Part shown: one piece after another, positions 1 to 64,000 of the stretch | Layout of the letters: the number at the start of each line of letters is the position of its first letter | Position numbering within the stretch: the first letter of the stretch is position 1 | Assembly (NCBI RefSeq): GCF_013315695.1 | Contig: NZ_CP054353.1 | DNA length: 64,000 nt | Direction: 5' to 3' (one strand) | Origin: Escherichia coli | GTDB lineage: Bacteria; Pseudomonadota; Gammaproteobacteria; Enterobacterales; Enterobacteriaceae | Notes under the pieces: generated by a model | Databases searched by the model: none | Told to the model about the DNA's origin: nothing | The model's input: only the letters and a program-made list of their open reading frames with translations | Program-made: the position numbers and the translations under genes

Positions 1-1838
1 CACCAGATTTAACAGGCGTTGGCATGGAAGGCGGCGCAATGCTCAATGACGCCAGCCAGATCCCACACTATCGCACCATTACCGAAGCCGTACATCAGGA
101 AGGCGGCAAAATTGCCTTACAAATTTTGCATACCGGGCGCTACAGCTACCAACCGCATCTGGTCGCCCCCTCCGCATTGCAGGCCCCCATCAACCGTTTC
201 GTGCCCCATGAGTTAAGCCATGAAGAGATCCTGCAACTGATCGACAATTTCGCCCGCTGCGCGCAACTGGCGCGGGAGGCCGGATACGACGGCGTAGAAG
301 TGATGGGTTCCGAAGGGTATTTGATCAACGAGTTTCTGACGCTGCGCACCAACCAGCGTAGCGACCAGTGGGGCGGCGATTACCCTAACCGGATGCGGTT
401 TGCCGTCGAAGTAGTGCGTGCGGTGCGCGAGCGCGTCGGCAACGACTTCATTATTATCTACCGACTGTCGATGCTCGACCTGGTCGAAGGCGGCGGTACT
501 TTTGCCGAAACGGTAGAGCTGGCGCAGGCCATTGAAGCGGCGGGCGCGACCATTATCAACACCGGCATTGGCTGGCATGAAGCGCGGATTCCGACCATCG
601 CCACGCCAGTGCCGCGCGGCGCATTTAGCTGGGTCACACGCAAACTGAAAGGTCACGTCTCATTGCCGCTGGTGACCACCAACCGGATTAACGATCCGCA
701 GGTTGCCGACGATATTCTCTCGCGCGGTGATGCCGATATGGTATCGATGGCGCGACCGTTTCTTGCTGATGCGGAGCTGCTGTCAAAAGCGCAATCGGGG
801 CGAGCCGATGAGATCAACACCTGCATTGGCTGCAATCAGGCCTGTCTCGATCAGATCTTTGTCGGCAAGGTCACCTCGTGTCTGGTGAATCCTCGCGCCT
901 GCCACGAAACCAAAATGCCGATCCTTCCCGCCGTGCAGAAAAAAAATCTGGCGGTGGTCGGCGCAGGTCCGGCGGGGCTGGCGTTTGCCATCAATGCGGC
1001 GGCGCGTGGTCATCAGGTAACGTTGTTTGATGCACATAGCGAGATCGGCGGGCAGTTTAATATCGCCAAACAGATCCCCGGCAAAGAGGAATTTTACGAA
1101 ACATTGCGCTACTACCGCCGGATGATCGAAGTGACTGGCGTGACACTGAAACTTAATCACACCGTGACCGCAGATCAGTTAAAGGCGTTCGATGAAACGA
1201 TCCTCGCCAGTGGGATCGTACCGCGCATTCCGCCCATCGACGGGATCGATCATCCGAAGGTGTTGAGTTATCTCGACGTACTGCGCGACAAAGCGCCGGT
1301 GGGCAACAACGTCGCCATCGTCGGTTGTGGCGGGATTGGTTTTGATACGGCGATGTTTTTAAGTCAGCCGGGTGAGTCCACCAGCCAGAACATTGCCGAG
1401 TTCTGTAATGAGTGGGGAATCGACAGTAGCCTGCAACAGGCCGGAGGTTTGAGTCCGCAAGGCATGCAAATCCCCCGTAGCCCACGGCAGATTGTGATGC
1501 TCCAGCGCAAAGCCAGCAAACCAGGACAAGGGTTAGGCAAAACCACCGGCTGGATCCATCGCACCACCCTGCTCTCACGCGGCGTGAAAATGATCCCAGG
1601 CGTAAGTTACCAGAAGATCGACGATGACGGGCTGCATGTAGTGATCAACGGCGAACCGCAAATTTTGGCGGTAGATCATGTGGTGATCTGCGCGGGGCAG
1701 GAGCCAAACCGCACGCTGGCGCAACCGCTCATTGATAGCGGGAAAACCGTGCATTTAATTGGCGGCTGCGATGTGGCTATGGAGCTGGACGCACGACGGG
1801 CAATTGCTCAGGGAACACGGCTGGCGCTGGAGATTTAA
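1..1838 (+). CDS. fadH: 2,4-dienoyl-CoA reductase, 5'-truncated by window edge (ORF track 24..1838 is the in-frame internal Met)
   Basis: 604-aa ORF translation matches FadH from the ...GMEGGAMLNDASQ region to the C-terminus ...GTRLALEI; frame is open back to the window start. Confidence 0.9.
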   Translation, partial: PDLTGVGMEGGAMLNDASQIPHYRTITEAVHQEGGKIALQILHTGRYSYQPHLVAPSALQAPINRFVPHELSHEEILQLIDNFARCAQLAREAGYDGVEVMGSEGYLINEFLTLRTNQRSDQWGGDYPNRMRFAVEVVRAVRERVGNDFIIIYRLSMLDLVEGGGTFAETVELAQAIEAAGATIINTGIGWHEARIPTIATPVPRGAFSWVTRKLKGHVSLPLVTTNRINDPQVADDILSRGDADMVSMARPFLADAELLSKAQSGRADEINTCIGCNQACLDQIFVGKVTSCLVNPRACHETKMPILPAVQKKNLAVVGAGPAGLAFAINAAARGHQVTLFDAHSEIGGQFNIAKQIPGKEEFYETLRYYRRMIEVTGVTLKLNHTVTADQLKAFDETILASGIVPRIPPIDGIDHPKVLSYLDVLRDKAPVGNNVAIVGCGGIGFDTAMFLSQPGESTSQNIAEFCNEWGIDSSLQQAGGLSPQGMQIPRSPRQIVMLQRKASKPGQGLGKTTGWIHRTTLLSRGVKMIPGVSYQKIDDDGLHVVINGEPQILAVDHVVICAGQEPNRTLAQPLIDSGKTVHLIGGCDVAMELDARRAIAQGTRLALEI

Positions 1839-1853
1839 ATTGTGCATTGAAGT

Positions 1854-1918
1854 GCCGGATGCTGACGCGTCTTATCCGGCCCGGGGGTAACGTGCTAATC
1901 GTAGGCCGCATCCGGCAC
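1854..1918. repeat. REP (repetitive extragenic palindrome) pair downstream of fadH
   Basis: Inverted GCCGGATGC...GCATCCGGC motifs typical of E. coli REP/BIME elements. Confidence 0.6.
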
Positions 1919-1924
1919 GTCGCG

Positions 1925-2341
1925 TTAATCAATAAACAAGGCGGGAGAAATGCCGAATCGCGTTGCCAGTTTTTTAGCGTGTTCCAGCGTTAATTTCCTC
2001 TTCCCGCTCAAAACGCGTGACACCATCGATTTACTGCCAATTTCCGGCAGATCGGAAAGGGTTAAACCATATTGATCCATAAGGGTACGAATCACAGCTT
2101 TACCGCCAGGCATGGCTTGCGCCATGGCATTAAATTCAGCAAATTCGGGCGCTGATTCTTCCCACGCGGTTATTTTGGCACACGCCAGATCCAGCAAGGG
2201 GTTTTCAGGATCGTTGAGCAGCAGATGATCTACCAGTTCCAGCGCCTGGGTGTATTGTTCCTCGTTCTGAATACCCGCCAGAAAAGGTGCCACAGCAGTT
2301 AGCTTTTCTCCTGCTTGCAAGATGTCGGCAATCGCAATCAT
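1925..2341 (-). CDS. higA: HigA antitoxin (HTH-XRE family)
   Basis: 138-aa ORF; translation recognised as HigA (YgjM). Confidence 0.85.
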   Translation of the reverse strand: MIAIADILQAGEKLTAVAPFLAGIQNEEQYTQALELVDHLLLNDPENPLLDLACAKITAWEESAPEFAEFNAMAQAMPGGKAVIRTLMDQYGLTLSDLPEIGSKSMVSRVLSGKRKLTLEHAKKLATRFGISPALFID

Positions 2342-2415
2342 TTTTTCCCCTTAGTACGATGAACGGCGGTAAAGAAATCGTATTCTTTATGCGTCATAAC
2401 TTCACGTATGTAGCA
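2338..2415 (-). pseudogene. higB: higB toxin 3' remnant (about 25 C-terminal codons only)
   Basis: Minus-strand frame reads ...CYIREVMTHKEYDFFTAVHRTKGKK-stop, with the stop overlapping the higA ATG (TCAT on plus strand); upstream sequence is unrelated and REP-containing, and there is no ORF of 60 aa or more. Confidence 0.5.
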
Positions 2416-2509
2416 TAAACGTTGAACAACGCTAAACAAGAGAATGTAGAGGATGGTGACAGGGATTTTTTGTTTTATGGAAGCGCGATTCCAGAACTGG
2501 GCAGACATT

Positions 2510-2597
2510 GCCGGATGCGACGCTTGCCGCGTCTTATCCGACCTGGGGGTAATGTGCTGAACGTATGCCAGATAAGGCGTTTACGCCTTATCTGGCA
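2510..2597. repeat. REP element cluster
   Basis: GCCGGATGCGACGCTTGCCGCGTCTTATCCGACC and CAGATAAGGCGTTTACGCCTTATCTGGCA palindromic units. Confidence 0.6.
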
Positions 2598-2611
2598 GGT
2601 AGCTGCCAATC

Positions 2612-3748
2612 TTACCGACGACGCCCCAGCTTCACTGCTTTCAGCACCACAAATTTATTATTCGTGGCGATGGTGGTGCAGTTGCCGAAAATCTTCTTCA
2701 GTTTATGGAAGTAATCCAGGTGACGGTTGGCAACGATATACAGCTCGCCGTTGATTTTCAGGCAGCGGCGGGCATGGTGGAACATCTCCCAGGCGACGTT
2801 ATCGGTCAGCGCATGTTGCTGATGAAACGGCGGGTTGCAGAGCACAGCATTAAAGCGGAAAGGCTCCACGCCGGAGAGCGCGTTGTTGATCATAAACTCG
2901 CAGCGATCCAACGCCTCTGGCATGTTGGTTTCAACGTTCAAACGGCTGGAAGCAACCGCCATCGGCGATTCATCGACAAACACCACTTTCGCCTGCGGGT
3001 TTTTATCAAGCAGCGTCAGGCCAATAACGCCATTACCGCAGCCGAGATCGACAATCTCACCCTCGAGATTCTCTGGCAGATGTTGCATAAAGAAGCGCGC
3101 GCCAATATCCAGCCCGGTGCGGGAGAAGACATTCGCATGGTTGTGGATAGTCCAGTCAGTGCCTTCCAGCTTCCAGCTAACGGTCTGCGGCGCATCGGCC
3201 AGCGGCGGCTCGTTGAAAGTGCAGTTAATCAGGCGCGCTTTCTTCCATGCCAGTGTGGTGGTGGTCGGACCGAGCACTTTTTCAAACAGTTCCAGCGTGG
3301 AGGTGTGAATGTCACGGGCTTTAGCACCGGCAATAATACGTGTATCCGGCGTGACCACTTTGCGCAGCGCACGCAGTTGTTGTTCCAGCAACGCCAGTGT
3401 TTTCGGTACTTTGATCAGTACCACGCCCGGCTGTTGCGGGTAGTCGGCGGTGCTGTCGAGAAACTTCACGCTCGATTCATCAATCCCGTTGAGGCGTAAA
3501 TTCTCGCGCGTGGCCAGTTCACTGATGTATGAGTCGCCAATGCTGTACGGCTTATGTTCCGCCAGCGCACAACTTAACGCACCAAAGGCATCATTCAGGA
3601 TCAACACCGGGCCGCGGATTTCTGTGTCGTCCAACTGTTGCAGCAAATATTCATCCGCCGCTTCCCACGCCTGTAGCGGGTTAACGTCATCCGTCGCCGG
3701 AAAACGTTGTAGTGTCAGTGAACGGAAACCGTTGTCTAAGTGGCTCAT
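2612..3748 (-). CDS. rlmG: 23S rRNA m2G1835 methyltransferase
   Basis: 378-aa ORF; translation recognised as RlmG (YgjO), with SAM-methyltransferase motif [11 protein letters not shown]. Confidence 0.9.
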
Positions 3749-3832
3749 CGGCCCTCCTGAATGATAAAATTTCGACGTTGCCCCTGAAAAGGGTGCGTGA
3801 GTATACCCTTTTTCTCTTTTTCGTGGGCGGTT

Positions 3833-4336
3833 ATGAGCAATCTTACTTATCTTCAGGGTTATCCCGAGCAGCTACTTTCCCAGGTGCGAACGCTGATTAA
3901 CGAACAGCGTCTGGGCGATGTGCTGGCAAAACGCTATCCGGGAACACACGACTACGCCACCGATAAAGCCCTCTGGCAATATACTCAGGATCTTAAAAAT
4001 CAGTTTCTGCGCAATGCCCCGCCGATCAATAAAGTGATGTATGACAACAAGATCCACGTGCTGAAAAACGCGCTCGGGTTACATACCGCTGTCTCGCGTG
4101 TGCAGGGCGGCAAGCTGAAAGCAAAAGCAGAGATCCGCGTCGCTACCGTGTTTCGCAACGCGCCGGAACCGTTTTTGCGCATGATCGTGGTGCACGAGCT
4201 GGCGCACCTGAAGGAGAAAGAGCATAACAAAGCGTTTTACCAGTTGTGCTGTCATATGGAACCGCAGTACCACCAGCTTGAGTTCGACACCCGGCTGTGG
4301 CTAACGCAGTTGTCGCTTGGGCAGGACAAAATCTGA
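3833..4336 (+). CDS. ygjP: Predicted metal-dependent hydrolase (YgjP family)
   Basis: ORF 3797..4336; conserved start at [10 protein letters not shown] gives 167 aa; HExxH motif ([10 protein letters not shown]). Confidence 0.8.
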
Positions 4337-4412
4337 AAATGATGTCAGGCGTTATTTTTTCCTCCTTTAGCGCCTAAAATCGACCTCCCCCCTTTCGTTA
4401 AGGATAACGACC

Positions 4413-5105
4413 ATGCTGCGCGTATTTGCCCGCCTTCTTCTCCGTATTTGTTTTTCTCGCCGGACTCTTAAAATTGGCTGTTTATTGTTGCTTATAGCAG
4501 GAGCAACCCTTTTTATTGCCGATCGCGTTATGGTCAACGCCAGCCAACAACTGACCTGGAGCGATGTCAACGCCGTTCCGGCGCGGAACGTGGGTTTATT
4601 GCTGGGGGCGAGGCCGGGTAATCGCTACTTTACCCGACGTATTGATAGCGCCGCAGCGTTGTACCACGCCGGAAAAGTGAAATGGCTATTGGTGAGCGGC
4701 GATAATGGACGTAAAAATTACGATGAAGCGTCAGGAATGCAGCAAGCCTTGATCGCTAAAGGCGTACCGGCAAAAGTGATCTTCTGCGACTATGCCGGAT
4801 TCTCAACGCTTGATTCGGTGGTGCGTGCCAACAAGGTGTTTAGTGAAAACCATATCACCATTATCTCGCAAGAATTTCATAACCAACGCGCCATCTGGCT
4901 GGCAAAACAGTATGGTATCGATGCTATCGGTTTTAACGCGCCAGACCTGAATATGAAACACGGTTTATATACTCAACTGCGGGAAAAACTTGCCAGAGTC
5001 AGCGCGGTGATTGATGCGAAAATCCTCCATCGCCAGCCGAAATATCTCGGGCCGTTGGTTATGATTGGGCCGTTTAGTGAGCATGGCTGTCCGGCGAAAG
5101 AATAA
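4413..5105 (+). CDS. ygjQ: DUF218 (YdcF-like) membrane-anchored protein
   Basis: 230-aa ORF with N-terminal hydrophobic segment; recognised as YgjQ. Confidence 0.8.
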
Positions 5106-5183
5106 TGCGTATCTGCGCACGTCGAAGATAAAAAAGGCGTGCTACAGTGACGAGAGAATCCCTTTATGGAGTATCCACGCGTT

Positions 5184-6170
5184 ATGATACGTTTCGCTGT
5201 GATTGGTACGAACTGGATCACTCGCCAGTTCGTCGAGGCCGCCCATGAGAGCGGTAAATACAAGTTAACTGCCGTTTATTCCCGCAGTCTTGAACAGGCC
5301 CAGCACTTCGCCAATGATTTTTCTGTCGAGCATCTGTTTACGTCGCTGGAAGCGATGGCAGAAAGCGATGCCATTGACGCGGTGTATATTGCCAGCCCGA
5401 ATTCCCTGTACTTTTCCCAGACACAACTTTTCCTTAGTCACAAAATTCATGTGATTTGCGAGAAGCCACTGGCGTCGAATCTGGCGGAAGTGGATGCCGC
5501 CATTGCCTGTGCGCGGGAAAATCAGGTGGTGCTGTTTGAGGCATTTAAAACCGCCAGCCTGCCGAACTTTCATCTGTTGCGCCAGGCGCTGCCGAAAGTC
5601 GGCAAACTGCGTAAAGTCTTTTTCAACTATTGCCAGTATTCCTCGCGGTATCAACGTTACCTGGATGGTGAGAATCCCAACACCTTTAATCCGGCATTCT
5701 CTAACGGTTCAATTATGGATATCGGCTTTTACTGCCTGGCGTCGGCGGTGGCATTATTCGGTGAACCGAAAAGCGTGCAGGCAACCGCCAGTTTTTTGGC
5801 AAGCGGCGTAGATGCCCACGGCGTGGTGGTGATGGATTACGGTGATTTCAGCGTTACGTTGCAGCACTCAAAAGTGAGCGATTCTGTCCTGGCAAGCGAG
5901 ATTCAGGGCGAAGCAGGATCGCTGGTGATTGAAAAACTGTCTGAATGCCAGAAAGTTTGCTTTGTTCCGCGTGGCAGCCAGATGCAGGATCTCACCCAAC
6001 CGCAGCATATTAATACCATGCTCTACGAAGCAGAGCTGTTCGCTACCCTGGTGGATGAGCATCTGGTGGATCATCCAGGGCTGGCGGTCAGTCGCATCAC
6101 CGCCAAACTGCTGACCGAGATCCGCCGCCAGACTGGGGTGATTTTTCCGGCAGATAGCGTAAAACTATAA
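5184..6170 (+). CDS. ygjR: Gfo/Idh/MocA-family NAD(P)-dependent oxidoreductase
   Basis: ORF 5166..6170; start at MIRFAVIGTNWITRQF gives 328 aa; Rossmann-type N-terminus. Confidence 0.8.
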   Translation: MIRFAVIGTNWITRQFVEAAHESGKYKLTAVYSRSLEQAQHFANDFSVEHLFTSLEAMAESDAIDAVYIASPNSLYFSQTQLFLSHKIHVICEKPLASNLAEVDAAIACARENQVVLFEAFKTASLPNFHLLRQALPKVGKLRKVFFNYCQYSSRYQRYLDGENPNTFNPAFSNGSIMDIGFYCLASAVALFGEPKSVQATASFLASGVDAHGVVVMDYGDFSVTLQHSKVSDSVLASEIQGEAGSLVIEKLSECQKVCFVPRGSQMQDLTQPQHINTMLYEAELFATLVDEHLVDHPGLAVSRITAKLLTEIRRQTGVIFPADSVKL

Positions 6171-6234
6171 ATTGCCAAAGTAAAACAGTGTAAAAGGTAT
6201 GTAACAGACCATTGACTGACTGAATGGTCTGTCA

Positions 6235-6453
6235 TACTTTGTTGCCTGCAAAGGGGAGTAACTTCATTGCCGGTCGATCGTCATTACGATGTGTGAACAA
6301 CCACATCCGGTCACCGGGCAACCCGAAAGGAATACGCAGACGTATTCCTTTTTTGTTGTAAGTGAGACCTTGCCGGAAGGCGAGGTCTATGCATAAAAAG
6401 CAGCGGCTGACGTCTTCCGACGTTGGCCGTTTTTTTATGTGTAAGGAACTTCT
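6235..6453 (+). promoter_or_regulatory. alx 5' leader, the pH-responsive element / yybP-ykoY-family (Mn) riboswitch region
   Basis: About 220 nt structured, GC-rich leader directly upstream of the alx start with several hairpin-capable inverted repeats; assignment by position and established knowledge of the alx leader. Confidence 0.45.
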
Positions 6454-7419
6454 ATGAATACTGTCGGCACGCCGTTGCTATGGGGCGGATTCGCTGTTGT
6501 TGTCACCATTATGCTGGCTATCGACCTGTTGTTGCAGGGGCGTCGTGGGGCACATGCCATGACCATGAAACAAGCTGCGGCCTGGTCGCTGGTCTGGGTG
6601 ACGCTGTCGTTACTGTTTAACGCCGCTTTCTGGTGGTATCTGGTGCAAACCGAAGGTCGCGCCGTTGCCGATCCACAGGCACTGGCCTTCCTCACCGGTT
6701 ATCTGATTGAGAAATCGCTGGCGGTCGATAACGTCTTTGTCTGGCTGATGTTGTTCAGCTATTTCTCTGTTCCGGCGGCATTACAACGTCGCGTGCTGGT
6801 GTATGGCGTGCTCGGGGCGATTGTTCTGCGTACCATCATGATCTTCACTGGTAGCTGGCTGATTTCACAGTTCGACTGGATCTTGTATATCTTCGGTGCC
6901 TTCCTGCTGTTTACCGGCGTGAAGATGGCGCTCGCCCATGAAGATGAATCAGGCATTGGCGACAAGCCGCTGGTGCGCTGGCTACGCGGTCATTTGCGCA
7001 TGACCGACACCATCGACAACGAGCATTTCTTTGTGCGCAAGAATGGCTTGTTGTACGCCACGCCGCTGATGCTGGTATTGATTCTGGTGGAATTGAGCGA
7101 TGTGATTTTCGCCGTGGATAGCATTCCGGCTATCTTCGCCGTGACCACTGACCCGTTTATTGTGCTGACCTCAAACCTGTTTGCGATCCTCGGCCTGCGT
7201 GCGATGTATTTCCTGCTGGCAGGTGTGGCAGAGCGTTTCTCGATGCTCAAATATGGTCTGGCGGTGATTCTGGTGTTTATCGGTATCAAGATGCTGATTG
7301 TCGACTTCTACCATATTCCGATCGCCGTCTCGCTGGGCGTGGTGTTTGGCATTCTGGTGATGACGTTTATTATCAACGCCTGGGTGAATTATCGGCATGA
7401 TAAGCAGCGGGTTGGATGA
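6454..7419 (+). CDS. alx: TerC-family membrane protein (putative Mn exporter)
   Basis: 321-aa multi-TM ORF; recognised as Alx (YgjT). Confidence 0.9.
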
Positions 7420-7742
7420 TTTTTAATCTGTCTAAGCCGTGTACCCTGTCATCAACATGAGCACCGTTTTCTCCCTCTCCCCAAAAGGGGCGAGGGGACT
7501 GACCGAGTACTTTTTTGACGTTGTCATCAGTCTGGAAGCCGCACGTTGGGCTTTATTTTTATGTCAAATAAATGTAACCATTAAGTTGCAAAATATGACC
7601 TCTCTTTAAAATCCAGCATTTTTCGCTTCCCGAAGCTGTAACTTTCCTTATACTCGACCTTGCAAACACTTTGTTACATCCTGAAAGATGCGTCGACAGA
7701 ACGCACCAGGGATGTGCGACAACACAATGAAAGGATCGAAAA

Positions 7743-8987
7743 ATGACTACGCAACGTTCACCGGGGCTATTCCGGCGTTTGGCTCATGGCAGCCTGGTAA
7801 AACAAATCCTGGTCGGCCTTGTTCTGGGGATTCTTCTGGCATGGATCTCAAAACCCGCGGCGGAAGCTGTTGGTCTGTTAGGTACTTTGTTCGTCGGCGC
7901 ACTGAAAGCCGTTGCCCCCATCCTGGTGTTGATGCTGGTAATGGCGTCTATTGCTAACCACCAGCACGGGCAGAAAACCAATATCCGCCCTATTTTGTTC
8001 CTCTATCTGCTGGGCACCTTCTCTGCTGCTCTGGCCGCAGTAATCTTCAGTTTTGCCTTCCCTTCTACCCTGCACTTGTCCAGTAGCGCGGGTGATATTT
8101 CGCCGCCGTCAGGCATTGTAGAAGTAATGCGCGGGCTGGTAATGAGCATGGTTTCCAACCCCATTGACGCGCTGCTGAAAGGTAACTATATCGGGATCCT
8201 GGTGTGGGCAATTGGCCTCGGTTTCGCACTGCGTCACGGTAACGAGACCACCAAAAACCTGGTCAACGATATGTCGAATGCCGTCACCTTTATGGTGAAA
8301 CTGGTCATTCGCTTCGCACCGATCGGTATTTTTGGTCTGGTTTCTTCTACCCTGGCAACCACCGGTTTCTCCACACTGTGGGGCTACGCGCAACTGCTGG
8401 TCGTGCTGGTTGGCTGTATGTTACTGGTGGCGCTGGTGGTTAACCCCTTGCTGGTGTGGTGGAAAATTCGTCGTAACCCGTTCCCGCTGGTGCTGCTGTG
8501 CCTGCGTGAAAGCGGTGTGTATGCCTTCTTCACCCGCAGCTCTGCAGCGAACATTCCGGTGAATATGGCGCTGTGTGAAAAGCTGAATCTGGATCGCGAT
8601 ACCTATTCCGTTTCTATTCCGCTGGGAGCCACCATCAATATGGCGGGCGCAGCAATCACCATTACCGTGTTGACGCTGGCTGCGGTTAATACGCTGGGTA
8701 TTCCGGTTGATCTGCCCACAGCGCTGCTGTTGAGCGTAGTGGCTTCTCTGTGTGCCTGTGGCGCATCCGGCGTGGCGGGGGGGTCTCTGTTGCTGATCCC
8801 ACTGGCCTGTAATATGTTCGGTATTTCGAACGATATCGCCATGCAGGTGGTTGCCGTCGGCTTTATCATCGGCGTATTGCAGGACTCTTGCGAAACCGCG
8901 CTGAACTCTTCAACTGACGTGCTGTTCACTGCGGCAGCTTGCCAGGCGGAAGACGATCGTCTGGCAAATAGCGCCCTGCGTAACTAA
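7743..8987 (+). CDS. sstT: Na+-coupled serine/threonine symporter
   Basis: 414-aa polytopic ORF; recognised as SstT. Confidence 0.9.
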
Positions 8988-8990
8988 TAC

Positions 8991-9542
8991 TTAGCCCCTT
9001 TCGTCTACGGCGGAAGGGGTTTTCTCCACTTTAAACGGATCAATTCCCCTTCTCTGCATACGCCAGAAACGAATGATATTCAGGCCATTCATTAGCAGAA
9101 AACTCCCCTCAATCATCGTGCCGCCTATCGACCCCGCCCAGAAGTTGTGAATCACCCAGCAACACGTTGAAAACCACATTACGCAGCGCATGGTCAGCCC
9201 TTTACAGCGGAACAGCGCCCAGGTACTGACAATCGTGCCGATTACCGGCAGTAGTTCGACAGGATGATGGAACTTCGCGAGGCCAATTCCGCCAGTCAGC
9301 ACAATAAAAATCGCCATTACCCATAAGCTGCGCGTGCGTAAGGTAATCAATGTACGAATGGCATTAAGGATGGCACTGGCACCGGCAGGATAGGTGCCCA
9401 GAAGAAAAAAATGTACGCCAATAACGGCGCTATAGACCGAAAGCTGCTTTTTGAAGCGACGTTCGTCACGATTGAAAAATGTTGTGATACCAATCAGAAA
9501 GGCGATGACACCCACGCCCTGGGCCAGCCAATACGCGGTCAT
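8991..9542 (-). CDS. ygjV: Inner membrane protein YgjV
   Basis: 183-aa hydrophobic ORF convergent with sstT. Confidence 0.8.
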   Translation of the reverse strand: MTAYWLAQGVGVIAFLIGITTFFNRDERRFKKQLSVYSAVIGVHFFLLGTYPAGASAILNAIRTLITLRTRSLWVMAIFIVLTGGIGLAKFHHPVELLPVIGTIVSTWALFRCKGLTMRCVMWFSTCCWVIHNFWAGSIGGTMIEGSFLLMNGLNIIRFWRMQRRGIDPFKVEKTPSAVDERG

Positions 9543-9624
9543 GATAAATCCTTAGCAGGTATGGAAAAGCAAACGGCGCTTCACATTATGAAACGCCGTT
9601 TTTTATTAACAACTCATTTCGACT

Positions 9625-11112
9625 TTATAGCGTTACGCCGCTTTTGAAGATCGCCAGTTCGCGGAAGTCGTTACGCTCGTTACAGGTTTGCTTACCGTTG
9701 GCAAACTCAACGATGGTGTCGATAAATTCTTCCAGCAACTGCGGCATCGCTTTACCGTGGATCAGCTGACCCGCGTCAAAGTCGATCCAGTGTTTTTTCT
9801 TCGCCGCCAGTTCACTGTTGGTGGCGATTTTCACCGTCGGCACAAATCCACCATACGGCGTGCCACGACCAGTACTGAACAGCACCATATGGCAGCCCGC
9901 ACCCGCCAGGGCGCTGGTCGCTACGGCATCGTTACCCGGCGCACTTAACAAGTTCAGCCCCGGCGTTTTCAGACGCTCGCCGTAACGCAGCACGTCAACC
10001 ACGACACTGGAACCCGCTTTCTGGGTACAGCCGAGGGATTTGTCTTCCAACGTAGTGATACCGCCCGCTTTGTTCCCCGGTGATGGGTTTTCGTAGATCG
10101 GCTGGTCATGGGCAATAAAGTACTGCTTGAAGTCATTGACCATGGTGACCAGTTTTTCAAACGTTGCTTCGTCACGGCAATGGTCCATCAGCAACTGCTC
10201 TGCACCAAACATCTCCGGCACTTCGGTCAGTACGGTAGTACCACCGTTAGCAATCACGTAGTCAGAGAAACGACCGAGCATTGGGTTGGCGGTAATACCG
10301 GAAAGACCGTCAGAACCGCCGCACTCCAGACCAAACTTCAGTTCGCTGAGTTTGCCCGGCTCGCGCTTGTCGTTGCGCATCACGTTATACAGCTGATGCA
10401 AATGCGCGATCCCGGCCTCGATTTCATCATCCTGCTGTTGGCAGATCATGAAATGAACGCGTTCAGGATCGATATCGCCCAACGTTTCACGGAATGCGGC
10501 AACCTGGTTGTTTTCACAGCCCAGACCAATCACCAGCACTGCACCCGCGTTCGGGTGGCGCACCATGTTTTGCAGCATGGTGCGAGTATTGATGTGATCG
10601 TCGCCCAGTTGTGAGCAGCCGTAGGTGTGGCTGAAGAGGAACACGCCGTCGGTACCTTCAGCGTTGTTGGTCTCTTTCAGGAAACGATTTTGGATCTGCC
10701 GCGCGATGCCGTTGACACAGCCCACGGTTGGCAGGATCCACAGCTCATTACGCACCCCGACATCGCCGTTCGCGCGACGATAGATCTGCACTTCACGATC
10801 TGCCGCTTGCGCAGGCAGATCCTGAAAATCAGGTTGATAGCGATACTGATCCAGATCGCTCAGATTCGTGCGCGTATTGTGGGCGTGAACGTGTTCCCCC
10901 GCCGCAATATCCGCCAATGCATAACCAATCGGCAGGCCATATTTAATGACGTTGGCCCCTTTTGCGATATCCGTTAACGCAAATTTATGTCCACGAGCAA
11001 CATCCTGGCGCAGCGTAACAGTCTGGTTATCGACACTGACTTCTGTGCCTTCAGCCAAATCCGCTAAAGCAACCGCGACGTTATCCAGCGCATGGATCTT
11101 GATGTATTGCAT
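9625..11112 (-). CDS. uxaA: Altronate dehydratase
   Basis: 495-aa ORF; recognised as UxaA (same dehydratase family as GarD). Confidence 0.9.
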   Translation of the reverse strand: MQYIKIHALDNVAVALADLAEGTEVSVDNQTVTLRQDVARGHKFALTDIAKGANVIKYGLPIGYALADIAAGEHVHAHNTRTNLSDLDQYRYQPDFQDLPAQAADREVQIYRRANGDVGVRNELWILPTVGCVNGIARQIQNRFLKETNNAEGTDGVFLFSHTYGCSQLGDDHINTRTMLQNMVRHPNAGAVLVIGLGCENNQVAAFRETLGDIDPERVHFMICQQQDDEIEAGIAHLHQLYNVMRNDKREPGKLSELKFGLECGGSDGLSGITANPMLGRFSDYVIANGGTTVLTEVPEMFGAEQLLMDHCRDEATFEKLVTMVNDFKQYFIAHDQPIYENPSPGNKAGGITTLEDKSLGCTQKAGSSVVVDVLRYGERLKTPGLNLLSAPGNDAVATSALAGAGCHMVLFSTGRGTPYGGFVPTVKIATNSELAAKKKHWIDFDAGQLIHGKAMPQLLEEFIDTIVEFANGKQTCNERNDFRELAIFKSGVTL

Positions 11113-11126
11113 ATCAACCCCAGACC

Positions 11127-13021
<1,895 letters not shown>

Positions 13022-23246: not shown

Positions 23247-23535
23247 AGTCGAACGTGAACGACGTAAGGCGCAACTGCTTAGCCAGATCCAGCAACAACG
23301 GCTGGATCTTTCTGCCAGTCGTCGTGAATGGCTGGAGGCAACAGGCGCTTACGATCGTCGCTGGAATATGCTGCTAAGTCTGCGCTCCTGGGCGCTGGTT
23401 GGCAGTAGCGTGATGGCTATCTGGACGATTCGTCATCCCAATATGCTGGTCCGCTGGGCCAGACGCGGTTTTGGTGTATGGAGCGCCTGGCGTCTGGTGA
23501 AAACAACCCTCAAGCAACAACAGCTTCGCGGTTAA
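23236..23535 (+). CDS. yqjK: Small membrane protein YqjK
   Basis: GTG start (VSSKVERERRKAQLL), 99 aa, overlapping the yqjE stop. Confidence 0.7.
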   Translation: MSSKVERERRKAQLLSQIQQQRLDLSASRREWLEATGAYDRRWNMLLSLRSWALVGSSVMAIWTIRHPNMLVRWARRGFGVWSAWRLVKTTLKQQQLRG

Positions 23536-23720
23536 CTTCCTCTCTGGCCGGAGCCATTCCGGCCTTATCCCTCAAATTTTTTGAAGATTTTTGACAATTT
23601 TCCTTGCTAACAATCACGCTTCGCCACGTTTATGATTCTCTCCATCGACAGCAACGACGCTAATAGCGCGCCCTTGCACAAAAAACAATCAGCAGCCTGA
23701 GCGGCGCAGTGGAGAGTATG

Positions 23721-24113
23721 ATGAAAAAATTAGAAGATGTTGGTGTACTGGTAGCGCGTATTTTAATGCCGATTCTGTTTATTACCGCAGGCTGGGGAAA
23801 AATTACTGGCTACGCGGGTACCCAACAATATATGGAAGCAATGGGCGTCCCAGGTTTTATGCTGCCGCTGGTGATTCTGCTTGAGTTTGGTGGTGGTCTG
23901 GCAATCCTGTTCGGTTTCCTGACTCGCACCACAGCCCTGTTTACTGCGGGCTTTACGCTGCTGACGGCATTTTTATTTCACAGCAACTTTGCTGAAGGCG
24001 TCAACTCGCTGATGTTCATGAAAAACCTGACGATTTCTGGCGGGTTCTTGCTGCTGGCGATTACCGGTCCGGGCGCGTATAGCATCGACCGCCTGCTGAA
24101 TAAAAAGTGGTAA
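23721..24113 (+). CDS. yqjF: DoxX-family membrane oxidoreductase
   Basis: ORF 23709..24113; start MKKLEDVGVL gives 130 aa; four TM segments. Confidence 0.8.
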   Translation: MKKLEDVGVLVARILMPILFITAGWGKITGYAGTQQYMEAMGVPGFMLPLVILLEFGGGLAILFGFLTRTTALFTAGFTLLTAFLFHSNFAEGVNSLMFMKNLTISGGFLLLAITGPGAYSIDRLLNKKW

Positions 24114-24136
24114 GCACGCGCTATACTTAACAATAA

Positions 24137-24164
24137 AAAACGAGGAGGAAGCTCCTCGTTTTTG
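24137..24164 (+). terminator. Rho-independent terminator after yqjF
   Basis: AAAAACGAGGAG-GAA-GCTCCTCGTTTTT perfect hairpin with T-run. Confidence 0.65.
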
Positions 24165-24182
24165 CTATTGGAGGAGAGAAAA

Positions 24183-25169
24183 ATGGGTCAACTGATTGAC
24201 GGCGTCTGGCATGACACCTGGTACGATACCAAATCTACCGGCGGTAAATTTCAACGTTCAGCTTCCGCATTTCGTAACTGGCTCACTGCCGATGGCGCGC
24301 CAGGCCCCACTGGCACAGGCGGTTTTGCCGCAGAGAAAGATCGTTATCATCTCTATGTTTCACTCGCCTGCCCGTGGGCGCACCGCACGCTGATCATGCG
24401 TAAACTCAAAGGACTGGAACCGTTTATTTCCGTTTCCGTAGTGAACCCGCTGATGCTGGAAAACGGCTGGACCTTTGATGACAGTTTTCCGGGAGCAACC
24501 GGAGACACGCTCTATCAACATGAATTTCTGTATCAGCTTTATCTCCACGCCGATCCACACTACAGCGGACGAGTGACTGTTCCCGTGCTGTGGGACAAAA
24601 AGAACCACACCATCGTCAGCAACGAATCAGCAGAAATCATACGCATGTTCAATACCGCGTTTGATGCGCTGGGCGCGAAAGCGGGTGATTACTACCCACC
24701 AGCCCTGCAAACGAAAATTGACGAACTTAACGGCTGGATTTATGACACTGTTAACAACGGCGTGTATAAAGCTGGTTTTGCCACCAGCCAGCAAGCTTAC
24801 GACGAGGCGGTGGCGAAAGTGTTTGAATCGCTGGCGCGACTGGAGCAGATTTTAGGCCAGCATCGTTACCTGACCGGCAATCAGCTAACCGAAGCCGATA
24901 TTCGCCTGTGGACCACGCTGGTCCGTTTTGATCCGGTGTATGTGACCCACTTCAAGTGTGATAAGCACCGCATCAGCGATTACCTGAATCTGTATGGCTT
25001 CCTGCGCGATATCTACCAGATGCCGGGAATTGCCGAAACAGTCAATTTCGATCACATCCGTAATCATTACTTCCGCAGCCATAAGACCATCAACCCTACG
25101 GGGATTATTTCAATTGGTCCGTGGCAGGATCTCGATGAACCGCATGGACGAGATGTTCGCTTCGGTTAA
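24183..25169 (+). CDS. yqjG: Glutathionyl-hydroquinone reductase (Xi-class GST)
   Basis: ORF 24162..25169; start MGQLIDGVWHD gives 328 aa; CPWAHR active-site motif. Confidence 0.9.
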   Translation: MGQLIDGVWHDTWYDTKSTGGKFQRSASAFRNWLTADGAPGPTGTGGFAAEKDRYHLYVSLACPWAHRTLIMRKLKGLEPFISVSVVNPLMLENGWTFDDSFPGATGDTLYQHEFLYQLYLHADPHYSGRVTVPVLWDKKNHTIVSNESAEIIRMFNTAFDALGAKAGDYYPPALQTKIDELNGWIYDTVNNGVYKAGFATSQQAYDEAVAKVFESLARLEQILGQHRYLTGNQLTEADIRLWTTLVRFDPVYVTHFKCDKHRISDYLNLYGFLRDIYQMPGIAETVNFDHIRNHYFRSHKTINPTGIISIGPWQDLDEPHGRDVRFG

Positions 25170-25221
25170 AAAAAGGCACCTTACGAGGTGCCTCTGATAA
25201 TTAGCTAAGTGCGTGTTGTTC

Positions 25222-25322
25222 ATGTCGGATGCGGCGTGAACGCCTTATCAAACCTACAAAACATTTATATTCAATATGTTGCAATGACCGCGCAGGCCAG
25301 ATAAGCGTAGCGCATCTGGCAA
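25222..25322. repeat. REP element cluster
   Basis: GTCGGATGCGGCGTGAACGCCTTATC and CAGATAAGCGTAGCGCATCTGGC units. Confidence 0.6.
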
Positions 25323-25451
25323 TTTTGCGCTTGCCCTTATCCTTCACAGCGCCTTATTAATTCATCGAGATAATATTTACTGCCATTTCATTCACGTCTA
25401 TTCTTAATTTGCTGCTTTAAAAACAAGTGATTGAGCAAAATTGAGGCAAAA

Positions 25452-25817
25452 ATGGACTGGTATCTGAAAGTACTAAAAAATTATGTCGGTTTCCGGGGTC
25501 GTGCGCGGCGCAAAGAGTACTGGATGTTTATTCTGGTCAACATCATCTTTACGTTCGTGCTGGGGCTACTGGATAAAATGTTAGGCTGGCAACGTGCCGG
25601 TGGCGAAGGCATCCTGACGACAATCTACGGTATTCTGGTGTTTTTACCATGGTGGGCAGTTCAGTTCCGCCGCCTGCACGACACCGACCGCTCGGCGTGG
25701 TGGGCACTGTTGTTCTTAATCCCGTTTATCGGCTGGCTTATTATCATCGTCTTTAACTGTCAGGCGGGTACGCCAGGCGAAAACCGCTTTGGACCAGATC
25801 CGAAACTGGAACCTTAA
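25452..25817 (+). CDS. yhaH: DUF805 inner membrane protein
   Basis: ORF 25431..25817; start MDWYLKVLKNYVGF gives 121 aa. Confidence 0.8.
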   Translation: MDWYLKVLKNYVGFRGRARRKEYWMFILVNIIFTFVLGLLDKMLGWQRAGGEGILTTIYGILVFLPWWAVQFRRLHDTDRSAWWALLFLIPFIGWLIIIVFNCQAGTPGENRFGPDPKLEP

Positions 25818-26058
25818 AACAAATCTCCTCGCCGGATGTCTGACTCATCCGGCTTTTATCATTATGTTGATGAATAAATAATCTACTAATGTTTATTTAA
25901 ATTATTTCAATGTCGTTATATAAATTACATATAAAAAACGACCATGTATTTATCTTAAATATCAAAACCTTTATAACATCCGAAAAAGAAAGATACGAAT
26001 AGCATTTACTCCATCCCCGGAATAGACTTTCGCAACTTTTAATTAAAGGGATGTTTTT

Positions 26059-26415
26059 ATGCAGTGGTATTTAGCCGTATTAAAAAATTATGTTGGTTTC
26101 TCTGGTCGTGCACGTCGTAAAGAGTACTGGATGTTTACTCTGATTAACGCCATCGTCGGCGCTATTATCAATGTCATTCAATTGATTTTAGGTTTAGAGT
26201 TTCCATTCCTTTCTCTCATTTACCTGGCAGCAACAATCATTCCGGTCATTGCTCTGTGCGTTCGTCGTCTGCACGATACTGACCGTTCAGGTGCGTGGGC
26301 GCTTCTCTATCTGGTACCGGTCATTGGCTGGTTAGTTCTGTTTGTATTTGCCTGTTTAGAAGGCAATTCTGGCAGCAATCGTTACGGAAACGATCCGAAG
26401 TTTGGTTCAAATTAA
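26059..26415 (+). CDS. yhaI: DUF805 inner membrane protein, paralog of yhaH
   Basis: 118-aa ORF; shares WYLxVLKNYVGFxGRARRKEYWMF and RRLHDTDRS motifs with yhaH. Confidence 0.8.
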   Translation: MQWYLAVLKNYVGFSGRARRKEYWMFTLINAIVGAIINVIQLILGLEFPFLSLIYLAATIIPVIALCVRRLHDTDRSGAWALLYLVPVIGWLVLFVFACLEGNSGSNRYGNDPKFGSN

Positions 26416-26465
26416 TCTTAGAATTGGGGCGATATTTCGCCCCTTTTTATTAAAAATAACAAATA

Positions 26466-27362
26466 TTATTTTCCGCTAAAAAGTTTGGGAATTTCCCGCA
26501 GACACCAGGATTTCGCCTCCCCCATACTGTCACGACGCCAGGCCATAATAATATCGATCTCGCTGGTCGATTCCGGGCTGACGACACGCAACCGCCCTTC
26601 CGCAATATCTTTTTCGACCATCGGATACGGCATCGTCGCCACGCCAAGCCCCGCCAGTAATGCCTGACGTTTATCTTCAATCGTGCTCACCGTTAAACGC
26701 GGCTGTTTGTCCAGTAGCTGTACGGTCAATACCGGGCGCTCACGAGCGGTATCCGCCACCGCAATTCCACGATATTTCACGCGCGTCACTTCAGATAACG
26801 GTTCCGGCTCCTGATGAATCGGGTGATCAGGCGCGGCAACATAGACGTTCATTAAGGTATAGAGTTTGCGCGAGTTGATCTCCGACGAGGAGCGAAAATG
26901 CATATCCGGCGCGATAACAATATCCGCCCGCCCCTGCTCCAGCCGTTCCCACGCCCCTGCCAGCACTTCAGTGATGATTGCCAGTTGGGTATTGGCTTTT
27001 GCCGCCAGTTTGTCGATTAACGGGAAAAAGGCAGGTGTCGGTACCAGCGCTTCGGTCACAATGGTGAGATGCGTTTCCCAACCGCGCGCGAGAGCTTCCG
27101 CATCGGTAGTCAGTTTATCTGCGGCTTCCAGCAAAACGCGCCCTCGCTCCAGCAACATCCTCCCGACATTGGTGAATTTGGTGCGATGGCCCGAGCGGTC
27201 AAACAGCACCACATCCAGCTCTTCTTCCAGTTTTTGCATGGTGTAGCTAAGTGCGGAAGGCACGCGTCCCAGCTCATCCGCCGCCGCCGCAAAACTGCCC
27301 CGGCGATCGATCGCATCCATAACCCGTAGTGCTTCCAGCGTTAATGCCCTTTCTTTGGCCAT
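26466..27362 (-). CDS. yhaJ: LysR-family transcriptional regulator
   Basis: 298-aa ORF with N-terminal HTH; divergent from yhaK. Confidence 0.85.
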   Translation of the reverse strand: MAKERALTLEALRVMDAIDRRGSFAAAADELGRVPSALSYTMQKLEEELDVVLFDRSGHRTKFTNVGRMLLERGRVLLEAADKLTTDAEALARGWETHLTIVTEALVPTPAFFPLIDKLAAKANTQLAIITEVLAGAWERLEQGRADIVIAPDMHFRSSSEINSRKLYTLMNVYVAAPDHPIHQEPEPLSEVTRVKYRGIAVADTARERPVLTVQLLDKQPRLTVSTIEDKRQALLAGLGVATMPYPMVEKDIAEGRLRVVSPESTSEIDIIMAWRRDSMGEAKSWCLREIPKLFSGK

Positions 27363-27466
27363 TTCGTTCTCATTCAGGAAATTTGAACATACCGGGCAGA
27401 ATATCTGGCTAACAATGTAGCGTCCAGCCCCTTACCATAAAAGTAAGTAAAGAGAGGTCAAGAATT

Positions 27467-28168
27467 ATGATTACTACCCGAACTGCCAGGCAGTGTGGAC
27501 AAGCAGACTACGGATGGTTGCAGGCCCGGTATACTTTTTCCTTTGGACACTACTTCGACCCGAAATTGTTAGGCTATGCCTCCCTGCGCGTGCTTAACCA
27601 GGAAGTGCTGGCCCCAGGTGCCGCCTTTCAGCCGCGAACCTATCCCAAAGTCGATATTTTAAATGTGATTCTGGATGGAGAAGCTGAGTATCGCGACAGC
27701 GAAGGCAATCATGTTCAGACCAGCACTGGTGAGGTGTTGCTGCTCTCTACCCAGCCGGGTGTCAGCTATAGCGAACACAATCTCAGCAAAGACAAACCGT
27801 TAACGCGAATGCAGCTTTGGCTGGATGCCTGCCCACAACGAGAGAATCCGCTGATTCAAAAACTGGCGCTTAATATGAGCAAGCAGCAATTAATCGCCTC
27901 GCCAGAAGGTGGGATGGGAAGCCTGCAATTGCGCCAGCAAGTGTGGCTGCACCATATCGTGCTCGACAAAGGCGAAAGTGCGAATTTCCAGTTGCATGGG
28001 CCACGCGCGTATTTGCAATCGATTCACGGGAAATTTCATGCGCTTACGCATCATGAAGAGAAAGCGGCGCTAACCTGCGGTGATGGGGCGTTTATTCGTG
28101 ACGAGGCTAACATTACGCTGGTTGCCGATTCCCCACTGCGCGCTTTGCTGATAGATTTGCCTGTCTAG
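27467..28168 (+). CDS. yhaK: Pirin-like bicupin protein
   Basis: 233-aa ORF recognised as YhaK. Confidence 0.85.
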   Translation: MITTRTARQCGQADYGWLQARYTFSFGHYFDPKLLGYASLRVLNQEVLAPGAAFQPRTYPKVDILNVILDGEAEYRDSEGNHVQTSTGEVLLLSTQPGVSYSEHNLSKDKPLTRMQLWLDACPQRENPLIQKLALNMSKQQLIASPEGGMGSLQLRQQVWLHHIVLDKGESANFQLHGPRAYLQSIHGKFHALTHHEEKAALTCGDGAFIRDEANITLVADSPLRALLIDLPV

Positions 28169-28190
28169 TTGTTTTTACAGGGAGATGATG

Positions 28191-28355
28191 ATGAGTAAAA
28201 AATCGGCCAAAAAGCGTCAGCCAGTGAAGCCCGTGGTGGCGAAAGAACCTGCTCGCACCGCCAATAATTTTGGTTATGAAGAGATGTTGAGCGAGCTGGA
28301 AGCCATCGTCGCGGATGCTGAAACGCGTTTAGCCGAGGATGAAGCTACCGCGTAA
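28191..28355 (+). CDS. yhaL: Small protein YhaL (54 aa)
   Basis: Short ORF MSKKSAKKRQPVKPVVAKEPARTANNFGYEEMLSELEAIVADAETRLAEDEATA, below the ORF-track size cut-off; coordinates hand-counted (plus or minus 1). Confidence 0.55.
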   Translation: MSKKSAKKRQPVKPVVAKEPARTANNFGYEEMLSELEAIVADAETRLAEDEATA

Positions 28356-28357
28356 AG

Positions 28358-28472
28358 ACAGGTGCCGGATGTGGCGTAAACGCCTTATCCGGCCTACAAA
28401 ACACAACAACATCAACAAATTGTGCAATTCGTAGGCCGGATAAGATGCGCCAGCATCGCATCCGGCACGATA
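28358..28472. repeat. REP element cluster (BIME-like)
   Basis: Three GCCGGATG / CATCCGGC-type palindromic units. Confidence 0.6.
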
Positions 28473-28487
28473 CCCAAAACCGGGCGT

Positions 28488-29798
28488 TTATCTGGCCTTG
28501 CTCGCCATAATCTCGATAATCTGCCGATCCGTTTGCTGCATCGAATGGCTTGCTAACGCACACAGGTTGGCAATCGACTGCTCAACATCATGCGCCACAA
28601 TCCCTTCATTACCGGTTACGGCGGTATCATCCAGCGCCATTAACACCGCTTTCCACGCAGCCGAAGCACTGGTCGAAACCTTCATCGCGCAGCTGTTCGA
28701 TGCACCATCGCAAATCATGCCACTGACATCGCCGATCATACTGCTGATCGCCATCGAGATGGTTTCATAACGCCCATCCACCAGCCATGCCATCCCGGCA
28801 GCGGCCCCCATTGCTGCGGTCGTTGCGGCACACAGCGCAGACAAACGCGGTAACTGGTTATGGATGTAAATCGCGCTCAAATGCGAAAGCATCAGCGCAC
28901 GCGCCAGCCGTTCATCATCCGCTCCGAAGTGTTCAGCTACCACCACCACGGGCATTGTTGCGGTGATCCCCTGGTTACCCGAGCCGGAGTTACTCATTGC
29001 CGGAAGCGTAGCGCCGCCCATACGCGCATCGGATGCCGCGCTGGTACGAATCACAATGGATGAAGAGAGATCTTTCGCCAGCAAGCCGCGCGCGCACTGT
29101 TTTTCCAGCGTCGCACCAATATGCAGCCCCCAGTTACCGCTCAAACCTTCCTGCGATAACGCACAATTTAACTTCGCAGAATCGAGAATAAAGCGGATCG
29201 CCGCAAACGGGACTTCATTAACGAACTTCAGGATCTCAGCCAGCGTCGTTCTGGAAAGCACCGTCAGCGGCGACTCTTGCTCGCCCTCTGTCACACACGC
29301 CTGCTGGGTAAACACCACACCATTGTGCGTCTCAACATGCACAATGTTGGTATGCCCGCCGACGATGGTGACACACGCCCACTTCTCACCGTTCCAGACT
29401 TTGGCGCGTGAGAAGAGGATTTCATCGCAAGGTTCCTGGATCTTAACTGAGACTTTCCCCGCCGCCAGCAGTGCTTTGGCATCGGAAATTGCCTGCGCAG
29501 TTGCGTCTTTCAGCACTTCCAGCCCGGCGTTAGCATTTCCACCTAACGCTCCCAGCGCCGCCGCAATTGGCAGCCCCACCATTCCTGTACCAGGAACGGT
29601 GACACCCAGACCGTTCTTCATCAGATTTGGCGAAACCCAGGCTTCTACACGTTCAACCGGACCTTCCAGTTCTGCCGCAGCAACCGCCGCCGCCAGCGCC
29701 AGTGAAATCGGTTCAGTACATCCCAGCGCCGGTTTTACTTCCTCCTGAACGGCGAGGATGTAACGCTGCCATAACGGATTTAAAGTCGAATCAAACAT
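28488..29798 (-). CDS. cyuA: L-cysteine desulfidase
   Basis: 436-aa ORF recognised as YhaM/CyuA. Confidence 0.85.
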
Positions 29799-29825
29799 AT
29801 TAAAAACCTTAAAATTTCAGGTAAA

Positions 29826-31157
29826 TCAAGAAAATGCCAGGAACGGAGAAACACAAAGCAACAAACCAGTGACGATAATCAGGTACAGAGACATCCCTTT
29901 GTATTTGTGCAATGCCGGTACTTTGTAAACCAGCCACGCCGGGATCAGGCACCCTACCATGCCGAAAATCGGGCTACAGATAGAGGTGAAGCTCAACACC
30001 GGTGCGTTCAGTACGATGGCGCTCCAGGCCAGCAAAATGGCGAAAATCATGATGCCGCGCTGAACGAGATTTTCGTTAATCTTCTCGGCAGGTATCTTGC
30101 GACGCAGGATGTTCATTACGATCCCTTGCGTTGCTTCGCGAAAGCCTAAATAGACGCCAAAGAATGCAGTCATTACAGCAAAGATATTGAGAATGACGCT
30201 GACCACTTTCACCCACGCTGCGCCGTCACCGCTAATAAACTGTGCGGCAATCGCCAGCGCGGAAATATTCTGCTCGTAGGCTTTTACCGCTTCGTCATGT
30301 CCCATCGCCAGCGTGAATGACACGGCGTAGAAAAAGACGGTGACAAACAAAATGCCAAACGCGATATTCATTGCCCGCAATGCTTTATGCCGCGCCACTT
30401 CAATTGATTTTTCCCGCGAACGATAAGAGATCACCATCGGGCTTAACGTCTGGATAAACAGAATCGACGTCAGGGTAAACGGCAGCGTAATAATGGCGTT
30501 TTTCACCAGCAGCCCCAGCGGCGGTAGCGAACCGACGTTATACAGATGCCACATTCCCACCATCGACACGCCCAGCGCCGCGACCACCAGCAGCTTGGTC
30601 AGCACCATGCCGGTCGAAATTTTGAATAACAATTTCTCGCCGCGTGAGGAGATCGCCACCAGAATGCAAATCAGTACCAGACCATAAAAGGGACTGTCTG
30701 ACAGCAACCCTTCCGTCACGCCGAAGGTATGCAGGTAGGAAGCACTATCGTTGGTGATGGCGGTGGAATAGACGAACATCCAAATCACCAGCATTACGAA
30801 ATAGAGTGCACCTAACAGGATGCCCCAGTTTTTACCTAAATAACCGCTGATGACGCTCGGGTAATCTTTACACTCCGGTGATTCTGCCAGCGTATTAATA
30901 AACAACCGCTGAAACAGATACATTGCCGGGTAACCAATCACCGATGAGAGCAAAAATACCCACAATCCCATCAAACCGACCTGCACCGGGAGAAAAACAA
31001 TCCCCGCGCCAATCGCCATCCCGATACTCATAATCACCCAGCCGGTGTCAGTACTGTCGAATTTGATCGCTTCTCGCCACTCGCTCTCACTCATTCCAGC
31101 ACGACCCGCCGGGGTCGAAGCGTCTGCAATGACGCCTTTATTCGATGCAATTTCCAT
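29826..31157 (-). CDS. cyuP: Cysteine/serine transporter (HAAAP family)
   Basis: 443-aa polytopic ORF recognised as YhaO/CyuP, upstream of cyuA. Confidence 0.85.
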   Translation of the reverse strand: MEIASNKGVIADASTPAGRAGMSESEWREAIKFDSTDTGWVIMSIGMAIGAGIVFLPVQVGLMGLWVFLLSSVIGYPAMYLFQRLFINTLAESPECKDYPSVISGYLGKNWGILLGALYFVMLVIWMFVYSTAITNDSASYLHTFGVTEGLLSDSPFYGLVLICILVAISSRGEKLLFKISTGMVLTKLLVVAALGVSMVGMWHLYNVGSLPPLGLLVKNAIITLPFTLTSILFIQTLSPMVISYRSREKSIEVARHKALRAMNIAFGILFVTVFFYAVSFTLAMGHDEAVKAYEQNISALAIAAQFISGDGAAWVKVVSVILNIFAVMTAFFGVYLGFREATQGIVMNILRRKIPAEKINENLVQRGIMIFAILLAWSAIVLNAPVLSFTSICSPIFGMVGCLIPAWLVYKVPALHKYKGMSLYLIIVTGLLLCVSPFLAFS

Positions 31158-31434
31158 AATTTCTCGCTCAATATTTTGTAGGGCTTATTATTTTTTTCCG
31201 AGCCGCATCAAGGCGATATGCGGTCTACGTTTTTGCAGGCGAGTTATTAGAATAAAGAAATGATACGCGTGAGATCAGAGAAAATCTTCACAATCAAGAC
31301 TTTTAAATAGCAATTGTGGGTAATAATTTTCTATTAAATTGAGTTAATAGAAATAATTATTCTCTATTTGCGGCAGATCACAATAAAAAAGGGTGCACAT
31401 TTTGTGCACCCAAGGATGATAGCTGACAGCAATG

Positions 31435-32799
31435 TCAGCCGCAGACCACTTTAATAGCCAGTCCTCCGCGTGATGTTTCGCGGTATTTATCGTTCATATC
31501 TTTGCCGGTTTCATACATCGTCTCGATCACTTTATCGAGCGAAACACGCGGTGCCGAGGTGCGGCGCATTGCCATCCGCGCGGCGTTTACTGCTTTCACG
31601 GCATTAATGGCATTACGTTCAATGCACGGGATTTGTACCTGTCCGGCAACCGGATCGCAGGTCAGCCCAAGGTTGTGCTCCATCGCGATTTCCGCCGCAT
31701 TGCATACCTGCGCCGGACTGCCGCCCAGTAGTTCAGTTAACCCTGCCGCCGCCATTGAACAGGCCACGCCAATCTCCCCCTGACAGCCGACTTCCGCGCC
31801 AGAGATGGAGGCGTTCATTTTATACAGCGCGCCAATAGCCCCGGCTGCAAGAAAATAGCGGGCAATTGACCGCTCATTTACCGGACGACGGAACTTATCG
31901 TAATAAGCCAGCACTGCCGGAATAATGCCGCACGCACCGTTAGTCGGTGCCGTTACCACGCGCCCGCCAGCTGCGTTTTCTTCACTAACCGCCAGCGCGT
32001 ACATGTTGATCCAGTCGATGACATTCATCGGATCGTTAGAGATGTTATCGCTGGAAACCAGTTGACGACGCAGCGCTACGGCACGGCGCGGCACATTGAG
32101 CGGACCAGGCAGCACGCCTTCAGTATTCATTCCACGTTCAATACCGTCATGCATCACTTGCCAGATACGGGCAAACCCTGCGTCAATTTCCGCTTTACTG
32201 CGCAGCGCCAGCTCGTTGTGCATCATCAGGCCAGATATAGACAGGCCGTTGTAATCACACATTTTCAGCAGTTCACCTGCTGAGTGGAAATCGTAAGGTA
32301 CGGGTGTTTCGACATCGTGCGACAGGCCGAAGTGTTCTTCTTCGACAATAAACCCGCCGCCGACAGAGTAATAGGTTTTGCTTAATAGCGCTTCCTGTCC
32401 CTTCCAGGCAGTGATCCGCATTCCGTTCTCATGGCGAGGCAACATTTCGGGATGGAAGATAATGTTCTTTGCTACAGGAAAATCAACAATATGCGCACCA
32501 GATGCCACTGGCAGCCGCCCGCTGCGCGTTACTAACTCTATAAATGCAGGGATCTCATCAATGACAACATCCTGCGGACTGTTTCCTGCCAGTCCCATGA
32601 TGATGGCGACATCCGTGGCATGGCCTTTGCCCGTCAGTGACAACGACCCGTACAGATCGACCACAATATGGCTCGTCGCGGTTAATAAGCCGCTACTTTC
32701 CAGCCGATCAATAAAACTTTTTCCGGCATTCATTGGCCCCACGGTATGCGAACTGGAGGGACCAATCCCAATTTTGAAAATATCGAATGCACTAATCAT
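31435..32799 (-). CDS. tdcG: L-serine dehydratase (Fe-S)
   Basis: ORF 31435..32805; start [22 protein letters not shown] gives 454 aa. Confidence 0.9.
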
Positions 32800-32870
32800 A
32801 TCCACACCCTCGGATTGCCGTTCAGTGAAGTGGAGCGGAACGACCTTGCGACCGTCCCGCTCACGAGGCT

Positions 32871-33260
32871 TTACGCACTACGTACTGCGATGGCTTCAAT
32901 TTCCAGCTTCACATCTTTCGGCAAACGCGCTACCTGCACACAGCTCCGGGTCGGGTAGGTCGCCTGATGCTCATCGAAGAACTGCTTATAGACTTCATTG
33001 ATGGTGGCAAAATCATTCAGATCGGTGATGAACACGGTCATCTTGATGATATCGCCCACGCTCAGCCCGGCAGCAACCACGATCGCTTTGACGTTTTCGA
33101 GGCTTAAACGCGCCTGATCTTGCACATCAGCCGGGATCTCACCGGTCTGTGGGCAAACCGGAATTTGCCCGGAGGTGAAGACCATGCTGCCTAAATCAAC
33201 GCCTTGAACATAAGGGCCGATTGCGCCTGGGGCACGTTGCGTTTCGATAATCTTTTTCAT
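32871..33260 (-). CDS. tdcF: RidA-family enamine/imine deaminase
   Basis: ORF 32871..33323; conserved start MKKIIETQRAPGAIGPY gives 129 aa. Confidence 0.9.
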   Translation of the reverse strand: MKKIIETQRAPGAIGPYVQGVDLGSMVFTSGQIPVCPQTGEIPADVQDQARLSLENVKAIVVAAGLSVGDIIKMTVFITDLNDFATINEVYKQFFDEHQATYPTRSCVQVARLPKDVKLEIEAIAVRSA

Positions 33261-33273
33261 ACATCCTCCGGCG

Positions 33274-35568
33274 TCAGAGCGCCTGGGTAAAGGTACGTGA
33301 AATAACATCCTGCTGCTGTTCACGGGTCAGTGCGTTGAAGCGCACGGCGTAGCCAGAGACACGGATTGTCAGGTTAGGATATTTTTCCGGGTGCTCGATG
33401 GCATCCAGCAGCATTTCCCTATTCATTACGTTGACGTTGAGGTGTTGACCGCCTTCGACATCCGCTTCGTGGTGGAAATACCCATCCAGCAGGCCGACAA
33501 GGTTGGTTTTACGTACTGGATCTTCTTTGCCCAGCGCCGCCGGGACAATTGAGAAGGTGTACGAGATCCCGTCTTTGGCGTAGGTGAACGGCAGTTTCGC
33601 CACCGACGTCAGCGAGGCTACCGCACCTTTGCGGTCACGACCGTGCATCGGGTTAGCGCCCGGTGCGAACGGTGTACCCGCGCGACGACCGTCTGGCGTG
33701 TTACCGGTTTTCTGGCCGTACACCACGTTAGAAGTGATAGTCAGAATCGACTGGGTAGGGACGGCGTTGCGATAGGTTGGCAGCGCTTTAATTTTCTTCA
33801 TAAAGCGTTCAACCAGATCGCAGGCAATACTGTCTACGCGCTCGTCGTTGTTGCCATACTGCGGATATTCACCGTCGATTTCGAAATCCACCGCCAGGCC
33901 GTTTTCGTCACGGATTGGTTTCACGCGGGCATATTTGATAGCGGACAGGGAGTCTGTTGCCACCGACAGGCCCGCGATGCCGCACGCCATGGTGCGATAG
34001 ACATCACGATCGTGCAGCGCCATCAGCGAAGCTTCGTAGCTGTACTTGTCGTGCATGTAGTGAATGATATTCAGCGCGCTGATGTACTGCACCGCCAGCC
34101 AGTCCATGAAGTGATCGAGACTGTCCATCACTTTGTCGTAATCCAGCACGTCGTCCATCAGCGGTGCCGTTTTCGGACCGACCTGAATCTTCAGCTTCTC
34201 ATCCACCCCGCCGTTAATTGCGTACAGCAGCGTTTTCGCCAGGTTAGCGCGTGCACCAAAGAACTGCATTTGCTTACCAATCACCATTGGGCTGACGCAG
34301 CAGGCAATCGCGTAATCGTCGCTGTTGAAGTCAGTACGCATCAGATCGTCGTTTTCATACTGCAAGGAAGAGGTGACGATTGACACCTGCGCGGCATATT
34401 TTTTGAAGGCAATCGGTAATTCTTCCGACCAAAGAATGGTCAGGTTAGGTTCCGGTGCAGGCCCCATAGTGTGCAGGGTGTGCAAATAGCGGAAGGAGTT
34501 TTTGGTCACCAGTGTACGACCGTCCAGCCCCATCCCGCCGATCACTTCCGTCGCCCAGATTGGGTCGCCGGAGAACAGCGAATCAAATTCCGGTGTACGC
34601 AGGAAGCGTACCATACGGATCTTCATGATGAAGTGATCGATCAGTTCCTGTGCCTGCTGCTCATTGAGGACGCCAGCTTTAAAGTCGCGCTCAATGTAGA
34701 TATCGAGGAACGATGCCGTGCGCCCCAGCGACATCGCGCCGCCATTTTGCGATTTCACTGCCGCCAGATAAGCGAAGTAGAGCCACTGCACCGCTTCCTG
34801 TGCATTCTGCGCCGGGCGAGAGATATCAAAGCCATATTTCGCCGCCATTTCCTGAATCTGCAACAGCGCATGACGATGCTCTGCCAGCTCCTCACGCAGA
34901 CGGATGGTGGCTTCCAGATCCTCGCCTTTTTCCAGACGGGACTGGAGATCGGCAAATTGCAGTTCGCGTTCACGCACCAGATAACTGATGCCATATAGCG
35001 CCACGCGGCGATAGTCACCGATAATGCGCCCACGACCATAGCCATCTGGTAAACCGGTCAGCACGCCAGATTTACGGCAGCGCAGCATATCCGGTGAGTA
35101 AACATCAAATACGCCCTGGTTATGGGTTTTACGCAGATCGGTAAACAGATATTCAAATTCACTGTCCATTTCACGACCATAGGCGTGGAATGAACTTTTA
35201 ATCATATTAATGCCACCGAACGGATGCAGCGCACGCTTTAATGGCGCATCCGTTTGCAGGCCCACTATTTTTTCCAGCGGCTGGTTAATATATCCCGCAT
35301 CATGAGCGGTAATGGTGGTAGCAATATTAGTATCGAAATCAACCGGCGCGTGGGTTGCGTTTTCGATACGAATGCCTTCCATCACTTTTTCCCACAATTC
35401 CGTGGTGGCTGGCGTCGCTTCGGCGAGGAAAGATTCATCGCCTTCATACGGTGTATAGTTATGTTGAATAAAATCGCGGACATTAATTTCGTTTTTCCAG
35501 TCCGTACCTTTAAAGCCAAGCCATGCGTCGGCGTACAGCTTATCGCTGGTATCAATATCTACCTTCAT
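33274..35568 (-). CDS. tdcE: 2-ketobutyrate/pyruvate formate-lyase (glycyl radical enzyme)
   Basis: 764-aa ORF with C-terminal glycyl-radical motif (RVSGYAVRF). Confidence 0.9.
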
Positions 35569-35601
35569 GAAAAATAATCTCTCTACAATACTTCAACTAA
35601 A

Positions 35602-36810
35602 TTATGCAAATTCTGCGGGCGCGTTAACTTTGCCTAAATGAATGGCATCCAAAGCAATCATTTTTTCTTCGTTAGTCGGAATAACGGCGCAAATGACACG
35701 CGCATTTTCACTGGAAACAATTCGCTCTCCACAGGAGTTAGAGCGATTATTCATTTCTGTATCAATCTCTACGCCTAATACAGCCAAATGTTCCATGACC
35801 AGACGACGAATTAAACTTGAATTCTCTCCTATTCCGCCGGTGAATATAATTCCATCCAGGCGACGTAATGAAGCTGCGTGTCCGGCAATATGACGGGCAA
35901 TTCGGTGAACAAAGGTTTTAATTGCCAGTTGCGCGCGTTCGTGACCTTCATGCCAGGCTTTTTCCAGAACACGTAAATCCGAAGAAAGACCGGAAATACC
36001 TAATAATCCCGACTCTTTATTCACTACGCGTTCCAGGTCACCCAGGCTCTGGTTGGTTTGGCTGGCGACCCAGGACATCGCACCAAAGTCGACATCGCCA
36101 CTGCGGGTACCCATCATCAAGCCTTCCAGCGGCGTCATTCCCATTGAGGTATCAACACTCTGACCGTTGCGAACCGCGCAGATTGACGCGCCATTGCCAA
36201 GATGCGCCACAACCAGGCCGGAGTCATCTTCTGCCAGATTCAGCAGAGAATGCGCGCGCTGGGAAACATAGCGGTGCGACGTGCCGTGGAAACCATAACG
36301 GCGTACACCTAACTCTTCATAATATTTCCACGGCAGGCCGTATAAATAAGCTTCCGGAGCCATCGTCTGGTGGAAACTGGTATCAAATACCGCCACCTGA
36401 GTTACGCCCGGGAATAATTGCTGCGCCGATTCAATACCACTTAAATTGGCGTAATTATGCAGGGGTGCCAGTGGAGAAACGCGACGGATATTATCAATGA
36501 CTTCATCGGTAATAATGGCGGACTCGGTAAAAATACTGCCGCCGTGAGCGATGCGGTGGCCAATTAAGGCCACATTGTCATTTAAATTCCGTTTTTCCAG
36601 TTCAAATGCAATTGCCTTCAATGCACCTTCGTAGCTGTGGTGAGCCAGCGGTGCTGGCTCTCCCCCATTTACGGATAAGAATGCATTTTCCGAGTTAATA
36701 CCGTCGGCAATACCTGACATTAATACTTCACAGTCGCTGGCATTGAGTACGGAAAACTTAATCGAAGACGAACCACAGTTAATAACCAAAACAACCGGAA
36801 ATTCATTCAT
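35602..36810 (-). CDS. tdcD: Propionate/acetate kinase
   Basis: ORF 35602..36822; start [18 protein letters not shown] gives 402 aa. Confidence 0.9.
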
Positions 36811-36835
36811 CTCTTTTCTCATCCTGAGTTACGGA

Positions 36836-38170
<1,335 letters not shown>

Positions 38171-38188
38171 CTATCCTCAACGAATTAA

Positions 38189-39178
38189 TTAAGCGTCAAC
38201 GAAACCGGTGATTTGAGAGACGCGAGAAAGATCGATATTGCCGCCGGAAATAATACTGACGGTTTTTCTGTTTTGAATATATTGGTCTAATTTACCGCTT
38301 AATAATGCAGCACATGCCAGAGCGCCTGCGCCTTCGGTGACGACTTTATTGCGCTGAATTAAGGCAATCATACTGTTTCTGATTTCGTCTTCGCTGACCA
38401 GCACGATGTCATCGACTAATTCACGAACGATTTCGTAAGTTAAATTACCCGGGCGGGAGACATCACAACCATCCGCCAGGGTGCCGGTAGTTCGGTGCGT
38501 GGTTATTTCTCCGGAGTGGAAAGAAGCCGCCATGCCGTGAACGTTTTCAGACTGTACGCCAATAACACGAATGGTCGGGTTAATAGATTTAATTGCCACC
38601 GCAATACCAGCAATTAAACCGCCACCACCAATTGGCACAATCACGTTATCGACATCATAGAGATCTTCCATAATTTCCAGACCAATCGTTCCCTGGCCAG
38701 CAATCACTTTCGGATCATCATAAGGTGGGATAAAAATACGGCCTTCCATTTCGACAATTTCGCTCACTTTAGCGATAGTGTCGTTGAAGTTATCACCATG
38801 CAGAACGACTTCTGCGGAGTAGTCGCACGTTGCCGCTACTTTGGATTTTGGCGCACCTTTTGGCATCACCACTTTACCGTCGATGCCCAGCATCGCGCAG
38901 GAGAGGGAAACCCCTTGCGCATGGTTGCCCGCAGAACAGGCCACCACGCCTTTGCGTTTTTCCGCATCGGTCAGTGAACTTAATTTATTAAATGCGCCAC
39001 GAATTTTAAATGAACCCGTACGCTGCATATTTTCAAACTTCAGGAATATTTCACCTTTGCAACGTTCACTAAAATAGTTGGAGCGAGGCATGCCTGTTTT
39101 ATAAATTCGCCCAGCCAGTCGTTGTTTCGCTTCAATAATGTCATCAATAGCAACCGGCAGATCGTATGTAATATGCAT
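38189..39178 (-). CDS. tdcB: Catabolic threonine dehydratase (PLP)
   Basis: 329-aa ORF with PLP-lysine region (SFKIRGA). Confidence 0.9.
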
Positions 39179-39276
39179 TATAAAACCTCTTCGCCTGAAT
39201 TAAATATGTAGGTAACCGTAACCGACACCTGCAAGACAGACAGGTGGATTATTTATGTTTAAATAAAAACAAATAA

Positions 39277-40215
39277 CTAACCAACTTCTATTAATTGCCT
39301 TCGTCTACACCCATTATAAGATGAATACTCTTTGGCTAATTCCACCAAAACCGATGCTGCTTTTTTAATACGATAATTTTTCGACCATACCGCGGCATAT
39401 TGTGCCACAGGTAATGTTTCTTCAACCGGAATAGTAATAAATTGATTTGAACCAAAAGGTGATGTCATATCACAAGGAATTACAGTTAAGAAATCAGCAT
39501 TGAGAACAAGATTATAAATTGTCACGACTGAGTCGGTTTTAACGATGTTTTCAATACTGATGCCATTTCTTTGTAACGTAGTAAGTAGCTCGCTGTAGTA
39601 CCCCATATTGGTTTGTGGCAACACCCACTGTTCGTTCTTCAACGACTCCAGCGTGGTGGTGCCGGTGCATGTTCGGGACTTACTGGCTACCAGCACAAAC
39701 TCGGACTCGAACAGCGGCTCAACATGTAAATCCTGAAGCTTCATTTCTGCACTTAACGTACCAATCGCAAAATCCAGTCGACCGTCGCGGATTGCCGGTA
39801 AGAACGAAGACAGTTGCGCTTCATACATAGAAACCTGCGCTTTCGGGAACACCTCTTTGAACTTGTTGATCATCCCTGACATAAAAGTAAAACCAATCAA
39901 TGAAGGAAAACCAAATGAGACTTCCACCACCGCCTCAGCAGACATACCGCTTATCTCATTAACCATATTTTTCATTTCACGGGTAATGGATTCGGAACGA
40001 GAGAGTAACAATTGACCGGCAGGTGTTAATGTTACACCGGTATTTTTCCGCACCACTAATTCCACACCAAAATAATCTTCAATATCGTTAATGATTTTAC
40101 TGACGGCCGGTTGAGTTAACCCTAATTCTTTTGCAGCCGAGCCGATAGAACCACTTCTAATGACTTCCTGAAAGACTACCAGGTGCTGCGTTTTCGGAAG
40201 AAGAATAGTGCTCAT
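39277..40215 (-). CDS. tdcA: LysR-type activator of the tdc operon
   Basis: 312-aa ORF, first gene of the tdcABCDEFG operon. Confidence 0.9.
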   Translation of the reverse strand: MSTILLPKTQHLVVFQEVIRSGSIGSAAKELGLTQPAVSKIINDIEDYFGVELVVRKNTGVTLTPAGQLLLSRSESITREMKNMVNEISGMSAEAVVEVSFGFPSLIGFTFMSGMINKFKEVFPKAQVSMYEAQLSSFLPAIRDGRLDFAIGTLSAEMKLQDLHVEPLFESEFVLVASKSRTCTGTTTLESLKNEQWVLPQTNMGYYSELLTTLQRNGISIENIVKTDSVVTIYNLVLNADFLTVIPCDMTSPFGSNQFITIPVEETLPVAQYAAVWSKNYRIKKAASVLVELAKEYSSYNGCRRRQLIEVG

Positions 40216-40403
40216 AACGACCTACGTTAATTACCTCATTGACGGCATGAAGTGTATCAAAATGAAATGAACAGGATATGTGCGACCACTCACAAATTAA
40301 CTTTCAATACTTTCCAGGGTATCGTTATTTAAATTAAATATCTTTATATATCAATAAGTTAAAGTATAAAAATCAGCATAAACCCTGATTTTTGTCAAAA
40401 AAA
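40216..40403. promoter_or_regulatory. tdcA / tdcR divergent AT-rich promoter region
   Basis: AT-rich spacer between divergent tdcA and tdcR; individual CRP/IHF/TdcA sites not resolved by eye. Confidence 0.4.
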
Positions 40404-40748
40404 ATGACGGGGATAACCATATTTTATGGCGATAACATCATTCGTTATGTGGTTAATACAAAAAAGGGGCTGAGGCCATATTTCAAGCAATTACCGGATA
40501 ATTACCAGGCAAAATTTGAGTTAAATTTAATGAGCAAGTTCTCAAATTTTATTATAAATAAACCATTTTCAGCGATAAATAATGCGGCACGTCACATTTT
40601 TTCACGCTATTTGTTGGAGAACAAACATTTATTTTATCAATATTTTAAAATTTCGAATACATGTATTGATCATCTCGAACAATTGATTAACGTCAACTTT
40701 TTCTCTTCTAACAGGACGTCATTTTGTGAATGCAATCGTTTTCCATAA
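40404..40748 (+). CDS. tdcR: tdc operon regulator TdcR
   Basis: ORF 40392..40748, AT-rich; start chosen at MTGITIFYG; true start uncertain. Confidence 0.55.
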   Translation: MTGITIFYGDNIIRYVVNTKKGLRPYFKQLPDNYQAKFELNLMSKFSNFIINKPFSAINNAARHIFSRYLLENKHLFYQYFKISNTCIDHLEQLINVNFFSSNRTSFCECNRFP

Positions 40749-41003
40749 ATTCCTCTCCCCTCATAGGCGACGAATAGCATTTTGTGTTGAGGATCACAAA
40801 ACGAATAATTGCTGGTCGCCGCGATAAGGTCAGCCAAAGACAACAAGGGGAATTTTCACAGAGCTTTTGATCGGCGTAGGCCACAGAATGTTGCTTCGTT
40901 TACTGTAATGCCGGGTAAATGAGCGTTTTTTGATAGTGCGAAAGAACCCTGCGAGGAAAATAAGCATCTATTATTGTTTGTCATGATGACAAGGCAGGCA
41001 TCA

Positions 41004-41543
41004 ATGAAAGGCTTCCCAATTGCACATATTTTTCACCCTTCAATCCCGCCAATGCACGCAGTGGTTAACAATCACAACAGAAATATTGATTATTGGACGG
41101 TAAAAAGAAAGTTTGCAGAAATTGTCTCCACCAATGACGTTAATAAAATATACAGTATAAGTAATGAACTGCGGAGAGTATTATCTGCAATTACTGCATT
41201 GAATTTCTATCAAGGCGATGTTCCTTCTGTCATGATTCGAATCCAACCGGAAAATATGAGTCCATTCATCATAGATATTTCTACAGGAGAACATGACGAT
41301 TATATCATACAAACATTAGATGTAGGCACTTTTGCACCTTTTGGCGAACAATGTACTTGCTCAGCCGTCAATAAAAAAGAGCTGGAGTGTATTAAGGAGA
41401 CGATTTCTAAGTATTGTGCAAAATTCACCCGAAAAGAAGCCATCTTACCCCCCCCTACGTATTTTAATAAAACATCCATTCCTTCAGATTGTTGGCAAAT
41501 TCTCTTTTTTTCACCCGATCATTTTAATAATGATTTTTATTGA
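41004..41543 (+). CDS. yhaB: Uncharacterised protein YhaB
   Basis: ORF 40974..41543, AT-rich; start at MKGFPIAHIF gives 179 aa; start uncertain. Confidence 0.6.
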   Translation: MKGFPIAHIFHPSIPPMHAVVNNHNRNIDYWTVKRKFAEIVSTNDVNKIYSISNELRRVLSAITALNFYQGDVPSVMIRIQPENMSPFIIDISTGEHDDYIIQTLDVGTFAPFGEQCTCSAVNKKELECIKETISKYCAKFTRKEAILPPPTYFNKTSIPSDCWQILFFSPDHFNNDFY

Positions 41544-41564
41544 TTATTTATAAAGGATAAAATA

Positions 41565-42740
41565 ATGTCCCCTGTTTCATCAATTGGTAATGATATTAGT
41601 AGTGATTTAGCCCGTCGAAAAATGAATGACCTTCCTGAAAGCCCCATAGGAAATAACCTCGAAGCACTAGCACCAGGCATAGAAAAACTAAAACAGACCT
41701 CTATTGAAATGGTCACTTTACTTAACGCGTTACAACCAGGTGGGAAATGCATTATCACTGGTGATTTTCAAAAAGAATTAGCGTACTTACAAAATGTAAT
41801 TCTTTATAATGATTCGTCTCTTCGTATGGATTTTTTTGGTTATAACGCCCGAATTATTCAACGATCAGACAATACCTGTGAACTTACAATTAATGAACCG
41901 TTAAAAAACCAGGAAATATCCACAGGCAATATCAATGTTAATTGCCCATTGAAAGACATTTACAATGAAATCAGGAGGTTGAACGTAATCTTTAGTTGTG
42001 GGACTGGAGGTATAGTTGATCTATCCTCTCTGGACTTACGGAATGTCGATTTAGAACTTTATGATTTTACAGATAAACATATGGCCAATACAATTTTAAA
42101 TCCTTTTAAATTGGATGACACAGATTTTACTAATGCCAACATGTTTCAGGTAAATTTCGTTAGTTCAAAACAAAACGCCACAATCTCATGGGATTATTTA
42201 CTAAAAATAACGCCTGTTATAACAAGCATTAACGATATGTATTCTGAAGAAAAAATTAAGCTTGTCGAAAGTTGTTTAAATGCGCTTGGAGATATTACCG
42301 AAGAACAATTAAAAATCATGAGACTTGCAATTATAGAATCTATACCAAGAGCAACTCTAACAGATCAATTAGAAAATGAATTAACAAAAGAAATATATAA
42401 AAGCTCATCGAAAATTAACAATTACTTGAACAGAATTAAATTACCAGAGATGAAAGGATTCTCATCAGAAAAAATAGATTATTACATCGATATAATCATT
42501 AAAGATTATGAAAGCGTCAAAGAAAATGCTTATCTAATCGTTCCAAAAATTAATTACAATACAGATTTAAACATAGAGGATTCTAGCTCAGAGGAATTCC
42601 TTTCAGATAATACACTAGAGAAAGACGAAAATTCTCATGACAATTGCTTTGAGGTCGTAAAATATAACACATATGAAGCTTATAACTCAGAGAAGCAATA
42701 TTTTACCAGAGAGGACTATACGTATGATTACGACCTTTAA
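41565..42740 (+). CDS. yhaC: Uncharacterised protein YhaC, with a short run of pentapeptide-like repeats
   Basis: 391-aa AT-rich ORF; repeat-like stretch LSSLDLRNVDLELYDFTD...LDDTDFTNANMFQVNF. Confidence 0.7.
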   Translation: MSPVSSIGNDISSDLARRKMNDLPESPIGNNLEALAPGIEKLKQTSIEMVTLLNALQPGGKCIITGDFQKELAYLQNVILYNDSSLRMDFFGYNARIIQRSDNTCELTINEPLKNQEISTGNINVNCPLKDIYNEIRRLNVIFSCGTGGIVDLSSLDLRNVDLELYDFTDKHMANTILNPFKLDDTDFTNANMFQVNFVSSKQNATISWDYLLKITPVITSINDMYSEEKIKLVESCLNALGDITEEQLKIMRLAIIESIPRATLTDQLENELTKEIYKSSSKINNYLNRIKLPEMKGFSSEKIDYYIDIIIKDYESVKENAYLIVPKINYNTDLNIEDSSSEEFLSDNTLEKDENSHDNCFEVVKYNTYEAYNSEKQYFTREDYTYDYDL

Positions 42741-42827
42741 AATGCAATATAGACTTAATAATTTCTTACAAAGTCTATTATTAATACCGTAGATATTTAT
42801 TCATCTTACACTATGCTCCAAAAAGCA

Positions 42828-42850
42828 AAAACCCGCCGAAGCGGGTTTTT
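42828..42850. terminator. Bidirectional rho-independent terminator (yhaC on plus, rnpB on minus)
   Basis: AAACCCGC-CGAA-GCGGGTTT perfect hairpin flanked by T-run on plus and A-run (T-run on minus). Confidence 0.7.
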
Positions 42851-42859
42851 ACGTAAAAC

Positions 42860-43236
<377 letters not shown>

Positions 43237-43268
43237 GGCGCGCAGTATAGAGTGTTTGCACGCCCTTG

Positions 43269-44414
43269 TCACCCCGCGTTGCGCATTCCAATCGCCAGTG
43301 TCGCGGCGATATTACGTGAAGCACGGTAAATATTGTCATAAGCCCCGCGGAATGCTTCGTCCAACGTACCAATACTGGTCAATACGCTGAAGACCGCATC
43401 AATGCCATGCTGATGTACAACGCCAACATCATTGGTCAGGCTACCCGCAATGCCAATCACCGGTTTATGGTACTTTTTCGCCACGTTTGCGACGCCAATC
43501 GGAACCTTGCCGTGTATACTCTGGCTGTCAATACGCCCTTCACCGGTGATCACCAGCGTACAATCGTGAATATGTTCCTCCAGATTCAGCGCCGTAGTGA
43601 CGATTTCAATACCGCTTTTCAGTTCCGCACCAAGAAACGCCATTAGCGCCGCGCCCATACCACCCGCAGCTCCTGCGCCGGGGACATCTTTCACATCAAC
43701 ATGCAGCGCTTTTTTAATGACATCGGCATAGTGAGAGAGGTTATTGTCCAGCTCAACAATCATCGCTTCACTGGCTCCCTTTTGTGGGCCAAAGATGCGC
43801 GATGCGCCGTTATCACCCACCAGCGGATTGGTGACATCACAAGCGACGCGAATGACGCAATCTTTTAAGCGCGGATCGAGGCCGGAAATATCAATATCAT
43901 TCAGAGTATTAAGACTACCGCCGCCAAAACCAATTTCATTGCCGTTGGCGTCGCATAATTTCGCCCCCAGCGCCTGTACCATGCCTGCACCGCCATCATT
44001 TGTAGCGCTACCGCCAATGCCGATAATAATGTTTGTCGCGCCGCTCTCCAGCGCCTGCAGAATTAACTCGCCTGTGCCGCGTGAAGTGGTCACGAGTGGA
44101 TCACGTTTTTCCGCAGGTACCAGCTCCAGCCCACTGGCCGCCGCCATTTCAATAAACGCGGTTTTGCCATCGCCGGAGATCCCCCAACTGGCATTCACCT
44201 TCTCGCCCAGCGGCCCTGTAACCCAGGCGTGACGTTCGGAACCCTGGGTGGCTGCAATCATCGCTTCCACCGTTCCTTCGCCACCGTCGGCAACAGGAAC
44301 AGAAACGTACTGTGCATCAGGAAAAATTTCCCGAAATCCTTTTTCTATCGCCTGCGCAACCTCGCTGGCAGATAAACTTTCTTTATAAGAGTCTGGGGCG
44401 ATTACGATTTTCAT
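43269..44414 (-). CDS. garK: Glycerate 2-kinase
   Basis: ORF 43269..44495; conserved start MKIVIAPDSYKESLSA gives 381 aa. Confidence 0.9.
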   Translation of the reverse strand: MKIVIAPDSYKESLSASEVAQAIEKGFREIFPDAQYVSVPVADGGEGTVEAMIAATQGSERHAWVTGPLGEKVNASWGISGDGKTAFIEMAAASGLELVPAEKRDPLVTTSRGTGELILQALESGATNIIIGIGGSATNDGGAGMVQALGAKLCDANGNEIGFGGGSLNTLNDIDISGLDPRLKDCVIRVACDVTNPLVGDNGASRIFGPQKGASEAMIVELDNNLSHYADVIKKALHVDVKDVPGAGAAGGMGAALMAFLGAELKSGIEIVTTALNLEEHIHDCTLVITGEGRIDSQSIHGKVPIGVANVAKKYHKPVIGIAGSLTNDVGVVHQHGIDAVFSVLTSIGTLDEAFRGAYDNIYRASRNIAATLAIGMRNAG

Positions 44415-44510
44415 ACCTATGCCTGTTACCACATGACGCCGGAGGGCGTTTCTCTTATTCGGCCTGGATTCCAGGCCCGGATTGCAATACGCCATCCGGG
44501 CACGACGTCA

Positions 44511-45395
44511 TTAACGAGTAACTTCGACTTTCGCCAGTTTTTCGTAGTAGCACGCCAGGGCGCTATGATCTGCCGTTCCTAAACCATCTGCTCGCAGTGC
44601 CTGCATCATCTCCATAACCGCAGCTGTGAGCGGCAGTTGCGCGCCGACGCCGTGGGAAGTATCCAGCGCATTTGCCAGATCCTTAATATGCAGATCAATA
44701 CGGAAGCCCGGCTTGAAGTTGCGGTCCATCACCATCGGCGCTTTGGCATCCAGCACGGTACTGCCCGCCAGTCCACCGCGAATTGCCTGATACACCAAAT
44801 CCGGGTTAACGCCCGCTTTGGTTGCCAGCGTTAACGCTTCTGACATCGCGGCAATATTCAGCGCCACAATGACCTGATTCGCCAGTTTGGTAACGTTACC
44901 TGCACCAATTTCCCCGGTATGCACCACGGAACCCGCCATTGCTTTCATCAAATCATAGTATTTGTCGAAAATAGCCTTGTCGCCGCCCACCATCACTGAC
45001 AGTGTACCGTCGATAGCTTTCGGTTCACCGCCGCTCACCGGAGCATCCAGCATATCAATGCCTTTCGCTTTCAGCGCTTCGCTGATTTCACGGCTTGCCA
45101 GCGGTGCGATAGAACTCATATCGATCAATACCGTACCAGGCTTCGCGCCTTCAATAATGCCATTCTCACCCAGCGCCACCTCTTTCACATGAGGGGAGTT
45201 TGGCAGCATGGTTATGATGACGTCGCACTGTTCAGCGATCGCTTTAGCCGTAGAGGCTGTTTCTGCACCTGCAGCAATCACGTCAGCAATAGCTTCTGGG
45301 TTACGGTCAGCAACCACCAGCGAGTAACCTGCTTTCAGAAGGTTTTTACTCATTGGTTTACCCATAATCCCCAGGCCAATAAAACCAACTTTCAT
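44511..45395 (-). CDS. garR: Tartronate semialdehyde reductase
   Basis: ORF 44511..45410; start at MKVGFIGLGIMG (Rossmann fold) gives 294 aa; exact start plus or minus 2 codons. Confidence 0.85.
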   Translation of the reverse strand: MKVGFIGLGIMGKPMSKNLLKAGYSLVVADRNPEAIADVIAAGAETASTAKAIAEQCDVIITMLPNSPHVKEVALGENGIIEGAKPGTVLIDMSSIAPLASREISEALKAKGIDMLDAPVSGGEPKAIDGTLSVMVGGDKAIFDKYYDLMKAMAGSVVHTGEIGAGNVTKLANQVIVALNIAAMSEALTLATKAGVNPDLVYQAIRGGLAGSTVLDAKAPMVMDRNFKPGFRIDLHIKDLANALDTSHGVGAQLPLTAAVMEMMQALRADGLGTADHSALACYYEKLAKVEVTR

Positions 45396-45430
45396 AGTCA
45401 TATCAATCATCTCTCTTGTTGCGGTGGTGG

Positions 45431-46201
45431 TTATTTTTTAAAGGTATCAGCCAGTTTCTGAGTGGCAGAGCGGAAGACGCCGAGATCGCTGCCGACAGCC
45501 ACAAACGTCGCACCCCATTCCAGATAACGACGCGCATCGGCTTCGACCGGTGCGAGGATACCGCTGGGTTTGCCGTGCGCACTGGCACGGTTAAAAATAT
45601 GCTGAATTGCTTTTTGTACATCCGGGTGCGAGGCATTGCCGAGATGGCCGAATGCCGCAGCCAGATCGCTGGGGCCGACGAAGATACCGTCTACGCCTTC
45701 GGTAGCGGCAATGGCATCGACGTTATCTACGCCCTGCTGACTTTCTATCTGGACCAGAATGGTGATGTTCTTGTTCGACTGAGCGAAATAATCCGCCACG
45801 GTGCCAAACATATTGGCGCGGTGAGAAACGGAGACGCCGCGAATGCCTTCCGGTGGGTAACGGGTTGATGCCACCGCCTGCTCTGCTTCCTCTTTTGTTT
45901 CTACAAAAGGAATCAAGAAGTTATAGAAACCGATATCCAGAAGACGCTTTATAATTACCGGCTCGTTGGTCGGCACTCGCACTACTGGCGCGCTGGCGCT
46001 GCCTTTCAGGGCCATTAACTGCGGAATAAACGTGGAGATATCGTTTGGCGCATGTTCGCCATCCAGCACCAGCCAGTCAAACCCAGCCAAACCAAGAACT
46101 TCAGTGCTAATCGGGTTAGAGAGTGCTGACCAGCAACCAATTTGTACCTGTTTCGCAGCCAGTGCGGCTTTGAATTTATTCGGGAAAACATCGTTATTCA
46201 T
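45431..46201 (-). CDS. garL: 5-keto-4-deoxy-D-glucarate aldolase
   Basis: 256-aa ORF recognised as GarL. Confidence 0.9.
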
Positions 46202-46216
46202 CGCTTATACCTTTGC

Positions 46217-47551
46217 TTATTTCTGCAATTCCATACGTTTAATGTCGCCAACTACGAAGAGGTAGCAGACCATCGCCATCAGCGCTGAACATCCCACGAA
46301 AACCAGTGCTGCATTGAAGGAGTGCAGTTCACTTACCAGGTAGCCAATCACCAGTGGAGTGACAATGGAGGCAACATTGCCAAAGACGTTAAAGACGCCG
46401 CCGCAGAGACCAACAATCTCTTTCGGCGCGGTGTCAGAAATCACTGGCCAGCCCAGCGCACCAAATCCTTTGCCAAAGAAAGCCAGCGCCATCAGCATGA
46501 CCACCAGCGTGGTGTTGTTGGTGTAGTTACATAAGATGATGGTGGAAGCCAGCAACATTCCCAGCACAATCGGTAGCTTACGTGCCAGGGTCAGGGATAA
46601 ACCGCGTTTGATCAGATAATCCGAGAAGACACCTCCCAGCACGCCGCCCGCAAAGCCACACAGTGCCGGAATCGAGGCGACCAGACCCACTTTCAGAATC
46701 GACATGCCTTTTTCCTGCACCAGATAAATTGGGAACCAGGTGAGGAAGAACCAGGTGATGGTGTTGATAAAATATTGTCCGAAAAATACGCCCAGCATCA
46801 TGCGGTTAGAGAGCAATTGCTTGATGTAATGCAGTTTGGGACCGCTTGCTGCCGCACTGCCCGGCTTTTTGTGGTCCATATCGACCACCGCGCCATTTTC
46901 TGAGATAAACTTCAGCTCTTCCGCAGACATACGTGGGTGATCTGTCGGGTTATGAATCAACTTGATCCACAGCGCCGTCAGCACAAAACCAATCACCCCC
47001 ATAACGGTGAAGACGTGCTCCCAGCCCCAGGCGAAAGTCAGCCAGCCAAGCAGCGGCGAAAAGAGCGCCAGCGAGAAATATTGCGCCGAGTTAAAGATGG
47101 CGGAGGCAGTACCACGTTCTTTTGTCGGAAACCAGGCGGCGACAATACGGGCGTTCGCCGGGAATGATGGCGCTTCCGAGAAGCCGAGCATAAAGCGCAT
47201 AAAGAACATGGAGATCCCTGCCCAGGCCAGCGGGAACATATCAACAAAGCCTTGCAGGAAGGTGAACAGCGACCAGAAAAAGAGGCTGTAGGTGTAAACT
47301 TTTTTCGAGCCAAACTTATCAAGCAGCCAGCCGCCGGGAATTTGCATCAGCAGGTAGGCCCAGCCAAAAGCGGAGAAGATGTAACCCATCGAAACCGCAC
47401 TTAACTGCAACTCTTTTGCCACTTCGGTACCAGCAATAGACAGCGTTGCACGATCGGCGTAGTTAACGGCGGTAACAATAAAAATAATCAGTAATATTAA
47501 ATAGCGGGTATGCACGCCTTTCTTTTTTACGTCAACGGTGTCCAGAATCAT
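46217..47551 (-). CDS. garP: Galactarate/glucarate MFS transporter
   Basis: 444-aa polytopic ORF recognised as GarP. Confidence 0.9.
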   Translation of the reverse strand: MILDTVDVKKKGVHTRYLILLIIFIVTAVNYADRATLSIAGTEVAKELQLSAVSMGYIFSAFGWAYLLMQIPGGWLLDKFGSKKVYTYSLFFWSLFTFLQGFVDMFPLAWAGISMFFMRFMLGFSEAPSFPANARIVAAWFPTKERGTASAIFNSAQYFSLALFSPLLGWLTFAWGWEHVFTVMGVIGFVLTALWIKLIHNPTDHPRMSAEELKFISENGAVVDMDHKKPGSAAASGPKLHYIKQLLSNRMMLGVFFGQYFINTITWFFLTWFPIYLVQEKGMSILKVGLVASIPALCGFAGGVLGGVFSDYLIKRGLSLTLARKLPIVLGMLLASTIILCNYTNNTTLVVMLMALAFFGKGFGALGWPVISDTAPKEIVGLCGGVFNVFGNVASIVTPLVIGYLVSELHSFNAALVFVGCSALMAMVCYLFVVGDIKRMELQK

Positions 47552-47993
47552 TTTATTTACCTCGGGTACTTATGCTGATTTTTATTATTATGGGGAAGGT
47601 GTTATTTATGAGTTTTATTTATGCCGTTACGGCAATGAACTCGGGAATTAGTATAATCAGCGCGAGAATAATAATCATTGTGCAAATGCTAATTTAATTA
47701 ATACTATTTAAATATTATTTTGAGCATATGCACATAAGGTTGCGCGCTAAAGCACAGATTTGCGCTTTACCTTGCCGGGCGGCACTGCAATCCCTGAAAT
47801 GATTGACATTGATCACATTTCTGCGTTTAAACTCCTGACATTCTTATTTCACCCAATGAAGTAATTTATTTTTAAATGAGACCAGGTCCTCATTTTAATA
47901 ACCCCTGGCTGGAGAATATTGCACAATGGCCAACATCGAAATCAGACAAGAAACGCCAACTGCGTTTTATATAAAAGTTCACGACACAGATAA

Positions 47994-48002
47994 TGTGGCA
48001 AT
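47994..48002. repeat. IS1 target-site duplication, left copy (TGTGGCAAT)
   Basis: Same 9-mer directly flanks both IS1 ends. Confidence 0.8.
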
Positions 48003-48017
48003 GGTAATGACTCCAAC

Positions 48018-48521
48018 TTATTGATAGTGTTTTATGTTCAGATAATGCCCGATGACTTTGTCATGCAGCTCCACCGATTTTGAGAACGACAGCGACTTCC
48101 GTCCCAGCCGTGCCAGGTGCTGCCTCAGATTCAGGTTATGCCGCTCAATTCGCTGCGTATATCGCTTGCTGATTACGTGCAGCTTTCCCTTCAGGCGGGA
48201 TTCATACAGCGGCCAGCCATCCGTCATCCATATCACCACGTCAAAGGGTGACAGCAGGCTCATAAGACGCCCCAGCGTCGCCATAGTGCGTTCACCGAAT
48301 ACGTGCGCAACAACCGTCTTCCGGAGCCTGTCATACGCGTAAAACAGCCAGCGCTGGCGCGATTTAGCCCCGACATAGCCCCACTGTTCGTCCATTTCCG
48401 CGCAGACGATGACGTCACTGCCCGGCTGTATGCGCGAGGTTACCGACTGCGGCCTGAGTTTTTTAAGTGACGTAAAATCGTGTTGAGGCCAACGCCCATA
48501 ATGCGGGCTGTTGCCCGGCAT
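48018..48521 (-). CDS. insB: IS1 transposase InsB frame (expressed as InsAB' by -1 frameshift)
   Basis: 167-aa ORF identical to the one in copy 2. Confidence 0.9.
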
Positions 48522-48715
48522 CCAACGCCATTCATGGCCATATCAATGATTTTCTGGTGCGTACCGGGTTGAGAAGCGGTGTAAGTGAACTGCAGTTGCC
48601 ATGTTTTACGGCAGTGAGAGCAGAGATAGCGCTGATGTCCGGCGGTGCTTTTGCCGTTACGCACCACCCCGTCAGTAGCTGAACAGGAGGGACAGCTGAT
48701 AGAAACAGAAGCCAC
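48440..48715 (-). CDS. insA: IS1 InsA (transposition inhibitor / N-terminal part of transposase)
   Basis: 91-aa [24 protein letters not shown]... with zinc-finger Cys pairs. Confidence 0.9.
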
Positions 48716-48770
48716 TGGAGCACCTCAAAAACACAATCATACACTAAATCAGTAAGTTGGCAGCATCACC

Positions 48771-48779
48771 TGTGGCAAT
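48771..48779. repeat. IS1 target-site duplication, right copy (TGTGGCAAT)
   Basis: Matches 47994..48002. Confidence 0.8.
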
Positions 48780-50297
48780 TATTGTTAATGATAATGGCCT
48801 GAAAGCAGGAACGCGTTTTCCGGATGAGCTGGAATTAATTGAACATATTCCCCAGGGGCATAAAGTCGCATTGCTGGACATTCCAGCTAATGGTGAAATT
48901 ATTCGTTATGGCGAAGTGATTGGTTACGCCGTGCGCGCAATCCCACGCGGAAGCTGGATCGACGAATCAATGGTTGTACTACCGGAAGCGCCGCCGTTAC
49001 ACACGCTGCCACTGGCAACCAAAGTCCCGGAACCCTTACCGCCGCTGGAAGGATACACCTTTGAGGGCTATCGCAATGCCGATGGCAGCGTGGGCACTAA
49101 AAACCTGCTCGGCATCACCACCAGCGTCCACTGTGTAGCAGGCGTGGTGGACTATGTAGTAAAAATCATTGAACGCGATCTGCTACCGAAATACCCGAAC
49201 GTCGATGGCGTGGTGGGGCTGAATCATTTGTACGGCTGTGGCGTGGCGATTAACGCACCGGCGGCAGTTGTGCCTATTCGTACCATCCACAATATTTCGC
49301 TGAACCCTAACTTTGGCGGCGAAGTAATGGTGATTGGTCTGGGTTGTGAAAAGTTGCAGCCTGAGCGCCTGCTGACTGGAACGGATGATGTGCAAGCTAT
49401 TCCAGTAGAAAGCGCCAGCATTGTCAGTTTGCAGGATGAAAAGCATGTCGGCTTTCAGTCCATGGTCGAGGATATTTTGCAGGTCGCCGAACGCCATTTG
49501 CACAAACTGAATCGACGGCAGCGAGAAACCTGTCCGGCTTCAGAACTGGTTGTTGGCATGCAGTGCGGTGGCAGCGATGCGTTTTCTGGCGTAACGGCAA
49601 ACCCGGCGGTTGGGTATGCGTCTGATCTACTGGTGCGCTGCGGCGCAACGGTGATGTTTTCAGAAGTCACGGAAGTGCGTGACGCGATCCATCTGCTGAC
49701 ACCACGCGCAGTGAACGAAGAGGTCGGCAAACGGCTGCTGGAGGAGATGGAGTGGTACGATAACTATCTCAATATGGGAAAAACCGACCGCAGCGCCAAC
49801 CCTTCGCCGGGCAACAAGAAAGGCGGTCTGGCAAATGTGGTGGAGAAAGCGCTCGGCTCCATTGCTAAATCGGGTAAAAGTGCAATTGTTGAAGTGCTGT
49901 CGCCCGGCCAACGCCCGACTAAACGCGGATTAATTTACGCCGCGACGCCAGCCAGCGATTTTGTCTGTGGCACGCAACAGGTGGCTTCGGGTATCACCGT
50001 GCAAGTGTTTACGACCGGTCGCGGTACGCCGTACGGCCTGATGGCGGTACCCGTCATTAAAATGGCAACCCGCACCGAGCTGGCGAACCGCTGGTTTGAT
50101 TTAATGGATATTAATGCGGGCACCATCGCTACCGGCGAAGAAACTATTGAAGAGGTGGGCTGGAAGTTGTTCCACTTTATTCTCGACGTCGCCAGCGGGA
50201 AGAAGAAAACCTTCTCAGATCAATGGGGACTGCATAACCAGCTGGCGGTGTTTAACCCAGCACCGGTGACCTGATTTCTTTTGGAACGTCCCTCGCA

Positions 50298-50330
50298 AAA
50301 CATGGCCTTAGTGCCATGTTTTTATTGTTT
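50298..50330 (+). terminator. Rho-independent terminator after garD
   Basis: AAAACATGGC-CTTAGT-GCCATGTTTT perfect hairpin followed by TATTGTTT. Confidence 0.7.
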
Positions 50331-50422
50331 AAAGTCCCCACGTCCATTAATAATGCATTTGCATTACCTTAGTTCAAGCTTATAATTTGAGCAGAAAACA
50401 GGCTGTAAAAGGACAGTGAATC

Positions 50423-50758
50423 ATGCCCGCTAATGCTCGCTCTCACGCTGTACTGACCACTGAATCAAAGGTCACGATACGCGGACAAACAACTATCCCC
50501 GCGCCAGTGCGTGAGGCCTTAAAACTGAAGCCAGGCCTGGACAGCATTCATTACGAAATTCTGCCTGGTGGGCAAGTATTTATGTGCCGACTGGGAGATG
50601 AACAGGAGGATCATACTATGAATGCATTTTTGCGTTTTCTGGATGCAGATATCCAGAACAACCCGCAAATAACTCGTCCATTCAACATTCAACAAGGAAA
50701 GAAACTTGTCGCAGGCATGGACGTCAACATTGATGATGAGATTGGCGACGACGAATAA
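50423..50758 (+). CDS. prlF: PrlF (SohA) antitoxin, AbrB/SpoVT-fold
   Basis: 111-aa ORF with acidic C-terminus; stop overlaps the yhaV start (ATGA). Confidence 0.9.
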   Translation: MPANARSHAVLTTESKVTIRGQTTIPAPVREALKLKPGLDSIHYEILPGGQVFMCRLGDEQEDHTMNAFLRFLDADIQNNPQITRPFNIQQGKKLVAGMDVNIDDEIGDDE

Positions 50759-51222
50759 TGGATTTTCCACAAAGGGTTAATGGTTGGGCGCTATATGCTC
50801 ATCCCTGTTTTCAGGAAACCTACGACGCTTTAGTTGCCGAAGTTGAGACATTAAAGGGAAAAGATCCTGAAAATTATCAGAGAAAAGCCGCCACAAAGTT
50901 ATTGGCGGTAGTCCATAAAGTGATTGAGGAGCATATCACGGTCAATCCATCATCACCGGCATTCCGTCATGGCAAGTCGTTAGGCTCTGGGAAAAATAAA
51001 GACTGGTCACGGGTAAAATTTGGTGCTGGTCGTTATCGTCTCTTCTTTCGTTATAGTGAAAAAGAGAAAGTCATCATTCTGGGATGGATGAACGATGAAA
51101 ACACTCTGCGCACCTACGGTAAAAAAACAGATGCCTATACCGTATTCAGCAAAATGTTAAAAAGAGGACATCCTCCTGCCGACTGGGAAACCCTCACCCG
51201 AGAGACAGAAGAAACCCATTGA
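50758..51222 (+). CDS. yhaV: YhaV toxin (ribosome-dependent RNase)
   Basis: 154-aa ORF translationally coupled to prlF. Confidence 0.9.
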   Translation: MDFPQRVNGWALYAHPCFQETYDALVAEVETLKGKDPENYQRKAATKLLAVVHKVIEEHITVNPSSPAFRHGKSLGSGKNKDWSRVKFGAGRYRLFFRYSEKEKVIILGWMNDENTLRTYGKKTDAYTVFSKMLKRGHPPADWETLTRETEETH

Positions 51223-51276
51223 TGGTGTTCACAATGCCCGCCGAACGCATTCGTGTTGACCAGCGGGCACCCTTTC

Positions 51277-52086
51277 TCACTCCCCGACCAGAATCACTTC
51301 AACCCCAGCCTTTCGCAGTCCTTCCAGACTATCCGCAGGAATGCCTTCATCAACAATGATCATGTCGATACGTTGAGTATCAATGATCTTATGTAAACTG
51401 GAACGGTTGAACTTACTGGAATCGGTGACCACGATGATCCGTTCCGCAACTTCGCACATCCGACGGTTTAAACGGGCTTCATCTTCATTATGCGTGCTGA
51501 CGCCGCGCTCCAGATCGATCGCATCTACGCCAAGAAACAGCATATCGAAGTGGTAATTTTGCAGCGATTGTTCAGCCTGATCGCCGTAAAAAGATTGCGA
51601 CTGACGGCGCAAATGCCCGCCGGTCATCAGCAGCTCAACGCCTTCCGCTTCCAGCAACGCATTAGCCACGTTCATACCGTTGGTCATCGCAATTACGTCA
51701 GTGTGCTTGCGCATCAGACGAGCAATCTCAAAAGTGGTGGTCCCGGAATCGAGGATTACCCGATGACCTGGCTGAATCAACTCAACGGCAGCTTTCGCAA
51801 CGCTGCGTTTCATTGCGGTGTTCAGCGCGCTTTTATCTTCCACTGATGGCTCGACTGACGGCGTCGTGCTATCGCAGATCAACGCGCCGCCATAGGCACG
51901 CACAGCGATCCCCTGCTTTTCCAGAAACGCCAGATCGTTGCGGATCGTCACAGTAGATACACCATACAACGCCGATAGATCATTAACTTGCACACTTCCT
52001 TGCTGGCGCAGGCGTTGAATAATCTGCTCTCGTCGCTCACTGGTGCCTGTCACTCGCTTCTCGCCTGAAGCGTCGGTATTACTCAT
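51277..52086 (-). CDS. agaR: DeoR-family repressor of the aga regulon
   Basis: 269-aa ORF with N-terminal HTH, divergent from kbaZ. Confidence 0.9.
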
Positions 52087-52334
52087 AGTAAGTCCTTTCG
52101 TAAAACTTTCGTTTCATTTCGTTTTGCCTATTAACGCCTTTCTATTAAGCAAATGCAAGCCCACCTTACCCATTGGCGCAAGCTACTCTCGTTTCAGTGG
52201 CTTTCATTATGTTTCTTTTGTGAATCAGATCAGAAAACCATTATCTTTCGTTTTATTTTTATCTCACCATGGCGCAGTATCAACTGAAACAAAACGAAAG
52301 ATTAATATCGCAGTAATCTGAACTGGAGAGGAAA

Positions 52335-53615
52335 GTGAAACATCTGACAGAAATGGTGAGACAGCACAAAGAGGGCAAAACAAATGGGATTTATGCCGTT
52401 TGTTCCGCACATCCGCTGGTGCTGGAAGCTGCAATCCGCTACGCCAGTGCAAACCAAACGCCGTTACTGATTGAAGCAACCTCCAATCAGGTGGACCAGT
52501 TCGGCGGTTATACCGGAATGACGCCCGCCGATTTTCGCGGCTTTGTTTGTCAGCTCGCCGACTCGTTGAATTTCCCACAGGATGCGTTGATTCTGGGTGG
52601 CGACCATCTGGGGCCAAACCGCTGGCAAAACCTGCCTGCCGCTCAGGCAATGGCCAATGCCGATGATTTGATTAAAAGCTACGTGGCGGCAGGATTCAAA
52701 AAAATTCACCTTGATTGCAGCATGTCCTGTCAGGACGATCCGATTCCCTTAACTGATGACATCGTGGCCGAACGCGCCGCTCGTCTGGCGAAAGTGGCGG
52801 AAGAAACCTGCCGTGAACATTTTGGCGCGGCCGATCTGGAGTATGTCATTGGTACCGAAGTACCGGTACCTGGCGGCGCGCATGAAACCTTAAGCGAGCT
52901 GGCGGTCACCACGCCGGATGCCGCCCGCGCCACGCTGGAAGCCCATCGTCACGCCTTTGAAAAGCAAGGTCTGAGTGCCATCTGGCCACGCATCATTGCT
53001 CTGGTGGTACAACCCGGCGTCGAATTCGATCACACCAACGTTATTGATTATCAGCCCGTCAAAGCGACCGCCTTAAGCCAGATGGTCGAAAACTACGAAA
53101 CGCTGATTTTCGAAGCGCACTCTACCGATTACCAAACGCCGCAATCGCTGCGCCAGCTGGTGATTGACCACTTTGCCATTCTGAAAGTTGGCCCGGCGCT
53201 GACCTTCGCCCTGCGTGAAGCTCTGTTCTCTCTGGCGGCGATTGAAGAAGAACTGGTACCAGCAAAAGCCTGTTCTGGTCTGCGTCAGGTGCTGGAAAAC
53301 GTGATGCTCGACCGCCCGGAATACTGGCAAAGCCACTACCACGGTGACGGCAACGCGCGTCGTCTGGCGCGTGGTTATAGCTACTCGGATCGCGTGCGCT
53401 ATTACTGGCCGGACAGCCAGATTGATGACGCTTTCGCTCATCTGGTTCGTAATCTGGCGGATTCACCAATTCCGCTACCGCTGATCAGCCAGTATTTGCC
53501 GCTGCAGTACGTGAAAGTTCGCTCCGGCGAGCTGCAGCCAACGCCACGGGAACTCATTATCAACCATATTCAGGACATCCTGGCGCAGTACCACACAGCC
53601 TGTGAAGGCCAATAA
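52335..53615 (+). CDS. kbaZ: Tagatose-1,6-bisphosphate aldolase accessory subunit
   Basis: 426-aa ORF, GTG start, recognised as KbaZ/AgaZ. Confidence 0.85.
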
Positions 53616-53637
53616 GCAAAACAAAGAGGAACACGCT

Positions 53638-54111
53638 ATGCCAAATATTGTTTTAAGTCGGATTGATGAACGCTTGATTCACGGTCAGGTCGGCGTTCAG
53701 TGGGTCGGATTTGCGGGGGCAAATCTGGTGCTGGTAGCCAACGACGAGGTTGCCGAAGATCCGGTACAACAAAACCTGATGGAAATGGTACTGGCAGAAG
53801 GGATCGCCGTACGTTTCTGGACGCTGCAAAAAGTCATCGACAACATTCATCGCGCCGCCGATCGACAGAAAATCCTGCTGGTTTGTAAAACACCTGCCGA
53901 TTTCCTGACGCTGGTGAAAGGTGGCGTTCCGGTGAATCGCATTAACGTTGGCAATATGCACTACGCCAATGGCAAGCAACAAATCGCCAAAACGGTTTCT
54001 GTGGATGCGGGTGATATCGCAGCATTTAACGACCTGAAAGCCGCTGGGGTGGAATGCTTCGTTCAGGGCGTCCCGACAGAGCCTGCTGTGGACCTCTTTA
54101 AATTACTTTGA
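53638..54111 (+). CDS. agaV: PTS N-acetylgalactosamine-specific IIB component
   Basis: ORF 53602..54111; start at MPNIVLSRIDERLIHGQVG gives 157 aa. Confidence 0.85.
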   Translation: MPNIVLSRIDERLIHGQVGVQWVGFAGANLVLVANDEVAEDPVQQNLMEMVLAEGIAVRFWTLQKVIDNIHRAADRQKILLVCKTPADFLTLVKGGVPVNRINVGNMHYANGKQQIAKTVSVDAGDIAAFNDLKAAGVECFVQGVPTEPAVDLFKLL

Positions 54112-54121
54112 GGGATTCATC

Positions 54122-54901
54122 ATGGAAATCAGTCTGTTGCAGGCATTCGCGTTGGGCATTATCGCCTTTATCGCTGGCCTGGATATGTTTAACGGCCTAA
54201 CCCATATGCACCGCCCGGTGGTCCTCGGCCCGTTGGTCGGACTGGTACTTGGCGATCTGCATACCGGTATTTTAACCGGCGGTACGCTGGAACTGGTGTG
54301 GATGGGGCTGGCCCCGCTGGCGGGCGCACAGCCGCCTAACGTGATTATCGGTACTATCGTCGGCACGGCGTTTGCCATTACTACTGGCGTGAAACCCGAT
54401 GTCGCGGTCGGTGTCGCCGTACCTTTCGCTGTCGCAGTACAGATGGGGATTACCTTCCTGTTCTCGGTGATGTCCGGCGTGATGTCCCGCTGCGACCGGA
54501 TGGCGGAGAACGCCGATACACGCGGCATTGAACGCGTGAACTATCTGGCACTGCTGGCACTCGGCACGTTCTATTTTCTCTGCGCTTTCCTGCCTATCTA
54601 CTTCGGCGCAGAACATGCAAAAACCATCATTGATGTCCTGCCGCAACGATTAATCGACGGCCTCGGCGTCGCGGGCGGCATCATGCCAGCAATCGGTTTT
54701 GCCGTGTTGCTGAAAATCATGATGAAAAACGTCTACATCCCCTACTTCATCCTGGGCTTTGTTGCCGCAGCCTGGCTCAAGTTACCGGTGTTGGCTATTG
54801 CTGCCGCTGCGCTGGCGATGGCGCTGATCGACTTGCTGCGTAAATCTCCTGAACCGACTCAACCTGCGGCACAGAAAGAGGAATTTGAAGATGGCATCTA
54901 A
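54122..54901 (+). CDS. agaW: PTS GalNAc-specific IIC component (full length)
   Basis: 259-aa polytopic ORF, uninterrupted. Confidence 0.85.
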   Translation: MEISLLQAFALGIIAFIAGLDMFNGLTHMHRPVVLGPLVGLVLGDLHTGILTGGTLELVWMGLAPLAGAQPPNVIIGTIVGTAFAITTGVKPDVAVGVAVPFAVAVQMGITFLFSVMSGVMSRCDRMAENADTRGIERVNYLALLALGTFYFLCAFLPIYFGAEHAKTIIDVLPQRLIDGLGVAGGIMPAIGFAVLLKIMMKNVYIPYFILGFVAAAWLKLPVLAIAAAALAMALIDLLRKSPEPTQPAAQKEEFEDGI

Positions 54902-55769
54902 TCAAACTACCCTGCCGAACGTCAGTGAAAACGAAGAAACACTGCTGACTGGCGTCAATGAAAACGTGTATGAAGATCAGAGTATTGGCGCGGAGCTGAC
55001 GAAAAAAGATATCAACCGCGTCGCCTGGCGTTCCATGCTGTTACAAGCGTCTTTTAACTACGAACGTATGCAGGCTTCCGGCTGGTTGTACGGTCTGCTG
55101 CCTGCTCTGAAAAAGATCCACACTAATAAACGCGACCTGGCGCGCGCCATGAAGGGGCATATGGGTTTCTTCAATACCCATCCGTTTCTGGTGACGTTTG
55201 TTATCGGCATTATCCTTGCGATGGAGCGTTCTAAGCAGGACGTTAACAGTATTCAGAGCACCAAAATTGCCGTCGGTGCGCCGCTCGGCGGGATTGGCGA
55301 TGCGATGTTCTGGCTAACGCTACTGCCGATTTGTGGCGGGATAGGCGCAAGCCTCGCGCTACAAAGCTCTATTCTTGGCGCAGTCGTCTTTATTGTGCTG
55401 TTCAACGTGGCGCATCTCGGTTTGCGTTTTGGTCTTGCACATTATGCTTACCGCATGGGCGTGGCGGCGATTCCACTCATTAAAGCAAATACCAAAAAAG
55501 TCGGCCATGCGGCATCTATCGTTGGGATGACGGTAATCGGCGCGCTGGTGGCAACCTATGTTCGTTTAAGCACCACGCTGGAAATCACAGCGGGCGACGC
55601 AGTGGTTAAGTTACAGGCTGATGTTATCGACAAACTGATGCCTGCCTTCTTACCACTGGTCTACACCCTGACCATGTTCTGGCTGGTACGCCGCGGCTGG
55701 AGTCCGCTGCGCCTGATTGCGATTACCGTGGTTCTCGGCATCGTCGGTAAATTCTGCCATTTCCTTTAA
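54891..55769 (+). CDS. agaE: PTS GalNAc-specific IID component
   Basis: ORF 54885..55769; ATG at 54891 (MASNQTTLPN) gives 292 aa. Confidence 0.85.
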   Translation: MASNQTTLPNVSENEETLLTGVNENVYEDQSIGAELTKKDINRVAWRSMLLQASFNYERMQASGWLYGLLPALKKIHTNKRDLARAMKGHMGFFNTHPFLVTFVIGIILAMERSKQDVNSIQSTKIAVGAPLGGIGDAMFWLTLLPICGGIGASLALQSSILGAVVFIVLFNVAHLGLRFGLAHYAYRMGVAAIPLIKANTKKVGHAASIVGMTVIGALVATYVRLSTTLEITAGDAVVKLQADVIDKLMPAFLPLVYTLTMFWLVRRGWSPLRLIAITVVLGIVGKFCHFL

Positions 55770-55786
55770 ATACAATGAGGTATTAG

Positions 55787-56221
55787 ATGTTAAGTATTAT
55801 TTTGACAGGGCATGGCGGATTTGCCAGCGGCATGGAAAAAGCAATGAAGCAAATTCTCGGTGAGCAATCGCAGTTTATCGCCATCGATTTTCCGGAAACC
55901 TCAAGCACCGCGCTGCTTACATCGCAGCTTGAAGAGGCCATCGTCCAACTGGATTGTGAAGACGGCATTGTTTTTCTGACGGATTTGCTGGGCGGCACGC
56001 CGTTTCGCGTAGCTTCAACGCTGGCGATGCAAAAACCGGGCTGTGAAGTGATCACCGGCACCAATTTGCAACTGCTACTGGAGATGGTGCTGGAGCGCGA
56101 AGGGTTAAGCGGTGAAGAGTTCCGTGTGCAGGCGCTGGAGTGTGGACACCGTGGGCTGACCAGTCTGGTGGACGAGTTAGGCCGCTGCCATGAAGAATGT
56201 CCGGTCGAGGAAGGAATATGA
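55787..56221 (+). CDS. agaF: PTS GalNAc-specific IIA component
   Basis: 144-aa ORF recognised as AgaF. Confidence 0.85.
   Translation: MLSIILTGHGGFASGMEKAMKQILGEQSQFIAIDFPETSSTALLTSQLEEAIVQLDCEDGIVFLTDLLGGTPFRVASTLAMQKPGCEVITGTNLQLLLEMVLEREGLSGEEFRVQALECGHRGLTSLVDELGRCHEECPVEEGI

Positions 56222-64000: not shown

Follow-up and report, generated by a model that had tools for sequence, protein, structure and literature searches.

The interval between fadH and rlmG in the E. coli DNA analysed here (a window of 64 kb) very probably holds a decayed chromosomal type II toxin-antitoxin operon, higBA (ygjNM), that forms a small accessory islet at this site. The locus is an orphan (solo) antitoxin, i.e., the higA ORF is intact and no functional higB adjoins it. 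One 325-bp deletion took most of the toxin gene along with the only known promoter and the sites of autoregulation. The deletion allele is common in E. coli, has been annotated and published before, and is not peculiar to the present strain.

According to the ORF list and the gene layout, fadH ends at position 1838 (plus strand) and rlmG occupies 2612..3748 (minus strand). Between them lies higA (1925..2341, minus strand), an intact antitoxin gene encoding 138 aa, which was recognized in the ORF list and by tblastn, Pfam, PDB and PGAP. The gap between higA and rlmG spans 2342-2611 and measures 270 bp, in agreement with the size estimated in an earlier note on this DNA. The 3' remnant of higB, consisting of the last 25 codons and the stop (2338..2415, minus strand), was found by tblastn and is called as a pseudogene by PGAP at the same coordinates. 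The earlier note had suggested a TBLASTN search with HigB and a pairwise alignment to the K-12 higB-higA locus. With the 104-aa HigB taken from the K-12 genome record as query and the 64-kb window as target, the sole match was 2415..2341 on the minus strand, which encodes HigB residues 80-104 (CYIREVMTHKEYDFFTAVHRTKGKK) with 100% identity (E = 6e-14); no further HigB-like sequence was present in the window. The HigB C-terminus given in the note is an exact match to the K-12 sequence and the last 25 HigB residues do lie upstream of higA on the minus strand. Pairwise alignment to K-12 revealed one clean 325-bp gap (K-12 locus L002:2173-2497) and no complete higB ORF in the window, while in K-12 higB is a complete ORF of 315 bp at the equivalent position and is thus longer than the remnant. 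The toxin gene has therefore lost its first 79 codons while the antitoxin gene is retained, as had been proposed. No result contradicted this structural reading.

HigBA systems of the K-12 ygjNM type are recognized by several traits, of which the window retains a part. The toxin-first gene order with stop/start overlap is present: the stop of the remnant overlaps the higA ATG (ATGA at 2338-2341), as already seen in the earlier note, and the arrangement in K-12 is the same. A full-length RelE-like HigB toxin (PF09907) upstream of the antitoxin is missing, as merely residues 80-104 of 104 are encoded; the Pfam profile HigB_toxin is matched at positions 52-72 of 74 with 19.2 bits, which is under the cut-off of 27 bits. 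Judged by its sequence, the 25-codon remnant is a non-functional toxin relic. It nevertheless contains the retained ribosome-binding site of higA (AAGGGG, 6 nt, ATG).

For a finer view of the deletion a three-way alignment was made of the window, K-12 with intact higBA and the empty-site genome GN05064 (without higBA; locus L003). The alignments place the deletion junction, where GTAGC is joined to ATAAACG, at 2415..2416, its position being ambiguous by 1 bp due to a shared A. With the 325 bp, higB lost its codons 1-79 and its ribosome-binding site, and the operon lost its promoter and both operator repeats. The promoter in the segment deleted here is in K-12 strong and sigma-70-like (TTGCCA-16-TATCAT with a TG upstream), and it is overlapped by a perfect 12+12 palindrome and by a 25-nt operator-like direct repeat, both of which are deleted as well. 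For K-12 higBA a single HigA-repressed promoter was mapped upstream of higB, and no transcription start was found upstream of higA (Christensen-Dalsgaard et al., 2010, PMC2814082). A further trait of HigBA systems, a single autoregulated promoter in front of higB that carries operator palindromes for HigA, accordingly falls within the deleted 325 bp. As higB is the first gene of the operon, the same deletion took the promoter too, and since it spans the sole mapped promoter and the operators, higA has lost its promoter in addition to its toxin partner. With codons 1-79, the ribosome-binding site, the promoter and the operators missing, the locus is unable to make the toxin or to regulate itself.

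The earlier note had regarded the sequence upstream of the remnant as unrelated, and this does not hold: positions 2416-2611 are collinear with K-12 between the higBA promoter and rlmG, the REP pair included, showing a simple deletion and not a replacement. In the three-way alignment, the part at 2416..2507 is a retained distal portion of the higBA islet upstream of the former promoter; it has a homologous counterpart in K-12 but none in genomes without higBA. REP palindromes had also been described upstream of the remnant and are indeed found there as a REP/BIME pair at 2508..2600 between rlmG and the islet, detected as inverted repeat and by RNA folding. The inverted repeat at 2566-2597 has arms of 15 nt with 100% complementarity, and the pair forms two strong hairpins in the minus-strand RNA (z = -3.4), neither of which is followed by a U-tract. 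The statement that no start codon exists upstream had to be corrected, since an in-frame ATG at 2508 opens a 56-aa ORF (2338..2508, minus strand; from the ORF list, the sequence and Pfam). This ORF is a chimera created by the deletion, with 31 unrelated residues preceding the 25 residues of HigB in one reading frame. No Shine-Dalgarno sequence is recognizable upstream of the ATG at 2508 and the chimeric ORF is probably not expressed. It was considered as an alternative form of HigB and rejected, as its match to the HigB_toxin profile stays under the threshold and covers no more than the final third. A higB gene with another start codon was likewise dismissed, as there are 25 HigB residues only and the residues of the upstream in-frame ORF are unrelated. 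An error of sequencing or assembly at the junction, or an intact higB with a different start hidden here, found no support and is so improbable as to be negligible, given that 1518 independent complete genomes share the junction.

The deletion is in fact widespread within the species. Of 5426 complete E. coli genomes, 1518 (28%) contain the junction 48-mer, among them CFT073, Nissle 1917, E2348/69, O111:H8 strains and the W derivative LY180. The segment deleted in these genomes is kept in 2848 of the 5426, and in ~1060 of the 5426 fadH and rlmG are matched and higBA is absent. Junction and segment genomes add up to 4366, compared to ~4358-4363 genomes with the locus, so by these species-wide counts a handful of genomes at most carry both. 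Outside E. coli, a 22-mer across the junction was absent from the GTDB species-representative genomes of all other species. The UK blood isolate NZ_OZ547117.1 matches the window with 100% identity across 1101 bp, and PGAP labels its 78-bp remnant as 'toxin HigB, incomplete, missing N-terminus'; a partial-HigB pseudogene was also called by PGAP in all 13 other carrier loci that were opened (13/13), CFT073 among them. Orphan higA between fadH and rlmG was described earlier in UPEC CFT073 and AIEC NRG857c (Bustamante and Vidal, 2020, PMC7232551), and it is well established that chromosomal toxin-antitoxin systems of E. coli decay through deletions or nonsense mutations (Fraikin et al., 2020, PMC7167474). 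Taking together the PGAP annotation, the published orphan higA and this known decay, the finding is real but already known.

The closest relatives of the locus are accordingly well defined. K-12 higBA (ygjNM; PMC2814082; structures 5IFG, 6IRP, 6JQ4, 6KML, 6KMQ) is located at the same fadH-rlmG site and shares 98.6% identity in HigA, the last 25 HigB residues and the stop/start overlap, whereas the window lacks higB codons 1-79, the ribosome-binding site, the autoregulated promoter and the operator repeats. The orphan higA of CFT073 and NRG857c (PMC7232551) is the same allele, with identical junction and identical PGAP pseudogene call in CFT073. Nothing substantive separates the two; the window shows V53A and I81K in HigA and an extra 42-bp REP downstream of fadH. 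A further parallel is the decay of ccdO157 (Mine et al., 2009; reviewed in Fraikin et al., 2020, PMC7167474), a conserved chromosomal site that is degenerate in part of the species. In both cases inactivation begins with the toxin, and intact alleles occur side by side with degraded and empty ones, but in contrast to ccdO157 the higBA family combines a RelE-like HigB with an XRE-HTH HigA and has the toxin gene first.

For 28% of the complete E. coli genomes (1518/5426) this means that K-12 higBA is not countable as a functional toxin-antitoxin module, and where 'higBA' phenotypes are discussed for carrier strains, at most a promoterless antitoxin is involved. The locus is a clean natural case of toxin-first decay and matters little beyond correct annotation. 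With at least three allelic states within one species it could serve to test ideas on anti-addiction and on what becomes of orphan antitoxins.

The encoded HigA shows 98.6% identity to K-12 HigA (tblastn), the differences being the substitutions V53A and I81K, and it matches PDB entry 5IFG_B over its full length (E = 4e-85) as well as other solved E. coli HigA chains. An HTH_3 domain is found at residues 84-135 (Pfam, E = 1.5e-7); the N-terminal toxin-binding part and the C-terminal XRE-type HTH domain expected for HigBA systems are both present, and PGAP annotates 1925..2341 as higA. No promoter-like site was found in 1800-2800 at 9/12 matches or in the 270-bp gap at 8/12 by scans that are consensus-based, which weak or non-sigma-70 promoters could escape. 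The combination TTGTTT-16-TATGCT across the junction, noticed by eye as a possible replacement promoter, was discarded as it reaches 7/12 only and is not meaningful. A displaced HigA operator was not seen either: no operator-like palindrome was found anywhere in the window with up to 3 mismatches allowed. As no promoter-like site is left upstream of higA, any HigA would have to stem from rlmG read-through. No intrinsic terminator was detected on the minus strand between rlmG and higA, and transcription would cross from rlmG over the two REP hairpins without U-tracts into higA. The resulting HigA level is probably low. A literature search retrieved no expression data on orphan higA.

Two carrier strains show additional changes around higA. 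In YZLc23-1 (L014, ~700) the spacer that separates the ATG of higA from its Shine-Dalgarno sequence is shortened, as 1 bp is deleted from the A-run there; due to this deletion the remnant is called truncated at both ends by PGAP. In PM4-5 (L011, 1021-1648), also a deletion carrier, rlmG is truncated by an IS1A insertion, through which rlmG read-through into higA would be lost as well.

If the deletion arose once or several times was assessed by comparing window positions 2392-2439 with the loci L009, L010, L011-L013 and L019. The identical junction is present on at least three flanking haplotypes, with variable sites as near as 9 and 13 bp. The haplotype of the window has GTTGAACAACG at 9-13 bp from the junction, and 1309 genomes match the 48-mer at ≥99%. 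The second haplotype, represented by strain 1919D62 (~94 genomes), equals K-12 at all variable sites on both sides. The third, represented by the strains A28, FCI51, PM4-5, 401651 and 120899 (~115 genomes), differs by ~5-6% in the 100 bp nearest the junction and has three substitutions in the remnant. Its HigA carries the cluster I4L/A5S/D6N/K13Q, and this N-terminal cluster (L009, L011, L012, L013; codons 4-13) belongs to a diverged tract that extends from higA through the remnant into the upstream spacer. In PM4-5 and 401651 HigA shows the further substitutions A74V, Q75E and L111S. A search for the A28-type flank with an intact higB was swamped in its identity bands by short REP matches, and the one full-coverage 100% match that was sampled for this flank was the deletion allele again.

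A single old deletion followed by exchange of the flanks, in which recombination tracts would have stopped at the 325-bp heterology, is the favoured reading of these alignments. The alternative, that the same deletion arose repeatedly and independently at a hotspot and not once, would account for a junction that is shared by at least three haplotypes, one of them K-12-identical and one ~5-6% diverged, at variable sites only 9 and 13 bp away. It is nonetheless very unlikely. No direct or inverted repeats that could mediate the deletion exist at the K-12 breakpoints and the microhomology amounts to 1 bp only, so recurrence of an identical deletion lacks a mechanism that would reproduce the endpoints. 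Furthermore, the endpoints of other independent higB lesions differ, and recombination tracts that stop at this heterology would yield the same mosaic. An imperfect inverted repeat of 25 nt (1970-1994 versus 2415-2439, 76% complementary) has one arm in the 3' end of higA and a second arm that begins exactly at the junction, which is probably due to chance.

These other lesions were found in three strains. SCU-387 (L005, 958-1065) and MEW (L006, 1201-1308) carry a 194-bp internal deletion in higB that spares promoter and operators and leaves 36 codons at the start of higB, the rest being removed, and strain 142 (L018, 824-1137) has a higB of full length apart from a 1-bp frameshift; higA is intact in each case. 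Independent higB lesions beside an intact higA thus show that toxin loss recurs. MEW has an additional 29-bp deletion in the promoter region.

Loss of the antitoxin first frees the toxin and is counter-selected, while inactivation of the toxin is tolerated. As antitoxin loss would free an active toxin, the locus is read as ordinary toxin-first decay of a selfish accessory module, a route that would be tolerated, and after the loss of the toxin higA would no longer be needed for restraining its partner. In the window, higA is rather probably a slowly decaying and largely dispensable relic.

Alternatively, orphan higA, expressed by rlmG read-through, might be kept by selection, either for anti-addiction against HigB-family toxins of plasmids and phages or as an XRE-type regulator of other genes. 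This is possible but doubtful. In its favour, higA is an intact ORF of 138 codons in all 14 sampled deletion-allele loci (14/14) on at least three diverged haplotypes, and it is also kept beside the two other independent higB lesions. The preserved ribosome-binding site within the remnant and the stretch between rlmG and higA without intrinsic terminator also speak for it. Variants found only in deletion alleles comprise 11 nonsynonymous and 10 synonymous changes compared to a neutral expectation of 3.2 : 1 (binomial p = 0.015), a nonsynonymous deficit that suggests residual constraint. The remaining variants are 4 nonsynonymous and 11 synonymous. The nonsynonymous share is thus higher in the deletion-only variants, which speaks for relaxed constraint and against selection, although the difference between 11:10 and 4:11 is not significant (Fisher p = 0.18); the pattern fits a residual constraint with some relaxation. 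The sample of higA variants is small, and recombination import from higB+ alleles may account for part of the variation.

HigB-family toxins as possible targets do occur on mobile elements, in 1056 records of plasmids and 6 of phages. These homologues are, however, distant: 1045 of the 1056 plasmid matches show <60% identity, typically 33-40%, just 9 lie at 60-80% and two at ≥99%, and the phage matches are all at ≤41%. One of the two matches at ≥99%, NZ_CP141089.1, is a 4.9-Mb E. coli record with a 100% identical higB that appears to be a chromosome misfiled as plasmid, and as an apparent chromosome it is not evidence of a plasmid-borne K-12 HigB. The specificity of antitoxins is usually limited to the cognate toxin, which also argues against protection from such distant relatives. 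Support for an anti-addiction role of higA is therefore weak. Against selection for either role, the promoter and both operators are lost, with the operator-like site being absent from the window, and ~1060 genomes live without higA. An extended form of this explanation holds that the deletion allele is an old polymorphism kept beside intact and empty alleles across phylogroups, in which the promoterless higA is under purifying selection through low levels of read-through HigA that protects against HigB-family modules or regulates other genes. This reading draws on the 14 of 14 intact higA genes, the sub-neutral number of nonsynonymous changes and the junction on three diverged haplotypes, and it is unlikely.

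Finally, the borders of the islet are marked by REP elements. Next to the pair on the rlmG side, a repeat search and the alignment revealed a REP pair between fadH and higA (1849..1921), and 1863-1916 and 2525-2578 form a direct REP repeat of 54 nt with 80% identity. With direct REPs on the fadH side and on the rlmG side, the higBA islet is bracketed by REPs. In the ~1060 genomes without higBA, the fadH-side flank meets the rlmG-side REP exactly inside the common GCCGGATGC core (L003, GN05064). A join inside the shared REP core is in line with either REP-to-REP excision or an ancestral insertion site. On the fadH side, the 42 bp at 1863-1904 are absent from K-12 and form the second REP and the inverted REP pair at 1849-1921. 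SCU-387 and MEW have 48 additional bp between fadH and higA at the same spot, and the extra 42 bp in the window and 48 bp in these strains show that the REP copy number is variable there.

Follow-up and report, generated by a model that had tools for sequence, protein, structure and literature searches.

The ygjR-alx intergenic region of an Escherichia coli genome very probably encodes the alx PRE/SraF leader, a three-way-junction Mn2+ riboswitch of the yybP-ykoY class

The leader of the alx gene of Escherichia coli K-12, known as PRE or SraF, has been described as a Mn2+ riboswitch of the yybP-ykoY family that turns up alx translation when the pH is alkaline and Mn2+ is abundant (PMC12153347, PMC10197570, PMC9472077, PMC12934788). 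It was first found as a small RNA, SraF (PMC9472077), and in K-12 the induction of alx translation reaches ~68-fold at alkaline pH and ~20-fold with Mn2+, both effects being dependent on the PRE (PMC10197570). The aptamer is a three-way junction (3WJ) in which P2 is replaced by L2 (PMC12153347; PMC12934788); its crystal structure is available as PDB 9JGM (PMC12934788), and docking of the K-12 aptamer has been reported by smFRET. The A37U mutation abolishes the pH response of alx, and the L2 residue C19, A114 and the native L3 are all needed for pH tuning (PMC12934788), with C19 being a proposed partner in a pH-sensing C19-A114+ wobble pair. In the K-12 leader, transcription terminates at ~108 nt (site B) and ~190 nt (site D), and RNA polymerase pauses at 142-144, and again at 177, 183, and 184 (PMC9472077), while the published model has the ribosome-binding site paired to the disrupted P1.1/L1. 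Work on this element goes back to 2009 and includes a crystal structure and maps of its co-transcriptional folding. The biology that our analysis adds is little; its contribution lies rather in the comparison of this leader with its relatives, and in what that comparison says about how such leaders are annotated.

In the 64,000-nucleotide stretch of E. coli DNA analyzed here (the window), the corresponding region spans the 283 nt that separate the stop codon of ygjR (6170) from the alx ATG (6454). The upstream gene, ygjR, encodes a Gfo/Idh/MocA oxidoreductase. The product of alx has a match to Pfam TerC (PF03741) with E = 1.3e-53, and RefSeq uses for it the names "TerC family membrane protein Alx" and "Mn(2+) exporter Alx". 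The element thus occupies the 5' UTR of a metal-homeostasis and membrane-transporter gene (the TerC, MntP, and P-type ATPase families), as is expected of a member of this riboswitch class, with alx directly downstream. The locus is nearly universal in the species, as 6100-6520 is matched at an identity of at least 95% in 5419 of 5426 complete E. coli genomes, the best matches being to B2-type strains such as Nissle 1917 and ATCC 25922. In the RefSeq records of Nissle 1917 and K-12, zero features are annotated between ygjR and alx. The earlier note on this DNA had assigned the entire interval 6171-6453 to the leader. This stands for 6247-6453, which is the RNA element proper (+1 to +207, a 207-nt UTR), and has to be given up for the first 76 nt (6171-6246), which are promoter and upstream DNA: a 5' boundary at 6171 is too wide because the published residue numbers fit only with +1 = 6247, a numbering with which A11, U17, U18, C19, A20, G23, A37, A114, A115, and A137 all agree. 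The region had also been called GC-rich, which was mistaken, given a GC content of 45.9% for the intergenic region and 48.8% for the UTR, when the window averages 50.1% and the genes on either side 52-54%.

Our reading, to which we assign a probability of about 95%, is that 6247-6453 is the alx PRE/SraF leader, a three-way-junction member of the yybP-ykoY Mn2+ riboswitch class that acts as a Mn2+/pH translational switch for alx. The same locus had been proposed before to carry the alx leader with a pH-responsive element of the yybP-ykoY family, and to be known biology; both statements hold, as the sequence is 99% identical to the leader characterized experimentally in K-12, the signature boxes of the family are present, and the helices covary in 72 species. 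What our analysis demonstrates is the identity to K-12, the existence of the helices through covariation, the invariance of the metal-core residues, and the specific detection of the element by a custom model. All the experimentally important nucleotides (A11, C19, A37, A114, A115, and A137) are present, including the residues implicated in pH sensing (C19 = C6265, A114 = A6360, and A115 = A6361), and L3 does not differ from its K-12 counterpart. The features of the locus are listed in Table 1.

Table 1. Features of the ygjR-alx intergenic region and of the regulated gene (positions are those of the window).
Feature	Position	Strand	Remarks
CpxR-type box GTAAA-N5-GTAAA	6180..6194	+	centered at about -60 from +1; promoter DNA, not RNA
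Hairpin-capable palindrome	6204-6213 + 6223-6232	+	10-nt arms, 100% complementary; spans alx -35
alx promoter	6212..6240	+	-35 TTGACT 6212-6217; -10 area TGTCATACTTT 6230-6240, exact hexamer ambiguous
Mn2+ aptamer domain, three-way junction	6247..6374	+	custom covariance model, covariation, match to published 3WJ model and 9JGM
P1.1	6248-6251 with 6370-6373	+	invariant
L1 5' strand GGGGAGUAA	6253-6261	+	invariant in 72 leaders
P1.2	6261-6264 with 6360-6363	+	invariant
L2 capping loop CAUUG	6265-6269	+	
P3.1	6270-6280 with 6308-6317	+	compensatory change in 6/10 pairs
L3 UCAUUAC	6281-6287	+	A37 = 6283, invariant
P3.2	6288-6293 with 6302-6307	+	compensatory change in 5/6 pairs
P4	6318-6359	+	compensatory change in 3/5 P4-base pairs
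Inner P4 hairpin and U-tract, intrinsic termination site B (~+108)	6325..6354	+	terminator-like, 12 pairs then T-run
L1 3' strand GAGAC	6364-6368	+	invariant in 72 leaders
P5 hairpin (OFF state)	6365..6388	+	10-nt arms, 90% complementary; sequesters L1/P1.1 3' strand (GAGACCUUGC)
Alternative anti-terminator helix (ON; "P5/P6" or "C/D")	6374-6382 with 6411-6419	+	9-nt arms, 89% complementary
P6 intrinsic terminator (site D, ~+190), SraF RNA 3' end	6402..6436	+	stem 6402-6414 with 6419-6431, U-run 6430-6436
Shine-Dalgarno AAGGA; alx start codon	6443-6447; 6454-6456	+	Shine-Dalgarno paired in MFE fold
alx, regulated gene	6454..7419	+	ORF of 321 aa; TerC-family membrane protein, Mn2+ exporter

The architecture of the aptamer is that of the class in all but one respect. 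The conserved L1 internal loop lies between P1.1 and P1.2, with a GGGGAGUAG-like 5' strand and a GAGAC-like 3' strand, and is framed in the same way in the mntP leader; P3.1 and P3.2 flank a one-sided L3 that carries the Mn-contacting adenosine, the alx L3 being a variant of the consensus CAACAUAC that is 2 nt shorter. The exception is the four-way junction with P2, which is absent here: only five nucleotides (CAUUG) separate P1.2 from P3.1, and this spacing leaves no room for a P2 helix. This absence makes alx a structural variant of the yybP-ykoY class, and not a non-member. Across the 72 leaders compared, GGGGAGUA, GAGAC, and GUCA (A37 included) never change, and the invariant blocks extend to GCAAAGGGGAGUAACUU (P1.1, L1, and P1.2), GUCA..ACG (L3 with A37), GUAAGUGAGACCUUGCCG (P1.2', L1', and P1.1'), and the core of the P6 terminator.

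The description of the region as structured and hairpin-capable is well borne out, as it contains seven inverted repeats and two terminator-like hairpins (6325-6352 and 6402-6431), and the RNA 6236-6470 folds with -100.7 kcal/mol, compared to -65.7 +/- 4.7 kcal/mol for 200 dinucleotide shuffles (z = -7.4), none of which was as stable. For the comparative analysis, 80 alx loci from Enterobacterales species were fetched, and 72 distinct intact leaders were aligned. The structure expected of the ON state (aptamer plus anti-terminator) is paired in 98.2% of cells, has 17 pairs with compensatory change, and scores 0.192 for covariation, a value attained by none of 500 shuffles (0.116), with slid registers giving at most 0.047; the OFF-state structure (P5 plus P6) is paired in 95.4% of cells, with a score of 0.204. 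Structure is therefore conserved with respect to other enterobacterial alx leaders, with compensatory changes in P3.1, P3.2, P4, P6, and the anti-terminator, and RNAalifold, with no structure supplied, recovered P3.1, P3.2, P4, the P5 core, and P6. On P1.1 and P1.2, covariation is silent, speaking neither for nor against these helices, because both are invariant.

The covariance-model search through which the earlier note proposed to check the family assignment gave a different result. With the yybP-ykoY model of Rfam 15 (RF00080, gathering threshold of 45 bits), no match was obtained in the window at the gathering threshold, nor in 6000-6700 at E<=10. The same model yielded no match in the K-12 alx locus and matched 0 of 17 alx-type leaders from other genera, including some with a very short P4, while on the K-12 mntP control it scored 41.6 bits (E = 7.6e-9), just under the threshold. 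Because K-12 alx and the 17 leaders were also missed and mntP was found, the missing match is a property of the model and not of the sequence, and the RF00080 threshold, which the alx leader does not reach, is insensitive for E. coli members of the class. Two simpler accounts of the miss were rejected: RF00080 was not lacking from the scanned library, as it detected the mntP control, and it does not fail on long-P4 forms alone, as the 17 leaders that were all missed include ones with a 16-nt P4. An explanation can be found in published features of the alx element, which has no P2 (a 3WJ instead of a four-way junction), a divergent L3, and a terminator inside P4 (PMC12153347). Of the two observations that the earlier note had named as speaking against the assignment, then, one was made, the lack of an RF00080 match, but it reflects a limit of the model, and the other, a lack of conserved structure, clearly was not.

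A custom covariance model (R1), built from 65 non-Escherichia aptamers (115 positions, 29 pairs), performed very differently: it returned a single match in the 64-kb window, at 6247-6374 on the plus strand, with 117.8 bits and E = 3.9e-30, and gave the same 117.8 bits on K-12 alx, so that this leader does match a covariance model of the alx-type leaders of other genera. In the reciprocal direction, R1 run on the mntP leader with filters off gave a best score of 4.6 bits (E = 0.39), which is not significant alone, with a placement that brackets the GGGGAGUA...GAGACC shell exactly. Apart from the metal-binding shell and a common helix order, the two Mn riboswitches of E. coli have little in common that a model could align. 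One could argue from the silence of RF00080 even at E<=10, and from the weakness of the reciprocal match, that the locus merely contains ordinary terminators or chance inverted repeats with no relation to yybP-ykoY. The probability of such a scenario is practically negligible, however, in view of the stability of the fold relative to shuffles and its extensive covariation, of L1 and L3 signatures that are invariant, of a helix order that is the one seen in mntP except for P2, of the exactness with which even the weak reciprocal match frames the metal-binding shell, and of the published Mn2+ binding data and crystal structure. More generally, Rfam-based annotation misses the whole alx-type class, and a negative covariance-model scan must not be taken to mean absence. 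RNase P RNA was the sole Rfam family found in the window at the gathering threshold (rnpB, bacterial class A; 42860-43236, minus strand; 318.6 bits, E = 1.7e-103). The earlier note had called the alx leader the only clear cis-regulatory RNA of the window, and the Rfam scan, which overlooks this leader as well, turned up no further one.

Downstream of the metal-binding core, the P5 hairpin and the P6 terminator, the P5/P6 anti-terminator that competes with them, and then the Shine-Dalgarno (SD) sequence follow one another as in the expression platform of the class, all three helices being present. P5 is paired in 91.8% of cells across species and shows no compensatory change among the 72 leaders, because its core is invariant. 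P6 consists of 13 pairs followed by T7, is paired in 95.6% of cells, and has three pairs with compensatory change. The anti-terminator helix is paired in 99.4% of cells, and three of its nine pairs show compensatory change; pair 6376/6417 goes from G-C to A-U in 11 species, and pair 6378/6415 from A-U to U-A in 2 species. As these four positions are loop nucleotides of P5 and P6, their covariation is sensible only if the alternative helix forms, and the comparative alignment thus supplies clean covariation support for it. The published coordinates can be placed readily on this structure: the ~108-nt termination maps to 6354, in the U-tract 6349-6354, and the ~190-nt termination to 6436, while the pauses at 142-144 map to 6388-6390, at the 3' edge of P5, and those at 177, 183, and 184 fall inside P6. 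In the MFE fold, 6262-6264 pair with 6443-6445, and 6255-6259 with 6448-6452.

That P6 is a strong and universally conserved terminator, that ends at ~190 nt have been observed, and that the element was discovered as a small RNA would all be in keeping with a stand-alone, trans-acting sRNA of ~190 nt (SraF) as the main product of the locus, with cis control of alx being secondary. We regard this as extremely unlikely, as deletion of the PRE removes the cis regulation of alx, and a conserved helix that competes with P6 suits an expression platform, while a plain sRNA terminator would not need it. Nor is SraF known to have a trans target.

For the riboswitch reading, the binding of Mn2+, the response to pH, the positions of termination and pausing, and the read-out at translation are carried over to this leader from published work on K-12, whose element is 99% identical, and by analogy the following sequence of events is expected. 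Transcription would start at about 6247, from a sigma-70 promoter with the CpxR box upstream, and the nascent RNA would fold into the aptamer (6247-6374). An increase in cytoplasmic Mn2+, such as that occurring at alkaline pH, would turn alx translation on: Mn2+ would be held between L1 (GGGGAGUAA...GAGAC) and L3 (UCAUUAC), the helical legs would dock, and P1.1/L1 would be closed, which would leave 6374-6382 free to pair with 6411-6419, block P6, keep the SD and the AUG accessible, and allow alx to be translated. When Mn2+ is lacking (the OFF state), P5 would instead take up the 3' strand of L1/P1.1, and the P6 terminator would form; some transcripts would then stop at about +190 and yield the SraF RNA, others would extend past the terminator with their SD paired to the liberated 5' strand of L1, and in both cases alx would be off. 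The P4 terminator (~+108) would remove part of the transcripts in both states, and the choice between states would be made during transcription, at the RNA polymerase pause sites.

Polymerase pausing is central to a different proposal, the original PRE model, which portrays the leader as a pure pH sensor where alkaline pH lengthens polymerase pauses and the leader then adopts the active fold with no ligand involved. This is the earliest published model, and it is consistent with the existence of mapped pause sites and with a folding outcome that is kinetically controlled. However, alkaline pH left pause lifetimes unchanged or shortened them (PMC9472077) and is by itself unable to switch the leader, the Mn-contact mutant A37U loses the pH response, and the Mn-binding residues of L1 and L3, for which a ligand-free sensor would have no need, are invariant in 72 species. 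The pure pH-sensor model has already been largely refuted in the literature, and we consider it very unlikely for this leader as well.

Our attempt to reproduce the switch by equilibrium folding was less informative, as exposure of the SD in the ON state was not obtained by this approach across the 72 species. Enforcing P1.1 and P1.2 alone moved mean SD accessibility from 0.44 to 0.46, and enforcing the full ON versus the full OFF structure gave 0.40 versus 0.45, which is the wrong direction; in the nearest-neighbor model, the ON state is ~26 kcal/mol less stable than the OFF state. Nearest-neighbor equilibrium folding cannot model a kinetic, Mn-controlled switch, and we do not count this failure against the riboswitch mechanism, which, given the misfit, depends on kinetics and on energy from tertiary contacts and Mn2+, all outside the scope of these tools. 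The misfit agrees with the literature, where the switch is viewed as kinetic and as dependent on these same energies.

The 76 nt upstream of +1 deserve to be discussed separately. The GTAAA-N5-GTAAA direct repeat, which corresponds to the CpxR consensus, is the sole exact match in the 64-kb window, where 0.10 would be expected by chance, and is conserved as CGTAAA..GTAAA in most Enterobacteriaceae; alx is, moreover, a documented CpxR-activated gene (PMC9600279). A simple promoter scan of the sequence did not list the alx promoter; its TTGAC and TGnnATAYTTT elements are near-invariant from genus to genus and keep a constant spacing to the leader. The palindrome that surrounds the -35 element has arms that covary in 70 species (score of 0.362, against 0.204 for shuffles, with 0 of 500 reaching it, and at most 0.168 for slid registers). 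Such covariation suggests an RNA hairpin, most simply a ygjR terminator whose U-rich tail overlaps the -10 region of alx, and a 3'-end hairpin or terminator for ygjR transcripts is the probable role of 6204-6232.

Across the Enterobacterales, the alx-type leaders of Citrobacter, Klebsiella, Enterobacter, Pantoea, Serratia, Yersinia, and others share with this one the invariant L1, P1, the L2 residue G23, the L3 core, the P5 core, and P6, and maintain the P3.1/P3.2 architecture through compensatory changes. The remainder is more plastic. P4 ranges from 14 to 65 nt among the 72 leaders, being at most 20 nt in 21 of them, and an E. coli-like, terminator-like P4 is likewise found in 21 of 72. C19 (alignment column 27, window position 6265) is replaced by G in 11 leaders and by U in 2 (Pluralibacter- and Pantoea-type), and L3 occurs as UCAUUAC, UCAUGAC, UCAAUAC, or UCACUAC (columns 46-48, window positions 6284-6286), always with A37. 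The alignment thereby separates the universal parts of the element (L1, L3, the P5 core, and P6) from the lineage-specific ones (the P4 terminator and C19).

Individual loci depart further from this scheme. In E. albertii (L006:1222-1370), a REP-like insertion of ~150 nt lies within P4, and the P4 hairpin is duplicated; ERIC-like insertions inside P4 are seen in two other loci (L015 and L035, Siccibacter and Franconibacter-like). In these three loci, the 5' half of the aptamer is intact, with 100-280 nt separating it from the downstream 3' strand that is its partner, and the idea that it had been lost was rejected, as R1 finds it upstream of the repeat insertions in P4. L025, L047, and L067 (2-3 species) carry 100-130 nt of inserted sequence between P6 and the alx start codon, P3-P4 is deleted in an Atlantibacter sp. 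(L026), where GGGGAGU runs directly into the P5 region, and in Rouxiella aceris (L078) the P6 terminator alone is kept, with no aptamer.

We would tentatively propose, at somewhat less than even odds, that three-way-junction, alx-type leaders are a separately evolving subclass that is invisible to RF00080 and thus unannotated in RefSeq; that P4 is its lineage-variable part, with site B being an add-on of the Escherichia/Citrobacter/Kluyvera type and P4 itself a landing site for REP- and ERIC-like repeats; and that the alx promoter lies within a covarying hairpin, maybe a ygjR terminator, which could couple upstream transcription to alx. If this were true, the site B terminator would be absent wherever P4 is a hairpin of 5-8 bp.

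Among the known systems, the closest is K-12 alx itself, which occupies the same ygjR-alx locus and is identical to the window in its helices, both terminators, the SD, and the functionally tested nucleotides, over an intergenic region that is 99% identical. Relative to K-12, there are five differences, all of which fall outside helices and core: an extra A after the ygjR stop codon, G to A at 6219 (in the promoter spacer and palindrome loop), A to G at 6244 (-3), and A to C at both 6298 and 6301, in the apical loop of P3.2 (UGAACAAC against UGAAAAAA). The last two had been considered as possible changes in the pH-sensing loop, which was rejected, as L2 is located at 6265-6269. In K-12, U48 and A55 could form a seventh P3.2 pair, whereas the U-C combination of the window cannot; this loss would be expected to have no effect.

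The mntP leader of E. coli, the canonical four-way-junction representative of yybP-ykoY (RF00080; PDB 4Y1M, cited in PMC12153347), shares with alx the L1 shell (GGGGAGUA...GAGAC), a P3 with a one-sided L3 loop bearing the Mn-contacting adenosine, and a P4 that follows P3, and is, like alx, a translational ON switch upstream of a Mn2+ exporter gene. The two differ in that mntP has P2, where alx has a 5-nt L2; in the sequence of L3, which is UCAACAUAC in mntP and UCAUUAC in alx; in the two internal terminators and the pH response of alx, the latter being absent from mntP; and in their visibility to RF00080, which scores mntP and gives alx no score at all.

Follow-up and report, generated by a model that had tools for sequence, protein, structure and literature searches.

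The yqjF-yhaK region of an Escherichia coli chromosome: gene content, predicted YhaJ operators and a natural promoter variant

In classical promoters under LysR-type activators of aromatic catabolism, the recognition site lies near -65 and the activation sites fall near -45 to -30. The regulators are tetramers, which usually touch a second site at about -45 to -30 (PMC11739112). In E. coli, deletion of the LysR-type gene yhaJ leaves yqjF no longer inducible by DNT, TNT, hydroquinone, 1,2,4-trihydroxybenzene and catechol. In EMSA, promoter fragments of yqjF and yhaK are shifted by YhaJ. Induction is lost when single bases of the TCA-N7-TGA box are changed, and it rises 66-fold at yqjF when yhaK is deleted. 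The distant genes ybiJ, yhhW and ygiD are also under YhaJ control (PMC5031710). ChIP-seq has located YhaJ at yqjF and yhaK in both EHEC and UPEC (PMC6765310), and crystal structures contain methylhydroquinone, an analogue of the DNT metabolite 2,4,5-trihydroxytoluene, in the YhaJ effector domain (PMC10562874).

The DNA analysed here is a 64-kb window of an E. coli chromosome. Its genes were taken from the listing of open reading frames, the RefSeq annotation of a 100%-identical genome and Pfam. The stretch of interest is the ordinary, intact yqjF-yqjG-yhaH-yhaI-yhaJ-yhaK region of E. coli, and this locus is very probably the chromosomal core of the YhaJ regulon. Because the sequences are nearly identical, the results obtained with YhaJ of K-12, EHEC and UPEC are carried over to this strain. 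The original prediction, that YhaJ drives yqjF in response to dinitrotoluene-derived hydroquinones, is supported by the published deletion, EMSA, box mutagenesis, ChIP-seq and structural data. YhaJ control of yqjF and yhaK is thus a correct but already known feature, and the regulon underlies DNT and landmine biosensors.

Gene content of the region

The interval 23536-27466 extends from the first base past the yqjK stop to the last base ahead of the yhaK start (Table 1). Of 5426 complete E. coli genomes, 5398 have the region, which therefore belongs to the core genome and is not a chance arrangement. Compared gene by gene with K-12, yqjF, yqjG, yhaH, yhaI, yhaJ and yhaK have a DNA identity of 85-98%, equal lengths and no internal stops. 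The genes named in the original prediction are thus present and intact at their place, according to the ORF listing, the RefSeq annotation, Pfam and the K-12 comparison. Its placing of yqjF and the divergent yhaJ and yhaK within 4 kb agrees with the distance of 3.75 kb between the yqjF and yhaK starts and with the 104-bp divergent spacer. Two genes that it did not mention, yhaH and yhaI, also sit inside the interval.

YqjF is a small multi-pass membrane protein with a DoxX domain (PF07681, E 2.5e-21). YqjG matches PDB 3r3e/4g0i over residues 1-328 (E 2e-232), which identifies it as a Xi-class GST/glutathionyl-hydroquinone reductase, and YhaK is identified as a pirin-like bicupin by PF02678, PF17954 and PDB 2vec (E 9e-155). 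YhaJ has the LysR-type architecture (PF00126, E 5e-17, and PF03466, E 2e-19, in 298 residues) and matches two PDB entries that are both named YhaJ, 8h58 (effector domain, E 8e-131) and 9irz (DNA-binding domain, E 1e-52). It is the orthologue of the studied YhaJ, being identical to the K-12 protein at 297 of 298 residues and encoded at the same genomic position; its identity across 80 species is 92-100%.

About 75 of 80 Enterobacteriaceae species share the gene order yqjF-yqjG-(yhaH)-yhaJ<>yhaK. YhaH is missing from 6 of the 80 and shows no sign of belonging to the YhaJ regulon. The small yhaL, present in only part of the other species compared and without a family match in the Pfam search, is probably co-transcribed with yhaK. 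The hairpin at the left end of the interval (-14.1 kcal/mol, z -3.5) is kept among Escherichia alleles and is possibly a weak end of the yqjCDEK transcript.

Table 1. Features of the yqjF-yhaK region, in window coordinates
Feature	Position	Strand	Description
Hairpin GGCCGGA-N5-TCCGGCC	23546..23564	+	Directly after the yqjK stop, without a T-run
YhaJ box of the yqjF promoter, TCAAATTTTTTGAAGA	23572..23587	+	TCA-N7-TGA at 23572-23584; centre at about -65 from the inferred start
Invariant 21-bp block ACA(A/G)TTTTCCTTGCTAACAAT	23594..23614	+	About -49 to -29; downstream of the yqjF box
Predicted yqjF sigma-70 promoter	23607..23636	+	CTAACA (-35-like), 18 bp, TATGAT (-10); 9/12 consensus matches
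yqjF	23721..24113	+	DoxX family, inner-membrane protein, 130 aa; protein identical to K-12
Sigma-S-like -10, GCTATACTTAA	24120..24130	+	Perfect match to KCTAYRCTTAA; candidate yqjG promoter
Intrinsic terminator, hairpin and T-run	24136..24163	+	Between yqjF and yqjG; found in scan
yqjG	24183..25169	+	GST_N_2/GST_C_2, glutathionyl-hydroquinone reductase (Xi-class GST), 328 aa; 3 substitutions vs K-12
yhaH	25452..25817	+	DUF805 membrane protein
yhaI	26059..26415	+	Second DUF805 gene; divergent allele, 85% DNA identity, 18 amino-acid changes vs K-12
yhaJ	26466..27362	-	LysR-type regulator, HTH_1 and LysR_substrate, 298 aa; N296S vs K-12
YhaJ box TCAGGAAATTTGA	27374..27386	+	Common to the yhaK promoter and yhaJ leader
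Conserved block GGCAGAATATCTGGCTAACAAT	27395..27416	+	Downstream of the yhaK box; mean column identity 0.989
Inferred yhaK promoter	27409..27438	+	CTAACA-18-TACCAT; in-register alignment with the yqjF promoter, equal geometry
Candidate yhaJ promoter	27434..27461	-	TTGACC-16-TATGGT; from promoter scan and conserved GGTCAA
yhaK	27467..28168	+	Pirin-like bicupin, Pirin and Pirin_C_2, 233 aa; 5 substitutions vs K-12
yhaL	28191..28355	+	54-aa ORF starting 22 bp past yhaK; RefSeq annotation

Recognition boxes and a second conserved block

The search for T-N11-A that had been suggested as a check returns 12 occurrences in one spacer and 8 in the other, where 11.4 and 8.0 would be expected. Since the bare motif occurs at chance frequency, it is uninformative, and only the fuller TCA-N7-TGA discriminates. 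The fuller motif is found once per predicted promoter region (0.03-0.04 expected per spacer), and both are present together in 0.1% of shuffles. The yqjF box is an exact match to the published 16-bp motif (PMC11739112, PMC5031710) and its 16-mer is the same as in K-12. Of 76 species with sequence upstream of yqjF, 75 retain its TCA and TTGA, and the remaining one is a truncated contig. At yhaJ-yhaK, the dyad T-N11-A box lies in the 104-bp spacer that the regulator gene shares with its divergent target, as is characteristic of LysR regulators. All 80 species compared have TCA-N7-TGA here, and a single base of the 13-mer varies among them; the spacer has one difference from K-12, outside the operator.

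Each box is followed by a conserved block, and this second operator block is a new detail of the present analysis. Column conservation in the yqjF block is at least 80% throughout and mostly at least 95%, and the flanks vary. Sub-sites between yhaJ and yhaK cannot be picked out by conservation alone, because that spacer is highly conserved over its full length. Both blocks have a TCA-like half-site 22 bp past the box and GCTAACAAT exactly 34 bp past the box, overlapping the -35. Within the 64-kb window GCTAACAAT has exactly two occurrences, each 34 bp after a box, and it is exact at the yhaK promoter in 79 of 80 species; an in-register 9-mer run shared by the two promoters is reached in 9 of 100,000 shuffles.

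The TAnnnT of the predicted yqjF promoter, at 23631-23636, is kept across species and would place the transcription start near 23643. The yhaK promoter is below the threshold of the consensus scan; its TA(A/C)CAT is kept across species. An alternative of different geometry is given by EcoCyc-type predictions, which have a sigma-70 -35 TTGACA at 23591-23596 and also sigma-32 promoters (bioRxiv 10.1101/2023.07.28.550952).

In K-12, EHEC and UPEC, YhaJ has been shown to bind the boxes ahead of yqjF and between yhaJ and yhaK. Its effector domain takes up hydroxylated benzenes, among them hydroquinone, methylhydroquinone, 1,2,4-benzenetriol and 2,4,5-trihydroxytoluene, the last of which E. coli produces from dinitrotoluene. 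YhaJ then activates yqjF and yhaK, and YhaK aids the removal of the inducer; the same is expected of the nearly identical locus in this strain. Both promoters appear to have the classical LysR layout, with the recognition site near -65 and a second region at about -49 to -29, in which GCTAACAAT would cover the weak -35 CTAACA, followed 18 bp on by the TAnnnT -10. The two conserved blocks fit this putative activation-binding region. Under the influence of the effector, the downstream YhaJ dimer would move within this region, so that RNA polymerase could use the weak -35.

Alternatively, the GCTAACAAT block may be a shared core-promoter feature (the -35 with its flanks) or the site of another regulator, with YhaJ acting through TCA-N7-TGA alone. 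GCTAACAAT overlaps the predicted -35 CTAACA and has stayed unchanged through several rounds of promoter evolution, as an essential -35 would. It was not found in the promoters of ybiJ, yhhW, ygiD and bssS, four others that depend on YhaJ, and may be a promoter element or another factor's site and not a general YhaJ contact. CTAACA is, however, a poor -35, and weak hexamers are rarely invariant over 76-80 species without another constraint. Moreover, the block is contiguous with the +22 TCA-like half-site, where laboratory mutations alter the response, and it lies where LysR tetramers normally make their second contact. A block that YhaJ does not touch is a serious possibility, though not the favoured one.

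That yqjF-yqjG lie near yhaJ-yhaK by an accident of gene order, the units being functionally unrelated in this strain, is highly improbable. Two unrelated DUF805 genes of varying presence do separate the units, and YhaJ control of the distant ybiJ, yhhW and ygiD makes linkage dispensable. The linkage is nevertheless kept in most of the species compared, the box, the identical 9-mer and their spacing are common to both promoters, and the published yhaJ-deletion and EMSA data on direct control contradict the notion (PMC5031710, PMC6765310).

The candidate yhaJ promoter has a -10 that overlaps the opposite-strand yhaK -10; with this promoter, the yhaJ leader would contain the YhaJ box at about +41 to +53. 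This operator, the same as that of yhaK, may mediate autoregulation; a hint of it comes from reporters, whose output increases when the box in the yhaJ promoter is mutated (PMC8882911). The laboratory mutations C50>A and A51>G sit 7-8 bp upstream of the candidate -35 (PMC8882911).

Transcription of yqjG

The original prediction also drew yqjG into a quinone-detoxification theme. As a glutathionyl-hydroquinone reductase YqjG fits the theme, but its membership in the module has the theme as its sole basis. The gene is probably transcribed alone, the candidate promoter being a sigma-S-like one that follows the yqjF stop. Its -10 matches the sigma-S -10 consensus KCTAYRCTTAA and is the only match in the 64-kb window (0.21 expected). 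In 58 of 76 species CTATACT is found 8 nt past the yqjF stop, and most others have a near variant. The terminator (-22.1 kcal/mol, z -4.55) is kept in nearly all species, its arms altered yet still pairing. A YhaJ box is absent from the 69-bp yqjF-yqjG spacer, and yqjG is mentioned nowhere as a YhaJ target in PMC6765310 and PMC8882911. The predicted yqjG start is upstream of the terminator hairpin, which is awkward for a functional promoter at this position.

A stronger form of the proposed module would be a single YhaJ-driven operon, in which the reductase is induced along with yqjF. The two genes point the same way, are a mere 69 bp apart, lie side by side in almost all of the 80 species and share quinone-related chemistry (PDB 3r3e family), and intrinsic terminators are seldom 100% efficient. 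Such an operon is nonetheless unlikely in view of the strong terminator with its altered yet pairing arms, the conserved sigma-S-like -10 right after the yqjF stop and the silence of both papers on yqjG as a target. Because the conserved terminator and its own sigma-S-like -10 set yqjG apart from yqjF, a detail that is new here, the link of yqjG to YhaJ is thematic, and caution is due against presuming that the two genes are co-regulated.

The natural variant at 23597 and comparison with known systems

The yqjF promoter allele differs from that of K-12 by 8 substitutions and 2 indels. One of the substitutions is G>A at 23597, within the otherwise invariant block, and the A recurs in about 1.7% of complete E. 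coli genomes, SMS-3-5 and ST648-type strains among them. This natural variant is a further new detail. The position is F124 in the numbering of the preprint on promoter mutations, one base off the count made here (125).

A close known counterpart of this allele is C55, a laboratory-evolved yqjF promoter of DNT and landmine biosensors (PMC8882911, supplementary file 2), which likewise has A at the equivalent of 23597. C55 leaves GCTAACAAT and the remainder of the block untouched, as well as the -10 TATGAT. Further C55 changes that the window lacks are A>G within the recognition box, T>C at 23589, A>T at 23594, and alterations of the discriminator, the leader and the bases beside the -10. Its mutations at 23594 and 23597 turned GACAG at the +22 offset into GTCAA. 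The point mutations of GTCAA are reported to enhance the response, and the recognition-box mutation to lower it (bioRxiv 10.1101/2023.07.28.550952). The natural yhhW and ybiJ promoters have GGTCAATT with TCAA at +22. A tentative reading, with a chance somewhat short of even, is that the blocks, conserved in 76-80 species, are the YhaJ activation-binding site, that G>A at 23597 shifts the half-site toward the TCAA of yhhW, ybiJ and C55, and that the carrier lineages express more yqjF, basal or induced, than K-12.

Natural promoter alleles thus already bear one response-enhancing change known from directed evolution. The YhaJ operator map, with the box, the +22 half-site and GCTAACAAT over the -35, is concrete and testable, and such a map is missing according to the most recent structural paper. 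The added detail is of modest practical value; the re-identified regulon alone adds nothing.

With the YhaJ regulon of K-12, EHEC and UPEC (yqjF, yhaK, ybiJ, yhhW, ygiD and bssS; PMC5031710, PMC6765310) the window shares genes and gene order, and it differs from that of K-12 in the yqjF promoter allele, including 23597, and in the divergent yhaI allele.

Among other LysR systems, the aromatic-catabolism regulators BenM/benA, CbnR/cbnA, AtzR and DntR resemble YhaJ: the regulator gene is divergent, the recognition site is a T-N11-A dyad, aromatic effectors sit in the cleft of the effector domain, and some two helical turns further downstream a weaker second site (in YhaJ a predicted one) overlaps a poor -35. 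In contrast to these regulators, YhaJ serves at least six unlinked promoters and not a single adjacent operon, and its targets encode small proteins (DoxX, pirin-like) instead of a catabolic pathway.

Gene content and the YhaJ regulon

Five complete genomes, among them that of the blood isolate AF3, match the 6-kb stretch that contains yqjF and yhaJ-yhaK at 100% identity; almost all other complete E. coli genomes match it at 95-99%. The region is found in 5398 of 5426 such genomes. The gene calls from the ORF list, Pfam and the RefSeq annotation of a 100%-identical genome are concordant. K-12 MG1655 served as the reference for a gene-by-gene comparison: no gene differs from it in length or has an internal stop. 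The YqjF and YhaH proteins are identical to those of K-12, and YhaJ carries one substitution (N296S), YqjG three and YhaK five. The yhaI gene stands apart, at 85% DNA identity with 18 amino-acid substitutions, its flanking genes being at 97-98% DNA identity. The YhaJ-, YqjF-, YqjG- and YhaK-specific NCBIfam models all stayed below cut-off, so that naming relied on identity to K-12 and to PDB entries: three proteins matched their own solved structures (YhaJ, 8h58 and 9irz; YhaK, 2vec; YqjG, 3r3e). The original prediction that yqjF, yqjG, yhaJ and yhaK are present as intact ORFs is therefore confirmed as written by the ORF list, RefSeq, Pfam and the K-12 lengths.

Genes and other elements of the yqjF-yhaL region
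Feature	Position	Strand	Description
yqjF	23721-24113	+	DoxX family
yqjG	24183-25169	+	Xi-class GST, glutathionyl-hydroquinone reductase
yhaH	25452-25817	+	DUF805
yhaI	26059-26415	+	DUF805
yhaJ	26466-27362	-	LysR family
yhaK	27467-28168	+	pirin-like bicupin
yhaL	28191-28355	+	54-aa ORF
YhaJ box, yqjF	23572		TCAAATTTTTTGA
YhaJ box, yhaJ-yhaK	27374		TCAGGAAATTTGA
Conserved block, yqjF	23594-23614		ACAGTTTTCCTTGCTAACAAT
Predicted -10, yqjF	23631-23636		TAnnnT
Conserved element past the yqjF -10	23637-23653		TCTCTCCATCGACAGCA
Candidate sigma-S-type -10	24120-24130		GCTATACTTAA
Hairpin and T-run, yqjF-yqjG	24136-24163
Predicted yhaJ promoter	27461-27434	-	TTGACC-16-TATGGT
REP-like palindromes, yqjG-yhaH	25218-25254		sub-threshold naRNA4
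REP-like palindromes, yhaL-cyuA	28350-28497		sub-threshold naRNA4

YhaI is polymorphic within E. coli. Among the 5426 complete genomes, the yhaI segment (the gene; 25818-26465) is window-type at ≥95% identity in 2323, 90-95% identical in 130 and K-12-type at 80-90% in 1953, and about 1020 do not have it. Most other Enterobacteriaceae carry one DUF805 gene here or none. The yqjG-yhaH spacer is 88% identical to K-12, with indels. An Rfam search of 23000-28700 gave sub-threshold REP-like (naRNA4) matches only; these elements explain why each genome gave so many additional BLAST places.

With YhaJ as the query, 80 loci from different Enterobacteriaceae species were retrieved, in which YhaJ is 92-100% identical. 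The order yqjE-yqjK-yqjF-yqjG-(yhaH)-yhaJ<>yhaK is kept in about 75 of the 80 species, and the linkage is therefore ancient, not accidental.

The regulon itself is well described. Among 150 regulator deletions, that of yhaJ was the only one that abolished yqjF induction (Palevsky et al. 2016, PMC5031710). In the same study yhaJ was needed at yqjF for DNT, TNT, hydroquinone, 1,2,4-trihydroxybenzene and catechol, and YhaJ shifted promoter fragments of yqjF, yhaK, ybiJ, yhhW, ygiD and yceP. A 16-bp motif with TCA-N7-TGA symmetry was defined, in which a single-base mutation removed 98% of induction, and in a yhaK deletion yqjF induction was 66-fold higher, owing to persistence of the inducer (PMC5031710). 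YhaJ was located on yqjF and yhaK by ChIP-seq in both EHEC and UPEC (PMC6765310), and a crystal structure shows its effector domain with methylhydroquinone, which is an analogue of 2,4,5-trihydroxytoluene, a DNT metabolite (PMC10562874). The statement that YhaJ drives the yqjF promoter in response to dinitrotoluene-derived hydroquinones is accurate according to these three papers and, since the alleles are near-identical to those of K-12, EHEC and UPEC, is supported by transfer. The finding holds, its interpretation is correct, and it is already known; what is added here (the operator map, the natural variant at 23597 and the separation of yqjG) is small and testable and does not amount to discovery.

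YhaJ boxes and a proposed second operator element

The LysR-box search proposed originally, T-N11-A in both spacers, cannot discriminate: it gives 12 and 8 matches against 11.4 and 8.0 expected, and was rejected as a test of YhaJ sites because it stays at chance frequency in both. TCA-N7-TGA has 18 matches in the whole window against 16 expected, and without enrichment it is informative by position only. It occurs exactly once in each spacer (TCAAATTTTTTGA and TCAGGAAATTTGA), where composition predicts 0.04 and 0.03, and both spacers were hit in 0.1% of shuffles. The yqjF 16-mer box is the published one (motif from PMC11739112). All 80 species share TCA-N7-TGA in the yhaJ-yhaK spacer, where only one base of the 13-mer varies; upstream of yqjF the motif is present in 75 of 76, the one exception being a truncated contig. 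The upstream region of cyuP (yhaO; 31158-31434) has no exact TCA-N7-TGA, and two one-mismatch matches only, at 31294 and 31330. This gene, which sits just past yhaK-yhaL-cyuA, is given as directly YhaJ-regulated in EHEC, as cited in PMC5031710.

Between species, the yqjF promoter varies freely across the central 7 bp of the box and the 8 bp that follow it. The 21-bp block ACAGTTTTCCTTGCTAACAAT is essentially invariant, and downstream of it come a variable 14 bp and the -10. The yhaK promoter has GGCAGAATATCTGGCTAACAAT at an offset equal to that of the yqjF block, with TA(A/C)CAT 18 bp later. The 64-kb window has exactly two copies of GCTAACAAT, the 9-mer common to both promoters, and each lies 34 bp past the start of a YhaJ box; 9 of 100,000 shuffles gave an exact in-register run of this length. 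A consensus scan independently predicted CTAACA-18-TATGAT as the yqjF promoter. With the predicted start near 23643, the box centre would lie at -65 and the block at -49 to -29. In the textbook layout of LysR promoters a recognition site is combined with activation sites; the yqjF promoter appears to fit it, and we propose the block as a second operator element. Activation sites were yet to be assigned for YhaJ in a 2025 paper on its DNA-binding domain (PMC11739112). GCTAACAAT is absent from the other YhaJ-dependent K-12 promoters examined (ybiJ, yhhW, ygiD and bssS) and is thus not a general regulon motif; the bssS promoter likewise lacks an exact YhaJ box. TTGACA at 23591-23596, an EcoCyc-type prediction quoted in a preprint (10.1101/2023.07.28.550952), is considered less likely as the true -35, because its TT is unconserved across species and because the laboratory-evolved promoter destroys it (TTGTCA) yet gains activity.

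Just past the yqjF -10, TCTCTCCATCGACAGCA is highly conserved across species and has another GACAG, 53 bp downstream of the copy in the upstream block. This element may serve as a third contact for the regulator, or be a conserved start of the transcribed sequence. The yqjF leader has no RNA family in the Rfam search and folds no better than shuffles (z +0.9).

The yqjF promoter of the window differs from K-12 by 8 substitutions and 2 indels. One difference, A at 23597, falls within the invariant block; K-12, O157, a B2 strain, another E. coli reference, E. albertii and nearly all other species have G. Of the 5426 complete genomes, 94 have the exact 34-mer with A (23586-23619), SMS-3-5 and ST648-type strains among them, and only five have the full 188-bp allele. 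The full allele looks like a mosaic, of a B2-type spacer CACGCTTCG and K-12-type sequence upstream.

Transcription of yqjG and yhaJ

The 69-bp yqjF-yqjG spacer has a strong hairpin and T-run (-22.1 kcal/mol, z -4.55), which nearly all species retain, the arm sequences differing yet still pairing. Eight bases past the yqjF stop lies GCTATACTTAA, the sole match in the window (0.21 expected) to the sigma-S -10 consensus, KCTAYRCTTAA. CTATACT is found at this offset in 58 of 76 species, and near variants in most others. The predicted yqjG start, near 24134, is, oddly, upstream of the hairpin, and the transcripts would therefore open with a terminator-like stem-loop, which might stabilise the 5' end, attenuate transcription or terminate it. 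An anti-Shine-Dalgarno role was discarded, since the hairpin persists in species whose stem sequences are unrelated. No published account of yqjG being controlled by YhaJ turned up in a literature search, which also gave nothing usable on its control by RpoS. The placing of yqjG in a quinone-detoxification theme is reasonable, but the hairpin and the -10-like element separate it from yqjF, and judged from sequence yqjG more likely forms a transcription unit of its own. Six of the compared loci (L007, L010, L011, L025, L044 and L056) have 140-260-bp REP-like or other palindromic insertions in this spacer, some with the terminator hairpin duplicated on both sides of the insert.

The -10 of the predicted yhaJ promoter overlaps the yhaK -10, and from its position the YhaJ box would fall in the yhaJ leader. 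Transcription is predicted to start near 27427 on the minus strand for yhaJ and near 27445 for yhaK. Evolved biosensor variants mutated in this box (T133>A, A136>G) have raised reporter output, as do those with C50>A and A51>G (PMC8882911), which map 7-8 bp upstream of the predicted yhaJ -35. The authors read these mutations as a hint of autoregulation (PMC8882911), which is plausible.

Comparison with other YhaJ-dependent and evolved promoters

In K-12, yhhW and ybiJ have GGTCAATT instead of GCTAACAAT; its TCAA begins 22 bp past the box and repeats the box's left half-site. The laboratory-evolved biosensor version of the yqjF promoter, C55, was taken from the supplementary plasmid file of PMC8882911 and aligned to K-12. 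A preprint (10.1101/2023.07.28.550952) tested such mutations singly: F124, F128 and F133 each strongly enhance the DNT response, and F138, a change in the recognition box, lowers it. The first three, which form a cluster in this part of the promoter, together raise the background 250-fold. Counted here from the ATG, the positions are 125, 128, 133 and 138, so that F124 is one base off and its match to 23597 is probable, not certain. The behaviour of the cluster would be as expected from a stronger activation half-site; the preprint's own explanations differ, and are -35 strength and sigma-32 competition. C55 has G>A in both GACAG copies, that of the upstream block and that of TCTCTCCATCGACAGCA. 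Its changes at 23594 (A>T) and 23597 (G>A) convert the upstream GACAG to GTCAA, the form found at an equal offset in yhhW and ybiJ.

Follow-up and report, generated by a model that had tools for sequence, protein, structure and literature searches.

In E. coli, homologous recombination can replace segments of alleles at core loci and leave mosaic genes. Inner-membrane proteins can also act as host factors for phage genome entry, examples being ManYZ for lambda and NfrB for N4. The small DUF805 genes yhaH and yhaI are still counted among the uncharacterised genes of E. coli (PMC11551758). Phages PhiWec188 and PhiWec190 depend on YhaH for infection, and cells become sensitive again on complementation (bioRxiv 10.1101/2024.11.29.626071; PMC12695924). 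Ler activates yhaI 36-fold in EHEC (PMC3891560), and the gene appears in a table of CpxR-modulated genes (PMC2731931). Both genes, and both alleles of yhaI described below, were already known as long-standing members of the ‘y-ome’ and from RefSeq; the interest of the present locus is modest and population-genetic. We describe a core yhaH followed by a yhaI that is present or absent depending on the lineage and that exists in two versions differing over a short internal block.

The window analysed here is a 64 kb stretch of E. coli DNA. A first-pass annotation had proposed a tandem DUF805 pair, yhaH and yhaI, separated by an AT-rich spacer, and this was borne out by ORF calls, family matches and base composition. 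Both ORFs are on the + strand, where that annotation had placed them: yhaH (25452..25817) encodes a 121 amino acid inner-membrane protein, the conserved core copy, and yhaI (26059..26415) a 118 amino acid protein, the accessory copy, of the non-K-12 allele WP_001198783.1. The 241 bp spacer (25818..26058, + strand) has a GC content of 29% and presumably houses the yhaI promoter and control region. A terminator scan placed a REP-like, G+C-rich hairpin with an 8-bp stem (6 GC pairs), followed by TTTTATC, at 25831..25853 on the + strand, as the yhaH terminator; it is missing in B2 strains, which have a different hairpin there. A second hairpin (26426..26443, + strand; 7-bp stem, 6 GC pairs), followed by TTTTTATT, lies between yhaI and the convergent yhaJ, which is on the – strand and ends at 26466. 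The best explanation of this layout is two separately transcribed genes, each for one small inner-membrane protein.

Gene order (yqjG-yhaH-yhaI-yhaJ) is as in K-12. The same YhaH protein, WP_000384145.1, is found downstream of yqjG in window-type, HS and K-12-like strains, and by its slot and near-identical protein the window gene is the ortholog of K-12 yhaH. A RefSeq record 100% identical to window positions 25200-26700 names yhaH and a ‘DUF805 domain-containing protein’; PGAP does not give the name yhaI to the window allele. There is no third DUF805 copy elsewhere within the 64-kb window. Searches of Rfam gave no family in the spacer and only a sub-threshold REP-related match upstream of yhaH.

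Both proteins are DUF805 members, matching the PF05656 profile end to end and far above its gathering score of 25.7 bits: YhaH scored 120.9 bits (E 4.5e-35, profile positions 1-111 of 111) and YhaI 108.9 bits (E 2.5e-31, positions 1-110 of 111). They are small, with three long hydrophobic helices and the GRARRxEYW, RRLHD and NxxGxxP motifs of the family, and in an alignment of 52 DUF805 sequences G16, R17, R20, E22, W24, R69, R70, H72, D73, N107, G110 and P113 are invariant. An AlphaFold2 model of YhaI (pLDDT 89.7) has an N-terminal helix and three long helices at residues 20-44, 50-73 and 78-99. Each protein is best explained as an N-terminal amphipathic helix followed by three transmembrane helices, with the invariant GRARRxEYW and RRLHD motifs facing the cytoplasm; the predicted topology is N-in, C-out. 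The PDB held no match for the pair by sequence or by fold, and PADLOC anti-phage defence models none at E <= 0.1. NCBIfam had no match for YhaI and for YhaH two that fall below curated cut-offs (the VP0952 and ABZJ_00895 families). An insignificant similarity to cytochrome b (E 0.13) fits the legacy label ‘putative cytochrome’.

YhaH and YhaI share 63 of 118 residues (53%) by pairwise BLASTP, far beyond chance (E 2e-44). The first-pass annotation had listed three shared motifs; WYLxVLKNYVGFxGRARRKEYWMF and RRLHDTDRS are indeed present in both proteins, and the third, mis-transcribed as GNxxRxGxDPK, reads G-x-N-R-[FY]-G-x-D-P-K (GENRFGPDPK and GSNRYGNDPK). Its remark that the central hydrophobic region differs is correct, residues ~27-68 being the poorly conserved part of the alignment. 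At the DNA level the genes are only ~57% identical overall, with saturated synonymous sites, and blastn finds similarity in just two motif-coding blocks, both at 79%: a 96 nt block at yhaH 25452..25547 (+ strand), matching yhaI 26059-26154, and a 42 nt block at 25668..25708 (+ strand), which encodes RRLHDTDRS and matches yhaI 26263-26303. The first offers homology that could be used for unequal crossing-over; the second is the crossover site of natural yhaH::yhaI fusion genes, one of which (protein P0255, locus L094) is a single chimeric gene between yqjG and yhaJ.

A neighbour-joining tree (65 sequences, 119 columns, distant DUF805 genes as outgroups) separates a YhaH clade (98% bootstrap) from a YhaI clade specific to Enterobacteriaceae (82%), and joins the two as sisters with a support of only 40%. 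By these data yhaH and yhaI are long-separated paralogs, not the product of a recent duplication. The ‘old duplication with divergence’ of the first-pass annotation therefore holds in so far as the genes are ancient, with separate clades and orthologs in other genera; with the 40% support, duplication in place is no more than a possible origin.

The GC content falls from 51.1% in yhaH to 43.4% in yhaI, so the AT-richness noted for yhaI at first pass is real, but it is confined to third codon positions: GC3 is 0.607 and 0.412, respectively (Fisher p = 0.003), with equal values at the first and second positions. Among 47 regional coding sequences yhaI has the fifth lowest GC3 (regional mean 0.54, z = -1.36), which is atypical and not extreme, since yhaB, yhaC and tdcR are much lower. 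Positions 25854-26093 rank third by AT-richness among the 240-bp stretches of the 64 kb, fewer than 1% of which are at or below 29% GC. The composition of yhaI and its spacer is thus atypical in the way looked for in horizontally acquired DNA, by a moderate deviation. The contrast recurs elsewhere: the yhaI-type gene has a lower GC3 than the adjacent yhaH in all four species with both (E. coli, C. rodentium, C. amalonaticus and S. electus). In I. alba, where yhaH is missing, its GC3 is below that of yhaJ. The intergenic spacer is equally AT-rich in C. rodentium and C. amalonaticus (29.5-29.6% GC), and between genera alignable spacer sequence was found only near the ribosome-binding site.

Synteny was compared in eight other taxa. 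The yqjG-yhaJ interval holds yhaH alone in Salmonella, Klebsiella, E. marmotae, Escherichia sp. E2562 and B2 E. coli, both genes in the two Citrobacter species (C. rodentium and C. amalonaticus), the yhaI type alone in Intestinirhabdus alba and three copies in Superficieibacter electus. A yhaI-type gene stands directly upstream of yhaJ in four genera, which would fit an ancestral tandem pair followed by several losses equally well. At the same locus, Salmonella, K. pneumoniae, C. rodentium, C. amalonaticus and S. electus have YhaH orthologs of 75-88% identity (86% for Citrobacter, 75% for S. electus). The nearest relatives of YhaI outside E. coli are only 59-68% identical, Citrobacter at 59-63% and S. 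electus at 63-64%. A contig scan with exact 8-residue YhaI patterns returned only distant DUF805 genes (43-57% identity) and missed Escherichia, Citrobacter and Salmonella; the E. coli species representative in that contig set is probably a yhaI-less B2 strain. From its distribution and neighbours yhaH reads as a core, vertically inherited gene of the yqjG-yhaJ interval. Vertical descent of both copies with similar composition, named in the first-pass annotation as evidence that would count against its reading, is seen for yhaH and not for yhaI.

Comparison with CFT073 set the breakpoints of the yhaI cassette at 25813..26464 (+ strand). These 652 bp comprise the last 5 nt of yhaH (its stop codon and the end of the sense codon before it), the hairpin, spacer, yhaI and terminator; in yhaI-less strains 40 unrelated bp take their place. 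The cassette is absent from B2 E. coli, E. marmotae, Escherichia sp. E2562, Salmonella and Klebsiella. The 43-bp single-gene junction of CFT073, which has its own hairpin, matches E. marmotae at 40 of 43 positions and Escherichia sp. E2562 at 38 of 43. This junction divergence is about that of the flanking genes, so a recent import is not indicated, and because the junction is orthologous in B2, E. marmotae and E2562 the yhaI-less state is old. A simple deletion of yhaI in B2 is ruled out by the 40 bp of unrelated sequence and separate hairpin common to E. marmotae and E2562. Among 5,426 complete E. coli genomes, a clinically biased set whose counts are therefore not population frequencies, yhaI is missing from ~1,055 (~19%), and 1,010 carry the 43-bp junction, including Nissle 1917 and ST131. 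This ~19% is the B2 lineage, including UPEC, ST131 and Nissle 1917, with phylogroups inferred from a few named strains. The distribution of yhaI is patchy, as for a horizontally acquired gene. The cassette ends showed no integrase, IS element or direct repeats.

Where yhaI is present it comes in two alleles, one found in the window (W; 2,288 of 5,426 genomes, 42%) and one in K-12 (K; 2,081, 38%). Intermediates are confined to 2-4 genomes, and P0004, P0006 and P0007 are rare recombinants. The K allele is nearly monomorphic, with 2,075 of its 2,081 copies at >=99% identity; for W, 1,803 copies are at >=99% and 485 at 95-99%. The difference between them is concentrated in a mosaic block of 173 bp (26194..26366, + strand) encoding the end of loop 1, TM2, the cytoplasmic motif, TM3 and the start of the C-tail. 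The block holds 54 mismatches, compared with 3 in the 135 bp before it and none in the 49 bp after it. Its nucleotide identity is 69%; a separate comparison gave 70-76% within it and 97-100% outside. The window gene occupies the same slot as K-12 yhaI and is near-identical to it over the first 45 and the last 11 codons. By position the window gene is an allele of K-12 yhaI, with a middle part that appears to be of different descent.

Across codons 46-107 the two alleles differ with pS 0.63, dS 1.40, dN 0.19 and dN/dS 0.14, the dS resting on only 48 synonymous sites. By comparison, dS is 0.066 at yhaJ in the same W/K strain pair, 0.49 between E. coli and E. marmotae and 1.56 between E. coli and Salmonella; relative to yhaJ, the block value is inflated because codon bias in yhaI is low. 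The proteins are 85% identical, and the 17 amino acid changes in the block are mostly conservative hydrophobic swaps, none of them in RRLHDTDRSGAWALL. W and K are each other's nearest relatives in a collection of 5.8 billion proteins (73% in the block, all others <=66%), which yielded no donor for cassette or block. Three candidate sources of the block were rejected: gene conversion from yhaH, to which either block is only 50-54% identical in nucleotides; a second intragenomic copy, as no other match occurs in any of the 5,426 genomes or in the window; and a third allele or donor among matches of 75-92%, all of which are frameshifted, chimeric or recombinant W/K sequences. The first-pass suggestion of replacement by a xenolog was right in spirit, given an optional cassette and a block in two versions, but wrong in form, as no whole-gene swap from a distant source was seen.

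The best explanation, which we consider probable, is that a core yhaH gained an optional yhaI cassette, within which a 173-bp block was later exchanged. The ancestral Escherichia locus would most likely have carried yhaH alone, as the locus still does in B2, E. marmotae and Escherichia sp. E2562. The donor of the cassette may have been an enterobacterium in which the two genes already stood in tandem, as they do in Citrobacter; homologous recombination through the conserved flanks yhaH and yhaJ would have carried it into the remaining E. coli lineages. A second, later exchange would then have swapped the internal block, with crossover points at the conserved motif-coding ends of yhaI, to create two allele classes; since the K class is nearly monomorphic, it is taken as the later arrival. 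Gain over loss, the horizontal source, silencing and any function of the proteins are what we infer, the direction of change from few outgroups, which within the genus are E. marmotae and Escherichia sp. E2562. A less likely course of events, which nevertheless keeps some weight, has the tandem pair ancestral to Escherichia, Citrobacter and relatives and inherited vertically, yhaI being lost independently in Salmonella, Klebsiella and the Escherichia ancestor or B2. yhaI would then evolve about three times faster and drift AT-rich through weak expression, and its alleles would be an old balanced polymorphism narrowed to 173 bp by recombination. The shared yhaJ-side slot in E. coli, two Citrobacter species, I. 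alba and S. electus, the restriction of the YhaI clade to Enterobacteriaceae (82% bootstrap) and the closeness of W and K to each other, with no donor found, would all follow. Five lineages with yhaH alone speak against it, as does the orthologous B2, E. marmotae and E2562 junction, which is one shared sequence and not several independent deletions; moreover, the YhaI identities (Citrobacter 59-63%, S. electus 63-64%) depart from the species order seen with YhaH (86% and 75%) and YhaJ. As to a balanced polymorphism, near-equal frequencies (42% and 38%) and a narrow, sharp-edged divergence peak are as expected of an old one, but an almost monomorphic K allele is not, and with a dN/dS of 0.14 and conservative changes diversifying selection is not apparent.

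That the whole of yhaI is a recent xenolog from a distant AT-rich organism, merely resembling yhaH, seems very improbable. YhaI is as close to DUF805 proteins of Paenibacillus, Exiguobacterium, Streptomyces and Halopseudomonas (54-57%) as to YhaH (53%), its GC3 is low and the sisterhood of the two clades is unsupported (40%); yet no distant sequence exceeds 57% identity, the composition of yhaI is only 1.4 sd under the local mean, and YhaI groups with the syntenic genes of Citrobacter, Intestinirhabdus and Superficieibacter (59-64% identity; 82% bootstrap). A recent tandem duplication, with the W/K block and other differences arising by rapid divergence or yhaH-yhaI gene conversion, can be counted as refuted. 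In its favour, yhaI is the direct neighbour of yhaH on the same strand, the two are alike in length and their motif blocks are nearly the same, and the natural fusions demonstrate that they do recombine, but where a recent duplication should show high DNA identity and no separate orthologs, they have ~57% identity, two 79% blocks, saturated synonymous sites and their own ortholog sets in other genera. Neither allele's block is near yhaH (50-54% nt), against gene conversion, and the dN/dS of 0.14 speaks against rapid adaptive divergence.

With regard to regulation, low GC3 and an AT-rich upstream region would fit a gene of low expression, and H-NS-type silencing, relieved by Ler and envelope stress, may be inferred from the same features. 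An H-NS high-affinity motif scan gave one weak, uninformative match in the spacer, and a sigma-70 promoter scan of 25818..26058, equally uninformative, gave 0 consensus matches. DUF805 domains also occur in phages: the phage ‘moron’ family phrog_12855 contains one, and an intact DUF805 ORF lies in the nin region of Shigella Stx phage 75/02. It is conceivable, if rather unlikely, that DUF805 proteins are inner-membrane gateways for some phages (or toxins), that the absent, W and K states of yhaI are kept by frequency-dependent selection imposed by these agents and that yhaI and the unannotated Stx-phage gene are decoy or exclusion paralogs of yhaH. The dependence of PhiWec188 and PhiWec190 on YhaH, the phage-borne DUF805 genes and the near-equal W and K frequencies hint in this direction; the dN/dS of 0.14 and changes that are mostly conservative swaps within membrane helices point away from it.

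The K-12 reference yhaI stands for only ~38% of complete E. coli genomes, and in ~42% the TM2-TM3 region has diverged as much as between genera. Knockout studies, work on Ler and Cpx regulation and phage-host work on DUF805 should therefore allow for three yhaI states. Natural absence, two alleles and yhaH::yhaI fusions are also ready-made variants for probing the role of the widespread DUF805 family.

Set beside K-12 yhaH (b3103) and yhaI (b3104), both ‘y-ome’ inner-membrane proteins, the window has the same locus and an identical YhaH, but its YhaI belongs to the other allele class, with 18 amino acid differences, 17 of them at residues 48-103. Like ManYZ and NfrB, YhaH is an inner-membrane protein required by phages, here PhiWec188 and PhiWec190; in contrast to them it is known as needed for infection without being tied to one step, and any link to the yhaI polymorphism is speculative. 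H-NS-silenced, Ler-derepressed EHEC genes resemble yhaI in its 29% GC upstream region, low GC3, patchiness and 36-fold activation by Ler (PMC3891560), although yhaI is not on a recognisable mobile element, H-NS occupancy of its spacer is presumptive and the EHEC data concern the K-12-type allele, not that of the window. With E. coli mosaic genes yhaI shares a sharp-edged divergent tract in near-identical DNA, two classes and rare recombinants. Compared with mosaic genes generally, the yhaI tract stands out for its short length (173 bp) and its depth (31% nucleotide divergence), has no sampled donor and lies in a gene that codes for a small protein of the inner membrane and not for a surface antigen.

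The tandem DUF805 pair described in the first-pass annotation was confirmed. The window derives from an E. coli chromosome, positions 25200-26700 being 100% identical in four complete genomes, and the annotated gene order is yqjF-yqjG-yhaH-[DUF805]-yhaJ(-)-yhaK. Both plus-strand ORFs, yhaH (25452..25817, 121 aa) and yhaI (26059..26415, 118 aa), align to the full length of the Pfam DUF805 model (PF05656; E 4.5e-35 and 2.5e-31, respectively), and the proteins share 53% identity (E 2e-44). The motif blocks reported as common to both genes are present, with the C-terminal one corrected to G-x-N-R-[FY]-G-x-D-P-K. Each gene is followed by its own terminator, a hairpin and T run at 25831-25853 (REP-like) for yhaH and at 26426-26443 for yhaI, so that they most likely form two separate transcription units. 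The stretch between yqjG and yhaH (25200-25440) holds palindromic repeats of the REP/BIME type, for example GGATGCGGCGTGAACGCCTTATC at about 25229-25251, and positions 25218-25254 match the REP-related naRNA4 family below threshold; the stretch is just 84-91% identical to K-12-like strains, with about 10 bp of indels.

The lower GC content noted for yhaI also held (43.4%, versus 51.1% for yhaH), and the gap lies entirely in third codon positions (GC3 0.412 versus 0.607, Fisher p = 0.003), positions 1 and 2 being equal. At the 63 codons for identical aligned residues, 40 end in G or C in yhaH and 26 in yhaI (p = 0.02), and the difference therefore reflects codon choice rather than amino-acid content. 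In each of the four species with both genes, the YhaI-type gene has a lower GC3 than its yhaH neighbour; in Intestinirhabdus alba, which lacks yhaH, its GC3 is lower than that of yhaJ. The composition of yhaI, fifth lowest in GC3 among the region's 47 CDS (z = -1.36), is atypical, though far less so than that of tdcR, yhaB and yhaC, a strongly AT-rich block at 40530-42752 with GC3 of 0.28-0.32. The 241-bp spacer between yhaH and yhaI has 29% GC, and a stretch within it ranks third in AT content among all 240-bp stretches of the 64 kb. The most AT-rich (19516-19755, 20% GC) falls just after a four-gene CS1/CblD-type chaperone-usher fimbrial operon (14419-19518), annotated between exuT and exuR. 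Elsewhere in the window, the annotation of the matching RefSeq record, which is offset from the window by 1 bp somewhere in 15,000-20,000, places a higA antitoxin beside a truncated higB toxin pseudogene (1926-2416).

The first-pass annotation had read the pair as an old duplication or the replacement of one copy by a xenolog. This reading is partly supported: the split is old and possibly began as a duplication in place, and what we observed is an optional cassette and a mosaic block. Alignment of yhaH and yhaI DNA is confined to nucleotides 1-96 (79%) and a 42-nt stretch coding for RRLHDTDRS (79%). YhaH orthologues are 75-88% identical across Enterobacteriaceae, including Salmonella, Klebsiella and Citrobacter, with Enterobacter, Buttiauxella and Yokenella also among the database matches (73-78%). 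The nearest relatives of YhaI outside E. coli reach only 59-68% identity and include Citrobacter amalonaticus, C. rodentium, I. alba and Superficieibacter electus. When 65 DUF805 proteins were placed in a neighbour-joining tree (119 columns, 200 bootstraps), YhaH and YhaI each formed a clade, with 98% and 82% support, respectively, and the sister relationship of the two clades received only 40%. These separate clades show that the split predates the radiation of the carrier genera; a recent duplication is rejected on the same grounds, together with the limited DNA similarity and the separate orthologues of each gene.

The number of DUF805 genes varies widely at the yqjG-yhaJ locus, which is a hotspot in this respect. 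The interval holds yhaH only in Salmonella enterica, K. pneumoniae, E. marmotae, Escherichia sp. E2562 and E. coli CFT073, both types in C. rodentium and C. amalonaticus (where the spacers likewise have about 29.5% GC), the yhaI type only in I. alba (locus L091), and three tandem DUF805 genes in S. electus (locus L092:2619-4360). Within the 12-kb loci fetched (L052, L057, L058, L078, L081), two or three DUF805 copies occur in Polaribacter and two in Hafnia paralvei and Aquimarina.

Comparison with CFT073, a B2 strain lacking yhaI, delimits the cassette. There, window positions 25813-26464 (652 bp) are replaced by 40 unrelated bp with their own hairpin, TTAAGCACCTTGTAAAAGGTGCTTAA. The cassette takes in the final 5 nt of yhaH (the end of its last sense codon and the stop codon), then the REP-like hairpin and spacer, and finally yhaI with its terminator. 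The CFT073 junction is orthologous to that of E. marmotae (40/43 identical) and Escherichia sp. E2562 (38/43), and its divergence across Escherichia is similar to that of the flanking genes, indicating that the single-gene state is old in the genus. The orthologous junction rules out both a recent loss of yhaI from a two-gene locus and a recent import. Among 5,426 complete genomes, 1,010 share this junction, and these include Nissle 1917, APEC IMT5155 and an O25b:H4-ST131 strain. The simplest reading, given few outgroups, is that yhaH alone was ancestral in Escherichia and non-B2 lineages gained the cassette.

Where present, yhaI exists as two alleles, that of the window (W) and that of K-12 (K). 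Between the window and K-12/HS, yhaH, the first 135 nt of yhaI and yhaJ differ by 0-4%, and the noncoding spacer by 4-8%, whereas identity inside yhaI falls to 70-76%. The mosaic block (26194-26366) carries 54 mismatches in 173 bp; the 135 nt before it have 3, and the gene's final 49 nt have none. Over codons 46-107, pS is 0.63, dS 1.40 and dN 0.19; yhaJ dS is 0.066 for the same strain pair, and 0.49, 1.31 and 1.56 between E. coli and E. marmotae, C. rodentium and Salmonella, respectively. Reciprocal searches of the 5,426 genomes found W in 2,288 (O103:H2, O111:H8 and Shigella among them), K in 2,081 (including K-12, HS, B and O157:H7), intermediates in 2-4 and neither in about 1,055. K is nearly monomorphic (2,075 genomes at 99% identity or more), and W more varied (1,803 at 99% or more, 485 at 95-99%).

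Intragenomic gene conversion as the source of the block is excluded, since yhaH shares 50-54% nucleotide identity with either version and none of the 5,426 genomes holds a further similar copy. The nearest relative of each block is the other (73% amino-acid identity; anything else is at 66% or less), database matches of intermediate identity are all recombinants, frameshifts or assembly chimeras, and no donor for either block was found among the database matches. Most of the 17 amino-acid differences conservatively exchange one hydrophobic residue for another within TM2 and TM3, RRLHDTDRSGAWALL is unaffected, and dN/dS is 0.14. The block thus looks like ordinary orthologue-type divergence joined by recombination, rather than diversifying selection. 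Exchange between the paralogues also occurs naturally, as single-gene fusions exist: the database protein P0255 joins YhaH 1-80 to YhaI(K) at the RRLHDTDRS block and is encoded by a single chimeric gene between yqjG and yhaJ (L094:3001-3369, E. coli GCA_045905255.1), while a second, P0244, is joined at PFIGWL. These yhaH::yhaI(K) fusions are products of unequal crossing-over at shared motif blocks. A 137-aa YhaH variant with an internal 16-residue duplication was also seen (proteins listed: P0255, P0244, P0121).

In an AlphaFold2 model of YhaI (pLDDT 89.7, pTM 0.78), residues 2-10 form an N-terminal helix, which is followed by three long helices at 20-44, 50-73 and 78-99, the last of them broken at 86-88, including Pro87. 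By the positive-inside rule, GRARRKE and RRLHD are predicted to be cytoplasmic and the NRYGxDPK tail periplasmic. No PDB relative was found by sequence or by fold, PADLOC gave no match, and NCBIfam gave only two sub-threshold matches for YhaH and none for YhaI. Older annotations label both genes ‘putative cytochrome’ (PMC3891560; Shigella entries among the database matches); since the one similarity found in the PDB, to cytochrome b, is not significant (E 0.13), this label appears unfounded. Ler is an H-NS antagonist. In EHEC it activates yhaI 36-fold (PMC3891560), which, with the AT-rich spacer, makes H-NS-type silencing the most likely mode of yhaI regulation. A table of CpxR-modulated genes includes yhaH, yhaI (3.2-fold) and yhaJ (PMC2731931), and the small RNA SdsR represses Salmonella yhaH (PMC5137417). 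Phages PhiWec188 and PhiWec190 need YhaH for infection (bioRxiv 10.1101/2024.11.29.626071; PMC12695924). Phages also carry the domain: an intact, unannotated 129-aa DUF805 ORF, 40% identical to YhaI, lies in Shigella phage 75/02 Stx (L097:2971-3360; NC_029120.1, about 16334-16723) and also in phage POCJ13, oriented, like a moron, against the nin-region genes around it, and the phage family phrog_12855 (‘moron’ membrane protein) includes a DUF805 domain.

These observations are of value mainly because they urge care in studies of these y-genes and supply natural yhaH/yhaI variants with which DUF805 function, perhaps in phage entry, can be tested. Both genes remain classed as uncharacterised (PMC11551758). 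The genes and the two yhaI alleles were known and annotated before; the new, descriptive element is that a core gene sits beside an optional cassette, that the population shows three states, and that a 173-bp mosaic block is as diverged as between genera.

Follow-up and report, generated by a model that had tools for sequence, protein, structure and literature searches.

Allelic cassettes that selection keeps diverse are known in E. coli from the O-antigen, flagellin, and hsdS loci. Among pentapeptide-repeat proteins, the DNA-mimicking gyrase protectors have about 8-10 helical turns, and in the effector PipB2 the pentapeptide repeats are preceded by an N-terminal part without repeats and followed by a C-terminal motif. 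Islands at tRNA or tmRNA genes combine a stable RNA neighbour with deviant composition, a patchy distribution, and reuse of the site by different cargo. Comparable to the locus analysed here are the AT-rich orphan islets and promoter islands that H-NS binds in E. coli K-12, associated with genes for which a foreign origin was predicted [Panyukov and Ozoline 2013, PMC3661553]. A 706-bp promoter island is located within yhaC and one of 477 bp at tdcA/tdcR, both bound by H-NS [PMC3661553]. Composition, H-NS binding, and a suspected foreign origin of yhaC have therefore been published before, and the yhaBC islet is the same in kind as these islands. Age, a two-layer structure, deletions, and allelic cassettes are added here.

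The window, a 64-kb stretch of E. coli DNA, reaches its lowest GC content between positions 40216 and 42740. Windowed GC analysis yielded 0.337 for this interval compared to 0.507 +/- 0.030 for the other 2.5-kb windows (z = -5.7), which confirms the original prediction that it is AT-rich against its flanks. GC is 0.292 in tdcR, 0.361 in yhaB, and 0.322 in yhaC (GC3 0.28), and the neighbours tdcA (39277-40215, minus strand), garK, and rnpB have values of 0.422, 0.531, and 0.618, respectively. The only long open reading frames of the interval are tdcR, yhaB, and yhaC, which are indeed plus-strand genes adjoining rnpB, with the yhaC stop 119 bp from the latter. The description as three genes does not extend to the first 314 bases, which are tdcA-tdcR control region. 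The AT-rich stretch is real and already annotated in E. coli with these three genes; strain MSB1_4I is 100% identical across 40216-42860 and its annotation lists tdcR, yhaB, and a 'YhaC family protein'.

The evolutionary and structural account that we prefer, with a probability of roughly 0.6, is that two elements of different age lie side by side. The first, from 40216 to about 40800, would be an extended tdc upstream control region consisting of a spacer, tdcR, and a distal CRP-type site. This layer would be ancestrally AT-rich non-coding DNA common to Citrobacter and Salmonella, with the tdcR frame found in Escherichia. The second, from about 40800 to 42815, would be a yhaB-yhaC cassette, inserted once in an ancestor of the genus Escherichia from an unknown donor. 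Insertion would have occurred between the tdc control region and the rnpB terminator without involvement of an integrase, at a site where insertion and recombination probably recur in Enterobacteriaceae. The cassette is predicted to encode two real, soluble proteins without transmembrane segments, would be bound by H-NS as reported in the literature, and would persist in E. coli as sharply bounded, highly divergent alleles.

The tdcA-tdcR spacer (40216-40529, GC 0.315) constitutes the proximal part of the control region upstream of tdc. Other Escherichia species match it at 76-90% identity, and its core (about 40340-40436) is conserved out to Enterobacter and Lelliottia. A promoter-proximal CRP-type site, TGTGCGACCACTCACA (40279-40294), is located within the spacer, and its position relative to the tdcA start, 64, is the same in 11 out of 11 aligned species. 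The spacer has also been reported as a target for IS5 insertions in the mouse gut [PMC7518454]. The tdcR frame (40530-40748, plus strand, 72 aa) lies inside this conserved control DNA; its product belongs to NCBIfam NF008507 (169.7 bits over 72/72 positions, curated cutoff 100). An FNR-type site, TTGATTAACGTCAA (40683-40696), is present within tdcR, where an FNR ChIP site has been described [PMC1802558]. Downstream follows the distal CRP-type site TGTGTTGAGGATCACA (40783-40798), which marks the left edge of the highly divergent yhaBC block. Relative to the tdcA start, this site is conserved at position 567/568 in both Escherichia and Citrobacter, also in species devoid of yhaBC. An in vitro CRP footprint has been entered under yhaB [PMC12871828].

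A blastn search with 40216-40814 revealed homology at 79-87% in five further species of Escherichia, and the tdcA-tdcR DNA has homologous stretches of 430-590 bp, at 66-71%, in Citrobacter and Salmonella. In the latter two genera, the DNA aligning to tdcR has a frame with stops and a 1-bp indel. For tdcR itself, no 3-periodicity was detected (variable columns 30/28/31 by codon position), and its dN/dS equals that of out-of-frame controls. The frame is open more often than expected by chance in five diverged Escherichia lineages (chance probability 0.05-0.41 each); L006 and one E. coli lineage, L002, have a disrupted frame. The evolutionary signature of tdcR, which is catalogued as a transcription factor, is unusual. 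The whole rnpB-tdcA gap has a GC content of 0.32-0.39 in 27 other species, representing every genus, even where it measures 620-990 bp and contains short frames only, several of them running into rnpB. Since the gap is AT-rich in every genus, AT-richness alone is not evidence of import at this locus.

For yhaB (41004-41543, plus strand, 179 aa) and yhaC (41565-42740, plus strand, 391 aa in the present strain and 395 aa in most), the distribution relative to rnpB gave a different result. At the conserved garK-rnpB junction, yhaBC is missing from 75 out of 75 non-Escherichia species sampled, so that the uniform presence named as a refutation was not seen. The five other Escherichia species sampled also lack the cassette. 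In E. albertii, 127 bp of the yhaB 5' part are left (nhmmer E = 6e-18), and in Escherichia sp. MOD1-EC7003 the yhaB upstream region is joined straight to yhaC at about codon 313 (E = 5e-28 and 1.2e-6). These deletion remnants indicate that yhaBC is old. A third deletion is common to 1061 of 5426 complete E. coli genomes (about 20%), and IS1 deletions and hits at yhaBC also occur. From these junctions, yhaBC appears to have been lost independently at least three times. A stop in tdcR was considered as a general feature of the deletion haplotype, but was present in one genome only, tdcR being intact in two others. Where sampled complete genomes have the locus, about 95% of the rows give YhaC or YhaB as intact, and roughly three out of four complete E. 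coli genomes possess an intact yhaBC. Taken from the sequence comparisons, yhaB-yhaC appears to be a genuine insertion restricted to Escherichia. Import is suggested by the absence in outgroups together with about 2 kb of extra DNA, not by a known source. The proposal of an old, horizontally acquired module is thereby retained for yhaB-yhaC, given its confinement to Escherichia and its remnants, and not for tdcR, the DNA of which is also found in Citrobacter and Salmonella.

Between alleles, dN/dS is 0.20-0.26 for yhaB in frame compared to 0.7-1.7 out of frame, and 0.26-0.37 for yhaC compared to about 1. By these substitution patterns, both are coding genes under purifying selection. Variable columns of yhaB are distributed 27/21/49 over the codon positions, an excess at the third, and no mononucleotide shuffle leaves the yhaB or yhaC frame open. 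Parts of both genes reach a dN/dS of 0.1 with saturated synonymous sites; the value is 0.10 for yhaC codons 91-180, and pS is 0.94 at codons 121-150. A Shine-Dalgarno sequence, AAGGA, is located 7 nt upstream of the yhaC ATG, 21 nt lie between the yhaB stop and yhaC, and yhaB-yhaC has been listed as a young, homogeneous operon [PMC12218254].

Three DNA alleles were compared in depth. Divergence amounts to 11-28% exactly over 40716-42815 and to 0-7% outside; it jumps only past tdcR and falls from 28% to about 1% across the rnpB terminator hairpin. It peaks in the pentapeptide segment of YhaC (28%) and in its acidic tail. Between alleles, dS is 0.57-0.65 for yhaC and 0.49-0.52 for yhaB, compared to 0.01-0.16 for tdcA, tdcB, and garK of the same strains. 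As dS of the flanks between Escherichia species is 0.35-0.80, divergence of the yhaBC alleles equals that between species of the genus. Part of the high dS might stem not from age but from an elevated mutation rate or from a lack of codon-usage selection in silenced, AT-rich DNA. A divergent allele is always found at the same locus, and one YhaC allele (P0028) is recombinant. In wastewater E. coli, yhaC was among the top 14 positively selected genes [PMC9110714]; pairwise dN/dS of yhaC is below 1 here save in the tail, and positive selection was not reproduced.

Such a locus might also consist of functionless leftovers in decay, with relaxed constraint and neutral loss. Besides the absence of the cassette from about 20% of E. 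coli and from the five other Escherichia species sampled, the IS1 hits, the common C-terminal frameshift variants of YhaB, and the truncated clusters of YhaC would be consistent with decay. In the present strain, a change of TTA to TAA removes the last four yhaC codons, which specify the conserved C-terminal LNAI. Reported silencing by H-NS and a dN/dS of 0.7-1.0 in the YhaC tail between allele classes point in the same direction. Neutral decay should, however, not leave frame-specific dN/dS values of 0.20-0.37 versus about 1 across alleles with dS up to 0.65, nor the strong constraint on yhaC codons 91-180, an open 1.2-kb frame at 32% GC, and about 95% intact rows where the locus is present. 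We regard decay as unlikely, and two constrained genes in an inserted cassette remain the preferred reading.

The search for relatives gave few results. Apart from a match to pentapeptide-repeat proteins, no homologue of YhaB or YhaC was detected among 1.84 billion representative proteins. YhaB homologues are confined to E. coli and Shigella, and the full-length relatives of YhaC are YhaC alleles of the same two, with 63-98% identity. The exception is residues 151-200 of YhaC, which match long pentapeptide-repeat proteins in the profile search with E-values from 6e-11 to 1e-3, summed over several stretches. The absence of homologues could indicate that yhaB-yhaC was not transferred but born in place, de novo and with expansion of repeats, out of the ancestrally AT-rich DNA between the genes. 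The surrounding gap is as AT-rich in all genera, the neighbouring tdcR looks like a frame opened inside conserved non-coding DNA, no confident AlphaFold2 fold was obtained, and pentapeptide repeats can grow via local duplication. Birth in place is nevertheless very unlikely. The short outgroup gaps contain nothing like a cassette of about 2 kb, two adjacent, well-constrained frames of 179 and 395 codons would hardly arise in this way, and the repeat segment resembles genuine pentapeptide-repeat proteins.

On the other side of the cassette, rnpB (42860-43236, minus strand) is uninterrupted and specifies a class A RNase P RNA (Rfam RF00010, 318.6 bits, full length 1-367). Its terminator hairpin, identified by a terminator scan (42825-42852, minus strand, 12-bp stem), bounds the divergent block on the right. 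The hairpin belongs to a repeat unit comprising the rnpB 3' end and the terminator, which occurs once here and three to four times in K-12 and in L006, on the rnpB side only. The adjacency of garK and rnpB is preserved in 78 of 80 species loci, the other two ending before rnpB. Six other species carry unrelated cargo at the junction, namely a PTS/aminosugar cluster, a chemoreceptor, an IS4 element, a DeoR regulator, and unknown genes. Insertions have occurred repeatedly at this place beside rnpB. No integrase or recombinase is encoded by tdcR, yhaB, or yhaC according to Pfam, NCBIfam, and PHROGs, and neither flanking direct repeats of at least 12 nt spanning the block nor att-like or transposon-end repeats were found. 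Between the distal CRP-type site and rnpB, sequences of species without yhaBC diverge immediately, and no candidate for a conserved element was obtained.

The locus therefore shares with tRNA/tmRNA-gene islands the stable RNA neighbour, the deviant composition (GC 0.32-0.36 versus 0.51, the empty site being equally AT-rich), the patchy distribution, and reuse of the site by different cargo. It differs in that yhaBC lacks an integrase, no second copy of the RNA 3' end is present at the opposite end, insertion is beyond the rnpB terminator, and the cargo measures only 2 kb. Of the suggestion that rnpB acts as an integration landmark, the recurrent insertion in six species is upheld, and an integrase and att-type repeats are not. 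This also bears on the original idea that tdcR, yhaB, and yhaC were acquired horizontally as a single module, with rnpB used like the tRNA gene of an island. All three genes are AT-rich and on the same strand, the position beside a stable RNA is a recurrent insertion site, and H-NS occupies the tdcA/tdcR region as well as yhaC [PMC3661553]. A common origin is contradicted for tdcR, since tdcR DNA is present in Citrobacter and Salmonella, both without yhaBC, other Escherichia species keep tdcR without yhaBC, and allele divergence jumps only after tdcR. With no integrase, no att-like flanking repeat, and an intact rnpB whose terminator precedes the insertion, a single module is very improbable, and two layers of different age are favoured.

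The protein sequences offer some hints on the nature of the products. Neither YhaB nor YhaC has a signal peptide or a membrane segment. YhaC belongs to NCBIfam NF007262 (858.7 bits, cutoff 765, residues 1-391 of 395 profile positions). Ten of its first 35 residues are S, T, or N. As predicted, the protein contains a pentapeptide-like run and an acidic, tyrosine-rich C-terminus. Residues 151-200 (42015-42164, plus strand) form ten consecutive units, VDLSS LDLRN VDLEL YDFTD KHMAN TILNP FKLDD TDFTN ANMFQ VNFVS, with L, F, or M at every centre, compared to the about eight or more tandem A(D/N)LXX-type repeats that define such proteins. Folded like known repeats, they might form about 2.5 turns of a beta-helix. 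Pfam matches to the repeat proteins had E-values of 0.057 (Pentapeptide_4) and 3.2, both below threshold, and a profile search of the PDB yielded weak matches to pentapeptide-repeat structures, the rest being chance hits. In the AlphaFold2 model from 17 alleles (pLDDT 31.6), no strands are present in the segment. Like the Qnr, MfpA, McbG, and AlbG proteins (PF00805/PF13599), YhaC has a hydrophobic centre with D or N just before it; unlike them, it offers only about 2.5 turns, placed between unrelated N-terminal and helical regions plus the acidic tail.

The 66 residues of the tail (residues 326-391; 42540-42737, plus strand) include 17 D/E, 5 K/R, and 8 Tyr, giving a pI of 4.05, and the tail is presumably disordered. 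It ends in the invariant motif YTY(D/N)YDL(LNAI), which is unchanged between allele classes that otherwise differ in the tail. Judged from the sequence and the secondary structure predicted in the low-confidence model, YhaC may comprise an N-terminal alpha/beta part, a helix-capped pentapeptide beta-helix of 2.5 turns, a helical region, and the flexible tail. Beta-helix and tail would be diversifying surfaces. Hits of YhaC to Pox_VLTF3 and similar Pfam families look like composition noise. DUF5617 was discarded as well (E = 0.35, and not at E <= 0.1 in any allele scanned singly); no mention of this domain was found in the literature.

YhaB is an orphan protein with a precomputed assignment to Pfam PF27690/UCP004546; in our Pfam search no family was obtained even at E <= 10. 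C117 and C119 are invariant across all aligned alleles, and two more cysteines are kept in alleles without frameshift. The AlphaFold2 model from nine alleles (pLDDT 34.7) is unusable as a fold, its secondary structure reading helix-strand-strand-strand-strand-helix. PADLOC-DB 2.0 returned a best E-value of 0.026 for YhaC, none for YhaB, and no match to a defence model; in PHROGs nothing was significant for either protein, and two scans of viral contigs revealed no relatives. Literature on yhaB and yhaC consists mostly of unrelated abbreviations and gives no function. Thus, the statement that neither protein has an assigned function stands after searches of Pfam, PDB, PADLOC, PHROGs, and the literature, and the remote-homology and structure checks proposed at the outset revealed no housekeeping family.

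The layout of YhaC resembles that of PipB2. With K-12 YjbI only the repeats align (E = 1e-3); its pseudogene yjbI is, like yhaC, an enterobacterial pentapeptide-repeat gene. With a 938-aa metagenomic repeat protein (P0176), the alignment covers only repeats and capping helix. No effector family occurs among 88 YhaC profile matches, nothing connects YhaC to a secretion system, and membership in the type III effectors is not supported. That YhaC could be a relic effector of the PipB2, EspX, or SopA/NleL kind with YhaB as its chaperone, as the Ser/Asn/Pro-rich, non-repeat N-terminal region, the pentapeptide segment and conserved C-terminal motif (architecture only), the small gene directly upstream with four strands between two helices in the low-confidence model, and the AT-rich cassette confined to enteric bacteria might suggest, is extremely unlikely, since homology is limited to the repeats, YhaB matches no chaperone family, and the other Escherichia species sampled lack the cassette.

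Regarding function, the allelic cassettes provide a comparison. As at the O-antigen, flagellin, and hsdS loci, a sharply bounded, 11-28% divergent block is found between conserved flanks, the alleles are as old as species splits, and recombinant alleles and presence/absence variation occur. Unlike the products of those loci, YhaB and YhaC have no signal peptide, membrane segment, or known exposure to phage or immunity. We tentatively propose that YhaC may be a binding or scaffold protein and YhaB its co-inherited partner, and that the pair would act antagonistically, towards a phage, a competitor, or the host, instead of in a housekeeping process. More doubtful is the specific form in which yhaB-yhaC would be a conflict module of two proteins specific to Escherichia, such as a pair for defence or immunity or an effector pair, with the YhaC beta-helix and tail under balancing or diversifying selection. 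If true, such a module would explain the species-old allelic cassettes, the mosaic recombinants, and the repeated loss, and would represent a new family unrelated to the defence and effector systems known so far.

YhaB and YhaC belong to the K-12 genes still lacking an assigned function, and for them the question is narrowed to genuine, constrained genes that occur in Escherichia alone and that many lineages can do without. Since the polymorphism of yhaBC is of the kind usual at loci of antagonistic interactions, assays of phage infection, competition, and host colonisation would be better bets than metabolic screens.

The segment 40216-42860 is 100% identical to the genome of E. coli strain MSB1_4I, where the annotation order is tdcA, tdcR, yhaB, 'YhaC family protein', rnpB and garK. 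The corresponding genes are tdcA (39277-40215), rnpB (42860-43236) and garK (43269-44414) on the minus strand, and tdcR (40530-40748), yhaB (41004-41543) and yhaC (41565-42740) on the plus strand. A strikingly AT-rich islet had been predicted here, and windowed GC bears this out: at 0.337, compared with 0.507 +/- 0.030 in other 2.5-kb windows (z = -5.7), the interval 40216-42740 is the lowest-GC stretch within 64 kb. The pentapeptide-like run of YhaC consists of ten consecutive units (residues 151-200), and its acidic, Tyr-rich C-terminus is a 66-residue tail with 17 D/E and 8 Tyr. Since coordinates, GC, repeats and tail all match, the original prediction was right throughout as an observation. 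The window is AT-rich a second time at 17.5-20.1 kb (GC below 0.40), owing to a CS1-type (alternate chaperone-usher) fimbrial operon between exuR and exuT (about 14418-19518), specifying a chaperone, a major subunit, a TcfC-like usher and a CfaE/CblD tip adhesin. In the identical genome, the region at about 1925-2415 is annotated as a truncated higB pseudogene (toxin) beside an intact higA (antitoxin).

In all studies cited in PMC3661553, H-NS occupies a promoter island within yhaC; a second H-NS-bound island is located at tdcA/tdcR, and the genes associated with the two islands are predicted to be of foreign origin (PMC3661553). RpoS and RpoH SELEX peaks fall within the tdcR-yhaB-yhaC interval (PMC5493296), and yhaB-yhaC was classed as a young, homogeneous operon (PMC12218254). 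Because this literature on H-NS, promoter islands and operon age exists, composition and suspected foreign origin of the locus are already on record (PMC3661553). The yhaB-yhaC locus is an annotated, H-NS-bound orphan islet known before, of low novelty as a finding.

Comparisons with other species divided the interval into two layers. The first, 40216-40814, runs from the tdcA-tdcR spacer through tdcR to about 65 bp past it. Blastn recovered homologues of it at 79-87% elsewhere in Escherichia; those in Citrobacter and Salmonella match at 66-71% across 430-590 bp. Two CRP-type sites were found in 11 of 11 aligned sequences at kept positions from the tdcA start, the proximal one at 64 (40279-40294) and the distal one at 567/568 (40783-40798). 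Their spacing of 503/504 bp is kept in Escherichia and Citrobacter, with the intervening AT-rich DNA almost free of indels, which points to a looping or phased nucleoprotein arrangement upstream of tdc. A CRP footprint has been reported at the distal site (PMC12871828), which predates yhaB although the literature files it under this gene, and an FNR ChIP site lies within tdcR at 40683-40696 (PMC1802558). From the blastn homology and the kept CRP-type positions, the tdcR DNA is therefore part of an old tdc control region and not an import. The imported module proposed for all three genes is partly supported: there is support for yhaB-yhaC and none where tdcR is concerned.

The status of tdcR as a gene is less clear. 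Its substitutions lack a coding-type pattern. Variable columns in ten Escherichia sequences are distributed 30/28/31 over the codon positions (chi-square p = 0.92), and in-frame dN/dS (0.3-1.1) is the same as in out-of-frame controls. The homologous DNA of Citrobacter and Salmonella is interrupted by one to four stop codons and carries an indel of 1 bp. Even so, five diverged Escherichia lineages keep the frame open, for each of which the chance probability is 0.05-0.41; this is more often than chance predicts. It is broken in one E. coli lineage and in L006, another Escherichia locus, and intact in two other genomes of the yhaBC-deletion haplotype. On this mixed evidence, tdcR may be a weakly constrained ORF within conserved tdc regulatory DNA; gain of the frame in Escherichia and its loss in the Salmonella-Citrobacter branch both fit these taxa.

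The second layer is the yhaB-yhaC cassette, for which no sequence was found outside Escherichia. A GarK scan with one genome per species yielded 80 Enterobacteriaceae loci. In 78 of them garK adjoins rnpB, the remaining two stopping short of rnpB, and tdcA follows next after rnpB in 32 species. In 21 non-Escherichia species the rnpB-tdcA gap is only 620-990 bp long, without a long ORF; only short frames were detected, several running into rnpB. With a GC of 0.32-0.39, the unfilled site thus equals the filled one in AT-richness. Five other Escherichia species have tdcR and lack yhaB and yhaC. Unrelated cargo of 2-5 kb (a PTS/aminosugar cluster, a chemoreceptor, IS4 fragments, a DeoR regulator, unknown proteins) occupies the gap in six other species, which makes the junction a site of repeated insertion. 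Neither an integrase among the ORFs of the interval nor, in a repeat search, a repeat flanking the yhaB-yhaC insertion was found.

In Enterobacter soli (L031, gap 197-2027) and Citrobacter amalonaticus (L029, gap 357-2318), the cargo includes a protein of 477 aa and, after it, one of 134 aa with hydrophobic segments, as well as a 331-aa plus 213-aa pair. None of these matched NCBIfam, and a role as toxin/immunity or defence pairs is possible. Relative to the window, Escherichia sp. MOD1-EC7003 shows dS of 0.12-0.14 in tdcA/tdcB but 0.65 in garK, so its rnpB-tdcA junction holds the breakpoint of a recombination that joined foreign to E. coli-like DNA. The repeat of rnpB 3' end and terminator is single-copy in this strain (42741-42859) and present in 3-4 tandem copies in K-12 (L001, 5538-6150) and another Escherichia species (L006 gap); this copy number variation causes length differences of ~280 bp between strains at the yhaC-rnpB junction.

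The predicted old acquisition of yhaB-yhaC agrees with deletion remnants elsewhere in the genus. In E. albertii, 127 bp of the yhaB 5' part survive together with the region upstream of the gene (nhmmer E = 6e-18), and in MOD1-EC7003 the yhaB upstream region (E = 5e-28) is fused directly to yhaC codon ~313 (E = 1.2e-6). A third deletion, leaving 34 yhaB and 21 yhaC codons, is common to 1061 of 5426 complete E. coli genomes, with copies 95-100% identical to each other. IS1-mediated deletions were also seen. The cassette is thus older than the E. coli/E. albertii split, and the distinct remnants indicate at least three independent losses.

Nei-Gojobori comparisons of three alleles (window, K-12, and the divergent allele of strain MFDS1019527) gave in-frame dN/dS of 0.20-0.26 for yhaB and 0.26-0.37 for yhaC, versus 0.7-1.7 and 0.8-1.5 for the same sites out of frame. 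Variable columns by codon position number 27/21/49 and 84/77/139, respectively, and no shuffle of either sequence kept the frame open. Both genes are coding and under constraint, which is stronger in tdcA, tdcB and garK (0.00-0.06). A scan of wastewater E. coli placed yhaC in its top 14 genes for positive selection (PMC9110714); here, pairwise yhaC dN/dS exceeded 0.7 in the tail only.

Full-length YhaC falls into classes with 98, 95, 89 and 63% identity to the protein of the window. Between classes, dS is 0.20 to 0.65 for yhaC and 0.11 to 0.52 for yhaB; for flanking genes it is 0.01-0.16 in the same strains and 0.35-0.80 between Escherichia species. Compared with the divergent allele, 0-7% of nucleotides differ up to tdcR, 11-28% over exactly 40716-42815 and about 1% in rnpB. 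Inside yhaC, codons ~118-217 and the tail diverge most, and codons 121-150 show differences at 17 of 18 synonymous sites (pN 0.14). The divergent allele was found at the rnpB-tdcA locus every time. One YhaC allele (P0028) is a recombinant of two classes joined near residue 240. The divergence pattern is that of an old, recombining cassette polymorphism, though introgression from an unsampled Escherichia lineage could also account for it. The window allele is rare, only 6 of 5422 matching genomes showing >=99% identity over the region, and its yhaC has TAA at 42738-42740 where others have TTA, so that the last four residues, LNAI, are lost.

As predicted, YhaB and YhaC have no assigned function: Pfam, PDB, PADLOC, PHROGs, viral contigs and NCBIfam, except for self-named families, gave no assignment. 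Among 5.8 billion protein clusters, a word-indexed search revealed no relatives of either protein beyond E. coli and Shigella. Searched exhaustively with HMMER and the YhaC profile, 1.84 billion representatives yielded one full-length cluster representative, YhaC fragments, and long pentapeptide-repeat proteins aligned at residues ~140-210 only. AlphaFold2 gave no usable model, and neither protein contains a hydrophobic segment. In YhaB, residues 1-125 are conserved and the last ~50 often altered, C-terminal frameshift variants being common; every aligned allele has C117 and C119, and two further Cys are kept in non-frameshifted ones. Large YhaB clusters (e.g. P0077, 3287 members) have a frameshifted C-terminus reading the +1 ORF 41332-41553 (yhaB 3' part, 41300-41553). 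The YhaC tail is variable except for its conserved end, YTY(D/N)YDLLN(A/E)I.

Newly described here are the two-layer structure of the interval, the age of the cassette, its independent deletions, the junction as a hot spot, and a cassette-like divergence between alleles that has its centre in the YhaC pentapeptide segment. At low confidence, YhaB and YhaC may best be regarded as a partner-binding pair in an antagonistic interaction.

Follow-up and report, generated by a model that had tools for sequence, protein, structure and literature searches.

Organization of the garD locus

The window analyzed here, a 64-kb stretch of Escherichia coli DNA, contains garP, garL, garR and garK as open, syntenic reading frames divergent from garD, the context expected of the GarD family. 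garD as an uninterrupted gene is not found in this strain because a complete IS1 lies inside its coding sequence (Table 1). Read directly from the sequence, garD begins with an ATG at 47926, from which 25 complete codons (MANIEIRQETPTAFYIKVHDTDNVA) run to 48000. IS1 interrupts codon 26 (ATT) after its second base, that is, after garD nt 77, and the native frame runs on into the element and stops at 48022–48024 to give a 32-aa peptide whose tail before the stop reads MVMTPTY. In this way, 768 bp of antisense-coding IS1 come to lie between the 5' end of garD, with its promoter, ribosome-binding site, start codon, and 25 codons, and the 498 codons that remain. The first-pass annotation had described an IS1 disrupting garD after codon 25, with the garD start running straight into the IS1 terminus and the gene resuming beyond the element. 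That description is confirmed, with native garD sequence reaching 48002 and the remainder starting at 48780; the one refinement is that the break falls within codon 26.

Table 1 Coordinates of features at the garD locus and its surroundings in the 64-kb window.
Feature	Position	Strand	Remarks
garK	43269–44414	−	Intact
garR	44511–45401	−	Intact
garL	45431–46201	−	Intact
garP	46217–47551	−	Intact
garD 5' stub	47926–48024	+	25 native codons, split codon 26, 7 IS1-encoded codons, TGA
Left target-site duplication	47994–48002		TGTGGCAAT (garD nt 69–77)
IS1, complete	48003–48770	−	768 bp; transposase genes opposite to garD
IRR	48003–48025		
insB' frame	48018–48521	−	Joined to insA by −1 frameshift
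insA	48440–48715	−	91 aa; N-terminal zinc-binding domain
Private substitution in garD IS1	48735		A on the plus strand versus C in 18/18 other copies
IRL	48748–48770		
Hybrid in-frame ORF	48757–50274	+	505 aa; TTG start within IRL; MAASP + GarD 24–523
Hybrid promoter-like site	48757–48785	+	TTGGCA-N17-TATTGT; outward −35 in IRL, −10 in garD; 9/12 consensus
Right target-site duplication	48771–48779		TGTGGCAAT
garD 3' part (nt 78–1572)	48780–50274	+	Last base of codon 26 + codons 27–523
Terminator-like hairpin 3' of garD	50299–50328	+	AAAACATGGC-cttagt-GCCATGTTTT, then T-rich tail; read directly from the sequence
Second IS1 (agaB)	59866–60633	−	Same orientation as garD copy

The element is bounded by a 9-bp target duplication, also noted in the first-pass annotation, which proved to be perfect. 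On its plus strand, the 64-kb window has no copy of the 9-mer besides these two, and the probability of two given 9-mers agreeing by chance is ~4e-6. Excision of IS1 together with one repeat, done by script on the window, restores an uninterrupted ORF of 1572 nt encoding 523 aa. No further lesion was found in the 3' part of garD, which shows 0 mismatches to garD of E. coli MSB1_4I, the closest complete genome. The AT content of the target region is 63–65% compared with 46.9% for the whole of garD; the first 100 nt of the gene are its most AT-rich part (63% AT), and the garP–garD intergenic region is 64% AT. IS1 reportedly prefers AT-rich targets, and the composition of the garD target region is consistent with this preference.

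With TIGR03248, the equivalog model for galactarate dehydratase (cutoff 730.85), the reconstructed GarD reaches 936.8 bits, and it aligns end to end (residues 1–523) with PDB 6U7L, while PDB 3LAZ represents the isolated N-terminal domain (residues 1–96). Its Pfam architecture comprises three domains: PF08666 (SAF) at residues 22–92, PF04295 at 122–270, and PF20629 (C-terminal) at 279–520. The coding break after residue 25 therefore falls at the start of SAF, the first conserved domain of the protein. Family models begin at GarD residue 15, and residues 14–23 form the first conserved aligned segment. The gene is near-universal in the species, being present with at least 80% coverage in 5,361 of 5,426 complete E. 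coli genomes.

The first-pass annotation also held that garPLRK is kept, and the surroundings bear this out. All four ORFs are open. Window positions 43523–48002 are 100% identical to MSB1_4I, where the annotation shows garP, garL, and garR as intact genes, and garK lies in a region with 3 substitutions relative to that genome, 0 of them in garK itself. On the other side of the insertion, the terminator-like hairpin after garD suggests that the gene is monocistronic, so that no polar effect would be expected on prlF-yhaV. Glucarate growth depends on gudD and cdaR, both of which are located outside the window.

The garD IS1 element

The inserted sequence has the length and ends of the IS1 family, 768 bp with ~23-bp imperfect termini beginning GGT(A/G)ATG (GGTAATGACTCCAACTTATTGAT and GGTGATGCTGCCAACTTACTGAT in full), and its terminal inverted repeats (GGTAATGACTCC... 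and GGTGATGCTGCC...) agree at 18 of 23 positions. Its 9-bp duplication is within the family range of 8–11 bp and is matched by a single copy of the 9-mer at empty sites. A single A6C frameshift motif is present at 48458–48464 (element position 307), and the InsAB' fusion ORF is open over 232 aa, scoring 245 bits against the NCBIfam IS1 family transposase model NF033558 (cutoff 100). From its reading frames, the coding capacity of this transposase is intact.

Compared with a classical IS1 simple insertion, the garD copy is alike in size, terminal repeats, the insA/insB' arrangement with A6C, 9-bp duplication, and AT-rich target. It differs in its site, garD nt 77, which is vacant in 5,426 complete genomes, and in the private base at 48735. 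This change directly adjoins the TATGAT −10-like box of the insA promoter region. An exact match to the last 131 nt of the garD IS1 was found at none of ~70,000 IS1 places in the complete-genome set. The garD IS1 shares 99.7% identity with the other IS1 copy of the window, located in agaB. The two copies differ at two positions, each change being private to one of them (in the agaB copy it results in InsA A13V), which rules out the agaB IS1 as the direct parent of the garD copy.

Empty site and age of the insertion

MSB1_4I (NZ_LR898874.1) was recovered from a rectal swab in Australia and its garD is annotated as intact. Once IS1 and one repeat are excised, window positions 43523–64000 align gap-free with this genome over 19,701 bp and differ by 4 substitutions; positions 1–44918 likewise align without gaps and differ by 3. 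Over the whole 64 kb, there are 7 substitutions and 0 indels across ~63.2 kb besides the 777-bp insertion. Because this insertion is the sole structural difference from MSB1_4I in 64 kb, it is recent. The comparison with other strains that the first-pass annotation had proposed was run, and the empty garD site was recovered in MSB1_4I and in all 11 comparator loci checked, each carrying the empty-site 25-mer with a single copy of the 9-mer (11/11). Direct IS1 transposition, as originally put forward, is upheld by the completeness of the element, the perfect 9-bp duplication, the exact restoration of the ORF, and a near-isogenic relative that differs structurally only in having the site empty.

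The identical left junction is absent from the 5,426 complete E. coli genomes searched, in which a 140-nt query returned two-piece matches only, corresponding to different sites. Judged by these comparisons, the allele at garD nt 77 is recent, private to its lineage, and outside the 5,426-genome set. Searching for proteins identical to the 505-aa hybrid product or to the 32-aa stub returned no record, and our literature search found no paper connecting garD with IS1.

A second IS1 in agaB and the origin of the pair

The agaB copy of IS1 lacks a target duplication and stands in place of 296 bp, namely agaB nt 1–266 together with the 30 nt preceding the gene. It is common to MSB1_4I and is thus older than the garD copy. 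IS1-mediated adjacent deletions leave the element without direct repeats (Turlan & Chandler 1995, summarised in PMC9330008), and the structure at agaB bears the signature of such an event. The two direct IS1 copies bracket 11.1 kb of unique DNA (48771–59865) containing garD', prlF-yhaV, agaR, kbaZ, agaVWEF, nagA/agaA, agaS, and kbaY. On the strength of this arrangement, the bracketed segment could be deleted in the future.

Two other accounts of how IS1 came to lie in garD were weighed against direct transposition. A pair of IS1 elements in direct orientation flanking 11.1 kb resembles a Tn9-type composite, in which both copies and the segment between them would have arrived as one unit. This is scarcely credible and the composite origin was rejected on the outer flanks and on MSB1_4I: the outer flanks show no duplication (TGTGGCAAT versus ACAAACGGT), and MSB1_4I has the agaB copy alone, so the copies arrived separately and at different times rather than being mobilised as a unit. 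The garD IS1 moreover has a duplication of its own, and the genes between the two copies keep the order native to the chromosome. The other account is an assembly artefact, with IS1 misplaced into garD during repeat resolution. The lineage is IS1-rich (at least 40 IS1 places in MSB1_4I), repeats are a classic source of misassembly, and the junction occurs in no other genome. A misplaced repeat, however, would yield neither a perfect 9-bp duplication nor flanks in exact register. The private SNP of the garD copy indicates that it is not a collapsed consensus, and the remaining window is colinear with MSB1_4I. We regard an artefact as very improbable, and retain direct transposition of a single IS1 copy into garD as the origin of the allele.

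Other IS1 alleles at the garD locus

Insertions of IS1 near this site were surveyed in the 5,426 complete E. coli genomes with chimeric queries made of a 300-bp flank, IS1, and a second 300-bp flank. The survey covered garD nt −223 to +368 only, its genome counts may include clonal relatives, and two control sites were queried in the same manner. IS1 was detected within 300 bp of the garD site in 27 other genomes, 16 in the same orientation and 11 in the opposite one. The same query at the control sites, uxaC-exuT/exuT 5' (12978) and kbaZ 5' (52411), gave 0/5,426 each. A rough expectation under uniform density, ~8 genome-instances per 600 bp, was replaced by these two direct controls. As far as two controls and counts uncorrected for clonal inheritance can indicate, these results support the garP–garD/garD 5' region as a recurrent IS1 target.

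Eighteen representative loci with IS1 were fetched and mapped relative to the garD ATG. Simple insertions with 8–9 bp duplications were located at −643 (inside garP), at −261, −146, −86, and −34 in the garP–garD intergenic region, and at +164 and +216 inside garD. Other IS1 junctions have no duplication and join garD to other genes. The partner is agaD for nt 107, a point just upstream of agaB for nt 161, a point just upstream of yraH for nt 178, the yraJ usher for nt 121, 124, 144, 211, and 216, and the yraI chaperone for nt 262 and 1548. An intergenic deletion from −179 to −48 is present in one genome. Many of the IS1 junctions at this locus are IS1-associated deletions fusing the 5' end of garD to aga or yra genes.

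Alleles such as those of HUM3355 (nt 216), Z1323CEC0012 (nt 164), EC5931 (−146), and Ecol_AZ147 (−261) share with ours the gene, the element, and duplications of 8–9 bp. Where IS1 lies within garD, the gene is recorded as an incomplete pseudogene, and where it lies upstream, garD is recorded as intact. These alleles differ from the present one in position, orientation, and isoform (IS1A, IS1B, IS1X2, and a 93%-identical variant), and the occurrence of several IS1 isoforms at the locus marks them as independent events. The likeness to IS1 adjacent deletions is seen in the agaB copy of our window and in the single IS1 elements that elsewhere join garD nt 107–262 to agaD, agaB, or yraH/I/J. The garD copy is different in being a simple insertion, for which a deletion is only a possible future outcome.

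We tentatively hypothesize that the garP–garD intergenic region and garD nt ~1–260 form an IS1 landing zone that also serves as the fixed endpoint of repeated deletions, and that the window represents a two-IS1 intermediate preceding such a deletion, a proposal we consider possible but doubtful. If it is true, the deletions take out garD, prlF-yhaV, the aga (N-acetylgalactosamine/galactosamine) cluster, and part of the yra fimbrial operon, and the pattern would stem either from a strong structural hotspot or, in some niches, from selection acting against the catabolism of galactarate and amino sugars.

Predicted consequences for galactarate dehydratase

In the account that fits the sequence best, a copy of IS1 transposed into garD with the staggered 9-bp cut that characterises IS1, at garD nt 69–77. 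Translation from the native start would end 7 codons into IS1 with release of the 32-aa peptide, and ~750 nt of untranslated antisense IS1 RNA would then precede the remaining garD, in which no persuasive promoter or ribosome-binding site was recognised. IS1 insertions are classically polar. We infer polarity across the IS1 in garD from the long untranslated stretch. Given this organization, the allele is very probably null for galactarate dehydratase, with the shared downstream garP, garL, garR, and garK intact, and the predicted phenotype is loss of growth on galactarate with growth on glucarate retained.

The first-pass annotation had allowed for a truncated GarD made from the IS1 end. The reading frame for such a product does exist: the hybrid ORF of 505 aa opens at an in-frame TTG (48757), and a GTG at 48772, also in frame, opens one of 500 aa. 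The element end also provides the promoter-like site listed in Table 1, and a −10 at the right distance from an IS1 end is documented to yield a hybrid promoter (PMC8764528; PMC9330008). By read-through or from such a promoter, an N-terminally altered GarD, either the 505-aa hybrid or a shorter form, might be produced in amounts sufficient for galactarate use. Several features argue against a leaky allele of this kind. A transcript from the hybrid site would begin at ~48792, downstream of both early starts, and the later in-frame starts at L57 (48871), 48916, 48931, and M90 (48970) would drop 56–89 residues of the N-terminal (SAF) domain. No Shine-Dalgarno sequence was found ahead of TTG 48757 or GTG 48772, and none of the starts has a good one. 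A consensus scan returned 4 promoter-like matches in the region compared with 3.1 ± 2.0 in shuffles, which is the background frequency. The hybrid ORF, in addition, is without residues 14–23, the first conserved segment in the family models. A functional truncated GarD is unlikely in view of the missing ribosome-binding site and of a promoter-like site that would start transcripts beyond the TTG, and the 505-aa hybrid ORF is probably not expressed. Only the existence of the frame thus stands from the suggestion of a truncated product, and we consider a leaky insertion improbable compared with a null allele.

Biological implications

The garD insertion is a new allele produced by an ordinary IS1 insertion mutation, and it leaves knowledge of IS1 or GarD unchanged. 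Its sole mildly unexpected aspect is the recurrence of IS1 hits and linked deletions at garD, a modest pattern to which this allele adds one data point. As a strain marker, garD::IS1 cleanly distinguishes this isolate from MSB1_4I, its sibling. In a gut that is inflamed or has been exposed to antibiotics, Enterobacteriaceae make use of two oxidised sugars, galactarate and glucarate (PMC11775122). The strain is predicted to be unable to use galactarate while keeping the shared downstream pathway intact, and a null garD allele could slightly change its fitness in the gut.

IS1 near the garD site in other genomes

Among complete E. coli genomes, 27 of 5,426 carry an IS1 within 300 bp of the garD site (window 47703-49070 compared), a count that ignores kinship, and at each of two control sites in the window IS1 was found in 0 of 5,426. 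The 27 genomes are split by orientation, 16 one way and 11 the opposite way, and the insertions compared near garD (loci L001, L002 and L012-L027 from other E. coli genomes) lie at many different positions and represent several IS1 isoforms. The same nucleotide, garD nt 216, is adjoined by IS1 in HUM3355 (L002) and YY76-1 (L026) in opposite orientations, with GGCGAAGTG as the left flank at these junctions; one of the pair is a simple insertion, and the other marks a deletion that has joined garD to the yraJ usher. Position 216 may be a preferred cut site.

The window's own garD copy carries a plus-strand A at 48735 that is absent from 18 other IS1 copies examined and adjoins TATGAT, the -10-like box in the promoter region of insA. 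The last 131 nt of this copy have no exact match among ~70,000 IS1 places. The A could have arisen by mutation after the insertion, come from a rare variant of the donor, or reflect a sequencing error.

A second IS1 in agaB and the intervening segment

The window's second IS1 replaces 296 bp, comprising agaB nt 1-266 and 30 nt upstream of the gene, so that agaB is truncated. This insertion is common to the window and the sibling genome E. coli MSB1_4I, and A13V in its InsA is a change private to the agaB copy. Together with the garD copy it forms a direct pair (window 48003-60633) flanking 11.1 kb. Recombination between the two would yield a garD'-IS1-agaB' deletion, a product resembling the junctions at L012-L018, L026 and L027 elsewhere in E. 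coli, where garD nt 107-262 is joined via a single IS1 to aga or yra genes.

Features of the window, with position, strand or orientation, and content
Feature	Position	Strand or orientation	Content or state
higA antitoxin	1925-2341	minus	intact
higB toxin	2338-2415		26-codon remnant only
Fimbrial cluster genes	14418-19518		chaperone, CS1-type major subunit, TcfC-like usher, CfaE/CblD-family tip adhesin
Segment between IS1 copies (11.1 kb)			garD 3' part, prlF-yhaV, agaR, kbaZ, agaVWEF, nagA/agaA, agaS, kbaY
Second IS1	59866-60633	same as garD copy	without target duplication

Other loci in the window

A CS1-type fimbrial cluster of four genes lies between exuT and exuR, which are neighbours in K-12; the gene names follow those annotated in MSB1_4I, whose sequence here is nearly identical. 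Calls for higA and higB (window 1925-2415) were likewise mapped onto the window from the MSB1_4I annotation, and higA looks like an orphan antitoxin.

IS1 load of the lineage

Because MSB1_4I (L011/L028, NZ_LR898874.1) shows at least 40 IS1 places, the lineage that it shares with the window carries at least that many copies. This is far above the median of ~11 IS1 places per genome, which suggests that an IS1 expansion is under way in the lineage of the window and MSB1_4I.

Follow-up and report, generated by a model that had tools for sequence, protein, structure and literature searches.

Two IS1 events at garD and agaB of Escherichia coli and the TTG-initiated fusion reading frames at the IRL end of the element

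The stretch of Escherichia coli DNA analyzed here (64,000 nucleotides of contig NZ_CP054353.1, assembly GCF_013315695.1; hereafter the window) carries two copies of the insertion sequence IS1, and at the same end of each copy a TTG triplet opens a frame that continues into the adjacent gene, garD in one case and agaB in the other. A sequence-only reading of the locus had raised the possibility that N-terminally truncated GarD and AgaB are expressed from these IS1 ends, and the question is whether the fusion frames are expression devices or result from where the element happened to be placed. We consider it highly probable that the locus records two ordinary, recent and independent IS1 knock-outs, the TTG fusion ORFs being geometric by-products of them. 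IS1 copy 1 transposed into codons 24-26 of garD, duplicating 9 bp; copy 2 landed at first upstream of agaB, in the state that isolate AF3 has kept, and an IS1-anchored adjacent deletion, probably intramolecular, then removed the beginning of this gene. The outward IRL sequence supplies a TTG, and with it a fusion ORF, wherever the downstream gene lies in the corresponding frame.

The observation from which the question arose is exact. The outward terminus of both copies reads ...AAG TTG GCA GCA TCA CC, and the sequence AAGTTGGCAGCATCACC is present in the window exactly twice, at 48754..48770 and 60617..60633, both times on the plus strand; the ORFs 48757..50274 and 60620..60844 both follow from it in frame, so that the recurrence formerly placed at 60620..60650 corresponds to the second copy of this sequence, with its ORF starting from 60620. 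The terminus had been called the right end of IS1, which is correct in window coordinates only: since insA and insB lie on the minus strand, the end carrying the TTG adjoins insA and is, by IS1 convention, IRL.

As to the element itself, copy 1 occupies 48003..48770 and copy 2 59866..60633, both on the minus strand and both of 768 bp, with two nucleotide differences between them and the change A13V in InsA of copy 2. The left end of copy 1 in the window is IRR and the right one IRL. Its assignment to IS1 is based on the size and the terminal repeats, which are imperfectly inverted (18 of the first 23 and 21 of the first 30 positions match), on the tandem insA (48440..48715, minus strand, 91 aa) and insB frame (48018..48521, minus strand, 167 aa) with the A6C motif of the -1 frameshift (AAAAAAC, 48458..48464), and on the 9-bp target-site duplication. 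In the relatives of this strain the elements are annotated in RefSeq as 'IS1-like element IS1A family transposase, programmed frameshift'; the one in E. coli MSB1_4I is identical and the one in AF3 differs by 1 nt.

Copy 1 is a recent, ordinary simple insertion at codons 24-26 of garD, alike in all of substance to the simple insertions of the IS1 family. Both terminal sequences were found, and the 9-bp target sequence TGTGGCAAT flanks the element on the left (47994..48002) and on the right (48771..48779); in MSB1_4I, where garD is intact, as it also is in AF3, the two window flanks overlap by exactly these 9 bp. The gene had been described as truncated, like agaB. This holds for agaB, which has lost sequence from the IS end onward, and not for garD, which is interrupted, with its first codons remaining upstream and TGTGGCAAT on both sides. 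The residual 5' part of garD (47926..48024, plus strand) retains the native ATG and its Shine-Dalgarno sequence and encodes residues 1-25 followed by seven codons of IS1, with the stop inside IRR. The fusion ORF on the other side (48757..50274, plus strand, TTG start, 505 aa) encodes MAASP from IRL and then GarD residues 24-523. Since 500 of the 523 residues and all three Pfam domains (SAF, at profile positions 3-63, GD_AH_second and GD_AH_C) are kept, such a protein, if made, could be active. The N-terminal domain of GarD comprises residues 1-96, and its structure was solved separately (3LAZ); an AlphaFold2 single-sequence model of this domain, which concerned whether residues 1-23 hold a strand of SAF, gave a pLDDT of 38, too low for use. 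The net effect of the insertion is most likely the loss of galactarate dehydratase.

The second copy has a more complicated history. A target duplication is absent here; to the left the element borders on the spacer between kbaY and agaB, and to the right agaB begins at codon 89, the codon of P89 being rebuilt with the CC of the IS end. In AF3 (L003 of the comparison) the same IS1 insertion, located 39 bp upstream of agaB, is present with the same left junction, the target duplication AAAAATTAT and an intact agaB, and the left flank of copy 2 is identical to that of AF3. The window lacks L003 positions 14864..15168, and this missing stretch begins directly after the IS end at 14863, so that comparison with AF3 places the scar of a 305-bp deletion at 60633..60634. 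The lost sequence consists of the 39-bp agaB leader, with the second copy of AAAAATTAT in it, and of 266 nt coding for AgaB; copy 2 lacks a target duplication because the deletion removed this second copy. Read from the aligned sequences, the agaB event is an IS1 insertion followed by an IS1-anchored adjacent deletion that included agaB codons 1-88. As in known IS1-mediated adjacent deletions, one IS end is exact, the deletion starts from the terminal base, the direct repeat next to it has gone and the opposite junction has not changed; here, in addition, the state before the deletion is preserved in a near-identical genome, that of AF3. According to PMC9330008, with reference to Turlan and Chandler (1995), no direct repeats flank IS1 after a deletion of this type. 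In the window, however, the mechanism is read from the scar, and with a 2-bp CC microhomology at the far end a deletion made without transposase is possible. The garD junction being a simple insertion with duplication and the agaB junction an insertion plus an adjacent deletion, the two are independent, as had been assumed.

The fusion ORF at agaB (60620..60844, plus strand, TTG start) encodes 74 aa, MAASPQTVRKLVEGG..., that is, MAAS followed by AgaB residues 89-158, and the remnant covers only positions 81-148 of the 148 of the Pfam profile PTSIIB_sorb. The deleted residues 1-88 include the histidine motif NRLVH17GQV, whose His17 we take to be the phosphorylation site. As the N-terminal half with this motif is gone, the fragment cannot be a IIB phosphocarrier, and the net effect is most likely the loss of the galactosamine PTS IIB subunit. 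The agaB junction of MSB1_4I is identical to that of the window, and the agaB remnant there is a RefSeq pseudogene with the coordinates of the TTG ORF and the PGAP note 'incomplete; missing N-terminus'. In a collection of 15 billion proteins the exact GarD fusion has no entry, and the AgaB fusion occurs once, as the product of an ORF-based caller on a 504-bp ENA contig; these look-ups have no bearing on expression.

Is the TTG of the IS1 end likely to initiate translation? E. coli can initiate without a Shine-Dalgarno sequence, and TTG is a genuine if weak start codon. Among the 33 annotated genes nearby, none uses it. A Shine-Dalgarno-like element, for which the sequence-only reading had pointed to the terminal nucleotides of IS1, was sought in the last 20 nt of the element and none was found: the pairing of the 20 nt 5' of the TTG with the anti-Shine-Dalgarno sequence amounts to -0.2 kcal/mol, with a spacing of zero; the 33 annotated starts have a median of -5.8 and the native start of garD has -6.4 kcal/mol, and of random NTG triplets 77% pair at least as strongly. 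In the modelled read-through RNA the IRR pairs with the IRL, and the TTG together with the 8 nt before it has P(unpaired)=0.00, this long-range pairing being a thermodynamic prediction that ignores both co-transcriptional folding and ribosomes on the 32-codon garD stub, a stub that covers part of IRR. We infer that the TTG is unlikely to be a translation start, since it is a weak codon without Shine-Dalgarno pairing; since it lies inside a -35 hexamer, so that a transcript from a hybrid promoter would begin about 35 nt downstream of it; since it is part of a repeat bound by InsA and the transposase; and since a transcript from upstream would have to traverse some 730 nt of IS1 RNA that is antisense and untranslated, where Rho-dependent polarity classically acts, and would have its TTG, as predicted, paired to IRR. 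In either orientation, IS1 classically exerts polarity through Rho. A literature search for IS1 polarity and for translational fusions from IS1 ends found nothing relevant.

The frame shared by the two junctions does not require a special explanation either. Only one of the three frames that run out of IS1 here contains a canonical start after its last stop, namely the TTG, four codons after the TAA at 48745, and the estimate that two junctions agree by coincidence in about one case of nine stands, with one start-bearing frame of three per junction and the orientation given. In a census of 101 unique IS1 IRL junctions from species-representative genomes, a number that can exclude only a large effect, ORFs of at least 100 codons leaving IRL were counted 8 times in the TTG frame and 8 and 8 times in the other two, and those of at least 50 codons 14, 17 and 13 times in the three frames; an excess of the TTG frame, such as selection would leave, was thus absent across these junctions. 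At the agaC::IS1 junction of other strains the gene does not lie in the TTG frame. These data agree with the caution, expressed already in the sequence-only reading, that the shared frame may be a coincidence. Because the last 14 bp of IRL read TTG GCA GCA TCA CC, any gene that lies downstream in the same direction and in the TTG frame (one case in three) will be listed as a TTG fusion. A fusion ORF of at least 100 codons arises at about 8% of the junctions, or about one in twelve, and E. coli genomes have a median of about 10 IS1-matching places each, so that about one long fusion per genome is to be expected.

The first half of the hexamer TTGGCA (48757..48762 and 60620..60625), situated 8 bp from the IS tip, is the TTG itself, and this hexamer has a known transcriptional role. 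The passages of PMC8764528 and PMC4287979 that cite Prentki (1986) describe an outward -35 box in the inverted repeat of IS1, and those of PMC8764528, PMC9330008 and PMC4287979 refer to hybrid promoters experimentally established elsewhere; such promoters (bla, acrEF, afaA, pgaA) employ this IRL end with its TTGGCA. At the garD junction the hexamer is followed, after a 17-bp spacer, by TATTGT in garD, which matches the -10 consensus at 4 of 6 positions, and the resulting site (48757..48785, plus strand) scores 9 of 12 in a consensus scan, with an implied transcript start near 48792, downstream of the TTG. No -10 hexamer was found in the scan at 16-18 bp from TTGGCA at the agaB deletion junction; in the AF3 ancestor a -10-like hexamer, TATTAT, is present before agaB at 16 bp. 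While the hybrid promoters of the Prentki type sit upstream of intact genes, the garD candidate is inside a disrupted coding sequence and its 9/12 match is weak. In the opposite direction, an inward promoter-like site (48736..48763, minus strand, CTGCCA-16-TATGAT) overlaps IRL and corresponds to PIS1/PIRL, which drives insA; PIS1 is known to overlap IRL partly, and the inverted repeats to be bound by InsA/InsAB' (PMC12428005). One more outward promoter, a full one slightly inside the same IRL end, was predicted from sequence only in PMC4287979, and our check of strain 55989 showed that the end facing pgaA, the case of that paper, is indeed IRL. Such a promoter, if real, could yield transcripts containing the TTG; our scan of the window IS1 gave nothing of at least 8/12 in the predicted region, and no outward promoter reached 8/12 in the final ~270 bp of the element, the stretch scanned at that threshold.

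At the garD junction TTGGCA and TATTGT might form a working sigma-70 promoter that transcribes the garD remnant and the downstream prlF-yhaV from about 48792. Besides the experimental precedents and the 9/12 site, the fact that only 7 of 104 IRL junctions have a -10 as good at the right spacing argues for this possibility, in which the protein would start not at the IS1 TTG but internally, for instance at TTG 48871 (residue 57), with a moderate Shine-Dalgarno-like pairing of -5.7 kcal/mol, though at a spacing of 11 nt, or at ATG 48970 (residue 90). Yet GarD beginning at residue 57 or 90 would lack most of its N-terminal domain, InsA and transposase bound to IRL would compete with the polymerase at the -35 box, the region as a whole contains four such sites where 1.7 are expected in shuffles, and the agaB junction has no such site; we therefore regard a functional hybrid promoter at garD as improbable. 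Still less probable is it that RNA running out of or across IS1 is translated from the TTG into MAASP-GarD(24-523), with residual dehydratase activity, and into the fragment MAAS-AgaB(89-158). Both ORFs are open and in frame, the GarD fusion has all of its Pfam domains, the promoter claimed in PMC4287979 would lie near this end, and, as a plus-strand ORF inside IS1 (48645..48755) stops 1 nt before the TTG, termination-reinitiation is formally conceivable; against this are set the missing Shine-Dalgarno pairing, the position of the TTG within the -35 hexamer, its predicted full pairing in the read-through RNA, the scan without an upstream promoter, the polarity of IS1, the even distribution of frames among the junctions and, for AgaB, the loss of the NRLVHGQV half. 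The proposed IS1-driven expression of GarD and AgaB from the TTG is accordingly disfavoured, on sequence and RNA prediction. The most far-reaching variant, in which the IS1 end may turn the galactarate-inducible garD into an IS-driven gene controlled by InsA and not by CdaR and giving an N-terminally remodelled, active GarD, appears to us extremely improbable; this GarD would come from low-level transcripts that start inside IRL or at the hybrid promoter, and would be MAASP-GarD(24-523) or a form with an internal start.

A question of another kind is why the insertions persist. Inactivation of garD and of the galactosamine PTS could be of advantage to this lineage, or IS1 could have a hot spot in the aga region; the fusion ORFs are then irrelevant, so that this explanation is compatible with two ordinary knock-outs. 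IS1 has indeed come to aga repeatedly and independently: AF3 has the intergenic insertion, the window and MSB1_4I have its deletion derivative, and a separate insertion occurs in agaC; in 23 genomes an IS1 lies no more than a few hundred bp from this part of agaB, and several strains have IS1 in or beside garD at other positions. A widespread kbaY-agaB intergenic IS1, apparent from 274 multi-piece matches, was dropped from consideration, as both of the two genomes inspected among these 274 with IS1 nearby had the different insertion, inside agaC, which itself adds to the recurrence at aga. But this recurrence may reflect only the preference of IS1 for AT-rich targets, the kbaY-agaB spacer being very AT-rich, and the junctions of the window give no sign of spread: of 5426 complete E. 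coli genomes none has the garD junction as a contiguous match and one has the agaB junction, and both together occur in no complete RefSeq E. coli genome, the closest being MSB1_4I and AF3. Selection for the loss of function, or a hot spot, is thus possible but rather unlikely.

In general, both IS1 events at the locus are of the textbook type, and it is of little importance in itself that one E. coli lineage has probably lost galactarate dehydratase and the galactosamine PTS IIB subunit through them. Should the GarD fusion, against the evidence, be produced and prove active, one would have a minor curiosity, a gene rescued by an IS end, and if garD were in fact IS-driven, the IS end would supply the start signals of both transcription and translation to the gene it had disrupted. 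For the annotation of genomes, long TTG fusion ORFs at the IRL of IS1 should be recorded as remnants of pseudogenes and not as new proteins, similarly to other spuriously extended ORFs at IS junctions and as RefSeq does for the agaB remnant of MSB1_4I. Any effect of the IS end on expression would be transcriptional, through a hybrid promoter, rather than translational, the TTG being part of the -35 box.

The two 768-bp IS1 copies, one within garD (48003..48770) and one at agaB (59866..60633), differ at two positions and share one orientation, with insA and insB on the minus strand (in copy 1, insA occupies 48440..48715, the insB frame 48018..48521 and the A6C frameshift motif 48458..48464). 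The terminus called the right end in the sequence-only reading is therefore right in window coordinates only; it is the left inverted repeat of IS1 (IRL), beside the insA start. Its outward sequence terminates in ...TAA ATC AGT AAG TTG GCA GCA TCA CC, and ORF listing bears out that in both cases the TTG opens a plus-strand ORF in frame with the adjacent gene: 48757..50274 (505 aa, MAASP plus GarD residues 24-523) and 60620..60844 (74 aa, MAAS plus AgaB residues 89-158). We consider it very probable that these fusion ORFs are geometric by-products of two ordinary IS1 knock-outs, and presume that they are not expressed. As to the copies themselves, copy 2 carries a G>A change at element position 676 (window 60541) relative to copy 1 and the copy of isolate AF3, which turns InsA Ala13 into Val (SCSATDG to SCSVTDG); copy 1 has a difference of its own at position 733, in the region of the inward promoter (CACCATCAT to CACAATCAT).

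The nearest complete genomes are those of E. coli MSB1_4I and AF3; over the 11,095 bp separating the IS1 copies, both show a rounded identity of 100.0%. The garD IS1 is flanked on both sides by the 9-bp duplication TGTGGCAAT, and in MSB1_4I, where garD is intact, the flanks overlap by exactly these 9 bp; garD was interrupted by simple insertion. Upstream of IS1 it keeps its native promoter, its Shine-Dalgarno (SD) sequence and its first 25 codons, as a 32-codon stub (47926..48024) terminating within the right inverted repeat (IRR). In the window, no target duplication borders the agaB copy. In AF3 the left IS1 junction is identical, and the element has the duplication AAAAATTAT and is followed after 39 bp by an intact agaB; missing by comparison from both the window and MSB1_4I are 305 bp that start at the exact IS terminus (39 bp of leader and 266 nt of agaB). 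According to PMC9330008, IS1-mediated adjacent deletion leaves the element without direct repeats, and the 305-bp loss matches the scar expected of it. The junctions are thus independent, as had been assumed, and were reached by different routes, simple insertion at garD versus insertion plus probable adjacent deletion at agaB. Both are rare: among 5426 complete E. coli genomes, a contiguous match was found in one for the agaB deletion junction and in none for that of garD.

The shared frame had been ascribed to possible coincidence, with a chance of about 1 in 9; the figure is right, and the coincidence reading is supported. Of the three outward frames at the IRL end, that of the TTG alone still offers a canonical start once its last stop has been passed, which puts the probability of a fusion at 1/3 for each same-direction junction and at 1/9 for a pair. 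Taking one genome for each bacterial species, we collected every exact match to the terminal 29 nt of IRL (108 stretches, reduced to 101 junctions by removal of duplicate flanks) and measured the open length of each outward frame. ORFs of at least 100 codons numbered 8 in the TTG frame and 8 in each of the other two, those of at least 50 codons 14, 17 and 13, so that these 101 unique junctions show no TTG-frame enrichment. With a median of ~10 IS1-matching places in E. coli genomes and a long TTG fusion at ~8% of junctions, geometry alone predicts roughly one ORF of this kind per genome. At an independent insertion in the same locus, within agaC, the gene frame differs from the TTG frame. This insertion, present in both genomes inspected among the 274 with IS1 nearby (WCHEC005237 and AREA_486; 1312..2079 in each locus, target duplication TCCGCCCGA), has the same orientation and interrupts agaC after ~99 bp, which corresponds to a point near 60980 in the window; it seems to explain the IS1 found close to agaB in most of these 274 complete genomes. 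Along with the intergenic insertion and several that lie near garD in other strains, it suggests repeated IS1 hits on the gar-aga region.

Nor does the TTG resemble a translation start. No SD element precedes it: the 20 nt upstream pair with the 16S 3' end (anti-SD) at -0.2 kcal/mol at best (no spacing), versus a median of -5.8 kcal/mol for 33 annotated neighbourhood starts (garD ATG -6.4, agaC ATG -6.9 kcal/mol), and 77% of ATG/GTG/TTG triplets in the region equal or beat it. None of the 33 neighbourhood genes starts with TTG. Whichever way it points, IS1 exerts strong polarity via Rho, and read-through from the garD or agaS promoters would have to traverse ~730 nt of IS1 RNA, antisense and untranslated. 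When such an RNA was modelled thermodynamically, IRR paired with IRL, the unpaired probability of the TTG and the eight nucleotides before it being zero. IRL is also bound by InsA and transposase (PMC12428005). A 36-codon GTG ORF antisense to insA (48645..48755, +), with no evident SD, stops at a TAA (48753..48755) that a single nucleotide separates from the TTG, and is the only conceivable termination-reinitiation route to it. The read-through path further contains, antisense to insA and ~110 nt short of the IRL end, a terminator-like hairpin with a T-rich tail (CGCTGATGTCCGGCG GTGCTTTTGC; 48630..48654 and 60493..60517, +), scoring no more than shuffles give.

The TTG is, moreover, the first half of TTGGCA, the outward -35-like box of the inverted repeat. 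PMC8764528, PMC9330008 and PMC4287979, citing Prentki et al. (1986), describe hybrid promoters formed by this box and a suitably spaced -10 in the target. Weak activity of this kind at garD is the main alternative worth an experiment, improbable as we hold it to be: a consensus scan found TTGGCA-17-TATTGT (48757..48785, 9/12, at the expected spacing) there and no such site at the agaB junction. Its transcript, however, would begin near 48792, beyond the TTG and also beyond the GTG (48772) that follows it in frame, and would still bypass the TTG; for these three bases the promoter and start-codon readings are mutually exclusive. A full outward promoter has been asserted for the IRL end (confirmed as such in strain 55989) from sequence inspection, without transcript data (PMC4287979); our relaxed scan found none of at least 8/12 within the last ~270 bp of IS1. 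With no SD, a TTG paired in the modelled RNA and lying inside a -35 box, and no outward promoter of at least 8/12 in the scanned ~270 bp, the proposed IS1-driven expression of truncated GarD and AgaB is not supported. In the pre-deletion state of AF3 (NZ_OZ547117, locus positions 14850..14877; compare window 60633/60634), the promoter-like site TTGGCA-16-TATTAT (10/12) is better than that at garD, only 3 of 104 surveyed IRL junctions having as good a -10, and agaBCDI expression might there be independent of AgaR.

As for the products, the AgaB remnant covers only positions 81-148 of the 148 of the PTSIIB_sorb profile and is annotated by RefSeq as a pseudogene in MSB1_4I. Residues 1-88 are gone, and with them the NRLVHGQV motif; its N-terminal histidine is the phosphorylation site in sorbose-family IIB proteins, and the remnant cannot act as a IIB phosphocarrier, whatever its expression. 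In the GarD fusion, 500 of 523 residues are left and all three Pfam domains are still recognised, the SAF profile losing its first two positions only. Both the whole enzyme (6U7L) and its N-terminal domain 1-96 (3LAZ) have known structures; the predicted model of this domain (pLDDT 38) is too poor to judge residues 1-23. The GarD fusion is the only live part of the expression idea, requiring transcription and initiation that lack sequence support. All these features fit well-described IS1 biology.

The prlF-yhaV toxin-antitoxin pair (50423..50758 and downstream) lies immediately 3' of the disrupted garD, and any transcription out of the IS1 end could also change its expression. The IS1 copies form direct repeats (48003..60633) around the garD remnant, prlF-yhaV, agaR, kbaZ, agaVWEF, nagA/agaA, agaS and kbaY, a composite geometry resembling that of Tn9. 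Homologous recombination between them would remove the entire 11,095-bp block, and its mobilisation by the pair is conceivable in principle.

Follow-up and report, generated by a model that had tools for sequence, protein, structure and literature searches.

A canonical prlF-yhaV toxin-antitoxin operon at its native garD-agaR site in Escherichia coli, probably enclosed by IS1 only incidentally

Introduction

When a chromosomal toxin-antitoxin (TA) operon lies between two copies of the same insertion sequence, does it hold the enclosed DNA in place, or is it simply enclosed? The question is raised by prlF-yhaV in a 64,000-nucleotide stretch of Escherichia coli DNA (contig NZ_CP054353.1; hereafter the window), in which the pair lies among gar and aga genes between two directly repeated IS1 copies. 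The original prediction for this locus, made from its sequence, regarded the module as a candidate stabiliser of the bracketed segment. Much of the background is already published, including prlF-yhaV itself, its location, its mechanism, and the protection of neighbouring DNA by TA modules, and the useful outcome of the present analysis is a negative one. The best explanation of the locus, which we consider very probable, is that prlF-yhaV is a canonical chromosomal type II TA operon at its native site between garD and agaR, and that the IS1 bracket around it is incidental and very young.

The closest known system is PrlF-YhaV (SohA-YhaV) of E. coli K-12 (Schmidt et al. 2007, J Mol Biol 372:894, as cited in PMC8546651 and PMC12107188). 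The features of the locus are collected in Table 1, and the readings that compete with the one given above are weighed below, beside the evidence that bears on each of them.

Table 1. Features of the prlF-yhaV locus and of its IS1 bracket, in window coordinates.
Feature	Position	Strand	Basis
garD (ATG at 47927), split by IS1 copy 1 following nt 76	47927..50274	+	ORFs, K-12 comparison
IS1 copy 1, in garD, 768 bp with terminal inverted repeats	48003..48770	-	perfect 9-bp target duplication
IS1-bracketed segment, 11,095 bp	48771..59865		ORF list; gene names by collinearity with MSB1_4I and K-12
prlF-yhaV cassette of about 1 kb, presence/absence unit between convergent garD and agaR	50275..51276		empty-site comparison, GC, divergence
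garD intrinsic terminator hairpin, 10-bp stem, then T run	50297..50322	+	hairpin scan; conserved in Pseudocitrobacter
Palindrome TAATGCA-TT-TGCATTA, overlapping the -35 hexamer, candidate PrlF or PrlF-YhaV operator	50351..50366		perfect 7-nt arms
Sigma-70 promoter-like site for prlF-yhaV, TTTGCA-17-TATAAT	50358..50386	+	promoter scan, 10/12 consensus matches; function inferred
prlF (sohA), 111-aa antitoxin that is also an autorepressor	50423..50758	+	ORF, profile matches, K-12 identity
yhaV, 154-aa toxin, a ribosome-dependent mRNA endonuclease of RelE type	50758..51222	+	ORF, PF11663, K-12 identity
agaR, convergent with yhaV over a 54-nt gap	51277..52086	-	ORF list, MSB1_4I annotation
IS1 copy 2, 768 bp, between the kbaY 3' region and truncated agaB	59866..60633	-	sequence comparison

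Identity and integrity of the operon

In the ORF list of the window, prlF and yhaV are both open and full length. YhaV matches PF11663 (E 8e-54, 181.9 bits against a cutoff of 35), with residues 12-150 covering profile positions 1-137 of 138, and is identical to YhaV of E. coli K-12 MG1655 at 154 of 154 residues. PrlF matches PF15937 (E 4e-40, 136.3 bits, cutoff 32) and the NCBIfam PrlF antitoxin equivalog NF007429 (164.8 bits, cutoff 125) in a profile search, and its N-terminal AbrB-type match to TIGR01439 falls just under the cutoff (26.8 versus 28.3). It shares 109 of 111 residues with MG1655 PrlF, the changes being Q39L and K83I, and the same allele is present in E. coli MSB1_4I. Judged by profile and by identity, toxin and antitoxin alike are assigned to the PrlF-YhaV family. 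The 1002-bp module, bounded by the stop codons of garD and agaR, differs from K-12 by 7 SNPs and 0 indels (99.3% identity). Sequence identity to the alleles of MG1655 that PMC8546651 employed leads us to infer that YhaV inhibits growth and that PrlF neutralises it. A sequence search of solved structures gave no meaningful match for PrlF or YhaV, a match to the ThreeFoil structure being dismissed as spurious, and an Rfam and tRNA scan found nothing in or near prlF-yhaV, with rnpB at 42860-43236 as the sole match.

The two genes meet at GAA-TAATG-GAT, where the TAA stop of prlF (50756-50758) and the ATG of yhaV (50758-50760) share one A; the overlap is of 1 nt within TAATG, and not the 4-nt ATGA stop/start overlap that had been described. 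The garD stop ends at 50274, leaving a gap of 148 nt before prlF, which matches the earlier figure of about 150 bp. With the antitoxin gene first, the genes coupled and a promoter-like site of its own, the pair is a bicistronic operon.

The two PrlF substitutions relative to K-12, and the presence in the same window of another TA locus, higBA, which has lost most of its toxin gene, could be taken to mean that prlF-yhaV is a decaying, non-functional remnant. This reading is rejected as extremely improbable, given that both ORFs run to full length, that YhaV has the same sequence as the active toxin of K-12, that promoter, palindrome and overlap are intact, and that MSB1_4I carries the same PrlF allele. 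The pair had been called intact in the original prediction, and on this point ORFs, family profiles and K-12 identity agree.

Control region and proposed mechanism

The promoter-like site and the palindrome upstream of prlF are identical to those of K-12. The palindrome is also invariant in E. albertii, in the divergent Escherichia strain E69, in Pseudocitrobacter and in Cedecea; the Cedecea module lies in a different context, and the palindrome there is still unchanged although the DNA around it is not alignable. It is likely, from this conservation, that the palindrome at 50351-50366 is the operator of the PrlF-YhaV autorepressor. According to PMC12107188, citing Schmidt 2007, prlF-yhaV forms one transcript that is repressed by the PrlF-YhaV complex. 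When prlF carries a 7-bp duplication, the operon is derepressed and Lon is more active (PMC12107188).

Going by K-12 identity and published work, a single promoter would drive a bicistronic prlF-yhaV mRNA. PrlF, in which an AbrB-type DNA-binding domain is predicted at the N-terminus and the C-terminal tail is acidic, would bind and neutralise YhaV. The PrlF-YhaV complex would repress the promoter of the operon, the palindrome over the -35 hexamer being the most likely site. Free YhaV would cleave mRNA on the ribosome. YhaV belongs to the RelE/HigB clade and shows the codon-phase and 5'-end bias of ribosome-dependent cleavage, cutting before G within A-site codons (PMC8546651, PMC11980606). It differs from RelE and HigB in being placed in a separate Pfam family (PF11663) and in having an AbrB-type antitoxin, rather than one of the RHH or HTH type.

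The native site and its occupancy

The gene order garP-garD-prlF-yhaV-agaR-kbaZ is common to K-12, MSB1_4I, EC12, E. albertii and further Escherichia lineages, and Pseudocitrobacter also has garP-garD-prlF-yhaV, with a YhaV that is 83% identical. The locus is the same as in K-12 down to its spacing (garD-148 nt-prlF-yhaV-54 nt-agaR, tabulated also in PMC5120126); what differs here is the PrlF allele (Q39L/K83I), the splitting of garD by IS1, and a second IS1 lying 8.6 kb downstream. The module thus did not come with a dispensable or mobile segment, but occupies its native site as in K-12, E. albertii and Pseudocitrobacter.

Among 5426 complete E. coli genomes, in raw counts that include each clonal relative, the 1002-bp module was found at a coverage of at least 80% in 5135 (94.6%), and the adjoining agaR-kbaZ in more, namely 5314; the module is absent from 5.4% of genomes, as against 2.1% for agaR-kbaZ. 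Genomes with a match to agaR-kbaZ numbered 5321, and a contiguous prlF-to-kbaZ stretch was matched in 5352 of the 5426. Both module and agaR-kbaZ are missing from 74 genomes, while only 31 retain some module sequence without agaR-kbaZ. A query made of a real empty-site sequence identified 189 genomes with a clean empty site, including EPEC E2348/69, in which 66 bp with a hairpin stand in place of the stretch that begins at the garD stop and reaches 3 bases into the agaR 3' end; in empty-site genomes of the E2348/69 type AgaR is annotated as 5 aa longer. These empty sites agree with a report that YhaV is nearly absent from ST95 and ST12 (PMC10790755). A synthetic join of the garD 3' and agaR 3' ends matched 636 genomes at a coverage of at least 80%, a number irreconcilable with the other counts and probably an artefact of the way in which matched places are linked up.

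Origin of the IS1 bracket

The two IS1 copies lie in the same orientation, as direct repeats, and are identical at 766 of 768 positions. IS1 copy 1 is flanked by the target duplication TGTGGCAAT (47994-48002 and 48771-48779), and the intactness of this duplication marks a simple, undisturbed transposition into garD; a 505-aa ORF starting at 48757 is the garD 3' remnant. The statement that the TA pair follows garD holds, together with its spacing, but garD itself is not intact. IS1 copy 2 has no target duplication, its flanks being AAAAATTAT and ACAAACGGT, and it substitutes for 294 bp of K-12 sequence comprising the agaB promoter and the first 264 nt of the gene; the missing 294 bp are the mark of an IS1-associated adjacent deletion. 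Between the two copies lie, in native order, the garD 3' part, prlF, yhaV, agaR, kbaZ, agaVWEF, agaA/nagA, agaS and kbaY. IS1-IS1 recombination could delete 11,863 bp, prlF-yhaV included, and in this respect the original prediction, which placed the module inside a segment deletable by such recombination, was right.

Over about 63 kb, E. coli MSB1_4I and the window are set apart by 6 SNPs and by IS1 copy 1: the strain has IS1 copy 2, lacks IS1 copy 1, and its garD is intact. Because IS1 copy 1 is absent from this near-identical strain, the bracket is best seen as a recent accident. The junction of IS1 copy 1 with garD had 0 matches among the 5426 complete E. coli genomes. The 2 mismatches between the copies suggest a third IS1, at another place in the genome, as the source of copy 1. 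Probably the lineage had IS1 copy 2 first, and IS1 copy 1 entered garD only in this strain. The prlF-yhaV module would not have been recruited to the segment, and at native expression would be at most a weak barrier to its loss.

Two near-identical direct IS1 copies around a block of genes also recall Tn9, and the two elements with the DNA between them might be viewed as a composite transposon that has moved, or could move, as a unit with prlF-yhaV as addiction cargo. This is highly improbable and is rejected, since the outer flanks TGTGGCAAT and ACAAACGGT share no target duplication and the cargo is native to the site, its genes being collinear with K-12 and MSB1_4I. The 9-bp duplication of its own at IS1 copy 1 identifies a recent solo insertion, and copy 2 has none. 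In the plasmid collection searched, only 4 records carry a YhaV of at least 95% identity, and the one inspected is 4.9 Mb long and chromosome-sized.

Natural deletions and the stabiliser hypothesis

The reading put forward originally may be stated as follows: prlF-yhaV would stabilise the 11-kb bracketed segment, in that deletants would stop making labile PrlF, YhaV would arrest or kill them, and they would be under-represented. The geometry allows for this, with the module lying inside direct IS1 repeats 11,863 bp apart, and the toxin is identical to an experimentally toxic K-12 allele. YhaV-family toxins at 45-54% identity were also found on 328 plasmids in a plasmid collection, and these plasmid-borne relatives may act as addiction modules.

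The concept itself has been shown for other modules. MvpAT (VapBC family) of the Shigella flexneri virulence plasmid pINV is likewise a TA pair in DNA deletable by recombination between insertion sequences, and it acts locally to prevent the loss of adjacent pINV DNA by such deletion, as was shown by repositioning the module (PMC5629016). It differs in being plasmid-borne and in its toxin, a PIN-domain nuclease that cuts initiator tRNA and is not of the RelE type; and while its local effect is experimentally shown, a strong effect of prlF-yhaV is contradicted by natural deletions. In the chromosomal integron of Vibrio vulnificus, relBE1 and parDE1 reportedly made large deletions rarer when the DNA was not under selection (Szekeres et al. 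2007, Mol Microbiol 63:1588, as cited in PMC8230891). These modules are chromosomal like prlF-yhaV, but belong to other families and are cassettes of a mobile integron array, and their effect has been demonstrated experimentally.

The natural deletions were found in part with a synthetic garD'-IS1-agaB' deletion junction, which as a query identified two genomes where a single IS1 joins garP to agaB: DXMF6-3R, which has lost coordinates 10318-19391 of the K-12 locus (L007), and 29A20CPO013, which has lost 10284-19528. A garD-IS1-yraI junction accompanies the loss of 12115-23229 in EC23HZZ201, and prlF-yhaV is gone from all three. In LR-71-1 only the first 119 nt of prlF are left. Viable lineages thus include at least four independent deletions in which the module was lost or destroyed along with adjoining genes, and three of the deletions are confirmed as IS1-associated. 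The natural isolate Ec-U3 has an IS1 inserted inside yhaV.

These lineages, the 74 double absences and the 189 empty sites are not what strong counter-selection against joint loss of module and segment would leave behind. The excess of double absences over the 31 genomes that keep some module sequence without agaR-kbaZ, the more frequent absence of the module than of its neighbour, and the much greater age of the module than of the IS1 bracket also count against a stabilising role. So does work on engineered strains, in which prlF and yhaV deletions are routine: a strain lacking 10 TA systems including prlF-yhaV is viable and widely used (PMC5120126). In a preprint covering 10 systems, YhaV included, stress or chloramphenicol induced transcription of these operons but their toxins were not detectably liberated at native levels, the antitoxin in the complex being protected (bioRxiv 10.1101/2020.03.02.972737). 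This translation-block result is the closest published proxy for gene loss, and it makes post-segregational killing less likely for genes at native dosage.

A further set of deletions might nevertheless be read in favour of stabilisation. In PSJ-07, S171-1 and 2018-05-5CC, three independent IS1 deletions stop just outside the module and spare prlF-yhaV, ending within about 200 bp of the yhaV 3' end; on the left, one ends 59 nt inside agaR, another about 125 nt inside it, and another near codon 146 of yhaV, and their right-hand junctions differ (yraI or yraJ). The left endpoints of the other deletions are clustered too, with two separated by 34 bp in the spacer between garP and garD, and two within or close to the 5' edge of the cassette. 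The left ends of the three sparing deletions are more clustered than uniform endpoints would give, in a sample that is small, takes no account of relatedness, and is partly ascertained by design through a query running from yhaV to IS1 with 200-nt IS1 ends. A first yhaV-IS1 query in both orientations was swamped by inverted IS1 pairs and was uninformative.

IS1 prefers AT-rich targets. Because the prlF-yhaV cassette is GC-poor, this preference is at least as good an explanation of the clustered endpoints as counter-selection of module loss. A deletion arriving from the agaR side would moreover strike the toxin gene first, and would be harmless.

Taken together, the natural losses rule out a strong barrier, and a modest quantitative stabilising effect is possible. 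The view of the module as a candidate stabiliser of its segment is left unsupported, since natural IS1 deletions remove it and its native site predates the bracket, and we consider stabilisation of the segment by prlF-yhaV improbable.

History of the cassette

The cassette differs from its surroundings in composition, with a GC content of 45.1%, as against 52-55% in garD, agaR and kbaZ. Compared with E. albertii, the window diverges by 12.0% in garD, 10.7% in agaR and 8.3% in kbaZ, and by 2.5% in the cassette; dS is about 0.6 for garD and agaR, 0.03 for prlF and 0.10 for yhaV. The tract of low divergence runs from about 50170 to about 51370 and covers the cassette together with some 100 bp on either side. 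Between the E. albertii cassette and the E. coli EC12 allele the divergence is 1.1%, while EC12 and K-12 differ by 2.4%. These values, in a signal of interspecies transfer that rests on one E. albertii genome, indicate that E. coli and E. albertii have exchanged the cassette recently, presumably via recombination in the flanks. Such an exchange fits the proposal that chromosomal type II systems of E. coli move horizontally (Ramisetty and Santhosh 2016, as cited in PMC5120126).

On an evolutionary time scale the GC-poor 1-kb cassette would behave as a semi-autonomous unit, mostly kept, at times cleanly absent and at times hit by IS1, and swapped between Escherichia species by flank recombination. 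One may go further and regard it as a selfish, addiction-prone unit that biases which IS1 deletions survive and that spreads across Escherichia by homologous recombination. We regard this stronger version as unlikely; if it were true, the 11.9-kb deletion would be recovered measurably less often because the cassette lies within the new IS1 bracket.

Why the module persists

A different account, which rivals others as to why the module persists and not as to what it is, holds that prlF-yhaV is kept for a benefit to the host, such as abortive infection of phage or PrlF-Lon proteostasis, and not through addiction. It draws on the purifying selection acting on yhaV (dN/dS 0.09 versus E. albertii), the prevalence of 94.6%, and the apparent spread between species, as well as on prlF alleles that alter phenotypes dependent on Lon and may confer a strong benefit (PMC12107188). 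In one study, deletion of yhaV cost about 8% of growth in LB; in the same publication, yhaV loss-of-function alleles, one of them an IS1 insertion, swept to fixation repeatedly in chemostats (PMC5960147), which speaks on the other side. The 10-system deletion strain showed no stress phenotype (10.1101/2020.03.02.972737), entire B2 sequence types lack the module (PMC10790755), as do the genomes with empty sites, and neither PrlF nor YhaV matched a PADLOC defence model. Host benefit is therefore a tentative explanation of persistence, for which we see a modest chance, and it sits beside the canonical operon at a native site as the reading of the locus itself.

Implications

The prlF-yhaV cassette, GC-poor, cleanly present or absent, and shared across species, is an example of a TA pair evolving semi-independently of its flanks. 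Across the 5426 genomes, the module does not prevent IS1-mediated loss of gar-aga DNA and is more dispensable than its neighbours; it is therefore not to be read as the reason why the segment persists.

IS1 insertions in garD and agaB

Among the complete E. coli genomes, 16 others have IS1 joined, within a few hundred bp, to the same 5' stretch of garD that adjoins IS1 in the window. In these genomes IS1 lies at other positions and garD is left as split fragments; the exact IS1/garD junction of the window was found in none of the 16. garD looks like a recurrent target of IS1. The second IS1 copy of the window has deleted the agaB promoter and the first 264 nt of the gene, so that the galactosamine PTS is probably dead; agaVWEF are intact in the window. 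Many other E. coli genomes also carry IS1 within or beside agaB, at slightly shifted positions.

IS1 insertions in prlF-yhaV

IS1 is also found inside the toxin-antitoxin module itself in natural isolates. In Ec-U3 (comparison locus L018, 1723-2963), yhaV is split by IS1 and prlF is intact, and strains YZLc1-3, EC17CM6 and MS 196-1 have IS1 in the module, as judged from listed feature names only. These isolates parallel the yhaV IS insertions obtained by chemostat selection (PMC5960147). In the draft genome of Escherichia sp. MOD1-EC7003, yhaV is divided between two contig ends (L014 and L015), which would fit the presence of a repeated element, for example an IS, inside the toxin gene.

Other features of the window

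The window contains a degraded second toxin-antitoxin locus, higBA, flanked by rlmG and fadH, in which higA is an orphan antitoxin gene; higA and higB are annotated in the identical state in the near-identical strain MSB1_4I. It also contains a CS1/CFA-type chaperone-usher fimbrial cluster of four genes (chaperone, major subunit, usher and CfaE/CblD-type tip adhesin), with coordinates transferred from the MSB1_4I annotation.

Positions of features in the window
Feature	Position	Strand	Remarks
higA	1925-2341	-	138 aa, intact
higBA locus	1925-2415	-	higB reduced to about 78 nt of its 3' end, upstream of higA
Fimbrial cluster	about 14418-19518	-	between exuR and exuT
garD 5' stretch	47927-48100		
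prlF-yhaV cassette	50275-51276		
IS1 copy 2	59866-60633		

Empty site and history of the cassette

A clean empty site is present in 189 complete E. coli genomes. In the empty-site allele of E2348/69 (L006, 3301-3366), 66 bp with a hairpin stand in place of the cassette (compared with window 50275-51279), and AgaR is annotated as 274 aa, 5 aa longer than the 269 aa of the alternative allele. A count of 636 genomes matching a synthetic empty-site query at coverage of at least 80% was set aside, being at odds both with the number of true empty sites (189) and with the number of genomes carrying the module (5135).

The cassette has a GC content of 45.1%, compared with 52-55% in the flanks. Its history was examined by comparing the window with E. 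albertii (L010), E. coli EC12 (L005) and the divergent Escherichia strain E69 (L012). Divergence between the window and E. albertii is only 2.5% in the cassette but 11-12% in the flanks, and one E. coli allele differs from the E. albertii cassette allele by only 1.1%. These values imply that a 1.2-kb tract has recently been exchanged between the species.
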